DNA of 64,000 bases from Paragordius varius (Eukaryota; Animalia; Nematomorpha): positions 682,001 through 746,000 of the forward strand of contig OZ176059.1 in the NCBI GenBank assembly GCA_964247055.1. The letters are read 5' to 3'. The notes under the pieces were generated by a model that was given only the letters and a program-made list of their open reading frames with translations, did not search any database and was not told where the DNA came from. Position numbers and translations under genes: made by a program. Positions 1-64,000 of this stretch are shown piece by piece (position 1 is the stretch's first letter; the number at the start of each line of letters is the position of its first letter).

Positions 1-341
1 TTAAGCTTAATTAAGGTGTAATGGCCATATATTTAATAAATAAAATAATATATTCGGACAAAGTTGAATAACATGCAATAAAAGTATTTAAATATTCCAA
101 ATATATGAAAATAAAATTACGTTTGCCGGGTATAAATCTTTTTACTATGGTCAAATTAATGTTATGTGCATCTATGTTAAATACACTTTATTTCATAAAC
201 GTCCTAACCATAATATATCAAATATATACGGTTTAATATTGAGTTTTTGAAAATATATATCTTTTATTGAAATTTGGGTTGCTTTAGTAACCTAGTTAAT
301 GGCGATGATAGAAATCTATACTATCTCTCATAAATGTTTAG

Positions 342-3300
342 TTTCTCACCCACGTGTGTTTTGGAGAAAGATGTGAATCAATTACATTGTTTGCAATGTC
401 CTCCGGGCTACAGCGGAAAACGGTGTGAACGCTGCGCACCTGGCTATGAAGGATATCCCACCAAACCTGGGGACTCGTGTAAACCAATAGGTAAGGAAAT
501 GACTGTAATACAGTAATAAAAATTGAAATTATACGAACAAAACGTAAAAATATAAAGACAAATATTTTTTGAAAAGACAACCATACTTTTTAAATATTAA
601 ATTTTTTTCAATATGAATTATTGTTTAAAATTGCAAAGCATGAAATTGATATGTATGTTGGTAAAATAATTAATTATACACTTTACAATTGTGATTATAT
701 TATATATATACGAAAAAATAAGGTTTAAGTATGGTTGTCTTTAAAAAAAATATTTGTTTAATTTTTTTACGTTTTGTCCGTATAATTTCAGTTTTTACCT
801 TAATATGTGTCTATATGTAAAACATTGAGACAAAAACGTATTTTTTTCGTTTTTAATATTTTTCAGATACTACAGCTTACCTGATAAAATCCAAAAATTA
901 AATGCCTCATTTAATTTAGACATATCGGAGTGTTTTTTATTAAATATGTATCTAATGGAAAATAGATGTTAGAATTTAATTAGTTCAGATAAGCGATTAT
1001 AATTACCATAGGGATTATTGATAGTAAAAAATTAAAATATTAGTATATTAAACCTTTAGATTTTTAATTTATAAAAAAATTAAGTTAATTAACGCTTTGT
1101 TGTTGATAGTTTTTAATGCAAAATCGGACAAGCGATTTTTTTTTCATTAAACTTTAAAATTTGGCCATTTTAATTAATGACAAGTTTTTTATTAAAGTTA
1201 AACCAATGTAGAATAATAAATTTTGAATTTTTTATCAATATATCCTACAACAATATATATTAGATGTTAAAAAAATTATATTATAATCAGAATAAAGGTG
1301 CTTATCGCTTTTGCAGCGATTACTTAATTTTAAAAATCTAATATGATATCTCACTAATTTTCATGACATATTGTACATATAGTATATTTATATAATTAGA
1401 CCTAATTCTAGGATTTATAAACTCAAAATAATTTACATATATAAAAATGGTATTTTTTAGCTAAATTAAAAATTCTGACATTACTTTTATGTATAACAAA
1501 AAAACGATTACTTATGTTTACTTTTTTAAAATATTAGCACCTCGAGTTTCGCCTTCAGTTATAAGTACCCTTAAGCCACTATACCAGGTAATGCAAACAC
1601 CAATTCCGTCTCGCATTCAACCAGCAATTTGTGATATTAATGGATCTCAAAGACCTTATCCGGATCCACGAACACGTTCTTGTACATGTAAAGTATGCTA
1701 CCTTTACTACAATATAAAAGTAAATGTTATAAACTTGGTGCAGACTAAAGAGTAAAAATATATTTTTTCGGTATTATAATGATTTAACTATTTTAGGGTT
1801 AATCATGCAATTAGTATATTTCATCCGTAAAAACGTATTGTTGCATCTTTTTCAATATTAAACTTAAGCATGGCAAAATAGTTAATCCATTTTAGTTTCT
1901 CAATTTATTCGTGCATTTAAATTTGAATTAACAACATTATGCAAGGTTAAGTTGATTCTTCTAATAATATAATCAATTCATTTCACACCACCTCATTCTT
2001 AATTAGTTCAAAAAATAATTTTATTCGAAACATCTGTATACTCTTATTATTTGGAATAATTGGACGCTTCTATATGTGATTATATATTATATCAAATAAT
2101 ACGTTATATCAATTAATATGTAGATTTTATATGGTAAAACCCTCGCGTTTTTTAATACTTTTAAACTGGCATTCACCTTTTATTAGAGCGAATAACTACA
2201 TAATAATTAAACCTTAGCGATTAGTTTTTATGATAATTGTTTACAGCCGCAAAGCATAAAAATACATGATTATCAAAATTGTCAAACGAGCATGAAATAT
2301 GATGATGCATATGGAATAATTAGTTTTTCGAAAATACATTCAATTAATGTGATATATTTGATTTTAAAGGTCTATATACCATTTTCACTTCAAGAGTGTC
2401 CTTAAACATATCAAGTTGGTCCTTGAAAACTTCAATTTCTTTGTTTGTTCCTTTTATCAATCAAACCGTATATCATTCATCTATTTTATCATTTTTAACT
2501 TCTTCTCTTGCTTTAACCAGACTTTTGAATCAATATTAATCACTCAGAAACCGTATATCTTTTTAAGTTCTTAAAAAATATTTTAATGATAATAAGATAT
2601 ATAAGGTTTCTGGGTTATTAATTACAATATTTAGCTAAAAACATTTTGTATAATATTGTTGAATTGGAAAAAAAGTGATTTTCAAATGAAAAATATTTTT
2701 AAGTCAATGAATATATAATAAATCAAGAAAATTAGGTTAAGAAAGGTTAATAAATTTAAGTAAAATTTTTGGTTAAATTCGGATTTGAAAAGTTTAAGAC
2801 CAACTTGAAACGTTCAAGGACCAATTTGAAGTGTTCAAGGACACTCTTGAAGTGCAAATGGTATACTATGTATATCACTGTGTCTCTTTCAAAATAGAAT
2901 CAAGCTACTGGACCGACTTGTGCCACCTGTAAACCTGGTAGTTTTTATTTATCAGCCGCAAATCCAAATGGATGTATTGCATGTTTTTGTTCAGGCCTAA
3001 CGCGAGATTGCCAAAGTTGTCGATTGTACCGTAAAAGGGTTAGTTATTATCTGTTAATATATCTGTGTAATTTTTACCCTTGTAAAATTTTAAGAGCAGT
3101 TAAATAACCTAAATAAGTGACTTATTTATTAATTTTTTTGTAATAGAAATTATTTACTTTTTGCCGTTCCATATAATGTCACGTTTTATTCCAATTATTA
3201 CCAAATTATTGAATTGGTAAAAAGAAATTACTACATTGTAAAACAAATACTATTAACAATAAAAAATAATAAATTTTTCTTTTACATTGGGTTTTAATTT

Positions 3301-6300
3301 TATCCCTTTTCAATCATTATATTGTGAATTGAGGCATTTTTTTACTGAAAAACACTAGCTAATATATCGATAAAATATTAATTGTTTAAGAAACAAATAC
3401 GGCTTCAATCCCAATCACATCATTTAAGTGAAACTGACATACCTCTCATTTTGACTCCACAATCATCTAAAAATGTTTTGATGTATGAAGAAAAATTATC
3501 TACTTTACCATTCCATCCAAATGTAGTCATAAAGAATGAACAGGGTGTTGGCCTACTGTTTGAATTTGATACATCAAAATTATCTAATATGCAGCACTCA
3601 TCACTACCAACTATATATGCCAAAATATCTCAAGAAGAGTTTTTGGGGAATAGGGTAAATAAATGTTTTATGACAACAATCCCATAACTTTTAAAATATA
3701 CAATGCAACATAGAAAATATTAAGAAAATTTTGAAGTTTCAAATCTTCCTAGATGTTCTTATATAAGCATAATTTTTTCATATTCATATAGTAAGAATCG
3801 AATATGGACGAAACATAAAAACTTATAGAGAGATTTTTTGTTTCGATAGTCATTTACTCTTTTACTTTAATTTTTCTTATCGCCTTCATAAAATGTTTGA
3901 TTACATTATACATAATATTAGTTGCAATATACTTTTTACATTTGCAAACAAAACAGATGAGTTTATCTAAATCTAAAAGATCAATTTTAAAAAAAGTGCA
4001 GCCGTCTTTCAAAAATTCTTCTACTATTTTACGTTTTGTCTGTAATATTAATTTTTACTATCTATATATATATATATATATTATATATATATATAATATA
4101 TATATAATGATAAATTATAAGAATTGTTATAATTATTATAGATTACTTCTTATGGCGGAGAATTTTCTTATGATTTGACATACAATGGTGGGGGGAGGTT
4201 AAGTCCAGATCCCGAAATAATAATTGCGGTAATTTATATCCGAAATATACAAAAACTTTGTTTTTTTATTGTTTTCAAAATTCTTAAACTTTGATCCCTT
4301 TTATTAATTCAATCATTATAATTTATATAAATTGTTTAGCACAGGGGTGTCAACACAAATGGCTTTGCGTGCCGCACCTTCGGATCAAAAATCTGAAGGG
4401 CAGCATTCGCAAAAATAGTTGGCATTAACAAATATGTTATTAAATTTTTTTAATGTAAAAACTACTTTTTTTTATCACTTTTTTTAGTTCATTGCCGAAA
4501 TTAGGAAACTTTTATTCAGAAAATTTGTTTAAGACAATCAATATAACTTAGATTTTATATTTAAATTTTTCGCAGGCGACAAAAATAATTTAGACGACCG
4601 CTTGCCAACTGCACTCGTGTTTGACATCCCTCGTTTAGCACAAAACACAATATATTCTTACGGCTTATTTACTTTTTACGGCTATTTACCGATTCTGTAA
4701 AAAAAACAACGGAATCGGACCTAGAACCAACATTTGTTTAAACCGGAACCAATAACGATTAAAGTTTACATCCTTATAAATGTATAAAAATTACTACATA
4801 AATATATATGCAGGGCAATGGATTGCAATTAAATTTGATACCGACCACTGCGCCAATACCAATAGGGAGAAATGTTCAACGTACAATCAAATTTTATGAG
4901 GTAAAATTTCTTTGTCATTACAATTTCTTACTTTATCATTCATCAAATTTAATTATAAAATCAAGTTTTACATTTTTATATCTATCACGAAATCAATAAC
5001 ACAGCAACCCTTTTAAAATATTAATCGAATTACCATACAAATGACATTAAAATAGACAAATCTTTACAAAATTCATATATTGATCATTTTATCCATTATT
5101 ACGAAATCTTTTGATATTTTTTATTTTATATGCAGAATTATTGGAAAAAACCGGACCATAGTCAAGCTACTAGAGAGGATCTCATGACTGTTTTGTCTAA
5201 TATAGAAGTTGTCCTTATCCGAATCACACATTATAATCACACTCAAAGCGTTAGGTAGGTTATTTATAAAATTTACGATATAAAATGATTTTTATCAACG
5301 AATACACTATATGTTAATTGAATTATAAAAAACTTTAGAATATCAAACTTTATCTTGGATACAACAAGTGATACACCATCCTCCTCGCATAATGCTCGTA
5401 ATTTAGCTTTGACTGTAGAAGAATGCCGATGTCCAAACGGTTATACAGGGTTATCTTGTGAGGTATAAAAAATTATATTTTTTCTTAATAATAATAATAT
5501 TACAAATATGTTTTTTAGTTACATTGCATTTTTAGTTAATATTTTAATTTTATTTTTACGTTTAACAAAGATTTGTATTAATTGAAAATTCACTTTATTT
5601 ATTCAATTATAGCTGAATTATGATAATATTATTTCATACCATTTACAGTTCAAATTCACCATTTAACAACTCAAATTTACCATTAAACAATTTAAATTCC
5701 TCGAACAATTCAAATTCACCCTAAAATAAATTATGTTTTTTAAGATTAAAAATTACCTATATTTTTGTTATATTTTTAAAAATTAAAATTTCGTTTAAAA
5801 TTGATATAATCCTGAAAAAGGAATAAACTATGCCATAAGAATATATTTCTTATTTATGATGAGTTACATTAGCCCAAAAACTAATTTATTTTTAGGGTGA
5901 ATTTGAATTGTTTAAGGGTGAATTTAAATTGTTCGAGGATAAATTTGAATTGTAAATTGATTGATAAATTTTAAAATTAATGCACCTTTTGACAAAAAAG
6001 TATGCGTAAAAATAATTAATTAACGCATTTGCTTATAAATAATAAAATTTAATTTATAGCAATGTGCCAATGGATACACCAGACAAACTCCATACAAAAA
6101 AGGTCAACCATATAGGCCACATTGTAAGGCTTGTTCTTGTAATCGAAGATCTCAATCTTGCCATCCAGAAACTGGACTATGCACGGTATATGAAAAGGGT
6201 CAAAAAAATATTAGCGGATAAAAACCGAATTTTAAATTAAATAAATTTTTTTCCACGATTTATAAATCATCCATCAATCTTTTCATACATATACAGAACT

Positions 6301-6649
6301 GTGTTAATTCTACCGGTGCTAATTGTGAAACTTGTAAACCCGGATTCTATGGACAGAGAGATAGCTTGTGTTATCCATGTCCTTGTCCCTCTTTTCATGG
6401 GTAATATATTACTTACTTATAATAAACTAATTAAAAGTTAATCACATGTAGCAAAATTAAAGAAGGGAGTTTTTTTAGTTAATCATCAAGGGTTAATTCA
6501 ATCCATTTCATAAAAAGGGAAAGAATGTGGGCGGTTATAACTAATCTCGATTTTTGGTTTTAAGATTTGTGTGCTAAAAAATATTTTAACCAGTTAAAAT
6601 TGAAATACTCCAAATTACATATCAATTTTAGCGAAATCTCTAATCCTAA

Positions 6650-6697
<48 letters not shown>

Positions 6698-9600
6698 TAT
6701 ATAATGCGAAACATGTTTATAATTTTATCAAGCTTTTTTTAAGTGCCTGTATTTTTATAAGTAAACGATAAAACTTAGAATTTTATTATGTTTTACGCAC
6801 TGATCAAATTTTTTCCTAAGCGTTTTATTATGCAGCATACACACAAACGCGAGTAAGTTTAGATTGGTAGTATAATTCATTATGTTTGACCGATAGCATG
6901 CCAAGGGCATTATTTATGAATAAGAGTAATTGCTCTTATTGTTAGTTAATAAGGCTCTTTGCTACATTCTGGAACTAAAATAAAGGAGGCTGTATATTTA
7001 GAAACATGTAAAACACTTCATAAATGTTAAATAATATTTGTTTAACCTAATCTGATATCGCCTAAGAGTCATTATTAAGAGTTGGTATTTTTAAAACTTT
7101 ATATATATATAATTTACAATTCTACCCAAAATAACACAATAGTATTTATCAAAACATATTAGTGTCCAGTGTGTAAATAATATCTTTTTTCAGTTAAAAG
7201 CAACACATTTTCTTCAAACACCTGATTTCCATTTAAACGGAACTAAAAATGTTGCGTTTGCTTGAAAAATATTGCTTTTAAATGACAAAGTGTTTTTTCT
7301 GACTAAAAAATGGTATACAAGTATACTGATTATACTGATATTGTTATTTTTAGGTCCAAAAAACTTAAAAAACAAATATATATATATATATATATATATG
7401 CAGTCATGTATCCTTTATTTTATCGAAAATTTATTTTTTTTCCCGTTAAATGGGTATAAATATTTTGTAAAGAATGGTAAAGACACGAGCTCTATGGATT
7501 CTTATACTTTTTTGATGAATATGAAATGGTTAAGACCCTAAGCTCTTGTTTTTTTCCATTCTTTACCAAATATTTATACCCATTTAAGGAAAAAAAATAA
7601 ATTTTTGATAAAATAAAGGATACTTGACTGTATATATATTAAAAATATTATCGTACAATGTTTATAGGCAAGTACCAAGCTGTCACATAGATTATCGCGA
7701 TCGACAAATCACTTGCGACAAATGTCCAGTCGGCAACACTGGGCGTAGATGCGAAAGGTCATTACAGTTTTCTAATTACTTTATAAATTTTTAATGCTCA
7801 ATGTTTTAAATAATTTGTCATTTAATTAGCACATTCTTAGGGAAAAAAATTCTGAAAAATATATAAAAATAAAACCATGGAATTGTAAAATGTTGGTATA
7901 TTTTTATATAATTTTTCGCAACGTGTACAGATATTTAAATGAATCCCGAGTCTTTTATCCAAATATATATCAAAGTTCTTATCATCACAGGATTAGGAAA
8001 AGATATTCCACTTTCAAGTTGTTAAATGTTTTATATATTAACTGTTTGTTTGTCCGTAAAATGTTTATTGTATGTTGCTAAGTGCCTGGTGTTTATTTAA
8101 GAGTATTATAAATTATCTATGAATGCTGTAATGGGATAGGTTATATGTATAATTCCTGCTACAAGTTTTTAACCGTATTTTCAATGTGTTCCTTTTTATT
8201 ACCATTAGCATCTCAAATTCACCCCCAAACAATTTAAATTCACCCCCAAACAATTTAAATTCACCTTACATGTTTTTAAATATTAAAAATTACCCATTAT
8301 TTTGATATTTTGTCGTCTAAAATTATAATATGAAAAAATAAAAAATGCCGTAAAGAAATATGGCACATAAATGATGTGTTATATTAGCCCCAATAAACAA
8401 AATTTATTTTTAGGGTGAATTTGAGTTGTTCAAGTGTGTCAATTTTAAATGTTATATATAAAATATATATTAAAATAAAATAATATCAAGTTTTTTTATA
8501 GATGTCATCCACCATATATATCTCATCCATTGGATCGAACGAAATGTTTTTTACCCGAACCTTCTGTTTCCCAAAGGGGTATATAATAATTTATAGCACA
8601 AAATAATTTTTACCTATAAACATGCGTAATTAATCAACCACCTATACGCTTTTTTATTAAAAGTTAATCCATAAAGAAAACTATAAAGTTTTTTAATGAT
8701 ACAAAAAACGACAATACAAATCATAAGGTAAAATTATTTGTTTTCCTCACTGTATGATTTAAATAAATATATTTTTTTTTTGATAATGGCGCTTAATCAT
8801 CAAAATATTTGATTTTATTGTAGCAGATCAATTCATTAGGGTCAACCTTATTCTATAAAATTTTAATTAATAAAAAAGCAATAATTAGTAAAGATTTGAG
8901 TGTACATTCATTTATATTTACCTTTTTTAGCACAAAATGCGCCGCCACCCCATCCACCCTCACCGCTGTCAAGGCCATCTCGGGCCCGTATCATTGTGAA
9001 TGAACCAAGACAGTTACATGTCAAACAGGGTGATACAGCTACATTCGTTTGTAACATAATAGATGATGTATGCTCTTAAAAACAATATATTCGATTATTT
9101 AAAAAAAATATGTTCTTGGTTAAATTTAACGCAACCCCCTTATAAATTTTAGATAATATATATATATAAATTAAAAAAGGGTGTAATTTTAAGCTTTATA
9201 TAAAATTTGATTATATATTATATTTATTTAATTTATTTTATAGGAACCGAACCAGAGAAATACGGTATTTTTTTTACTCTTCATTTCATTATTGATACCA
9301 TCGTAATTTATTTTTTATTTGGTTTAATTGGAATACGTTATAAATGCAACTTTTATCTTTGATTAATACCTTTAACCTCTCCATTCTTACTATAAATAAT
9401 AATTGCCCATTAATATACATTTGGGAAATTCAAATGAATTTTAAACTTTAATATACAATTTACAGTAAAAATTGAAATTATACGGACAAAACGTAAAAAT
9501 ATAAGGACGAATATTTTTTTCCAAAAACAACCATCCCTACTTTTTAACCATTATTTCTTCTTGTATAATCTTTTTAATTACAATTGTAGTATATAAAATT

Positions 9601-12600
9601 ATTTGTGTTATTAATATATATTTCTTTATCATCATTTGCCATTTTGAACAATGAGTTATATACATGTATATATATATATATAAGAAAATTGAAATTTAAC
9701 AATTATCATTGTCTTTTGTAGAAAAAAATATTTGTCTTTATATTTTTTTACGTTTTGTCCGTATAGTTTCTTCAATTTTTACGGTATTTTTACTGATTTT
9801 AGCAAACACCATTCCAACTAACCTGGTTCAAATTAAACCCTAGAGATGGAACTGGGTATACATCTCTACCAGCGCATAGATCTGAAGACCGTATCGGTGT
9901 ACTAAAGATAAGGGATGTTCAACCCTCAGATACGGGTCTGTATGCTTGTCAAGCGACTGATGGACGTCAAAGGCTAGAAGCACATGCTAAACTTGAAGTT
10001 AATCGAGGTATAAATATAACGAAAAAATGTAGATTTATGCGGTTAAAATAAAATTATAAAGACAAAATATAAAAATAAGGGACATATAAGCCAATTTTAA
10101 AGAGAACTGGTATTCAAAATTATGTACAGTAACACGGAAAATAGATTTATTTATACACGGTAAAAATTTATTTATATAAAGAACAATGGATATATAAAAG
10201 AAGGAATTTTACAATTTTTTTTTAAAATAGAACCATATTTTCAAAACTTTCATTTTCCATAGTATTGCACCTTTTGTTTTGGATTTAGTATATAGACAAT
10301 TAAATTGGTAATTAATCTATTTTATATTTTTCAAACGTAATCTCATGGGTTATGTAAAAAAAATCAAGGATCAAAAATTTTTAGTTTATATGTTGTCTTC
10401 CTAATTTTAATTGTCACTCTATTATCCAAATTTAATTATTTTTTTTATAATTATTCTAGACATCGTTAAATTTATGAATATAAAATACGTATTAAATTTA
10501 TTAGGATATTCAACTACAATGAGCACTATAAGTAGTGGTGGTGGTGGTGGTGGTGTACCTAAAATCCATATTTTTCCAACGCTAATTAATGCCAAACAGG
10601 GGGAAACTGTTTCATTCGATTGCAAATATGGTCATTCATCTGCAACATCATCTCCGAGCAATACACGTATCCAGTGGTATAAACACAATGGGGCATTACC
10701 ACCCCGAAATTCTGTAATATATTTATTTAGATTGCAATAATAGATTATCCCGTTTATTTTTGAATAAGAGAATTTTAATAATGTTTTATAATGTTTTTTT
10801 TGCTAAATAAACAGATTCAAAACTCCAAGTTAACATTGGAGGCCTTAACACCATCCGATTCAGGACTGTATGTTTGTGAAGTTTATAGCCCATATGGTCA
10901 TTATAGAGCCACGGCCCGTTTATTGGTTGATTTTAATAGAGGTAGTTGGTTAATTTATATGACATTTTTTTTATAAAATTAAGAAGTTATTGTTGTATTA
11001 CAAAACTAAAATGTATCCATATATATATATACACAAAAACATGATTATGCAAATAGTGGCACATTTTCAACCATTATTATACACTGTCTTAATTAAGATT
11101 ATCCATTATTCCTGACAATATTTGAAGTGGATATTACTGAGAAAATAAATTAGAATGAATTATTAACCTTCCTGTAGATATATCTCATTTTTTAAGGATT
11201 AATATCTATCCCCACCGCCAGCGCTTGCTTATTTCATAATACTACCATAAAAAAATTATATTACATAAACTGAATTATATTAAATTAAATAATATTAAGT
11301 ATTTTAAATTTCGTATTTTAAATCCTTTTTACGTGTACTACTTTGTGTTTTTGCCTTAAAAAGAACACAGTCCAAGGATACATGCCGGTTCACCCGATAA
11401 CACTTGGATTCGATCCCGTGATCAACATCACCTAAGACCAATGGTCGTAAGGCATACTACACCCCTACTTTACTCATCTACATCCCCTTCATTGTATCCA
11501 AGGTTTATATCACCTTACCTACAAACTATAACTATGCCACACCGTATTCTTAACAACGAATATAGTAATAATAATAATAGACAACAACAAAGTGGTAATG
11601 AGAACAATGGTCAAGAATATTTATACAGTTTGCAACCTAAGATAACTACTTTGACGGAATTGATTGATACCATAAGCACTAGCACGACACCCTATGGACA
11701 AATGTTGAAAAATGAACAAATGTACGTTTATCATTCATTAAAATAGTTTTACTACTGCCTTTATCATTTAAACTCCTATGAGATCAGCTATTAATGTTTT
11801 AAAAATCAATTTAAACTATAAAATTGTTGCCTGGAATTACACAATTAAGATTTAGAATTTGTTTTGGTATTTTTACCCTTTTTCTGTTTTTTATTCTTAA
11901 CTTATATTAATTTTCCATTAACAGTGAAAGAACAGAAATGGTAAATATTGGTAAAACGATATACATCCTATTACATTTTTCAGAAACTCAAAATTAAATT
12001 GAAAGCTCTAAGGTTAAACCGCAAGTTTAAAGATGAATTTAAAATTGTTTAAATTTTTAAGGCTGAATCGGGATGAAGGGCCAGATTTAAATTTTCGAGT
12101 GTGTGGATAACAAATATTAGTAAATGAAAGGTCTATGTTGCTATACCTACTACTACTATTATTTAGGCATCCATTGGAGAATAAAGACGTATCTCTAACT
12201 TTATTAGCGCCGAGCCATAGAGTTATCACAACAATCTCTAACGATATAATTGGTGGTGAATATCATGACAAAGAAGCGCTAATTTTAACCAATCGTAATG
12301 AGAATGAAACAAATTTTTTTACAACACCTTTAACACCCATCCAATCTGTTACATATACACCTATGGTTCAAATTAACCCACAAGATTTAATGCTAACCCC
12401 AGGATCCACTGCCCTCCTAAACTGCCAAGTCAGAGGCAATCCAATCCCAGTTATGCAGTGGATTAGGGCAGATGGAAGTCCGATTCGATCTTCACACCAG
12501 GTTTTTTTTCAAACGAATTGCTATGAAATGTTTTGTAGAATTTAACAATTATTTTTAATCGCATATATACCATTTACAATTCAAGTTTACCCTCAAATAA

Positions 12601-15600
12601 CTTATATGCTTTTTAAGATTAAAAATACCTATATTTTTGTATATTTTCAATAAATGAAATTTGGTTTAAAATTAAAATAATGCTGAAATTTTATATTAAT
12701 AATTAATTATATTACTTTGAAAACACATAATTTATTTTAAGGTGAATATTAATTGTTCAAGGTTAAATTTGAACTGTAAATGGTAATATATCATATTATT
12801 GCAATTGAAAATTATGGAATCTATAAAATTTAAAATGTGAACTGCAAATATTTTGTCCATAAGAAAAACCATATTATTTAAGTTTAATTTTATTTAATGT
12901 TTTGCTATAGTTTCGGGTTGCGAAATTGATAGAATAGAAATTTTTTTAATTTTATAACACACAATCGTAATCATATAAAAGGTTATACAAAATAACACTA
13001 GTCGACAAATTTAGACATTTTTAAGCACCACCACTCAAACTTTTTAAATTATGACTAAACTTAGTGTTTTAAAACCGAATTTGAAAAAAATTTTGATCCC
13101 GCCAATCAGAATTTTGAAATTTTATAGGTTTTTCAATTTTTCAAAAACAAGAGAAAATCGAGATAAAATTAAATATAACTTTATAATAAAATGTTATTAT
13201 ATTATAAACTTAATATCATTAAATAAAGCGTTTTAAACTCTATCTTTTGAATATAAATATGTCATTTAAATATCAGAGAGAAAAAAATATACGGACTTAA
13301 ACGTCAAAATTTAGTCTTTTTTTTTCAAGTAAATTTTTATCACATATAAAATTTTTTTAAAAAAATACTAAAAAAGGCATTCTATGGTTTAAACCTTCGG
13401 CTTTCAGAAAGGCTATATTTTTTTGTTACATTTCGTTCTTTCGAGTACTTATTAGACTTTTTCTCTTGAGTTGGTTCTTATAAAAAATCCTTAATTTATA
13501 CCTAGTGAATATACCTTATTTTCTTAAAATTATTGGTTGTTTTGTATTTTGAATTTCAGATGGATGTTGTGTAGCCACTTTTAGTAGAATTTACTGTTAT
13601 GGGGTTGGACCATTTGTATTTACCTAATTTATATTCAATTTAATTGTAGAATTTATCTAAGAATTGGTTAATTTGACATGTCAATTTGCATGAATTTTGC
13701 TTGAAAGTCTCTATTATCAGGCTTTACGATAACTTATAGTTATCTTTGCCATATCTGGCATAATTATAGGATCGCTTGGGGGATATGGAGAGCTTGTGCA
13801 GCCGCCCATATCTATCACACTATACATAAGCCCCTTTAAGATTTTTAATACTTTGGCTCTTAGCTTGTTTAGTATCTTATTTAATGCCTAGAATTTTGTT
13901 ATTCATGCATGGAATATTACTTGTATCGACTTGTTCGTTTGAATATTTAAACATATGTACACGAAGAATGATTGTTATTTTTAAATTAAATACAAATTTA
14001 AAAATTAAATTTCGGGAAAATCCTATTGGTGGCCTCACTTTTCTTTTTTGTTTTGGCCTTTCTATGCCATTAGGTATCAGAAAATGCAAAAATAATGGGG
14101 TGGTGCAAAACCTTGTTGAGCAGTGTAATAAATGATAATAAATATCTATATCGTTTAAAAAATTTATTTTACAGTATATTATTAAATGATAATTAAAAAT
14201 ATGTTATTATGATATAGGTATATATGTTTAAAAACAAAAATTTAACTTATTTTTCTAACTCTAGCAATATGAAACATATTTGAGAATAGTGGATGCCCAA
14301 GAAGAAGATTCTGGCGTATATCTGTGTAGAGCTTCCAATTACCTTGGTTCTGCACAAGCCAAAGCCACACTCAAAATTAAAAGTATGAATAGCATTAAAA
14401 CTAATATATTTTAGATGTGAATTTTAGCAATGAGTTTTTTAAATAAGGTTAAAAATAAAAACTTGTCTACAAGCAAAATGAAAAATATGGTACTTTACAT
14501 TTCTCACGGTAACCATTGCACATTAATATGGATGAATGTGGATAATTTAACAAAAAAATGACTGAACTGGCACACATTGATAAATAAAATAATAACCATT
14601 GTATTAACCTTTTCCGTAAAAATTCTTTAGATAGATAGATAGATAGATAACTGTTGCCGAGGGGCCGTCGTGACGGTGTTTATGTATTTAATCATTGCAT
14701 TAAAGGATTTTTTGTTTAACCAGTCCTCTGTAGGTCTTGGGTAATATTTTTGTCCCATGTTATTGCTGGATGACCAACTCTGTTTTATTTGTTTGGCTAA
14801 AAGTTTGTTATTATTTTTATCCAATTATTGTTACCTAATCTTTGAATGTGACAGTAGTAGCTGAATCTACGGATTTGGATATATTTTGAGATTGGTAGGA
14901 TTTGTTTATCATAAGTTGTTTGCTTAAATGTATTTATCATTCTTTGTTCCATATTATCCAGCATATTTTCCTGTGTTTAACTTATTTGCCATGTTTCGCA
15001 AAGAACAATTTTACATTGCTATACATTTTTGATTGATTAAACCATTATCCTATGTTGTATATAGAAGAGAATCCACCAGCTCTGTCCATACATCCTTCCA
15101 ATATCCAAACTATTAAAGTCGGACAACAAGCCCAATTCGATTGCCGTATGAAACAGGATTCCTTACCACAATCTGATAGTCATATTGTGTGGAAACGTGT
15201 GGGGAAAGCTATTAATCCTTTGACAACACAGGTATGAAAAAATGTGTACGAATATTTTCAAACCATATTTTACAGTAAAAACTGAAATTTAACGGACAAA
15301 ACGTAAAAATATAAAGACAAATATTTTTTTTCAAAGCCACCATACTTTTCAAACCTTGTTTTATCCTATAATAATCATATAACAATTGTAAAATAATGGA
15401 TTGTGTTACCAATATGCATCTCAATTTCATACTTAAAAATTTTATACATTAATTTATTTTTTAAAAATTAACATTAAAAAAGTATGGCTGTCTTTGAAAA
15501 AAATATTTGCCTTTATAATTTTACGTTTTTCCGTATAACATTTTATTTTACAGCAATAATTTTAAAATGATTAAATTGAAAATTTATTTTTATTTAAAGG

Positions 15601-18600
15601 GTATATATAATCACTATTTTGTGCAAAGAATATTAATAAATATTTTTTCCTTATTATTAAGGTAAGAAATGGCATATTGAGATTCACTCAAGTGAGTGGA
15701 AACGAAAAGGGTGAGTATCAATGCATGTGCTCCAATTCGGCCGGGACTTCAACCCTAACCATAACACTGGATATAGAGGGTACTTGGATTTTTTATATTT
15801 AACATATCTGCTATATTAATATTCAATTATGGGAGAAATAGCCCCCAAAGTGTTAATAAACTTTAATATTTAACTCTACGTTTGGTTTTTAAATTCAAGT
15901 TATGAACTTTTATTTGAAAATTAATATTTTTAACATTTTTTTCCATTTTTATCGATACAGGAGTACCAGTTCTGACAATTACACCCTCTGGGCCTATCCG
16001 AGCCAAAACAGGGGATAATATAACGCTTGAATGTACAGCCGAGGGTGATCCAACACCTAGCATAAATTGGTATAATTAAATTTTTATGATCTATTTGCAT
16101 CTGTTCCATTATACTTTAAAATATTATGTTAATGCAATGGTTCCCAACCTTTTCTTTGTTCACGCCTCTAAGCCTAAATTTCTCTCTAGTTTTCTTGATA
16201 AATTGAATCAAGGCTGATTTTAATATAAATTATATGAGAAAAACTTATTATAATAGTAAACATTATGTTTATTAACATAAATTTAATGTTTCTCCCCATA
16301 TAAGCCCCTTTTAACAACTACTAAGTTAATAAATTGCAAATATCATAGCATGTTGATTATGGCATATGGTGTGCGCTTCCATTTGTCTATAAAATAAATT
16401 AACAAAAATATCTAGAAAATATATAGGATAAATAAATATTGGATAGCCATATAATCTAGTTTTAAACCCGTCACTAGTGTAGTGTGTTGTAATACTTCTA
16501 GTTAGTAATTGTAATGTTTAACTATATGCTAAAGTGAAACAAATTTACTAGGTTATTACCCAAACACATAAACCAAGAGGAACGAGATGCTGCTTACAGA
16601 CAACAAATTGATGGTTATGGGTATGGGGTTGGGGTTGGTGACATTGATTACGATGATTATACCAGGTTGGATGATATATTGCCCCCAGGTTCCACATCCC
16701 TCGAAAATGATAACCATGCTAACCATGCAAACGAGCTATTGGACTCCAATGGGGCCGTTGAGGTTAGGCGTGGGGATATTCCATCCATATCTCGCATTTT
16801 CGATATCATGGATCTAAGGCCATCCGATTCGGGTCGTTATGTTTGTGTGGCCAAAAATGCTTTGGGCACGGCCCAAGAATATGTACAGCTAATAGGTGAA
16901 CATTTTTACGCAAAAAAACTTTTTTTTAACGTCTACCATTTATTTTCCAATTTATAATTATTGGTATTGAGAAAAATGGTTAAATGCAATGTTATAATTT
17001 TATTAACTTTAATTCGGTGTTTAATACAGTATTTCTTTATAATTATGTAACATAGTTGGTGATGATGATACAAATGAAGTTTCACACAGTAACATTGTTA
17101 GTATAAAACCAAGGATTCATAAAGTCAAAAGTGGGGAAAAAGCTAGCTTAACTTGTCACATAGCTGATGGTAAATAACGCTTATAATTGTTAATTTTTTC
17201 AAATATATTTCCCATAAAATTATTTTTTAAATAATAATATATAAATATTATTTTCATTAAATTTAGGTCACCACGGATATAAAATTGAATGGAACAGGCA
17301 AAAGGGTTATTTCTTCCCTCGAAGCTATTACATAATTGATGATGGACATACATTTATAATTCCAAACGTTTCGCTAAGAGACTCTGGTGACTATATATGT
17401 CATGTCACATTAGTAAATGGCGAATCGTTATACGGTCTTACTACTGTGCAAGTTTCACGTAATATATATTTGTCACACCAAAATTCTACTAATATGCCAA
17501 TTACACATTAAATTCACCCCCCAAACATCTCAAATACAAACTTTAACATTATAAATTTAAAATAATATGCGGGTTTGAGCTAAAATTATATTTGATATTA
17601 AATATTTGATTTTATTATTTTTATTAGGATTTTTCGTTAATGCAAAATTACAGAAATTTATGTTTTTAGGTGTCCTGTTTTGGTAAATTTTTATTTTTGT
17701 ATATCAAAAAATTAAAATTTCTTGTATTTTTATTTTTTATAAAAATTGACAAAAAAAGCAATTGTTATAAAGAAAAAATACACCGAAATCAGATATTTAC
17801 TGTCAATATGAGTCAAAATAGACCAAAACATATAATTAGGGTGGGTATGAAATCTTTATGGATGAATTAAAAGTGTTAAAGGGTGAATTTGATGTGTAAA
17901 TAGTATATTACTTTTATAAGTTACAATTTTGTAAATTATACTATATTTAATTCCTAATACCATCCGCACCTTAATTTACAAATTTAAGGTTAGAATAACT
18001 ATATTTCCTGGATATATTTTAAGTTGATTTATTAAAGGTAAAATTGAATTGATGGTCTCTCCAGCATCTCAGAGAGTGGTAGAAGGTCAACCATTTACAA
18101 TTGCATGTACGGCAAAAATATTGAATATTCCTAATAATTCATTCAATGATGATGAAGGGGACAATGATAACTTTGTTAAACTTAAATGGGAAAAGGTAAA
18201 AATAAATTCTTATACGGATGATTCTGAATATATTTTAATTTTAACATATAATTTTTATGTTTGACAACATTTTTTTGAAATTTTCCATTAGATAATTGTC
18301 TTAGAATTGGGGATTAACGATTATTTTGGAGATTTATAAATTAAAAATCTTTGTCTGTTGACATATTGTGTTTTTCACGCCATTAGGAAAGTTAAACGTT
18401 TATTTAACCATTTATGCATTATGTTCTGTAAGTTTTAAGGATAGTTGTAGGTTTAATATTGGTTTTAAGTACTGTTGCAAAGGCAAGCTAAGGTTATATA
18501 CATTTAATATTGTATTCATTTTGACCAAAATTACCAAAATATAATGTACAGCCAAAAAAGTAACATAATTTGAACAAAACCGATTTTATAACCTACCTAT

Positions 18601-21600
18601 CAATTAAAATGTTTAACGAATATAAAATTATTTAGTGGGTTTGAGACTATGGATGCATTAATGCTTAAGACAACAACCCTGTTTATAAAAGTTAATTATT
18701 TATATATAGTTAATTGTATGTCGTTAAACCTTAAAGGTATTTTTTTTAAAAAACTATCATGTATTAGAATCATTATGCTTATTAGTATACTCATGTTAAA
18801 CATTTGCTGATTAAGCTAAAATACATATTTTGCCTCTATAAATAAATTTCATATCTTATATTTATTGTATCTGATAGACTCAAGGAACCGAACATGACAA
18901 TTCTGGACATGAGTCAAGGAAGGGAAATGAAAGAATCTTTACCGATTATAGCGGACTTTTAGAGGTTAGGTCGGCAAACCCTAGTCATAACGGATATTAC
19001 ACATGTTCAGGGACTGATGTTCATGGGAACCCATTTGAGGGAAATCAGGCCCGGGCTCACGTTTTAGTTGTTAAGAATCAGCATGGTGCACTCAATACCA
19101 ATTCTGATATAACCATTTTTGGTAATTAATTTTCGTCAATGCCATTTAATTTTTTGTGAATCTGTTTTTTATAAAAGACATCATAAGGTAGCTTAAAAGT
19201 TTAACCTCAATTTTGCGTAAATTTTAAGTTTTAGATAAGTTTGAAAAGTAACCGAACTAAGGTTGCTATCATTCTATGTATGGTGAACATTTTATATAAT
19301 GTCCATTGACACTAAAATTCCTAAAATTTTAAACTGTTTAAATATTAACAAAATAAAGTGAAAGAGTAGATATATAATATTCCAAAGTATGCATTGATTA
19401 AAAGAGATCCAACTCTATTTTATATTAATATATATGGTATTCATACTTTTTTATTATAAATAGTATTGAAAGTAAAATTTAAACAGTTAATCGATACAAA
19501 ATATACCCCTTTTTTCATGTTTAAAGTTCCATTTATATTTTTAGACAATGGAAATGATGTTGACAACGCCGTTGTTTCAAAACATGCTAATTTAATGAAT
19601 TCCCAAGAACAAACTCAGATTGACAACACTGAACATAGGCAAGAAATTGGCATGGCTTATAATCAAAAAGGGTAAAAATTAAAATATAAATATTAAATCT
19701 GCCTTACATTATGCATATAATTTATACTTATTTCTATAAAAACGAGATCTAGTGTAAGCCATTTCGGTATTATAAACGAACGGCTAAAAGAGGATTAAAT
19801 TACAATGTTTGTGGCCATTGTCTGGGTTTTTGTTTTTATTAGTTACATTTCTAATTAAAAACTGTATTTTTTCTCGATTACCGAAAATTTAACTAAATCA
19901 AACGAAAAATATCATACACTGCAGTAGACATATAAATAAATGCCCTTTTACCTCTTTAAAATACCGCAATGGCCTGTATATTTATAAATACTAAGGATGC
20001 TTTTTCCCCTCTACTAGCTTGACTTTGCTTTTCCTCGCGAGTAAGAATGTGCTTCGGACGATATACAAAATATTTAAACTTCATGTAAACAATGTGGTTA
20101 AATACATATTTTATTTGGGTTGAAGCTAGTTTCTTTAAAATAATTCATTCATATTATACGCTAAAAAATTTCAATTTAAACATCTACGATGGTTGGCGCA
20201 TTCAAATATCATTTATAAGTTCCAAAATAAGCATACTAAAAATCCTGCATTTTTTATTAGAATTAATACAGTACTTTTTATGTCCATTTAACATTAATGC
20301 TGGTCAATTCACATTATAGTCGGGCAATTAATAATAGCCCATGCTATTAAACAAATTTTGTCCATATTTTCAACCATTTGTTGTTTTTACCCATACTCTA
20401 TTATATTACCAATTGGCCACAGTAATGCGAATTTACCAATCAATAATGTGCATATTGTATTTTAAACATTAATTTATATTTAGTGAGGAAAACGAAATAA
20501 ATACGGGTGGAACACGCGGTTTTTCATTCTATAGAGGTTTGTACATATTTAAACCTTTTTCATCGATTAATAATCTCTTTTCATAATATAATTATATATA
20601 TATTTTGCAAATATAGAGTATAAATACGAGGGACCTGTTCATATGGGATCTCATATTAGTTCTAGTTCATATTCATACCATAACAGAACCATGAACGGTG
20701 TGAAACAAAATGGTTTAAATAACACTGTAACTCATAATTTCCATTCTCAACGCAATTCGTTAATGGCACATGATAAGCTTAACAATTTGATGTTATCTCC
20801 ATCATTGGAAGATACATCAAAAAATTATAAGATTATACGTAATCGTAATAAATTTGATAGAAATAATCAAGACAGCCCGAAATTGAACGATTTTAGGTAT
20901 GAATAAATTTAATAAATTTGTTTTATAATAATACTATCTTGAATAATTGCAAATTTTATAAATTATCAATTAGATCAAATAGCTATTTATTGCCGTCACA
21001 TAACCAACAACTAGTATCTCGACAACTATTTGACAAATTAATGTCATCAGATTTATCAGCATCGGAATCAAGTACTCATTCAAAGAGGTTAGCTCTTCCA
21101 TTATCCCATGCTTCGAAAATGCGTCATGAACAAAAATGTACATATATTTATATGTGTTAACGTCTATATTAACCTTATTTAGTTGATTATTTTGTAAAGT
21201 ATACCATTTACATTTCAAATGTACCCTCAAACAAGTCAAATTCACCCTATAAATGATGTGTGTTTTAAAGATTAAAAATTTTCCATATTTTTAAAAATTA
21301 AAATTTGTTTAAAATTAAATAATACTGAAAAATAATAAACTATGCCATAAGGATATATTTTATATTAATAATGAGTTATATGAGCCCCAAAACACAGAAT
21401 TTATTTTTAGGGTGAGTTTGAATTGTTCGAGGGTAAATTTGAATTGTTTAAGGGTGAAAATAATTGTATAACATTATGTCCATCATTATTCTCGAATTCA
21501 TTTTTAAGGTATTTTATATTCTATATTTGCATTGCGCCTGCTTAAGTTTTATCGATTGGGCGTTTTAGGTTTAATATGTTATTTGCATGCATTTATCGTT

Positions 21601-23910
21601 GTTTTTTTAGCATCGATATATCAAGGTTTAATTCTAAGGTAATTAATAATAATTGTTTAATTTGTTGCTTTATATTTCATTGATATCCAACTTGGTCAAA
21701 TAATTATTTTCCAGTGAATTTCGTCAGAGCGGATTAAGGTGACTTTTGTCAGATTAAATTGAATTCCTAGGGCAATATTCCATTATACATATATTATTTT
21801 ATTATGCTTTAAATATTGGCCTCAGAACCATTCTGAATTCTGTTTGTATAGATTAGATGAGATAAAGCCTTTTATAAATCCAGAAAGGAGTGTAAATATT
21901 TGAATGTGATAGCGAAAGAAATGCAAAAGTTAAAAATTTGATTAGCTATTTATTTATATTATGTGATAAAATTTCGCAAAACGTTTCCAACGAATTAATT
22001 GGTTTGAAATCTGGCTTCTCACTCTAGTCACGGGCTTTTGCCATTCAACTTAATTTGTCGAAACAATACAGACTCGTCGACAATATCTACCAAAGTTGAT
22101 TCTGGAACCCTTACATTTAAATCACTCTTTAATCGTAATCAGTTAATTTTATGAATTTACCCGCATTTCCTTATCATTATCATCACTTGATTATTCCCCA
22201 TCATACGATCTTAACCCCACCAACTATCCGCTTTCTTATAAGGAATTGTCAATCCACTGCTATCCTCTAAAATCTTAGTAAACAGATTTGTACCTACTGG
22301 CCCATATCACCATCAATTCCATTGCTTTCTAATGTAGCTGTGCAAAGTAAGTCGCCACTATAACATTAAAATTGGTGCAAAAATCTTCTGTGGGACTATT
22401 TCCATTTTACTTCATCTAACGGCACCAGGTAAAGGAAATTCAGTTTTGGAATATGGCTTAGTGGAAGTAATAAAAATTTTTCCCTACCTCATCGTCAGGC
22501 TCAATGAGTTTGCCTTTCATTTTTTCGATAGATGTGATATAATCTTCCAAGCTTGTTTTATATAATACCCTACAATAGTTTTTTCTTTGATTGACTGATG
22601 CCAGATGAGATTACAAACTAATAAAACAATGATTTAATTTACGTAATCGGGTCCATATATCAAAATCGATATGTTTCACATCTTTGTATTTGATTTTGAT
22701 TCCTTTTTTTCAAATATATTCCGTGGTATACTCTTTTTGTTCTTGTAACAGTGTATCCCCACCCGATTTGCCTGATGTAACGCCAAAATCTCGCCTGTGA
22801 TTAAAAGGTTAATATATAGGAGCTGGTACCACCAATCAAGGCTTCGTTACTTGATTGAACGAGTCAACAACTTCTTTCATCAAAGTTGCAGTTTGTTAGA
22901 ACTGTATATTGTATAGTATTGTGTTGCAACCTGAAAGCGATGAAACCAGTGTTATATTGTTGTTGCGAGTTAAATTACCCGCCAGAAAATTTCGTGGTAG
23001 GTCCTACGTTAGGCAGGACGGGTGTTTTGCCCGTTAAAACAGAGAACCCAACCTGGAGGAAAACTTATAAATACATATTGAATTTTTAATATAAATATTT
23101 TGATTTAACAATTATATGATCTATCATTGTATTATTGGTAGCTGTTTTGCCAGAGTCGTGCTTTGATAATGGATATGTCCGTCTTAAAATGGGAATTATA
23201 ACCTACATTTATTATTTAAATTAAAACACCAATTTTTATACATATATTTTCAAAAACTGCAATCAAAATTCTAGGTAGACAGGTAATATTACCACGGTAA
23301 CAATTAACTATTCTTTTCCGCAAATGAAGCAGAGTGCATATTCATTATTTAATGTTGGTTAATAAGAGATGTATTGCGCCACTTTAATAATTCTGACTTA
23401 ATTTTCCATTCGCCAACGGAAGCTTGCTCAACTGTTTAATAAAAGTGTCCTCTTTATTTGTATTTAAACTGTTTGTTCATGTCTAGTCATGTTGTCATGT
23501 CAAAATACCATGTTGTATTTCATCTAATATAAACAAACAACCCTTTCATATGTCAAAAATTTTACCATGATCTTCTCTTTACTTTCTATCATAGCTTTAA
23601 AAAATTCGTTAAAGATAAATTTATCATCAAGTTAAAATCGATAGCAATATTAATTTTCTATTGCATATGGCCGCTTTATCTTTGTTAGACATAAAAACAT
23701 TTATTAAATTTGAAGGCATGCACATGACACTTAAATTTTACCCATCTCATTGCGCCACATCTTCGATAAAAATTTGATTTGCGACATATTGAATATAGCA
23801 TAATTAATAAAGTTAAACAATTTTAAATTAGAGTAGAGAGACATTTATGCAATTTATTAGTATAATATTGCATTTGCAATAACTAAAGTTTAATAGAAAT
23901 TTAAATTATT

Positions 23911-23942
<32 letters not shown>

Positions 23943-24263
23943 ATCTTAACTAAGTTCGAATTGATTAATACAATTTAATGTGTGTAATAGATTAATTGAG
24001 CGATATGCAAAAGCGGATGCAAGGTTTTATTAGCTGGTTCAGGATTCAAATTTAGCTTTTTAAATTTTAATGACAATATTTTCTGGCAGCTGTATTTGCG
24101 AGCAGTATAGTTGGGTTTTCTCAATCATGAGGGATTGTTTAAATTAATTTTGTTTTGCTTAAAGCACTATTGTGTATCGTATTTGTTTGTAATTTTTTGG
24201 AGGTTTTATTTTTATCCATTAGGTAATAAGCCAGATTATACTTAAATCAGACTATACTATTCT

Positions 24264-24294
<31 letters not shown>

Positions 24295-24462
24295 CATGGA
24301 ATATCACAAACATAATTTTTATATTTTATACTATAATAATTAATATTAGATGACAACAATCCAATTTTTGTAGAAAAAAGGGAATCCTCACCGTTCAACG
24401 ATCACATTCGTTACCAATTTTTTCTGGACAAAACGAATAAAAAAACGGTTTTTGCGGCATAA
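342..24462 (+). CDS. HSPG2: Perlecan-like basement-membrane proteoglycan core protein (unc-52/trol/HSPG2 family), 5'-partial; LE-L4-LE-LE-LE followed by 7 Ig domains and a low-complexity tail
   Basis: Exons with GT-AG and consistent phases (5215 nt): 342-490, 1538-1692, 2898-3038, 3391-3654, 4142-4228, 4814-4900, 5136-5254, 5339-5462, 6060-6185, 6297-6400, 7668-7757, 8502-8578, 8931-9067, 9244-9264, 9803-10007, 10505-10713, 10815-10941, 11364-11721, 12167-12500, 14265-14382, 15065-15231, 15662-15779, 15961-16069, 16552-16895, 17056-17169, 17267-17458, 18038-18195, 18878-19121, 19545-19671, 20484-20536, 20617-20896, 20974-21137, 24350-24462. Perlecan-type motifs: FSPTC..CPPGYSGKRCERCAPGYEG, GCIACFCSG, FLGNRITSYGG, ATREDLMTVLSNI, VEECRCPNGYTGLSCE, repeated D.G.Y.C Ig motifs. 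An L4/LE block followed directly by Ig repeats is the perlecan domain III-IV arrangement. The last exon (24350-24462) is less certain; the alternative is a stop at 21160. Confidence 0.9.
511..800. mobile_element. MITE family B (TA-flanked, TIR CAGTAAAAATTGAAATTATACGGACAAAACG; Tc1/mariner-like)
   Basis: Long imperfect inverted repeats. Other copies: 9463-9784, 15273-15553, 34024-34319, ~36390-36677, ~47397-47590, 49046-49319, 50158-50457, half copy ~32705. Confidence 0.8.
2375..2865. mobile_element. MITE family A2 (TIR TATACCATTTnCACTTCAAGAGTGTCCTT)
   Basis: Near-perfect ~28-bp TIR; second copy at 33131-33571. Confidence 0.8.
4342..4632. mobile_element. hAT-type MITE with perfect 8-bp TSD
   Basis: TIR CAGGGGTGTCAA-CAC / GTGTTTGACATCCCTC; TSD GTTTAGCA at 4334-4341 and 4633-4640. 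Confidence 0.9.
5637..5960. mobile_element. MITE family A (TIR TATACCATTTACA; subterminal ~20-bp AAATTCACCCTTAAACAATT repeats)
   Basis: Most abundant repeat. Other copies: ~8199-8455, 12566-12787, 17493-17906, 21200-21470, ~32220-32480, ~35494-35714, ~35895-36189, 40583-40830, 45651-45945, 47591-47894, 48751-49020, ~49500-49697, 53751-54128. Confidence 0.85.
6655..6702. repeat. (TA)n microsatellite
   Basis: Direct reading. Other (TA)n tracts at ~4064-4105, 7378-7399, 23925-23941, 24267-24293; (TA)n(GA)n at 49984-50022. Confidence 0.9.
7401..7630. mobile_element. MITE family E (CAGTCATGTATCC..., ~78-bp TIR) inserted in a (TA)n tract
   Basis: CAGTCATGTATCCTTTATTTTATC...AAGAATGG versus CCATTCTT...GATAAAATAAAGGATACTTGACTG. 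Confidence 0.85.
9463..9784. mobile_element. MITE family B copy
   Basis: ta|CAGTAAAAATTGAAATTATACGGAC ... GTCCGTATAGTTTC...TTTTTACGG|ta. Confidence 0.85.
12566..12787. mobile_element. MITE family A copy
   Basis: TATACCATTTACAATTC ... GAACTGTAAATGGTAA. Confidence 0.85.
13560..14140 (-). pseudogene. Decayed non-LTR retrotransposon reverse-transcriptase fragment
   Basis: Frameshifted remnants QQGFA-PPLF (cf. PQGS.LSP.LF), KILGIK*D (cf. KYLG..D) and KGLMYSVID-YG (cf. YKALIRS.LDYG), in the expected order. Confidence 0.5.
14627..15003 (-). mobile_element. 5'-truncated RTE-clade LINE 3' end with (TATC)n tail
   Basis: Minus frame LCETWQIS*TQENMLDNMEQRMI...ISKYIQIRRFSYYCHIQRLGNNNWIKIITNF*P..NRVGHPAITWDKNITQDL resembles RTE ORF2 C-terminus (CETW; RRL.W.GH..R; GRP..W...I..DL); ends in a microsatellite at 14627-14650. 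Confidence 0.8.
15273..15553. mobile_element. MITE family B copy
   Basis: Same TIR as 9463-9784. Confidence 0.8.
17493..17906. mobile_element. MITE family A variant with a different internal sequence
   Basis: TATGCCAATTACACATTAAATTCACCC / GGGTGAATTTGATGTGTAAATAGTATA. Confidence 0.65.
21200..21470. mobile_element. MITE family A copy
   Basis: TATACCATTTACA start and the family internal sequence. Confidence 0.8.
21480..22900 (-). pseudogene. Decayed, internally deleted LINE ORF2 (RT region) in the last perlecan intron
   Basis: Minus-strand remnants KGKLIEPDDEVGKNFYYF, DFKPINSLETFCEILSHNINK*LIKFL (cf. NYRPISLL..SKI.E.IIN.RL..FL; plus-strand ~21935-22015), FLDL*KA (cf. FLDLSKAFD; ~21867-21886), FNLTKVTLI; outer limits approximate. 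Confidence 0.65.
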
Positions 24463-27292
24463 GAGTTATTATAATTAAAAAAATCAAAATATTTACCGAA
24501 GTTAAACGCATGTAACTTTCATCCTTATTATAATTCCTATTTTATTATGATGACTTATTATATTAAGAGTGCCTATATACATAGATAACATTTTTTATGA
24601 CATTGTTTTAACGCATATTTTTTTAGTAATTTGTATTATCCCATATATATAGATGATACTTTTACTACTAACCTAACCTGCATTTATAAAAGCATTTTTA
24701 TAAATATTATATATGTATAATAATTAATTAATAGTCATTTATGAATATTTTGGTAATATTCATAATGTTATCTAATCATTCATATTTCTAATCAATCATT
24801 TCATTTTTGAATCTCATCACTTATACATCCATGCATTTAAATTGTTTAACATTTTTTTTTGATTAAATAAAAATACTTTCTTTTGTTTTTTGGAGTTATT
24901 AATGACCATAAAATGGAATAAATTGATTGACTTTTTATTAAACTCATGTGTTAAATTTTTATATACATATATCAAACTATATGCAGATTTTTATGATTAT
25001 CAATATTATGACTATTTAATTTTTTTAAAATACATTTCTTGTTGACCCCATCCATTTAGTTCTGTTGCATTTTAGTTATCAATAAATTTGAACATAAATA
25101 CTTTTTACGCTTGATTTTTGTTCCAACATTTAAAATTAATTTTATTTTAGCGTTACCATATCAATAGTCACTGGGACTAAAACAAAATGATAATTTGCGT
25201 TTAAGGTAATTTTCAGAAAAAGTTGTTCAAATAAATATGATCAGCCTATGCATAAAAGAGACGCTATAATTATATTTCAAGGATTTACACGTTTTCCCGA
25301 AATTTGCTTAATTTACTTATTTTTTTCTTAATCCTAAAAACAAATCGTATAATCGGCTACTTTTATTATACTTCATAAGACAAATATAAGGCATTAATGA
25401 ATTATTGTGTTCTTATACGCTTGCCAAAAAATGGCTTAAAAAATATTTATGTCGACTTAGTTTTTTGCCAAAAACGCACTAATTTTACAAGGGGTAAAAC
25501 ACAAATTTAAATGGTGGCTCCACTAGGTTAGGCTAATTCATAAATATATTTTTAAATTTAATTCCTAAAGGATGTATTTGGAATTGCTTTGAAATTTTTC
25601 CTCGGTTTAATTAACTGTTCAAGCTTAACTTATAGCATTCAAAACAAATCCCATTTTCTGAAAATCGTACATTTTAAATGAAATTTTGAGACATATAATT
25701 TTTATTTATTTATCAAATCAAATAAAAAATATTTTTAAAATATCGTAAGAGTATCTATTTATGGACGCTTACTCTACTTCCAATATAAAAGAAGTACCAA
25801 TTATTATATAAATTCAAATATGTTTAAAACATACCCTATTATTAATAGCTTTGGGTAGTTGCTATATAAGATATTAAACATTAGTAATTTCTTATATCCC
25901 GAATTGCGTCAAAACCTCATTTTTAACACTCGATCCTTAAAGCGCTTTCCTGTACAAAAAAACCTAAATTGGTGATGTCGTGTAGCAAAAATATTCCATA
26001 CACTTTAAGCAAAAATGAGCTGACCGTTTGTTTTTATTATGATAACATAGAATTTTTATAAAATAATGTGTCTGGAACATTGGCCAAAAATAAAAATACG
26101 GCATCTTTTTTTCTTGACTGAAAAAGAATATTTGTTTAACTTTTGAATGTAACAGGGTTAAATGTTCACTATTCACGATAGTTCTGTGTTTCTTAGTGGA
26201 TGTTATCACTTAACTATAGCCCTTAGCTACAATTTAGTGTAACATAAGCGCATTTATTTGCGTTAAAAAAGTTATATAAAATAATTTAATTATATTTAAT
26301 ATTGGTCAAAATGTTAACCGAGTTCATGGCGCATTTAAAAATTTTAAGCTATTATCTTTTATATATAAAAAGTTGAAATATTATCCGTTATACAGGACTA
26401 ATTGATTTATTTTAAAAATTAAACGATCAAGGAAAAAAATCAGGCATTAACACCGTTAATGTATCCTGGAAAAATATGCCAGTTATTAAACTACCACTAA
26501 ATTAATTTAATCAGAAATAAATTCTTCGTAGATAACGACAATAACCTATTATAAATGATTACTAACTTATTAGCATTATAAGAGAGATGTTAATAAATTA
26601 TTTAATATTTGCATTAATAATTGTCTCAATGGAAGGTTATTATTAAATATATTACAATTAAAACAGAGCTTAAATTGCTTTAATAGCGATTAAAAAAAAT
26701 CAAATAATTTATCACTCCTATCATGTTTGTTGTTAGCGTTTATAATAAGAAAATATTTTAATAATTTTTAACGCCCATATTTTTGTCTCATTTTACAAGG
26801 GTAAATTAGAATTTCATGCGAAGAAAATTGATTGATATTTTATCTTTGGTTGAACTCACTCACTCATACATATTCATATTGTAATTAACCTTAAAACAGT
26901 ATTAAATAATTATTTTTTAAATAAAAAAAATAATCCATAGGGCAAAGGGCGGAGAACTTAAATAATTTATTTTTGAGATACTATAAAAACCCGCAAAATT
27001 TATGGGTAATTCACAATAAAAATTTTTTCTTTTAAATTAAGTTAACTAAATATATATTTAAAACATCTTTTGCCATAACTACGATTCTAATTAACTTAAT
27101 ATCCGAAAAGCGAAATTGGATCTTTTTTTCTAAAATTATCGGTAAGTATTTAAATCTTTTTCCTTTTAGAAATATTATAAATCCTAAAAGATTTTGTAAA
27201 CATTACGCGGAAACTTAACCTTATATTATAATTCAAAATTATATTATTATAATTTAAAAAAAAATTACCGTAATCCTCTTCTCCAATCATAC

Positions 27293-27300
27293 TATATAAA
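27293..27300 (+). promoter_or_regulatory. Candidate TATA box of the collagen gene
   Basis: TATATAAA 45 bp upstream of ATG 27345. The background is AT-rich, so support is weak. Confidence 0.4.
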
Positions 27301-27344
27301 TAATATACCATAGAAATTCAAAAGAGCAATTAAATTCAACAACT

Positions 27345-30300
27345 ATGACTGGTTCAAGTGGACTCGGTGTAAGCAAGTTAAACATCTTCTTTTGTTTAAC
27401 GTGCTTTGCAGTGGTTTTTGTGACATGTCTTTTTGTACTTCCATCATTCTACAGTCAACTCAGTCAAATCCAATCGGAACAGGCTGAGCTGGTCTCATCT
27501 ATGATGACAAAACTCGAAAAACGACAAAAAGTTATTGATAAAATGCACCGAAAACTTGAGGAAATGAGGGTATTTTTTTCATACTTTTTTAAGGCTCATT
27601 TAAACGAGATCATTATAGAATATAATATATTTATCTGTTAAATTGCATATCATAAAAGAAAAATGGTTCTCTTTTATAGTAAAATTAAAATTCTGAAAAC
27701 TTTATCTTTTGAACCAACAAACTCAAATTATAAAAAACATTTTGTCAGTTAATAACAGTACATAATGACTAACATATACATAATTTAATATTACTTTCCA
27801 TCCATATAAAATGATTTAATCGTCTGTTTATGTTGAGATTAAAAATAATAAAAAAAAACAGTTGCTGTATTTCCCCATATAATAATATATTACGATAACA
27901 ATATAATATTTATTCAATATAATAGTTAAATACCAAATTCGATATAAATGATTGATTATTTATATACTGTAATATTTAGGACGAACGATACGAATCCAAG
28001 GTTAATGATTTGAAAACAAAATTATCAAAAGCCAGCGACAGCGTTGAAATGAAAAAACTTCAGCGACGTAGCAAACATCAACAAGTAATTTGAATTATTC
28101 TTCCACATTTTTATGAAAACAACTGTAATCATCAACTATGTGGAAAAAAATGTTAAAATGGATGAAATTATTTTTCAAAATGAAAGAAACTTTATAATTT
28201 ACAGTAAAATTTTATAAGGGGTAAGATTTAAAAAATCTAATTTTAAACTTAAAGAACCGGTTTTATAGTTAAAAATCTGTTAGTTGCTGTAAAGCATAAT
28301 TAAATTTACACGCATTAAGTTGACAGCTATTTACCTTACGATTTCCATTTTAGTTATTTATAATTTATTTAATTAGTTATCTGGCGGTCGTACCAAACGT
28401 CACACTTTCATCCAAGCTGATACCGGCTTGCCAGCCCCGCGTCCCATTGAACGTCCTATAAATGTAGGTGGTGGATCTTTCGGTGCATCAGGAGGACCAC
28501 TTCAAGGAGGTGCAGGTGCTGGTGAATTTGATGCTGGATCAGCTGGTTTCGGATCAGCCGGTTTCGGATCAGCTGGTGGTGCTGGTGCCGGTTTTGGTGC
28601 GGCTGGAGGTCGAGGTGCTGCCATCCGAGCCGGACTCGCCCGGGCTCGGGCTGGTGGAGCTGCAGGCTTTGGCGGCGCGAGAACTGGTGCTTTCCTTCAG
28701 GCCGTTAGTAGCCGAGCTGGTGGCTTCAGCGTACGACGCATTGAAGCTGGTCGTGACGATGCCCATTACCAACGATTAGCAGCTGAATTGGCCCGCACTG
28801 GTGGTGTCACGGAAGTTGGTGAGTGTCACAAAAATTCTTTTTTAACACAGTAATAAAATTCTTATTATTTGAAAATAGGTCCCTCCCAAAATTAACATAA
28901 CACCTAAATATTTATCATAATATATTTTAGATTGTGGATGCCCACATGGTAAAGATGGTGCTCCAGGTCTTCCCGGTCCACCCGGTAACAAAGGACGCCC
29001 AGCAGGCCCAGGTCTTGACGGAAAACCAGGAGAAAGAGGTCGTGATGGAGAACTTGGTGACGCTGGTTTAGATGGACCTCAAGTAAAATTTCTTATGCTT
29101 AATTATCTTATTGACATTTTGAAATAAGATGTTTCAATATTCATATTAAATCATATCTCGATTAATTTTGAAAGGGTCCACCAGGAGCTCCCGGTGCTCC
29201 AGGAAATGACGGACAACCAGGAAAACGAGGAGCTCCAGGACGCCCAGGCGCCCCTTCTATTCCAGGCAAAGATGGTCAACCAGGTGCTGATGGATTACCC
29301 GTATGTTTCTATAAATAATGATAAGTCATATAACGTTATATGCTTCTTGATAAAGTTTAAAATAAAAATTGTTAATAAACCAATTATGTGTTTATATCTG
29401 CCAAGCTTAAAATTGATATGTATTTTTACAGGGTCTACCCGGAACTGATGGTATTCCAGGTGCCGATGGAAATCCCGGTGCTGACGGTATTCCAGGCAAC
29501 GATGGTTTAGATGGTGCCCCAGGCAATCCCGGCAAAGCCGGAACCCCAGGTGCTAAGGGAAGTATTGGACCAAAGGGACCCGACGGACAAGCCGGCCAAC
29601 CAGGTCTAGATGGTCTTCCCGGAAATGATGGTGCTCCAGGTGCTCCAGGACGTGACGGAAACCCCGGGGCTAGTGTTTTGGCACCAGGTCCTCCAGGAGA
29701 CGCTGGCGCTCCTGGACGAGATGGTCAACCCGGTCGCCCAGGCTCAGATGGAAAACCCGGAAGAGATGGTTTCCCGGGTCGTGACGGAAACCCCGGACCA
29801 GATGGTAACCAAGGGCCCTCAGGTCCCCCTGGTCCAGATGGTAAACCAGGAGCACCCGGTAAAGATGGAGCACGTGGGAATGATGGACGCCCAGGAAATC
29901 CAGGGGCAGATGGTAAACCTGGAAATCCAGGACAAAAAGTAAATTTTAATTTTTAAAAAATAATATTTTGTTTATATTATATTGAATATTTTCCAACAAA
30001 ATCATACAGGGTTTCCCCGGACTCCCAGGTCTTGATGGTCAAAATGGTAATGCTGGAAATCCAGGTCGCGATGGTATTCCAGGGCGAGACGGTTTCCCTG
30101 GACAAGATGGTCGACCCGGAGAAGATGGCCAACCAGTAATTTTCATTTAATTTATTAATTTGAATAGAAAAGAGCCAATATTCCTTCTAAACATTAATAA
30201 ATGCTCTTTTTCTATCACTAGGGCAAAAATGGAGAACCAGGTCGCAATGGCAAAGATGGAACCCCAGGAGAACGTGGAGCTGATGGAAAACCAGGTGCCG

Positions 30301-31521
30301 CTGGAAATCCCGGATTCGATGGCAAAGCCGGAGAACCAGGTCGAGAAGGTGCAGCTGGTTTACCCGGAGATTCTGGAGCTCCAGGAGCCGATGGACGGCC
30401 CGGAGGAAAGGGACCAGATGGTGCCCCAGGTCCAAAGGGTGAATTGGGAGCTCCCGGCGAGCCCGGTCGTGATGGACGCCCTGGAAATGATGGGCGACCC
30501 GGTGCCGATGGTCAAATCGGTGGTCCAGGTCCACGTGGGGCCCCAGGTGAAGGTGGATTCCCCGGCAAAAATGGTGAAAAGGGAGCCGCAGGTGCTGCTG
30601 GTAGAGATGGTGAACCAGGAACTTCCGGAAATCCTGGACGAGATGGACCACCCGGTTCCCCAGGTGCTCCAGGAACATGCAAATCTGAATGCCGCGCTGA
30701 CACACGCATTATGTGTACGTACTTAAATTTGCGTGTCATTATATTATTAAAAAAATATAAAAATTTAATATTTATTAATGTCAATTTGTTATTTAGCTCT
30801 TTGCGGTGGCTCCGTTTACTATCATTGGGGTAGTAAAACTTGCGCTGACTCAAACTCACGCTCCAATATCATATTGAGTGGTTATATCGTAGGCGGTGCC
30901 TATGGAGATGACAGACCAGGAGGTGGTCACAATTATCTCTGTTTACCAGAAAATCCGGAACTCAAAGGGTATATATATATATATATATGCATATCCCTAA
31001 AGTGTAGCTTTGTATATTTGGTATTTTTTAATAATAAAATATTTATTACATAAATAAATTAAAAAAATATTGTTAATATACCCAGATTTATCCCAGGATT
31101 TTCTGGACCAGGAAATACACCCTTGTCCGGGTTGTACGGTGCTGAATACCGCATCCATGGTAAATCTAGTCCCTTCATCACACCCATCGGAGTACTCCAG
31201 GGTCAACAAGCCGTATGTGCTATTTGCTACACCTTCCACATGTGCGAACATGTCATGATTCCCGGACACAAGGAATGTCCCAAGAGCATGGTTAAGGAAT
31301 ACTCCGGTTATTTGATGGCTCTTAGCAATAAATTTTCACGATCTGAGTACATTTGTGTTGACCGAACCCCAGATGCCAGTTATGAGGGCGGTCGCCAAGG
31401 TGGTGCCCGTGGTGACATAAGCGGCAGTGCTCTTTTCATCGTAGAAGTTAAGTGCGGAGCTCTCCCGTGCTCTGCTTATCCCGATGGTCGTGAAATTGCT
31501 TGCGTTGTTTGCGGCAAATAA
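27345..31521 (+). CDS. Chimeric collagen, 927 aa: cuticle-collagen-type N-terminus + ~450-aa interrupted Gly-X-Y domain + spongin short-chain collagen (C4-like) NC1 domain
   Basis: Exons 27345-27569, 27980-28084, 28377-28818, 28931-29082, 29175-29300, 29432-29938, 30010-30135, 30222-30714, 30797-30968, 31086-31521 sum to 2784 nt (928 codons, no internal stop). [28 protein letters not shown]; GGRTKR; [13 protein letters not shown]; Gly-X-Y run; GTCKSEC; C-terminal [40 protein letters not shown]....[37 protein letters not shown]. Confidence 0.93.
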
Positions 31522-33130
31522 ATGAAATGAACACACACTTAAAATATTTATTATAATTATAATAATATACACCTGTTTGTTTATTATATATATTTGGATG
31601 CATTTAATCATGCAATTACTGTTTGTTAAACTTAAACTTCCCCCTATTTTTTGTTATTGATAAAATAAATTGATCACAGCATTTACATTATTTTTTATAT
31701 ACGCTTCTAGAGTCATGGTATGAATTGTAAAGATATATTTTTGAATATATATTACAAAATGGCCTTTATTAATAACCAACCAAATTGGTTTGATTTAAGG
31801 TAAAATTGAAACATTTATGCAGTTAATATTTTGAGCATTAAATATTATCAATAGTTTATTAACTTTTATAATATAACAGGTACTGGCAAATTTTAAAAAA
31901 ATTCATCGTTCAAGTGTCTGTATTACAAATAATAATGTGAGTTCTATGGCAAGGATGTTAATTAATTAAATATATATAAATAAATTTTTCGTTCGCAAAA
32001 GCACATTTTGTAATCTTTATAACCTACAATGTGCTTTAAAATTTGGGTTTGACTACTTGTTAAAGGGTCAATTTCTGGAGTTAATTAATTTAAAAAGTTT
32101 TGGAATTTTTAAAGCTAACTAATTTAAAAGTTTCTAGGGGATGCGTGGGAAAAAAATAATCTTTGCTTTTGCACATGTGGTCTATAAATACTAATATTTC
32201 AATATATTGTTGTTCGACCAATTCAAATTCACCCTAAAATAAGTTATATGTTTTTTAAGATTAAAAATTACCTATATTCTTTTATATTTTTAAAAAATGA
32301 AATTTTGTTTAAAATTAAAATAATACTGAAAAAATAATAAACTATGCCATAAAGATATATTTCATTTTACCGAAATTTCATAATTTATTTTTAGGGTGAA
32401 TTTGAATTTTTTACGGGGGAAATTAAATTGGACGGTAAATTCGAATTGTTTAAGGGTGAATTAGAATGGTAAACGGTATAATTGATTAGAATAAAATATG
32501 CATAATAGGTCAATATATGGTTCAAAATTCCACTATCATAGCTGATCTTTGGATGAGGAAATCGACTTTAAAAATTAAAAAATTTGGGTAACTCATTGTG
32601 TTGGGACAACAGATCCCAACACTGATTTTAAACAGTCAGTGGTTTTATAAGTATTTTTATGAATTTTCTTTTTGTTTTCAATTTATTTTGTTATTAATAG
32701 ATATAGTAAAAATTGAAATTATACGGACACAACGACATGTGTGTATTAGCTAAATATAAAAATAATGCAAAACAAACCATTACTGTTATATTAATGTTAT
32801 ATGTGATTTAGATAAAAATTAGCTTGAACTAGAATCAAATAAACAGGATATTTTGCAAAAATGTTGTAAAATAAAAGTGGCGCCGAAGTAGTTTGATATG
32901 GATCATTTTTTCAGGACTAAATTTTATTGAAATATTTTGGCTTATTTTAATTTACAATGGGATAGAAGCATAAATTAATATTAGAACCATTCTATTCGCT
33001 GGTATTTTAATCATACCAATTTAAAAATGGTGTGAAGTCCCTAGATACCCCTTGAATCGAAGGATTATATGCTAAAAAATCGCAATTAATCATAATTACC
33101 AACAAATAACACTGCCACAAAGTAAAGTTT

Positions 33131-33571
33131 TATACCATTATCACCAAGAATGTCCTTGAACACTTCAAGAGCGTCCTAAAACACTTAAAGTTGGTCCTTA
33201 TTTTTAGTTAATTCTCAAAATTTTTATGTTTTAATTTAACCGTAATTTTTGCATTTATTTTTTATTCAAAACCACTATTTTTATTGAATTGTAAATGTTT
33301 TTGTAAAATTGTAAATAATAACCCAAACTTATATAATTTTAGATACGTGTTAGATCATAAATATTTAAAAATATTTTTAAGAAATTAATAAAGATATTAG
33401 GTTTCTAAATGATTAAAAGTGATATTTAAAATTTATGTTAAATATAAATAATAGGTCAAAAATGAAAAAATAGATGAATGATATGCGATTTGATTGATAA
33501 AAGTTGAAAGCAAAACAAAAATAAGACCAACTTGAAGTGTTCAACGACACTTTTGAAGTGCAAATGGTATA
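33131..33571. mobile_element. MITE family A2 copy
   Basis: TATACCATT...GTCCTTGAACACTTCAAG ... GACACTTTTGAAGTGCAAATGGTATA. Confidence 0.75.
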
Positions 33572-34948
33572 TATTGCTACGCGTAATACACCCTAAACAA
33601 TATTACATTTATTATATAAATAAAAAACCATATAATTTATTTCAACCATAATAGTTTTTTTTCCGTTAGCCATAAACGAACGAAAAAAATGATACAATAA
33701 TATAAAACACCATAATGATTGCAAAATAAAACATAATAAAAATTGTTAAAGTTCAGTTAAATTAAATATAAAACAACCTAATCTAAAAGCAAAAAAAATG
33801 ACACAAAAATATATTGGATTAAGTTTAATCAAATCAAAATAAATTAATAATGTAATTTTCTTCTGATTTATGCAGATATGGAGTTACAGTCGAATATTTT
33901 TCAGTATGATATAACAACTTAAAAGATAAGTTTGTAATATAATAATGAATGATATTAACAGACTAATTAAAATATATTATAAATAGCATTTATTATGATG
34001 TGGTGGATATGGATACATATATACAGTGTATGTAAAAAATGAAATTATACAAACGAAAACGTAAAAATTTAACAACACAAATTTTTTTCAAAAAACAACC
34101 ATACTTTTTTAAATCTTGATTTTTTATGATCATAACTCATCGTTTTGAGTAATAAAATAAAAAACGGAGAGGTTACACTCTAAATCATATATTTTAAAAG
34201 GTAATTAACGAGTTTAACGTGAGACATATCAAGGTTTGAAAAAGTATGATTATTTTGTAAAAAAATTGCCTCTTAGTTTTTATGTTTTGACTGTGAATGT
34301 ATAATTTAAATTTTAACTGTAATTAATGCAGGTGTAAGCTCGCTTTTGGGTCTATTAATTTTATTACCACTATTATTACCCTTCGCCCTTCAGGTGAGGC
34401 ACTTCAAAAAACGTAATAAGGATTACTAGCTTTAAAAGTATCATTATGCGGCAAAAAATCGATATTAATTTAAAATTTATATACAAATCTACAATATATA
34501 TGATATATATAATATAATATATTAAAAATTTTGACATCAAATTAATGATATTGCAAACATTATGTTTTATTACATATTCAACAAAAGCGAGAGCGGTGTT
34601 TTTTGAAAACAGACATATATCTTACTATAAAAAATTAGGTGAAAGACTAGCTTCAAGTTGGGTTAAAATATATAAATCTAATATATATTTTTTGAATTAT
34701 ATTGTATTCAATTTCTATTTTGTATACATGGTAACAAAGAAAAATATTAACAATCTACCGCCTAAAATAAAAATGTCAACAAAAAAATTTTCCCAAATAT
34801 GAATTAAAAAGGTCAAAAAAATGTTAAAAAATATTCAATTTTACTTGATTTTCGATATGAATAAAAAAATATGGACAAAATAAAATGATTATATATATAT
34901 ATATGTATGTATGTACATTATTGACTCAAATAAGGGATAGATCTAAAC

Positions 34949-37660
34949 TCATAATCGCCCCTTAACTAAATAGGTGGCAACTTGACCCTTTCCCTTGGCA
35001 TAAACTTCGCCGCGGTATTCGAATTCGAAAAAATCTTGAAGCATGGGTACAACGTGAGCCGGAACCTAGGAATTTTATATATATACATATATATATATAT
35101 AAATATATAATAGTATATTTTATTAATTATACAGTTAGTAATAATTAAAATCATATTAAAAATAAAAAGTAAAAACTAAAATTATATTTCATTTTTAAGT
35201 CATAAGAAACGCTTTTTCAACCAAACGCGAGATTTTTGTTTAATAAAACGCAACATTATTTTCGATTGTCTTTGCATGAGTTGCGTTTGGTTGACAAAAT
35301 GTTGCATTTGTCTGAAAAATGGAATATTAAAACATAATAAAAAAATATATATTTTACAAAGATTATTAGGGTATTTTTTAAAATTTGATTAATATATAGT
35401 ATTGTTTCGGATTGCGAAATAATAGATGTGAATTGACAAAAACATTCAACTTTATTTCGAAATTACAATCATATCGGTTACATAGATGATATACAGTTTA
35501 TAATTCAAATTCACCCTAATAAATTATGTGTTTTCGGGTCCTAATACTCATCATAATTAATATGAAATACTTAATGGCATAGTTTTGTATTTTCAGTGTT
35601 TTAATTTAATAAAAAATATGGGTTATAATTTATAATCATAAAAAACACATATTGTTTGAATTGTAGTTAATATGAATTGCTTTGAAAGGTTGTATTTGAG
35701 GTGTAAATGGTATATCAAGGATTAAACATGTGCTTTTTAATATATAAATAATTTGTCTTTAAACTTTTTAGGTTTAGTTAATTTTAGGCATCAACAAAAT
35801 ATTATAATTTTTAGTTATCAATAAACTGTAGACAGTATACAAAAAAACAACTTTTCCATGTCCTAGTAAATAAATTATATAAATGATGATATAAACCAAT
35901 TACAGTTCAAATTCTTAAACAAATATTACCCTTGTACGATCCAAATTTCCCCTCAAATAAATTATATGTTTTTTAAGATTAAAAATTACCTATATTTTTT
36001 TATATTTTTAAAAGATGTAAAATTAATATAATACTGAAAAATAATAATCTATGCCATAAAAATATATTTCATATTAATAATGAGTTATATTAGCTGTCCA
36101 AAAACAATTAATTTATTTTTAGGGTGAATTTAAATTGTTCAAGGGTAAATTTGAATGTTCGAGGGTGAATTTGAATTGTAAATGGTATATTTACCAATTA
36201 AAATACCATTAAAATAAAATTTTAAACATGTATGAAACATTTGACTCATGTTAAGGGAATTACTTGTATTCGATTTGGGACACCAGTTGAATCCATTCGA
36301 GATGCAATGTTGACAGCGTCGCCCCATATGTCATAATATAATTTAGTGGTACCTTTAATAATGACAAATTATATTCGTATATAATAAAAAGAAATTATAT
36401 ACTACGGACAAAACGGAAATATATAAAAACAAATATTTTTTTTGCAAAGGAAAACGATACTTTTTTAATTTTGTTTTTGTTTCAATATAATTAACTCATT
36501 GTTTATATTGCAAAAGAGATAATAGTGATATATATAATTAGTGATACAATCAATTATATATTTTACAATTGGAGTCAAATAATTAACATAGGGAAAAATA
36601 AGGTTTCATAAAGTATTGTCTCTTTTAAAAAAAATGTCCTTATATTTTTACGCTTTGTCCGTATAATTATTTTACTGTATATTTTATAAGTTTTTCGAAT
36701 TTTATACCCAGTTAAAAACTAATTTTTAATGGACAAAAAAAGAATAAACAAATGGAAAGAGAAAAAAATTCGTTGTTTTAATATTATTATCAATATTTTT
36801 GTCTATAATATTCGAAAAAGCGATTGAAACGCTTTAAGTTAATATACATAAAACGTACATGCATGTCTAGAAAAATTAATTCAGTAAAAATTAGCGTTAT
36901 ATATATTTATATATAATTTAATCCGATATAAAAGATAAAAAAACTTAATTAGCAATTAAAACTATTTTATCCACACCTTAAAAACCGTACATTAGAATGA
37001 TGAAAAAATAGTTTGAGATATGCAATAGTTTGTATAAATTTTGATCATTCATTTTTTTAAATAAAAAAACATAAACGTCAGAGTTTATTCGATTCAATGT
37101 GCATGTGAATAAAATGTACCAATAACTCCGGCCGTTACATCACCCACATTATATCCTATCCGGAGGATAAAATTAAACTCCAACAAGTCACGATTAAAGT
37201 TATCCACAACGTTAAGCATATCAAATGCAAAATCCATCAATGAGATAAGGTGGGAATACTGTTCACGTTTATTCGTTAAACACACTTGTGGGCAAGATGG
37301 TGAGTTCCCTTGTATTGGTTCAAGCAGTTGATTATCCAACATATTTACGTTTTTTTCAACAATAACTTTGTTACTATCCGTATTGACTGTTGTACTGGGG
37401 GGAGGATAGCTGGGGGCATTATCGTTGGTTACTGTGTTGGCTGTGTTCAAGCCACCCGCTGCCATAAACGTACTCCCGATCGTTTTAATCTTTTCGATTT
37501 CACGGTATTCGGGTTTATCCAAGAGCTCATCGAAATCACCAATCACCTCATTCAGGACACGTAGGCACTCCTTACCGCCCTCAAAGCTTTCATCATACAA
37601 CTCATTGAAGTTAACTATGGTGGCAAATATGATACCGACATTCTTATGATTACGTGAGTA
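34949..37660 (-). other. Adenylate cyclase C2a catalytic domain (3 exons)
   Basis: [51 protein letters not shown]. Confidence 0.95.
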
Positions 37661-40600
37661 TTTGGATGTCTCCTTCAGCTGTTCCACCACATGTTTAGGT
37701 ATAATGTTGTGTAGCAACCATTCAGCTTGATTCTTATGCACCAATATGATTTCTTTATCCCGTTGAGCCCGATCACGGCCCTTGAAATTGAGTCGATAAT
37801 TTATCTCGAATTCACGGTTGAGTACTATAACGAGCAGTAGGATAAGTAAAACGCTTATAATCATTTCGATACAAAAGTTTGGGATACCAGTGGCCGATGC
37901 TGTGCGAGCCAAGTTAGATGATGTCCCAATAAATCCATCCTCCGTAATATGAAACACGGGGGCAGATCCATTAGCTAGTAATTAGTGGAGTAAAAATAGG
38001 TCGGTATGTTAAAAATATTTTTTCGTTTAAAAGCTTTAAAAAAAATCATTAAACATTTATACTTGCCCTATCAAACAAAACAAAGGAAAATTAGTTTAAT
38101 CCTCAATTAAAATATACCTTCGTGAGCGATTGTAAAACAACAATAAAAATTTGTGAAAAAAAAACGGTTGAATTAACCATGTCACAAATATATCATCTTA
38201 TACCTGTGTAACTAACAAATGATGTAGTGATTATGCAAGAAAATAGTTAACACAGCTATAAATTATTACTTGGTTGCATTTCAAAATTCATCAATTTTTA
38301 CATAACTCTCTTGCATAAATTATATAAGCAACATTTATTTACCAACCATTTACCTTTTCAAAATTTCGAGAAAAAAATTTCATAATGCATACTGTAATTG
38401 TGGGTGAGCAAAGGTGCAATCAATTGGGCCAAACTTGAATTGGGTGTAGTTTGAGCCGTTTCTGAGGCCCCAGCGGCCGCTAAAATGTTAAACAAATTTT
38501 TCATTGGGGCCGCTAAGCTATGGTTAAGGTAACCCGTGGTGGGTGTCAAATTATATGGTAGCATCATATTTTGATGATTACCGGTCCTTAAGCTACCAAA
38601 TAAAGTTGGGGAGGATGGTTGTTGGTTCGCACTTAGCGTATGATTGGAACTGCTTAGGTGATGATGGTGTCGTGCCGCCACATCACTTATACGGGTAAAG
38701 ACATTGTTAAAGCGTCTATCAGGCAGCGAAAAGTAGTAATACAAATGGGCCGCTAACGTTTTCCCCTGTTGCCTGGGATCCCGTAACAGGGTTATGAATT
38801 TTAGCGGCGGAGGTGGTAAGCAAAACTCTAAGCTAACGAACGTTATAATGACACCCGTAACAAGGAGTGAAAGTAGGGCCTTAATCCATGACAACAGTTG
38901 TACCAGATTGATAAGGTGTAACAAGCTAAGGGCCAACAAGAAATCATAGAATTGTGCTTCGGCAGCCCGGAGCGAAGGTGAGACCCGGAAGTAGGCTATG
39001 AGTAAGGAGGCGGCTGGTAGACTAGCTATGACAAGTCCAAAGACTTGTCGAACCCACCAACGGTTAAATATGTCCCGTGACTTTGCAAGCACGACCGTAG
39101 ATCGACGAGGCCCCGCCCCAGCCCCAAACGATGGCCCAGTGGCGGTAGCTGATGTGCCAGTCTGATAAAAGGGCACAGATGTCCGTGGTCTAGGGTTAAG
39201 CATTAGCGGTGATACGACCTCCCCTTCTTTTTCCTTATCTGAAGAGGCAGGTAGGGGCGGCTCATTGCTAATATTTGGCATTTCTTTGCTACTCTTACTT
39301 TTTTTCTGTTTGGGAAACATGAAAAAGTGTCGTAAACAAAAGTTCCAAGAATCGAAACGTAGCCCACAACACCGAAGCTTACACGGTACCTCGGCCGATC
39401 CAACGTAACAAATCACGCCAAACTCAAAGATGAGGGCAATGGCCCAAAAAGCCATGGTACCAGCATCCATGGGTCTTTCCAACAAGATTAGACAAGCTAC
39501 GTACATGAGTGCCAGGACGATAAAGCTTACACAAACCTCGGTAAACAGGGTAAAATTAGGTGATGAAAATGTGGTCATAGACAAAGCTAGCGCACTGGCT
39601 GAACTCTCTTCACTGCTTTGTGATGAGGTTGAAAGACTCGAGCATGTGCTCGAACTTGAGCTACTACAACTGCAACTTGATGACGATGAATGGCAATCAT
39701 TGGAGGGGAAAGAACATTGGCTATAGCTATTTAAAGTCTCCCCCTTCTTTACAATAGTATTGGTAATGTCAGGTGGTGTTAGAGTTAATTCCTTGGGATT
39801 TTTTACTTTTTTATTGGGCTTATCATTTTTCGTGATTGATGTTGTTGTAGATGGTGATGATAATTCTTCAGAGGTAGGTATGGGTATGTTGAGAGCCGGA
39901 GAGCTAAATATGTATATACAGTAAAATTATATTAATAAATATTGGTTTGCAACATGGAATTTAAATCTTTTGTAGTTAAAATATTTGCATTTTTTTAAAC
40001 AGAACAACGTATTGTTTAAAAGTTTTTTAATTTAACTTTTTTAGCAAACATGATATAAACAATAAACAATCCTTTCACATATACTACTTACTAACTACTT
40101 TTACAGCATATAATTTTGATTTTGTCTATTATATGATAACTTCTTTTAAACAAGATTTGAAAGGCGTAGAATTAAAAAATTTAAGTGATTATACAAAATT
40201 AAATACAGGGAAATAAACTGGAAAACTAAAAGTAATGTGTTATTAAGATGATAGAATTAAACCGTACCCAATTTTCTTGGGTGTGCCTTTAGTAGCCATA
40301 TCATCAGTCGAACTTTCATCAATGATGGGTATACTTTTGTGGGATCCCTCTAAGTAAGGTTTTATTCCAGGAGGTATCATGGCATTTGTATTATCTTGTA
40401 ATGGCTTATTATTATTGTTATTGGGTTTTACATCTATCGTATTCGATAGTGGTTTTTTAGTTTGTGTTTTTGTATCAATAACATCTTCACGTTCTTTCTT
40501 GTGCGATTTTGAACGGTGTCGCCGCTTTTCACTAAATATGTATGTGGTAATATAATGTCATAAGATAACTCTAAAATATGTATATACCATTTAAACTTCA

Positions 40601-43600
40601 AATTTCCCCTAAAATAAATTATGTGTTTCCTAAAATTAAACATTGTATTTTTATATATTTATTAAAAAAATAAATTGTTTAAAATTTAAAATTATACTGA
40701 AAAAAAAAACTAAGCCATAAAGATATATATTTCATATTAATAATAAGTTATATTAGCTCAAAAACATATAATTTATCTTTAGGGTGAATTTGAAGTGTTC
40801 AAGGGTAAATTTAAATTGTAAATGGTAGATTAAAACAAGCATAATCTTTTTTGTCTTTATATATTTTAGGTATTAATGCAAAACCAATATACACACCTAA
40901 TTCCAAATCGTTTTCCCCGGTCCGCATTATGTTGATTGTAGGCTTGGAAAGCGGCTTCACGATCAAACGGAGATGTTGTGAATAAATGATGCCTGTAGGC
41001 ATATTCCAAATCCCGATCCTTAAATGTTAAACAACACCAATTGATGGGCGGGTTGGAGAAATAATTTTTTTTATTGTTGAGGGCATCCTCCTTAATACAA
41101 TTCACTAAATGAATGTCATACTTTTGTTGTTTTTGTAGGTATCTAACATAAAAACACACATATATAGACATATATATAGACATAAATTAAAATATTATAG
41201 GTAAAGCGGAAAAAAAACATTTAACTATAAAAAAGTTATTCCATGTATAATTATTTTGTGCCAACAAGGTAAAATTTTTTATTTTGTTGTTCTTATTGAA
41301 AATAAAACAATCGATTCCTACATAAGTTTAGGGTGACGTGCATAGCAAATTTTGAGATATGTTTTCCCATTTATTAAAGGTTACTACTCTTTCAAAAATC
41401 AAAAAGTTTTGTTTAATCCAAACACTAAACAATGATAAATAAAACTAAGAAAAAAAAGGCTAATTTAAACTTTTCCTTCATTCACTGTAAAATCAATAGA
41501 GTTACAAAATTGAAAACCGAAACAAAAAAAGTATACAAACTTTTGACTTAGTAGTGAGTTACTATCACCACCCGCTCCACCGCTACCGCTACCGCCAACA
41601 CCCAAACCCATGTGATGAGGGCCAAATCTAAACCCGCCCCGTTTTCTCCAACCCGTTCTTCCACTTTTTGTGGTTGGGATCATAAGGCTAACAGCTGGTT
41701 GCTTATTAACCATCCAGGAACCGGTCGTTCCATCCCCCACCGACCCCGGGACAAAGTAATAACCGGCGGCTCGACTAGCGTCATAGCGTTCAGCCACTAA
41801 GTCAGTTATAGAGCTATGACTACCGCCATAACGGGGCATCCAAATAGCCGTCGTTCCTGGGGGAACGATAGAGGGCACGTGAGATGTCATGTGATGATGA
41901 AACGAGATATCGTCTGCTGCCGTTGTTGTTACAGTATTATGATTATTATTATTGGAAGTTGGAGGTGATGTTATTGGCTGTGCAAAACAAAAAAAGTATA
42001 GTTTAAATATTTAATCTTTTTAAGAATTATTAAATATGTTGAATTAAACATAAAATGAAATGGTATAAAATTTTTTATAAAGATAACAGTAATTTTTAAT
42101 TTTATTCTGAATAATATATAGGGTGGGGTGATAAAAAAGTCGCACTAAACTTGTAAGTCAAGCGTGACAAGTTGAGCAAGTTTACTTAAGCCAGCAAGTG
42201 TACACTTGAAGATCGGTGATAAAAAAGCACTTAAATCAAGTCTTTTTGTTATGAATGTAACATTTTTTTGCCACCCGATTCGAATTTTACAAAAATTATT
42301 TTGATCATTTTCAGCCAAAATTTATGAAATAAGGCACAAAAAGATAAACAATTAATACAATATGCATTTATTGAAGTTTTTCAAACTCACTATAGAGTTT
42401 TTTAAATATTGAGCCTGCTATTAATTTTTAGATTGATGAAACCATTCGCCCTTATTACCACACTACTCATTTTGTTTGGAGTCCATTTGCAAATATAATT
42501 GGAGGATGTTTATTACAATATAACATATATAATTTTTAATTGATTTATCAACCTTACATTCAAAATAAATTTATGATAAAATAAAAATTTTACATTAGTT
42601 AATAGTGAAGACCTTTAGCGTTTAATAAACGAAGATTTGAAATTATACAAGATTAATATTCAATTATATATTTTAAGAAATTTCCGAAAATTAAATTTTT
42701 TTGCGCAATGGAATTGATATATTTAGCATATTTTTATATGCCATGTTCTTAAATATTAGTAGAGTTTTTCCATTATCCCCTTTATATCCACCCAATGAAT
42801 AGCAAAATTTATCAAATTAACAATATATAGCATTAACAAAGGTTTGAATTACACATAAAACCTATATTTTATACATAAATAGTTTCCAAAATAATTTATC
42901 AATATTTTTAAATCTATCAAGTGTGCCCTACACCACACTTGCAAAATCTTTTAGTTTTACTTAATCATAGAATTTTTTATCACCTCCGAATCAAGTTTTC
43001 TTGCTTGACTTAAGTCGTGTAATGTTAAATTTCTTTTATCACATGAAAGCAAGTCATGACTTGAAAAACTTGCCATTCAAGTCAAAAAAAATTTTTATCA
43101 CCCCACCCATAATTTCCAATTTAATATTGTGGACAAAGGAATAGAAATGTAAATTAATATCTCATTCACATGAATTTACTATTAGTTAGTCTGTAAGAAA
43201 AAAATGTAAATGCAAAAGAAAGTTTGACTGACTTTTTAAAAAAAATTAGTTCTTGACACAGCTTGCAACAAAATAAAAAGCATATATGTGGCCCCAGCAA
43301 TGATGATACCATTCATTTCATATTAACAAAAAAATTTAATGCTAAATCTGATTGGAGGTTTAACTTAGTCGATTACAATTGCATAGGGGGTCGGGCATGC
43401 TTTCGATTAAATTTAGCCAAAAAACATTTAATTTAGGATTAATTTTAATATAAAAACAGATGAAAATTTAAATATAATGTGCTAAAAAAAATTAGCTTGT
43501 TTTATTATTTATTTAATATAATTTTTCCGAATATTACATTCTTCTGAACATGAATCACTGTGAATTTATAAGGGATCAAAGAAATTATATATATTTTCTC

Positions 43601-46600
43601 CAAAACGAATGATTTATAATATCTTTTAATCTAACGCAATTTTTTTCAAACACTTTTTCCAGCAAATGCAATTTTTCATTCAAACGTAACATTTTTTGAG
43701 TTATCTTTGCCTGTAAGAATGTTGCGCTTGGTTGAAAAATGGCATACTAACTAATGTTAAAATGTGTTACCTCTTGTATGGCCATATCGTCTTTAGTTAA
43801 TAAAATATTACGATAATTCTCTTGCATGGCTCTTCTGAATGAATCCTTGGTTGTAAGAACGTTCGTTGTAGGAACGCTATTTAATGCTAGATTAAAATTT
43901 ATAAAATATAAGTGGTAAGAAATTACATAAAACATTTTCTTTAAAAGTAGCCGAGATATGAATCTAAATGGAAAAGTATGTTGCAACTCGAGTAAAGTTA
44001 ACAAAAATAAATGGACGTGTAGTATTAATTATAAGAAATTTTTTTGAATCATTAAAAACCAATATATAAGATCATATTAAAAGCGATTAAAAGGAAAAAT
44101 AAATTTTACCAAAAAAATAATTTCCCGTTTTGTCTCAAATAATTTATAGTATGACGGATTCCCACCACTTTTTACTTTCCAAAAAAAATAAAAATTAAAT
44201 ATAATCATTTTTTATGAAAAGTATGAGATAAATGTATGTGTAGACTTCCTTACACACGTTTTATAAAACTTTAAAGGTTAATGTGTTCGGGAAAAAAAAC
44301 TTTTGTAAAACCAATCATCAATTAATCAAACCAAAGAACAAAAAAAGATTATTTTCATTTGGGAATTAACGTATTAATTAAGTCAAGTACCTGTGGTAGA
44401 GACCGGTCCTGTCACCATCTTAGTTAACTGATTATTCGTATGAGGTGAGGGTGATTGCGTAGTCGTAACACCAAAATTAAATGATGAATGTGGTATAACG
44501 CTTTCATCATCTCCCCATACTGATGATTTATGTTGCGTTTCTTGAACGATATTATTATTAGTAATATTGTCAGTTACCTTATCATTCATATTAATGTATG
44601 GTATTTGTTCGTTACTGGTCAAATTTAGCTATAAATATAAGCATAAAAAATGAAAATGTAAAAATGGCTAGTGTTAAAAAAGGAAAATAAACTGATCAAA
44701 AAAATTATTTGAGCTAAAGAATAAATGATAAACTTTGAAAAACCGAGAAATGTTGTTGTAAATTAAACTCAATCATAGGCAAAAATATGAAAAATGACAG
44801 CTAAGTGGCAATCATAAATCAAAACCCCAAAGATATTATTGTTGAAGTATATGAGTATATATCGTTAATACTGAGTTATGATATAATATGAGCCTATATT
44901 ACTTGTCCGTATACCCTTAATACAAACTTGATCACAAACATTGTTTGTGGGTAAGGTGTAATAAATTTAGACATAGTAATATCATGAATATCAAAAATCG
45001 ATGTAAATAATATTATTTGTGTAAAGCCAGGTGTAAAAAAGTATCTTACAGGGGTTAATTGAAGATAAAATTAAAAATTTTGATTGAGGCAAAAAATTTT
45101 GCAATACGAAAAAAACCGCTTTAATAATGTAAACAATTCAAACAAAATAATTAACAGTTATTTATATTGCTTATGGCAGAACATCAAAAAAAAATTAACG
45201 AATTAATCATTTTCATCCATATATGACTTTTTAAAAAACGTATTTTTTTGATTTTGACTATTTTTTTCACACATACATATATTTGTGTATAAACGCCAAA
45301 AATTATTATTTATAACTTTTGATGTACAACAATGCATTGTAAAAAGTGACCTTAAATACACAATTTTTCGGATTCTAACAGCCGCATTGTATTCCACACA
45401 CAAAAAAAATTAGTAAATTTTCATATATTTTGTATATTAAATATTATTACAAATAATATACCATAGTATTTTCATTTTTCATAGCATTGCCATTCAATAT
45501 GGTTGTATTCTCATTATCATTGGTTGATATAGCATCTGGTATGTATGGTGGACTTATATCTGGTTCAATACCAACTTGACTCTCCAAAGGTTGCTAAATT
45601 TTTACATATTTTTAGGAATTAAATATAATTTTTTGTAAGCTATAATATAATATACCATTTACAGCTCAAATTCACCCTTAAACATTTCGGTTTCACCCTT
45701 AAACATGTTTAAAATTCACGCCCTAAAAATAAATTATGTGTTTTGAGCTAATTTAAGTCACCATGGATAATAATAAAGGAAATATTATTTCTTTACGGCA
45801 GGATTTAAGATATTTTTAAATATATTGATTTTAAAAGAAATTACATTTTTAAAAGCACAAAAAATTAAGTTTAATTTCAAAAATACATATAAAATAGGGT
45901 GAATTTGAAATGTTTAAGGGTAAATTGACGTGTTTAAATGGTATATAAAGATGCATTTTAATGGTTGCTTATTTCATAGTATAGTTGGACAATTTGCAAC
46001 ACAATAGTGTATTGAAAAAAACAACAAAATGTTGAATAAACTATAATTTCCTTTCTTTCTTTCCATACATTCCTGTGTTAGAAATTGCCCATAGCTATAG
46101 TGTGAAATAGCAACCATTAAAATGCATACTGTAAATTGAAAAGGCAAATAAATTATTATTGCTAGTGTTCTCTTTTGATCTCTAATCATCACCCTCATCA
46201 ATCCCGAATTGTATGTTAAAAACCGAAAATTAAGAATTTTAAAAACATAACCTAATACTTTTTTTTTGTTATTAAAGAAAACCATAATTATTTAAAGCTT
46301 GTTGTTTTCCAACATATACGTGATATGTAATATAAATAAGTGATCGAATTACAGTATGAGTAAGTATACACTGGTAGAAAGTTATTAATTATTGCCAAAT
46401 AGCATATACAACAAAGAGAATTATAATTCGCTAATAATAATAGTAAAAAGTGAAAAAACAACTATAAACCAATAATACTTCCCTTTGTAACATATCTAGC
46501 AATATAACTTACTCATACTGTAAATAAATTGTTAACACACTTAACATCAATTATACTATACTCTAAACATTTATTATATTACAGATACAAAAATCAAAAA

Positions 46601-49600
46601 AAAATCTTTAGAATCAAGAAAACAAGTTTAAGAGTTAAAACTTTGCCTGTTACCCTACTCTACAGTCATGTATATGTAGAATTGACAGAAATTCATTTTT
46701 AGATGATTATAATTTGTTTTTAATTGTTTTAATGTTTGATATGTCAACTTTCAACATGCGCATTTTTAAGGATTAAAATAATAATAGCTTATTTATTGTA
46801 AACAATCAAAAACAAAGTAAAATCAATTAAAAACGCATATCTGACAATTCTACACATACATGACTGTAATTGTTATTTTAACCATACAAAAACCCGATAT
46901 AACTAATAAATCAATCCAATAAATCAATCAATAAACCGCGACAAATATATCTATATTACCTCAGCACTCTGAGTTGTTTTAGGTTCTTGATTTTGTTTCG
47001 ATTGTTGTTGATGGTTATCTTCGATGACGACACTATTCGTGTTTACGGTTGTCCCATGATATTCATTATGCGTATACATTTTCGGATCATGTAATTTAAT
47101 ATTATGGCTGTTATGGCTAACATTATGTTTAGGTTCAGACGTATCAGCAGTAGTTAGTTCAGGAATCATACCCAGTTTAGTTAAATCCGTTTCGGATAGG
47201 GTATGGGGTAAAAAACCACCCACCAAATTCCGGTCATCAACAATTGATGACGATGCTAAATTATTTTGATTACCAGTACCAGCTGATATAACATTATTAG
47301 TTATTATTCCACTGTGTCGTGGAGAACTGGGGATGATTGGAGACAAGGGTTGTGTTGCAGATGAGCCTATATAATATGTGTTAATTAGTTAATTAACAGA
47401 ATTAAAAATTGAAATTATACGGACAAGCCTAAAAGTATATAAAGACAAAAAAATTTTTTGCAAAAAAACACTCAACACACTTTTTTAAACCGTAATTATT
47501 GAATAAAGAGTAAGGTTGGATTCTTTTAAAATAAAAAATATATGCTTTTATATTTTTACCTTTTTGTCCGTATAATTTCCTATTTTATTATATACCATTT
47601 ACAAATTAAATTCACCCATATATAATTCAAATTGACCCTTGAACATTTAAATCCCCTACCCTAAAAATAAATTATGTGTTTTCGGGCTAATATAACTCAC
47701 ACCATTAATATAAAATATATTCTTATGGCATAGTTTATTATATTTTCAGCATTATTTTAATTTTAAACAAAATTTAATTTTTTAAAAATATGAATAATAT
47801 AGATAGATAATTTTTAATTTCAAAATACAGATAATTCATTTAAGGGGGAATTTGGATTGTTCAAGGGTGAATAATTTGAACTGTAAATGGTATATATTTA
47901 CAATAAAAATTAAATGAATCTTTAATAGGAGAAGTCAATGTTTTCCCTATCGAATCAAAAATGCGTTAATCAGTTTAGTGTTAACTTTAAATAATAAAAA
48001 AATATACAGTTTAAAGTCTCTTTTTTCGTTTTTTCATATAAAAGAGGGTAAGGATTTAAATTGTCTCCGGACTTGTGAAGGCTTTAACACTCGCCTCCCT
48101 GCCCAGGGCTGAAGTGATGATGGAAAAATTGCGTAGTTTCGAAGGTTTGTACTCACACGGGGTGTAAGAGTGTTTACTTTATAAGACGTCGTAAAATAGA
48201 ATAAAGTCGATCGAGTAAAATGCTAAGCTAAAACCAAAGTCATTCAAGTTTCTTAATATGATATAGTACAGTAAAAGGCCGATTAATGGTAAGAGTAAAA
48301 GAATTCGATTTATTACCTTTTTTTGTATGAGTTATTTTATATGATGCTTAAAACTAATATAAATAGGATGTATGTTAGATATGGAAATATGAAGTTAAGA
48401 CATCCAAAAAACGATATAGAGTAAACCCCAAGAAAAACTGGTTAAAGCTAATAAATGTATTTTACATGTGATAAAAAAAACCGTCCTCGTAACAACACAA
48501 CTTGGCAATTCATCATTTAAATATAGATTATTCCCAATCTGTACATATTAAACTATAACCATTATAGTAAACCACAACAGATGCAAAATTAAAAGTTTCA
48601 ACATATTCGCCTTTAGTTGGAAGGAGAAAATATCTTTAATAGCTATCATTGGCTTTTAATCTTATATTGTCACATACAAACCTAGGTTGGATAGATGGGT
48701 TTACTTTAAAAGACAATTTTCTATGTTTGCATATAAGGCCAAAAAAATAGTATACCATTTATTTACACCTCAATTTTTACCCTTAAAAACAATTCAAATT
48801 CACCCTTATACATTTCAAATTCACACCCTTGCAACGTATATATATCGTAAATTACTTATATATTTTTACATTTTTAAAAAAAAATAATATTTCGTTAACA
48901 ATTAACATAATAGTGAAATAATAATAACAACCTATTATGTGTCATAAATGTTCATTGTTGAATGAGTTATATTAGCCCCAAAACACATAATTTATTTTCA
49001 GTGTAAATTTGAATTATTTATATATTAAAAGTTCTGAAAAAAATACAGTAAAATTTGAAATTATACGGACTAAACGTAAAAATATATAGGCAAATATTTT
49101 TTTAAACAACCATACTTTTTTAAACCTTAAGTTTTCCCACATATATTATTAATTCACAATTATATAATATAAAATTGATGTGTTAAAAACACAATCAATA
49201 TTAAATAATAAATTAGAATCGAAAAAAACAAGATTTAAAACGTATGATTGTGCTTTAGGAAAAAATATTTGTCTTTATATTGTTACATTTTGTCCGTTGT
49301 AAAATTTCATTTTTTACTATATTCTAAATAAGTTTTAGATATTACCTCCAGGAAACATAATGTTTTGTGCACCACCCATGTTACGTGTTATGGCAGCTAT
49401 TATGGGCCCGTCTCGGGGTGATTTGGGTTTTATGATAAAGTATGTTTTCATACCTAAATGTAACATATCATTACATACATTGACTATGTATAATATATCA
49501 ATAATTCAAAAATTATGTGATTTCGGGCTTAAGTCATATATAATGTTTCTTTATGGCATAGTAGTTTATCTTTTAGCCTTATGTTAATTTTAAACAAAAT

Positions 49601-49983
49601 TTTATTTTTTAAAAATATAAAAAATATAGATAATTGTTAATTTTCAAAAGGGTGAATTGAAATTGTTCAAGGATGAATTTGAAATGTAAATGGTATATAT
49701 ACAGTATGCATTAAAATGGTTTCTTACGCTACACTATAGTAGGGCAATTTGCACAGAAGTGTATGGAAAAAAACAAAGGCAAATATCCCAACTATAGTGT
49801 GAAATAAGCAACTATTAAAATGCATACTCTCTATATATATATTTGTCTATCAGCTATTTCTTGTAAATTTGAGCAAATACTTTTTGTAATATTTGGCAGT
49901 TTAAAAAAAATATTAACAAAATAATTATCTAAACTTGTTATATATATATATATAAAGCGCCCAAAAAATATCCTTTATATCAG

Positions 49984-50023
<40 letters not shown>

Positions 50024-53000
50024 TGTGTTATCTATGTTAATTAAATCTGTAATTTAACTTGTTATACAAATAGTAATAAGCCCCTCTAAAACTTTGCAAA
50101 GCCCATTAAAATATATTAATTTAAATAAATAATAAACCGTTAAAATCCATATACATACAGTAAAAATTAAAATTATAGGGGCAAAACATAAAAATATAAA
50201 GACAAATATTTTTTTAAAAAACACAAGTATACTTTTTCAATCTTAAACTTTTATAATATAAATCATAGTTTATAAATGAAAAAAATAAAATAGAGATGTA
50301 TATAGGTAACGCAATCAATTATATCGTTTAAAATTGTAAATAAATAATTTATATGGCAAAAATTTAGATTCAAAAAAATATGGTTATCTTTTAGTAAAAA
50401 AAAACATTTGTCTTTATATTTTTACACATTTTACCCATATAATCTCAATTATTACTGTATCAAAAAGATTTCAATTAATTTCAAAAATAATGGTATAAAA
50501 ATACCCTCCTTGGTATCATCCCCCGGTTCTACCACATACTTATCGCTCAGGGCATCTAACGTCGTTTGACTTATATGTACACGCCCAGGTTTACCCGTCG
50601 ATTCAAGCTTATTGGCAAGCGTGACATCGTTGGACCAAACGTCAAATTTAAACCGACGCGTTCCAACTACGCCACACAACACGGTGCCCGTGTGAATACC
50701 CACGCGCATATTAACGCTTTGATTATTGTCACGATCAAATTCTTTGATGGCACGAATCATACTAAGTCCCATACGGACACAACATATGGCATGATCGGCC
50801 CGGGGTTCCGGGCAACCCGAAACACAGTAATAGCAATCACCCAACGTAGCTATCTTCTCACATCCACATGCCTCACACAACTTATCGAATCGGCCAAACA
50901 GGTCATTGAGCAGGGCCACAAGCGTAGCAGCTGATTTATTACTACTCATTTGGGTGAAACCGACTATATCAGCAAACAGGATACTAACATTCGTGATTTT
51001 GTTCATTTTGAAGGGGCGAAACACAACGGGTGGTCTATTATTATTATTGTTACTGGTGACGCCTGCCCCAAAACCAGCTGATGATGTACCCGTTAAAGCG
51101 GATGACCCGACGACCCCAAACCCGCTCATAAACATGAAATCATCACCTGTACTGGCCGCTGGTGGCGGTGAACCGATTAGCGGTGATTGAGCTGGTTCAT
51201 CTTGCTGTTGGTGTGACGACGTTGTTGATGAATCATTCGAGGAAGATAGGGAATAATTATGATGGTGACAATGATGATGGTGGTGATGATGATGGCCATA
51301 TTCTTGGGATTTACTTGTATTAGCATTAGGGTTTAACGGATGCGAAGAATCGGTATGGTCTAAATAATAATAGTATATAAAATATAAAAAACGATATAAA
51401 AACAGCCATTATATATGGTTATGAATGGGTCTTTAAAATGTTTGCAAAACAGGGATTTAACAAATATGTATGATCAAGTGTAAATTTTTTTGTCTTCAAA
51501 TTATAATACATGGAAATAATTTAATCAAGAAAAAGCATTAAAATCTTAATTTCTATTAATTTTAACAAAATACATTTCCAAGACACATATAACTAATGAA
51601 TTGACTAGTTATTGTAAAGTATGTAAAATATGAGTAATACATTGCTAGAAAGTTATTAATTAGTGCCGAATAGAATACAAAGAGCAGTATTATTGGTATA
51701 TAGTTATTTTTTCACTTTTTACTAATATTAGCCAATTAAACTGCCTTTTGTTTCCTTATTTTGGCAATAATTAATAACTTTCTGGCAATGTATAATAACT
51801 CACTGTATTCACAGACCCATATAACTAATGAATTGGCTATTTATTGTAAATGTATGAGTAAGGATACATAACTAGTTTTATTTTTTAATTTAACATTGCT
51901 ATATAGCATTTATAGATAGGAAAGAGCAAACTATATTACGTATGAGTAAGTATACATTGCTAGAAAGTTATTAATTATTGCCAAATAGCATATAAAACAA
52001 AGGGATTTATTATTGGCTTATAGTTATTTTTTTCACTTTTTATTATTATTAGCCAATAATAATTCTCTTTGCTGCTGCATATGCTATTTGGCAACAAATA
52101 AATTTTTCTGGCAATATATACTTACTCAAACTGTATGGATAGGTAAAAAATAAAATTGATATAGTAAATTACATCACGGTTTAAATACTTAAATTTGATA
52201 AAGAAATATATATTCATATATACAGGATGAGTAAGTATACGTTGCTAGAAAGTTATTAATTATTGCCATAGCATATGCAGCTTTTTAATACAAAATACCA
52301 TGCAATAAACTCTTATATATTTTATATATCCATATTAAAGTATGTTCAATGGGTAAATCTTTTGACATCATCTATATATGTTCACAAATATTATTATATT
52401 GTTTTTACATTCCCCGAGACGATTTGATTAAACCAATGCGTAATGTAATAATAATAATTTTAATATAGTTATGAATAAAATGTTCCTTAAATACAAAAGT
52501 TAGCTGTTTCTTTCCATGAAAAAAAGGGACATATTTTAGTATCAGAAAAGAATATGTAACATTGTGATATACCATTTTTCAAACAAAAGCAACTTTTTTC
52601 AAATAACGCAACATTTACAAGCAAATGCCACAATTTTTTAAAACAAACGCAACTTTAACTCCGTTTAGATGAAAAATGTTGCGTTTGATCGAAATTTGGC
52701 TTTTGATTCAAAAATGGTATACTTTTAAATTCGATATATATACCTTGTAGGTGTGGTGAGTTGGGTATTTCCTTATCCCCATTCAATTCTTTACATTTAT
52801 TATTATGCTTATGCCTATTATGTCTTCGACTATTACAATCACTAGTATGTGAATGCGAATGCGAATGCTTGTGTTTATGATGTCCTCCTTTCCCTTGTTG
52901 CCTTCGTTTCAATGCTTCATCAGCTGTTCTCACAACAGATGGTAACGGCCCATCATTAAAAAGTGCCCCGACCCCAACAGCTGTTAGGGGTCGTCGGGTA

Positions 53001-56000
53001 TTGTTGTGGGCTGTTTTCCGCCCCAAATTGGCCGCTAGTATACGGTGCTGTTGTTGCTGTAAGTGATGATGCCACAATGGGAAATTGGATGATTTCCGTC
53101 TCCGGCGAGAGGACATTTCCTCTTCATTACTTGGTTGCATGAGTTCATCTAAACATATATATATATAACATTGAACAAAACAGAAATTTATACCTGGATT
53201 AATGTGTGGAAATAATGTATACCATTTACACCTCTACCACAAATTAACGCTTAAACAATTTGAAATCACCCTTAACAAATTCGAATTCACCCTTAAACAA
53301 TTCGAATTTACCCTTAAACAATTCAAATTGATCCTAAAATATTATGTGTTCTCGAGCTATACAAAACAGAAATTTATACCTAGATTAATGTGTGGAAATT
53401 ATATATACCATAACACCTACCCCAAATTAACCTTTAAACAATTTAGATTCACCGTTAAACAAATTCGAATTCACCCTTAAACAATTCGAATTTACCCTTA
53501 AACAATACATCCTAAAATATTATGTGTTCTCGAGCTATACAAAACAGAAATTTATACCTGGATTAATGTGGAAATGATATATACCATTTACTCCTACCCC
53601 AAATTAACGCTTAAACAATTTGAATTCACCCTTAATTCGAATTTACCCTTAAACAATTCGAATTTACCCTAAATATGTGTCCTCGAGCTTATATAACTCT
53701 TAACATAACAATAAACAAAACAGAGATTATACATGATCAATGAAAAAATATGTACCATTTACACATCTCAAATTCACCCTTAAAAAATTTGAAATCACCC
53801 TTAAAAAATTCATATTCACCCTTAAACAATTTCACCTTTAAACAATTCAAATTAACCCTTAATAAATTCACAGTTAAACAATTCGAAGTCATCCTAAATT
53901 ATGTGTTTTCAAGCTAATATAACTCATCATTATTATGAATTATTTTTTTATGGCATAGCATATTATTTTTTCAGTATAGTTAATTTTAAATGAAATTTTA
54001 TTTTTTTGAAAATATAAAAAAATATAGGTTATTTTTTATATTCCAAAACACATAATTTATTTTAGGGTGAATTTAAACGAGGGTGAGTTTCAAATGTTCA
54101 AGGGTAAATTTGAGGTGTAAATGGTATAGTATAGTTAAAGAGTCACTCTACTTTTATAAGGATCAAATATAATGATATAAAGTTTTAAACTTATTCCTGT
54201 AAATTATAACAGTTATTTTTTGTGTTTTAATCGGGGCTTCGAACCGGATCGAAAAAAGTAAAACTGGAACCGGTTTCTGTTAAAATCTCAAAATCGGGTT
54301 TAATTTTATTTGTGATAAAAAAAGGTGAAAAAATCATAACTGAGTAAAGTAAAAATTGAAACTATGCAATTAAATATGTAAAAATTCATATGATTGTGTG
54401 CATCCGTTGTAATCTAAGTAAAAAGTATTTTAAACATATAACTAAGCTTGTGCGAAAGAAACGATTTAACATTTAGACACCTAGTATCTTGTAACCCTTA
54501 AAGCAATGAGTGGTTCCCAACAAGGGAGCAGCGCAAAGAATTTGGAGAATTCAATTAAAAAATAAAACTAGAAACCAATTAAAGGATTTCAGGTGCAAAT
54601 TATCAAGATTTGTCACCGATATGGAAAAAATTCACTTCCATAATTGCAAATAAAAGGATCTCATTGATTGGATTTTTTATAATATTATAATAAATTTCAC
54701 ATTTTTTACTTGGATTTTTTTGAGAGGGGGCCGCCGCGCAAGAATTTTAATTATCAATTTAGTGGGGTGTGAACAAAAAAAGGTTGGAAACTACTGCCTT
54801 AAGGCCTTAATGCACTAGTATCATAAATGCTATTAAAAACAGTCTTTGTGATCATACATTTAGCTGGTATTCAAACTATGTTAAAAATATCATACATATT
54901 ATGGAATCAATAATAAAACCTTAAAGCAAACTTATTTAGTAACAAATATAAAACCATACAAATATTTCTTTTTGTATAAAAAAAACTTTAATTTTATTTT
55001 TAGTAACTAACAGATAGGATCCGTTGTTGTAGTATATAATAATAGTAGATATGACAAACGTGTCATAAAGAATTAAGAATGGAATTACATCCAACAACAT
55101 AGATATATATATAATAATACGTACGAATAAATATGGCTATATTACATAAAAAATTTTTTTCTGTAATATAGGTTATTTTATTGATTTCTTATATAATAAT
55201 ATATTATATACTTATAGAGAAAAATTATAAATGATTTTCACTCCAAATATAAGAAATAATCGAAAAATTAGGCTTTAAATATCAAAAAAGAGAAAGGTGT
55301 AAAAATAATTAATTATGATATAAAATTTTAGCACTTCATTATCCGTTTTTGCACCATTTTATCTTATTAAGCCAAAATTAACACCAAAATAACGGATGGC
55401 ATATTGATATAAACAGATTCATTGAATGTGCTTATGTCGATAATAATAATAATAATAATAATACCATTTTGAACTTATTTTATAGTATTCGTCTGGTTAA
55501 AATTATTTTTTAACGTTTTATACCTACCCACTACAGTGTGAAATAAACAACCATTAAAATGCATACTGTAATTCTATTACATATAAACACTTAAAAATTG
55601 CTCAGTCGTTGTATAATACCAATAAGTTTGTAATAAAATGATTTGTGCATGCTAATAATTTAATGCTATTACCTGCAACAGAGGGCGGCATCACTGAATG
55701 AATAATCTTTTCTTTGAGTTTGCGCTCAAGTTCCAAACTCTTTTTAGCTATGAGCGATTGACCAATCTGCCAAAATGTGCTGTGTAGCCGGACTTGACGC
55801 ATCAAGAAAATGTGTAAACCAAGGATATGGAGACAAAAATGGAGTATGAGCTCAAACCCAATCAATTTTATAATGTTTAACCGGTTTTCATTCTACCAAA
55901 TATGGTATAAATTATAATAATATTTCTGAGTTGTAGTGTAAACATATAAAAAATTTTTTATACAAGTATTTGCAAAGAGGACAAAACAATGATTAAATTG

Positions 56001-57888
56001 GCTTATATACTACAGCAAAAGAGTCTTCATATCATTGGTTAAATAGTTGATTAGTTGGTGCTTAAAGAAAGAAATGTATGAATTGTGCAATAAAAGGATA
56101 CATCTTGAAAACAAACTCGCTAAGCACCGATAAAATGACTTTTTTCAACCAATAAAGGAAGCTCTTTACTGTATTTATTGACAATGAAAAACGTATGTTC
56201 CATTACATTTATTAATAATAATATGACTTCAAAAGATTTATATCTATAATACAATAAACATTAATGATGGTCAATTCACGTTATTTATGGTCAATAGGTG
56301 ATAGAGTAACGTATGATATAAAACATATTTCATCCATAGTTACATAAAATTTAATGATGTAAGATGGCAAAAAGATGTAATTTTAACCATTTATCCTTTT
56401 TTACCATATGTTTATGTATTGCCAATCGGCCAAAAATAATATGAATTGACCGACATGAATGTACATACTGTAAATAAAAATAAAATGTTTTACCAAGGCC
56501 CAAAGATGAATCCTATCCAGATGGGCTAATCGAACGGCCGACAAAGTTATAAATATGATACTGTATGATAGCGCAAGCCCTGCCGTAAATAACATTGGTG
56601 CATTGGTAAATGTGTATAACAAGACTATGACCTGTAACGAGGTGGCAAAATTTGCGAAATAACTTAGCGTAGCATCACTCCCGATTAACCGTTGATCGGT
56701 TGGCATAACGGGAACTGGACTAAGGATATAACCACCCCTAGGCCGTGAAAATGTAAAGAGACTGAGTACGCATATGGTTATGCTCCAAAACATGGAAAGC
56801 GTACCGTAATGACGATCAAAGACACGCGTAAACGTGGCAAAGAAGGAAGCAAATGCCAAAGCAAGCAAAAGGGATGAACCAATCAAAATTTGGATCCAAC
56901 GATTAGCATAGGCTACTGAACCCATGTAAGCACTCCATGTGGCAATGGATAAACTTACAAAGCATAGGGCTATACGGAATTGACGCTTAACCAATGGTAT
57001 GGAAGTTTTTTTGAGTTGCGTTTCAAGTATGTCCGAATCAAATCGCGGGTTCCACCAAGTCGGTGCGGCCCGTTCAAACAGTTGTGGAAGACGTGTCTGA
57101 CAACAGGGTTTGTTATGCCGCAACGATTTATGTGCCCGTTTATGCTTTTGATAATAATAATTGTCTGATACCTTTTTAAATTCGCCATTTTGAAGCAGAC
57201 GATTATGGCTTTTGTAATCAAAGGAGGAGGAAGAATTAATTTTGCTATAATCTTGGTTTAAGTTATGGTCAATTTTATTTCCAATCGTATTAGTTGTTGC
57301 AACCAAAGGCATTTTTAGTTCCTGTTCTATGGCATCCCTTGTTAATGGAGCTTTCTCATTCCTTTTTTCGGAAGAATAGGTAAAGGTTGAAGCTTTGTGA
57401 ACGGTCGGTAACGAATGTTGAGATTGCAAAGGTATATACTTATGTTTATCGCTAAAATTACGAGATTTTTTGGACTTACCCAAGGGCGATGATCGCCAAC
57501 GAAACCATTTAGCAGCCCAGGAACGGTTGTTACTATCTTCAAATCGTGCCGTTTTCTTTAGCACAGAATAATTTTCATTGCCACCAGGTGATTTTGGTGT
57601 CACGGGAGGTAACATATTATTGTCATTAAAAGATATACCTTTTTCATTTGATCTAGCGATAGGAGTAGAAGTAAGCCCACCATCTAGACTGGGAAGAAGG
57701 GTGTTTGCAAAAGATTTTGGGGCCGTAATAGTTGTCGTCGTATTATACGGTTTTTTATCATGTTCATCGCCCAAATGAACTATAGTATCCATAGCAGGCT
57801 GTTGGGCAATGTTTGTTGTTACATTAGTTGTTGAAATTGACATATTAGTGGTTGGTATTTTATTATCGGTGTTGTTAATGTTTGACAT
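34949..57888 (-). CDS. ADCY9: Adenylate cyclase type 9 orthologue (12-TM class III cyclase), ~2,464 aa
   Basis: Minus-strand exons 57888-56494, 55892-55673, 53148-52744, 51359-50505, 49453-49346, 47366-46960, 45593-45462, 44628-44391, 43886-43771, 41977-41541, 41142-40897, 40531-40268, 39903-38393, 37974-37120, 36352-36264, 35065-34949 (7395 nt, phases consistent). AC9-type motifs: [60 protein letters not shown]...[41 protein letters not shown]...[68 protein letters not shown]. Confidence 0.95.
35895..36189. mobile_element. MITE family A copy
   Basis: Family internal sequence; right end GAATTGTAAATGGTATA. Confidence 0.8.
40583..40830. mobile_element. MITE family A copy
   Basis: TATACCATTTAAAC ... 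AAATTGTAAATGGTAG. Confidence 0.8.
42121..43108. mobile_element. ~1-kb non-autonomous DNA transposon, TIR GGGTGGGGTGATAAAAA
   Basis: Perfect 17-bp terminal inverted repeat plus imperfect subterminal inverted GTGATAAAA/AAGTC blocks; no ORF. Confidence 0.75.
45651..45945. mobile_element. MITE family A copy, followed within a few bp by a family D copy
   Basis: TATACCATTTACAGC ... TTTAAATGGTATA. Confidence 0.8.
45950..46131. mobile_element. MITE family D (TIR CAGTATGCATTTTAATGGTTGCTTATTTCACACTATAG)
   Basis: Inverted ends; second copy 49702-49829, half copy ~55530-55568. Confidence 0.75.
46352..46520. mobile_element. MITE family C (TIR CAGTATGAGTAAGTATACATTGCTAGAAAGTTATTAATTATTGCCAAATAGCATA)
   Basis: TA-flanked palindromic element. 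Other copies ~51626-51805, ~51939-52133, 60265-60470; partial ~52223 and ~58838. Confidence 0.85.
46663..46866. mobile_element. MITE family F (TIR CAGTCATGTATATGTAGAATTG)
   Basis: ta|CAGTCATGTATATGTAGAATTGACAGA ... TCTGACAATTCTACACATACATGACTG|ta. Confidence 0.85.
47591..47894. mobile_element. MITE family A copy abutting a family B copy
   Basis: TATACCATTTACA ... CTGTAAATGGTATA. Confidence 0.85.
48005..48190 (+). ncRNA. Candidate RNase MRP RNA-like sequence (or a small TTAA-flanked MITE)
   Basis: GC-rich island with GTCTCCGGAC (48063-48072), TAGTTTCGAAGG (48134-48145) and CACACGGGG (48154-48162), in the order of human RMRP CR-I, CR-IV and CR-V as recalled; the core is short and P1/P2 pairing is unconvincing. 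Confidence 0.25.
50158..50457. mobile_element. MITE family B copy
   Basis: ta|CAGTAAAAATTAAAATTATA ... TATAATCTCAATTATTACTG|ta. Confidence 0.8.
50505..51010 (-). other. Adenylate cyclase C1a catalytic domain
   Basis: FADIVGFT and TLGDCY metal-binding aspartates; MRVGIHTG; FDVWSNDV. Confidence 0.95.
52568..52721. mobile_element. MITE family A3 (TIR TATACCATTTTTCAAACAAAAGC; internal AACGCAAC/GTTGCGTT)
   Basis: Complete copy; partial copies ~7180-7317, ~35205-35325, ~43635-43746. Confidence 0.75.
53177..53716. repeat. Tandem array of three ~176-186-bp units (flank + left arm of MITE-A), running into a complete MITE-A at 53751-54128
   Basis: Unit starts AAAACAGAAATTTATACC at 53177, 53363, 53541 and (diverged) 53717. 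Confidence 0.85.
54504..54796. mobile_element. hAT (Charlie-like) MITE
   Basis: Ends ..GTGGTTCCCAAC / GTTGGAAACTACTG; near-identical 8-bp flanks CCTTAAAG / CCTTAAGG. Confidence 0.7.
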
Positions 57889-57966
57889 TTGTCACCCGTA
57901 TTCGTCGTTTAATTATATATCGTGTTTGACCCAAAATAATTTATTGTGAACGACATTTGAATATTC
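57889..57966 (-). other. Spliced 5' UTR segment of ADCY9 containing a 15-codon uORF (57956-57909)
   Basis: Acceptor-like ttttaaacag|G at 57967; ATG TCG...AAT TAA out of frame with the main ATG, ending 20 nt before it. Confidence 0.5.
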
Positions 57967-58384
57967 CTGTTTAAAAATCATGATAAAAGATTTAAAATTG
58001 AGTGGATAAATGTTAAAAGTATGGATTCACAAAGTAGATGATAGTTTTATGACCGTTTCTAATCTACAAGCAATTTTATAATGTAAATAAAAGATAAATT
58101 TATCTATATGTTAAAACAATTTATATTTCAAAATCAATAAAATGATACAACAATAAAATCCATTTCAGAAGAAAATATTTATTGAAATACATAATCAAAT
58201 ATATATGTTAATTAAAAGAAAATAATTTATTCGGACACATATAGAAACCATATAATCAGACAGCACATATGAGATAAAAATATGTTATAAGTTTGTTTGT
58301 TTAAACGTTCAAGTCCACAAATTCAGTTATCAAGTATATAGCAATAATATATATGAGTACAAATATTATTGTTTGTCTCATATA

Positions 58385-58509
58385 CAGTAGCGTATGGTAA
58401 AAAACAACAAATGGATGCGATTAAACCATTGATTCCAAAATTATTTTAACTATTATAAATTATACATATTAAATTATGAACAAACTCTTTTTGATACCAT
58501 ACGTTACTG
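58385..58509. mobile_element. MITE family G (TIR CAGTAGCGTATGGTA)
   Basis: ta|CAGTAGCGTATGGTA ... TACCATACGTTACTG|ta. Confidence 0.75.
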
Positions 58510-59432
58510 TATGGTATGGATATTAAACGAGTCAAGAAGAAAAAAATAGAAGCAACTTGGTCATTTTCTCGTAACAAAAATATAAAAAAAAATTTACTAT
58601 TTGCAAAAAAAAGTGGTTAAAAATAAAAAAAGAGGCGAAAAAAATATGTGTGCACAACTAAAAAGGGGATATATGTGGGAGAATAAAGTAAGCAAAACTT
58701 AGAGAAAACGCTTGTTTTTGCCGCAATTGTCAAATGTACAGTAACGAAGAGGTATTACATTAGCCATTTTAGTATATATTAATTGGTTAAAAGGAGGGGA
58801 TTTATCATACATGTCTGTTGGTATGGATTTTATAATAAGTATGAGTAAGCCTACATTGCTAGAAAGTTATTAATGATTGCCAAATAGCATATACAAAGGG
58901 CATATTTTTGGCTTATAGTTATGTTGCCTATTCAATTAAAATTGTTGAGAAAAAAATACGGTGATGCCTGTTCACAATGACATATCATGTTAGCAATCAT
59001 TTCAAAGCAAATAAAAATGGAAAAATCTAATATCAACAGACATGTAAATTAGCCATTATTTAAAAAGGCCAAATGGCCAATAATATTTCTCGATACTGTA
59101 TATATAAACCAACCAATGAATAAATTTACATAAATGTCGTAAATTAGTGGTTTTTATAATCATGGTCCTCATTACATTTTGGGGTATATTTGCCCCCCTC
59201 GGTCAATTTCAAATTCAATTGCCTTAAAGTAAAAATATCCTCATATGAAACTATTTTCCGCCAAACATTGTTAAGAAATTTTTTTGTGAAACAAACTGGC
59301 AAATAAAAATTTCTATGGTTATTATTGTAAAGACTAATGTTTTAGACAACACAATACAATTATAATATTTGTTTTCAAATCAGCCGTTTGTTTCAATTAG
59401 ATTTAAGAGCTTTCTATATATACACTCTAGGA

Positions 59433-59708
59433 CAGGGACTGTCCAACACAAATGGCTTTGCGGGCCGTGTTTGGAAAATATATGGGTATTCAAAAATATT
59501 TTTTTTAGACCTTAGACCATAGATAGACTGTAAAAACAACAACTATTTAAACAGTTATTGCTAGTTCATTGCCGCCAAAATTCAGAGATTATCACAGAAA
59601 ATTTGTTTAGGAAATAATTTTTCTTAGTTTTCGTAAAATTTTGTATTTGAAATTTCTTGCCGGGGGGACCGCAGAATTATTTTGAAGGGCAGCGTATTAA
59701 ATACCCTG
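59433..59708. mobile_element. hAT-type MITE related to 4342-4632
   Basis: Shared CAGGG..GTC.AACACAAATGGCTTTGCG start and ...ACCCTG end; no clear TSD. Confidence 0.65.
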
Positions 59709-59814
59709 ACTATTGAAAATAAAAAAATTTTTTAACTATTTATAATATAAAAGTGTGTATTTGAAAATTATATTATTAACAAAAACAGTAAGCTCCAGGA
59801 AAAAGACTCTAAAT

Positions 59815-60115
59815 TAGGGTTGTCCCACACATAAATGGCTTCACCACCACCGCAAATTTAAAAAAAAAACGGCGGGCCGTTTGAAATATCAAAAATAAAT
59901 ATTTTTAGTTGATTTTAAACCAGGAGTATAAAAGGCAAACACTACACAACAATTTTAGTAAGTGCCAATCGGTATGTATGACATATTAAGAAAATTTTTT
60001 GTAGAAATATCAATTGTAGTAAGATTTTGTGAGCATATATTTGCAAATTATAGGCTTATTTCCAATTTTTTGCGGGCCCAACATAAAGTTGGAGGGCGGC
60101 GTGTTGAACACCCTG
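59815..60115. mobile_element. hAT-type MITE with perfect 8-bp TSD
   Basis: TAGGGTTGTCCCACAC ... GTGTTGAACACCCTG; TSD CTCTAAAT at 59807-59814 and 60116-60123. Confidence 0.85.
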
Positions 60116-62129
60116 CTCTAAATGTATAATATCGATCAAAAGTGAAAAAAATAATATAAAATACATTTAATAATATTTTAAATTTTGGTAACTTGTAAAA
60201 AAATGGTAATCAAATATTTTCTGTCAAATTATTCAAATGCATATATTATTGATATTTTGCATTGCAGTATGAATAAATATAAATTGCTAAAAAGTAATTA
60301 TAATTATTGCCAAATAGTATACATATACAACAAAGGGGGCAGTATTATTGGCTTATAGTTATTTTTACACTTTTTACTATTATTAGCCAATAATTCTCTT
60401 TGCTACATATGCTATTTGGCAATAATATTAAATAACTTTATTTTATAGCAATGTATATTTACTCATACTGTAATTATACTTTCATGATACATTTTAAATT
60501 TGTTTTCGTTTTCAAAATAGATAACCTTAAACAGCCATAGTATTAATATGGGATAATTGTTAACAAAATTTTGTTTCGCTAGAAACCATTTAAAAGATCC
60601 ATATATCCAATACCATACCATAATACCACCTAATAAGCCATACAATGCATATTTCAATTTTGCCCAAATCGATATTGCTAATTTAAAAATGGGGTGGGGG
60701 CTAATAAATAACTCCAAAAGTAATATTTGATGTAAAAATCGTCTAATATAACGAAAAATAATAGCCTATCAATAACTGTATTGAAAACTTTGCCTGTAAT
60801 ATTTTCCAAAGAGTTTCTTGCGTTAAATGTACCATTTATTTTATTAGCTAGGTTTATTATTGTAAATTAATGGGCCAAAATTAAGAGTTAATGGATAAAA
60901 AATAAAAAATTAACCAATTTAGATAAGCCGAAATTATCCTTTTTTGATTAGTTTTGAAAATACTTTATGGAATCAAGCAGGAAGATTAAAGGTAAAAAAC
61001 GGGAAAATTATTTCAATTGTGTTGATTTATAGGATTTAGAAAAATGTGTAATTATCAGAAACATATAAGACTTTAAAAAATAGTATATTCTCCAATACTA
61101 AAAAATTAAGAGTGGCATTAATAAAGAGAGCCAAGCTAACTAAAAATATCTGATATAAAAAACATTACAATTGTAAAGTGGGAAACCTCGGGCCAATTAG
61201 TTGTAAACATGTTTATTAGATGTCAATAACCAAATATAATGATAATAAAATCAAAACAAAAATAAACATCAAAACTAATGTGATTAAATATATAGAAATG
61301 AATTTTACCTTAAAGCCGTCCTTATCATAACGTTTGTTTATATAATGCATACAGTAAAACATGTGTAGATTTGTACTATTTATATATATATATATAATAT
61401 GTGTACTGCTAAGAGGTATGATAATTTTTTACTTTGAATAAAAACAGTTGGTTTGGCAAAATTTTAATATTTTTTTAAAAAGGTATTTTATTATCTTAAT
61501 CGCTTAGATGTATCGATACACCGTTATTTATTTTCACTTAGAAGATTATCTTGATTTTGATTTTTTTAAATTTTCCCTTTACAGTATGTAAATTATTTTA
61601 TCTTCTGTTAATTTGCTTTAGTTCACCAGGGTACTTTTAATACCTAAATATCAATAACTGATTATGCGGAAAATTCATAAATTTGAAAATACAAATTATA
61701 CATATTAAAGTTTAATTAGAAGTTGATTCTAAAAATTTTTTCATTTAATATGTTAACTGCAAATTAAAATTTTAAATATCCTTAAATATAATATAAGCTT
61801 TTTTTACGTGCATTCAAAAAATATCTAACATTTTATGACTTCATTTTTTTCTTAATTGACATATTGGAATAGTTTTCTATCCCAGAGCTCATTGTAAATT
61901 AACTTGCTTTCAAAGATATTTTTGTTAAAATTTAATTATGTACTATACACATATATTTGATAGAGGCTTATATTTTTGTTTTGTCACTTTAGAGTCTGAA
62001 ATTGGGAGAAAACCACGATCTACACATACAGTTGATATAAAAATAAAATATATATCAAGTCTTAGCTGGTAGGATGAGCCAAGTTTTTAAGGGATTATTT
62101 ACATTTTTAATTAAGACCGGAAATCTAAC

Positions 62130-62426
62130 TACAGAAATAAAGCCTAAATCAAACATCCTGGAGATTATTTTAAAAAGAAAGTTAACATATTTTGGTCATG
62201 TCATGCGATCGAATTCTCAAGAGAAAGATACAATGTTTGGAAAGATAGAAGGACAAAGGAAACAAGGCCGACCACCGATGAGGTGGTTGGATATGATAAA
62301 AGAGGAGACTAAAATGACATTAAACGAACTCAATCTAGCGGTGAAAGATAGAAGAAAATGGAAAAAATAGTTAAAATTATATCCAAAAAGTCGTTTACGA
62401 CTTAGGAATAACCAACCAACCAACCA
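62130..62426 (+). mobile_element. 5'-truncated RTE/BovB-like LINE 3' end with (AACC)n tail
   Basis: ILKRKLTYFGHVMRSNSQEKDTMFGKIEGQRKQGRPPMRWLDMIKE...AVKDRRKWK resembles RTE-BovB ORF C-terminus (L.YFGH.MR...LEK..M.GKIEG.R.RGR..MRWLD); followed by AAAGTCG...CGACT and the tandem tail. Confidence 0.85.
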
Positions 62427-64000
62427 TAATGGGCTATTTGCCTGTTATAGCGATTTAAAAAATTAAAGAAAAAAAGGCTGGGAAAAAGTTAGAGATGAGG
62501 ATTTTTTTACATTTTTAGATTTGTTTAATATTTTTGTATAATGCGCTCATAAGGCTAATGAAAGCATATTTTTTAATTCTTAATATTTTGAATACTTTTT
62601 AAAATATTTTCAAATCGCAGAGATAAAAAATTTTACCAAAAAGTATGAACTGTTAACAATGTTTTTTTACCATTTTATGGCATTTTTTCCATATAAATAA
62701 CTTAAACGCATTTAGAGTGTTCAACAAAAATAATACCTGATAAAATAGATATATCCGTATATGAGAATGCACCCGATTATAATGAGATTTTTGGAAACTG
62801 GCACATTCGGATTATTAATAAAAATTTAGGTGGCTAAATACTTCACTCCAAAAAATATCATTAAATTTTTAATATATAATATAATACATATAAGGAAGAA
62901 AATAAAATTTTTAAATAAATTTAATTCCTAGTGTGGGCTCCAAACACTAAATTATTTGCCTAAAATGGGCTAGCACTTATAAAATAAACGCTAAAATGTT
63001 TTAATTTTGCTTTAATAATGATAGATTATCGCATCAAAAAATATTTTTAAAAATAAATGCACACTTTGTTAAGTTGATTTTTAGCAAAATTTGGTTATAG
63101 TTTACTTCATACTAATAATAACTTTTCCTAAAATAGTTCCATAATACTGTGCACTTATCAACTCAGAACTCTGATTAAAATTGTTGAATTATTATTAATC
63201 ACCCAAATTTGAAATCAAACGAACCTGCAATCAAAATTTTGAAGTGATAAAAATGTTCAGCATTGAATAACACAGCCAAAAATATCCTTATGAAAATATT
63301 ATAATAGAAAAATGTATCTGGATTATAATCGTTTTGGTTTTGTCATCGAGCGATTAAACATATTTTACATTTTTTCAGAGTGCTTCATTAGAGAATATGG
63401 CGAAATTTGCGCCATTTTTTTGATTTATAGATAAAAATTGCTTTATTTCACAATTATCACAAAAAATAAATATATAAAAAGCAAGCGATTATTTAAGATA
63501 AATTTTAATGCTCTGATAACTACCCATATAATTTAATAAAAAAATACATTATTAAATTTTGGAAATTCATCCATACAAATAAAATTTAATGTGATCTGTT
63601 GTTTAAACAAATTAAATATTTCATCAAATATTATTATATTTTTATTTTCACAACTACTAGATTTTCTTCTCTCTCTCAAATACTACCTTTAAATAAATAT
63701 ATAATTAAATGTATAAATTATTTATTTTTGACGGCACGACATATATTAAAAACAAAATTAATAATTTATTATATTGGTTTTCGTTTGGATTTCTTTACAT
63801 CCATTTATGATACGGTTGAATAATCATAAACTATGGTTGTATCATTAACTTTGATGGTAGTAAGGATTTCTGTGCATTTATATTAAATATTTATACAGTA
63901 AAATTTATAAAGATAACTCTGAAATATGTAAATTAACGGTTTAAAAAGTTTACAAACAAACTGAAAAGAATAAGTTTTAATCTTTATTAAATATATACAC

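Follow-up and report, generated by a model that had tools for sequence, protein, structure and literature searches.

A 64,000-nt window (the whole stretch of DNA analyzed here) of the Paragordius varius genome carries a gene whose product is, with a probability of roughly 75%, a type II membrane-anchored pro-collagen belonging to the spongin, or "short-chain collagen C4-like," family. Its long helix makes it a form so far seen only in Nematomorpha. On this reading, anchor, stalk, and furin site were inherited within a pan-metazoan membrane-anchored branch of this family and were not borrowed from nematode cuticle collagens. In horsehair worms, this branch acquired long, disulfide-bracketed helices. 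Since the combination of anchor and C-terminal noncollagenous (NC1) domain occurs from corals to amphioxus, the gene represents an old retained design rather than a new chimera. The original prediction had described such a chimera, with a nematode cuticle-collagen architecture joined to a spongin NC1; the spongin part was borne out, whereas the marks ascribed to nematodes recur in spongin-like collagens of cnidarians, annelids, bivalves, amphioxus, and chelicerates.

Nine GT-AG exons with consistent phases, located on the forward strand at window positions 27345 to 31521, are predicted to form a single open frame of 892 aa, composed of the following features:

Exon 1, 27345-27569, + strand: aa 1-75, with an 11-aa cytoplasmic stub, a transmembrane segment (aa 12-33), and a stalk (aa 34-75)
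Exon 1 transmembrane segment, 27378-27443, + strand: signal-anchor, aa 12-33, ending VLPSFYSQL
Exon 1 donor, + strand: GTATTT
Exon 2, 28377-28818, + strand: aa 76-222, RTKR and a Gly/Ala-rich low-complexity linker
RTKR furin-type site, 28389-28400, + strand: aa 80-83
15-nt tandem repeat in exon 2, 28536-28577, + strand: GSAGF, 2.8 copies
Exon 2 donor, + strand: phase-1 GTGAGT, inside the codon directly preceding the first Cys
Exon 3, 28931-29082, + strand: aa 223-273 (51 aa), D-CGC cysteine knot and beginning of the triple helix; Pfam Collagen, 29.3 bits
Exon 4, 29175-29300, + strand: aa 274-315, Gly-X-Y with the GAPSIPG break
Exon 5, 29432-29938, + strand: aa 316-484, Gly-X-Y with the GASVLAPG break; Pfam Collagen, E = 6.7e-29
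Exon 6, 30010-30135, + strand: aa 485-526, Gly-X-Y
Exon 7, 30222-30714, + strand: aa 527-690, helix end, G-T-C-KSE-C (C679, C683), and a short linker; Pfam Collagen, E = 3.3e-25; phase-1 donor GTACGT
Exon 8, 30797-30968, + strand: aa 691-747, initial portion of the spongin-type NC1
Exon 9, 31086-31521, + strand: aa 748-892 and stop, remainder of the NC1

Translation starts at the first ATG downstream of an in-frame stop that ends at position 27299. The anchor reaches a mean Kyte-Doolittle value of at most 2.87 over 19 aa and is followed by an amphipathic stalk; the coiled coil proposed originally is present as a helical stalk, but its heptad pattern is weak (8 of 12 a/d positions hydrophobic). 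Matches to exon 1 in the Atlas were generic type II membrane or coiled-coil proteins only, and no Pfam family was matched by exon 2, whose linker contains 36 Gly and 30 Ala in 139 aa. The CGC knot (aa 224 to 226) lies ahead of a Gly-X-Y region spanning aa 229 to 679, in which 451 aa were counted, close to the roughly 450 of the original prediction, with three breaks (GRP-AGP-G, GAPSIPG, and GASVLAPG). The helix ends at GTCKSEC, the G-T-C-x3-C pair occupying aa 677 to 683, and 209 residues remain beyond it. The anchor, RTKR site, Gly-rich stretch, CGC, interruptions, and post-helix cysteine pair all lie where the original prediction had placed them. As it had also anticipated, the helix continues in frame through two phase-consistent exons into an NC1 of about 200 aa (203 aa in the predicted open frame), and 30714/30797 and 30968/31086 are the sole phase-compatible GT-AG pairs for the helix/NC1 and intra-NC1 junctions. 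In sequencing runs X3 to X5, the share-of-words was 0.36 to 0.44, figures by which RNA and low-coverage DNA are not separable.

The C-terminal domain is a spongin-type NC1. A phmmer search with exon 9 against 1.84 billion representatives returned 1618 matches at E ≤ 1e-3, including 587 at E ≤ 1e-10, and the named matches were "short-chain collagen C4-like" proteins from Branchiostoma, Ptychodera, Lingula, Liolophura, Owenia, and Desmophyllum. The joined 203-aa domain was alignable from position 4 to position 203 with more than 160 homologous domains, kept 26 of the 30 conserved columns, and contained each of the NC1 motifs listed beforehand. Spongin NC1 domains have ten conserved cysteines, seven common to collagen IV and three spongin specific (PMC5395295), and in a 71-sequence alignment all ten columns were Cys in P. 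varius, which has two extra Cys besides. Neither NC1 exon matched the Pfam C4 family (PF01413) at E ≤ 1, and when PDB was searched with the family profile, the leading entries were all collagen IV NC1 chains (E = 0.02 to 0.2). Structural comparison used an AF2 model of a Gordionus homologue (pLDDT 90.7), standing in for the P. varius protein, to which it is 39% identical over the helix end and NC1 and 44% identical over exon 9. With this model, the best Swiss-Prot match was the Ephydatia short-chain collagen C4 (P18503; E = 1.2e-6), "Short-chain collagen C4" clusters of AFDB were matched at TM 0.8 to 0.89, and the first 41 PDB matches were collagen IV NC1. This ranking, with sponge short-chain collagen C4 first and collagen IV NC1 next, agrees with the domain identity first proposed, and the link to collagen IV, as judged from the Gordionus model, is remote (TM 0.40 to 0.45). 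A homologous-protein search with the Gordionus NC1 returned the query alone, and one with the P. varius helix end returned zero matches.

The closest counterparts were found in another horsehair worm, Gordionus sp. m RMFG-2023, whose genes were predicted with RNA-seq support (10.1101/2023.06.26.546503). Two of its proteins, CAK9291962.1/XP_065316944.1 (annotated as "uncharacterized protein LOC135925505") and CAK9300014.1/XP_065318950.1 (annotated as "collagen alpha-2(IV) chain-like"), have the same part order as P. varius, namely, type II anchor, helical stalk, R-x-K-R, Cys knot, interrupted Gly-X-Y, Cys pair, and NC1. The former carries RSKR, CQC, 261 aa of Gly-X-Y, and G-V-C-x3-C, and the latter has a long Gly-X-Y of 441 aa. 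In the NC1 tree, P. varius grouped with both Gordionus domains (SH-aLRT 92), in accordance with the source phylum. Moreover, the phase-1 intron preceding the Cys knot is shared in position and phase by P. varius and a Gordionus gene, the first collagen exon is 51 aa in both, and a Gordionus phase-1 intron lies two codons from the P. varius exon 7 donor at the helix/NC1 border. The Gordionus genome is similarly AT rich (26.9% GC). Differences include the NC1 identity of only 39 to 44%, the number and place of the NC1 introns, the absence of the Gly/Ala-rich linker from the Gordionus proteins, and a cytoplasmic domain of about 285 aa in one paralogue. Microsynteny analysis found no flanking gene common to the two loci, which makes it probable that the P. 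varius and Gordionus genes are paralogous or that a wide distance separates the genera.

Beyond Nematomorpha, the anchored layout extends widely. An R-x-[KR]-R site occurs in or adjoining 16 of the 17 membrane-anchored family members listed, among them proteins from a coral, annelids, bivalves, amphioxus, a scorpion, a horseshoe crab, and a sea spider. The full order of anchor, stalk, furin site, Gly-X-Y, and NC1 is present in an amphioxus protein (XP_066279564.1), in Owenia, and in a coral, and the chelicerate proteins have anchor, stalk, furin site, and NC1 without Gly-X-Y. The proviso attached to the original prediction, that the architecture might already be common in annotated invertebrate collagens, is partly realized; anchor, stalk, furin-type site, and NC1 co-occur from coral to amphioxus. 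Anchored spongin-like proteins such as those of Branchiostoma lanceolatum (XP_066279564.1), Ptychodera flava (XP_070535345.1), and Owenia fusiformis (CAH1793933.1) also share with P. varius a helix rich in Gly-x-Asp-Gly-x-Pro. Spongin short-chain collagens, including that of the sponge Ephydatia muelleri (P18503), share the homologous NC1, its ten common cysteines, its fold, and its position straight after the helix. In all these proteins, anchored members included, the helix is about 40 to 90 aa long, and the C-x-C and G-x-C-x3-C knots flanking the P. varius helix are missing. The short collagenous domain of this family (tens to about 100 residues) measures 42 to 87 aa in the named members against 451 aa in P. 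varius, whose protein is therefore not classed as a plain spongin-family member. The membrane-anchored, furin-site-bearing branch had no description in the literature searched. The spongin-type family has been stated to be absent from Ecdysozoa (PMC5395295), the loss from this group having been cited in the original prediction as well; the gene of P. varius, those related to it in Gordionus, and the proteins of chelicerates contradict this statement, which reflects the sampling of flies and Caenorhabditis elegans only.

The alternative that survives best, which we nevertheless consider unlikely, is that membrane-anchored spongin-type collagens gave rise to nematode cuticle collagens, the nematomorph form, with its long helix, Cys knots on either side, and retained NC1, preserving the state before NC1 loss and helix shortening in the nematode lineage. 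The accepted placement of Nematomorpha as sister to Nematoda favors such descent. Nematode cuticle collagens resemble the P. varius protein in that (L/V)P-x-(F/V)-Y follows the signal anchor, a furin-type site precedes the helix, and cysteines bracket the helix; P. varius and CAK9291962.1 share with them the anchor, R-x-K/R-R, and a final Cys placed three residues ahead of the first Gly. The furin-type site is, however, general to anchored spongin-like proteins and not specific to cuticle collagens. At the helix end, P. varius and CAK9291962.1 have G-X-C-x3-C, and 48-50 environmental nematode collagens have G-I-C-PKY-C, a post-helix cysteine motif that has been documented (PMC12375989). In addition, Col_cuticle_N (PF01484) was the top Pfam match of P. 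varius (21.3 bits, profile positions 3 to 31 of 50) and of one Gordionus paralogue (14.8 bits), other Gordionus N termini giving no match. Both scores, however, are below the Pfam gathering cutoff of 23.5 bits and within or near the noise, anchors from other phyla having unrelated Pfam matches of up to 17.8 bits.

Profiles built from actual nematode sequences gave the nematomorphs no preference over other phyla, which weighs against the nematode half of the supposed chimera. An HMM of 39 environmental nematode cuticle-collagen N termini scored P. varius at 6.6 bits, under amphioxus (9.4 bits) and clam (7.2 bits), and hhalign against the nematode N termini gave a probability of 16% for nematomorphs versus 63% for a set drawn from annelids, chelicerates, and bivalves. 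Col_cuticle_N was thus rejected as true homology, the borderline match not being reproduced by these profiles and the Atlas matches being generic type II proteins. Composition points the same way: in the P. varius helix, 27% of triplets carry Asp at Y and GxDGxPG occurs 21 times per 100 triplets, so that it resembles the helices of the Gordionus and amphioxus members and differs strongly from those of nematode cuticle collagens. The latter (e.g., DPY-13 type, with the ICPKYCA tail) are about 300 aa long, with about 150 aa of Pro-rich Gly-X-Y and no NC1, and end 14 to 16 residues past the Cys pair, compared with 209 in P. varius; the set compared ranged from 217 to 337 aa, most members being near 300 aa, and had some 50 triplets and an ICPKYCA[LI]DGGVFFEDGTRR tail, against 892 aa and 451 aa of Gly-X-Y in P. 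varius. The idea that the nematode tail DGGVFFEDG is what is left of the initial NC1 strand (GGSVYYHWG) was also considered and rejected, a position-specific matrix of 141 NC1 starts scoring the tail no better than shuffled sequences (P = 0.2 to 0.3). No nematode protein with a spongin-type NC1 was present among the best 150 of the 1618 matches. A search with the Gordionus helix was dominated by MARCO, ColQ, and bacterial collagens, MARCO being the best generic match; nematode cuticle collagens were absent from its results. Of the cuticle-collagen layout described originally, the anchor, furin site, and cysteine brackets stand, and the Col_cuticle_N similarity does not. Searches of the literature retrieved nothing relevant on nematomorph collagens or the origin of cuticle collagens. 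It is a doubtful proposal that the collagenous cuticle of nematomorphs is made of membrane-anchored, furin-shed, Cys-knotted spongin-type collagens and that this form survives from an ancestor-like state that gave rise to nematode cuticle collagens through NC1 loss and helix shortening; if true, the huge nematode family would gain a defined parent family reaching back to cnidarians.

Two further explanations are highly improbable. A lineage-specific fusion, in which nematomorph exon shuffling joined a cuticle-type collagen gene to spongin NC1 exons, would be permitted by the phase-1 intron at the helix/NC1 border in P. varius and Gordionus and would suit the confinement of the long helix and Cys knots to nematomorph members among those compared, but no fusion is needed because the whole order preexists in amphioxus, Owenia, and a coral, chelicerates having it minus the Gly-X-Y, and the helix composition is spongin-like. 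An equally slim chance attaches to a gene-model artefact, whereby the collagen stops soon past C-x3-C and exons 8 and 9 belong to a separate NC1-only gene or a minor isoform: reading past the donor at 30714 gives a 47-aa tail with a stop at 30833 (ORF 30444-30833), an in-frame ATG lies at 30778 upstream of exon 8, and the spongin-type family includes NC1-only proteins, yet the 82 nt between exons 7 and 8 are too few to hold a promoter and signal peptide, splicing would use canonical sites that match in phase, the joined NC1 is alignable from its first strand onward, and helix and NC1 are joined in two independently annotated Gordionus genes.

Under the preferred reading of a membrane-anchored spongin-type pro-collagen, the chain would insert with its N terminus in the cytoplasm, and three chains could be registered by the membrane-proximal helical stalk and/or the NC1, by analogy with collagen IV. 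The two cysteine knots would lock the trimer through interchain disulfides, a furin-type convertase might cut past RTKR and shed the ectodomain, and the NC1 would then mediate assembly, either end to end or as a network, within an extracellular matrix, for which the fibrous cuticle of nematomorphs is a plausible setting. With its long, disulfide-bracketed helix, the nematomorph form is therefore an obvious candidate for the little-studied collagens of that cuticle, and it offers a concrete, testable starting point on the origin of nematode cuticle collagens. More broadly, these analyses show that the spongin family has a membrane-anchored branch with a furin site, seen from coral to amphioxus.

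Among known systems, the vertebrate membrane-associated collagens (XIII/XXIII/XXV, XVII, and MARCO) are type II proteins with a juxtamembrane coiled-coil stalk, an interrupted helix, and furin shedding. The P. varius protein, with its anchor, RTKR motif, and weak heptad pattern, would work in a similar way; the noncollagenous domains are not homologous, a C4/spongin-type NC1 being absent from the vertebrate proteins, and the MARCO helix match is compositional only. Collagen IV, the NC1 of which (Pfam C4, PF01413; PDB 1LI1, 1M3D, and 8TYS) is related to that of P. varius by remote homology and fold, differs in having twelve rather than ten cysteines, together with a 7S domain and a 1400-aa helix absent from P. 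varius, and, unlike the P. varius protein, it is not membrane anchored. By analogy, chain registration and end-to-end association, as performed by the collagen IV NC1, would be the role expected for the P. varius domain.

The collagen gene at 27345-31521 of the window is real. Its 892-aa product belongs to an old spongin-family branch anchored in the membrane, and within that branch it is a variant with a long helix bracketed by cysteines. The predicted introns are all GT-AG with compatible phases, giving a single open frame from the ATG at 27345, the first after an in-frame stop ending at 27299, and the exons stand out in base composition (45-53% GC versus ~25% in the genome).

Exons of the collagen gene, from three-frame translation and boundary inspection
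27345-27569, plus strand, exon 1
28377-28818, plus strand, exon 2
28931-29082, plus strand, exon 3
29175-29300, plus strand, exon 4
29432-29938, plus strand, exon 5
30010-30135, plus strand, exon 6
30222-30714, plus strand, exon 7
30797-30968, plus strand, exon 8
31086-31521, plus strand, exon 9

Layout of the encoded protein, from N to C terminus
N-terminal stub, 11 residues
aa 12-33, hydrophobic segment of 22 residues, hydropathy up to 2.87
Stalk after the anchor, ~40 residues, weak heptad pattern
aa 80-83, RTKR
Gly/Ala-rich linker after RTKR, containing a 15-nt tandem repeat
aa 224-226, CGC, the pre-helix Cys knot
aa 229-679, Gly-X-Y helix with three short breaks
G-T-C-KSE-C, immediately past the helix end
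C-terminal domain, 203 residues with twelve cysteines

Every motif quoted in the original prediction was found in the translated gene. Without use of the donor at 30714, the frame extends 40 codons to a stop at 30833 (30714-30833); judging from the sequence, retention of intron 7 could possibly yield an NC1-less collagen that ends soon after C-x3-C, with an outline like that of a cuticle collagen. Runs labelled as other organisms (B to F) hold 9-38% of the 31-mers of 27345-31521; they may come from close relatives or infected hosts, or carry a wrong label. The same-species RNA-labelled runs X10-X14 are tiny and hold 0 of these 31-mers. Pfam searches also located other genes in the window, the larger of which is probably a membrane adenylate cyclase; two large ORFs (38358-39584 and 56401-57888) matched no Pfam family.

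Other genes in the window
37094-57888, minus strand, gene of several exons that encodes two catalytic domains of class III cyclases (Guanylate_cyc)
37094-37954, minus strand, Guanylate_cyc domain, E 1.2e-25
50452-51132, minus strand, Guanylate_cyc domain, E 1.5e-60
12135-12545, plus strand, ORF the size of an exon, encoding an immunoglobulin I-set domain, E 1.2e-7

The C-terminal domain is a spongin-type NC1. Pfam assigned no family to its two exons, and nothing among PDB sequences matched it as a single query. An exhaustive phmmer search of 1.84 billion representatives, queried with exon 9, returned 1618 matches at E≤1e-3, of which 587 reached E≤1e-10, each with identity of 46% or less. Positions 4-203 of the joined exon 8 and 9 domain aligned with >160 domain instances, nearly all of them located at protein C termini. 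Sampled matches were named "short-chain collagen C4-like" or uncharacterised and came from Branchiostoma, Ptychodera, Lingula, Liolophura, Ruditapes, Tegillarca, Owenia and Desmophyllum. An alignment of 71 NC1 sequences showed ten conserved Cys columns, of which seven do not vary and three hardly do, in agreement with the published count of seven cysteines common to collagen IV plus three specific to spongins (PMC5395295); the window protein keeps 10/10 of these cysteines and 26 of 30 conserved columns. The four best PDB matches of the alignment profile were exclusively collagen IV NC1 chains (E 0.02-0.2). Structure comparisons, which used the AlphaFold model of a Gordionus homologue's NC1 (pLDDT 90.7) and not the window's own, gave collagen IV NC1 in the first 41 places of the PDB list (E from 2e-4, TM 0.40-0.45), Ephydatia muelleri short-chain collagen C4 as the top Swiss-Prot match, and "Short-chain collagen C4" clusters in the AlphaFold DB at TM 0.8-0.89. 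Sequence matches, cysteines, profile and homologue fold all agree with the short-chain C4-like domain originally proposed, and its expected likeness to both sponge short-chain collagen and collagen IV NC1 was borne out on that model. The best-scoring NC1 matches were two giant proteins (P0001, 3949 aa; P0002, 3827 aa), in which seven to ten spongin-type NC1 domains stand in tandem and a long Gly-X-Y run is absent. In addition, a 931-aa EukProt entry from the Ancoracysta twista transcriptome (P0008) carries an animal-type NC1 three times, probably because prey or a co-cultured animal contaminated the sample.

The front half, read originally as that of a nematode cuticle collagen, did not sustain this assignment. 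The top Pfam match of exon 1 was Col_cuticle_N (PF01484) at 21.3 bits (E 3e-4), under the curated cut-off of 23.5 bits, and spanned just the anchor and an LP-x-FY motif; one Gordionus paralogue reached 14.8 bits and two had no score, while anchors of NC1-family members from other phyla gave unrelated Pfam matches of up to 17.8 bits and, in two cases, weak Col_cuticle_N matches. A nematode reference set was assembled from environmental contigs fetched by the nematode-specific collagen peptide ICPKYCA (PMC12375989). Fifty of the metagenome and metatranscriptome contigs L002-L119 code for nematode cuticle collagens, and 48/50 gave ORFs, which span 217-337 aa and are in most cases ~300 aa long; complete ORFs begin with the classical N terminus (KAYRFVAYSAV...TLPMVYNYV...NRTARQ...CxxCC), and an almost invariant tail, ICPKYCA[LI]DGGVFFEDGTRR, closes all 50. 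Against an HMM of 39 nematode N termini, the window protein scored 6.6 bits, lower than the amphioxus (9.4 and 8.4 bits) and clam (7.2 bits) controls. With hhalign against nematode N termini, the probability was 16% for four nematomorph N termini, 63% for a mixed annelid/chelicerate/bivalve set and 0.7% for deuterostomes. Helix composition differs as well. An Atlas language-model search placed exon 1 among generic type II and coiled-coil proteins. Nematode cuticle collagens may nevertheless have arisen by NC1 loss from genes like this one, and an evolutionary link between the two may be treated as a testable hypothesis, but this origin gained no sequence support in our analysis; in particular, the nematode tail could not be recognised as a relic of the strand that opens the NC1.

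The supposed cuticle-collagen marks are instead features of a spongin-family branch that is membrane-anchored and pan-metazoan. Among the best 150 of the 1618 NC1 matches, many have an N-terminal signal anchor and then a helical stalk, including proteins from the coral Desmophyllum, the annelid Owenia (two genes), a bivalve, amphioxus (several genes), the hemichordate Ptychodera and three chelicerates (Centruroides, Tachypleus and Nymphon). In all of these but Ptychodera, R-x-[KR]-R lies after the stalk and ahead of the Gly-X-Y or NC1 region. Cuticle-like parts thus already occur in anchored spongin-likes of other phyla, and a chimera is not supported; no fusion is needed, and a lineage-specific one is unlikely given how old and widespread the anchored layout with its spongin-type NC1 is. 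Reviews do state that the spongin-type NC1 family is absent from Ecdysozoa (PMC5395295), but the absence itself does not hold in today's databases; the window gene is a genuine spongin-type collagen in an ecdysozoan. What sets nematomorph members apart, among the members compared, is a helix of 261-451 aa versus 42-87 aa elsewhere and Cys knots at both helix ends. The Centruroides (P0043), Tachypleus (P0053) and Nymphon (P0006) proteins combine anchor, furin-type site and spongin-type NC1 without Gly-X-Y, with three matched NC1 stretches in Nymphon.

Among the matches listed, only two proteins of Gordionus sp. m RMFG-2023 (CAK9291962.1/XP_065316944.1 and CAK9300014.1/XP_065318950.1) share the long architecture, and their NC1s form a clade with that of the window (SH-aLRT 92 in a quick tree with long branches). 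A conserved phase-1 intron lies in the codon preceding the pre-helix knot's first Cys, the exon after it encodes 51 aa in both, and a phase-1 intron marks the helix/NC1 border in both species, two codons apart. The Gordionus genome, at ~27% GC, resembles that of the window (~25%), and a nematomorph or close relative is accepted as the source of this DNA. Since no flanking synteny was found between the loci and identity is only 39-44%, these genes may be paralogues. That helix and NC1 belong to two separate genes is unlikely, because they are separated by just the 82 nt of intron 7, the NC1 begins at its first strand within exon 8, and two Gordionus models built with RNA-seq support join both parts (10.1101/2023.06.26.546503). 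A literature search found no paper describing these long-helix relatives, which are already in the Gordionus annotation, unnamed. At the locus on OX940783.2 (L001:10001-34901 in our contig handles), XP_065316944.1 (887 aa) breaks off short of the last NC1 strands and runs on through low-complexity sequence for ~200 aa, whereas the NC1 that ends the ENA model CAK9291962.1 (686 aa) is complete; mis-splicing of the 3' end appears to explain the RefSeq isoform. A third Gordionus collagen (P0227, 428 aa), on the contig of CAK9300014.1, combines an anchor (CVSLIPIFYYHL) with a C-x2-C knot and a Gly-X-Y region of 207 aa. It ends in "...GEDGTTVYFTIYL" and appears to be a further member of the family, cut short in the annotation because its NC1 exons were overlooked.

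The observed domain order and homologies, read by analogy with collagen IV, membrane collagens (XIII, XVII and MARCO) and nematode cuticle-collagen processing, suggest how this anchored spongin-type collagen might work. The chain would insert into the membrane in type II orientation, be registered by the stalk and/or NC1, and be locked by interchain disulfides at C224/C226 and C679/C683; a furin-type convertase would cut RTKR to release the ectodomain, and the NC1 could drive end-to-end or network assembly. A putative role in the fibrous nematomorph cuticle is plausible. The helix, with Asp at 27% of Y positions and 21 GxDGxPG per 100 triplets, resembles those of Gordionus (7-15 GxDGxPG per 100 triplets) and the amphioxus spongin-likes, whereas in nematode cuticle collagens Asp occupies 8% of Y positions and Pro 36% of X positions; the window protein and nematode cuticle collagens have in common a layout only, namely the anchor, the furin-type site, a last Cys three residues ahead of the first Gly and a post-helix G-X-C-x3-C.
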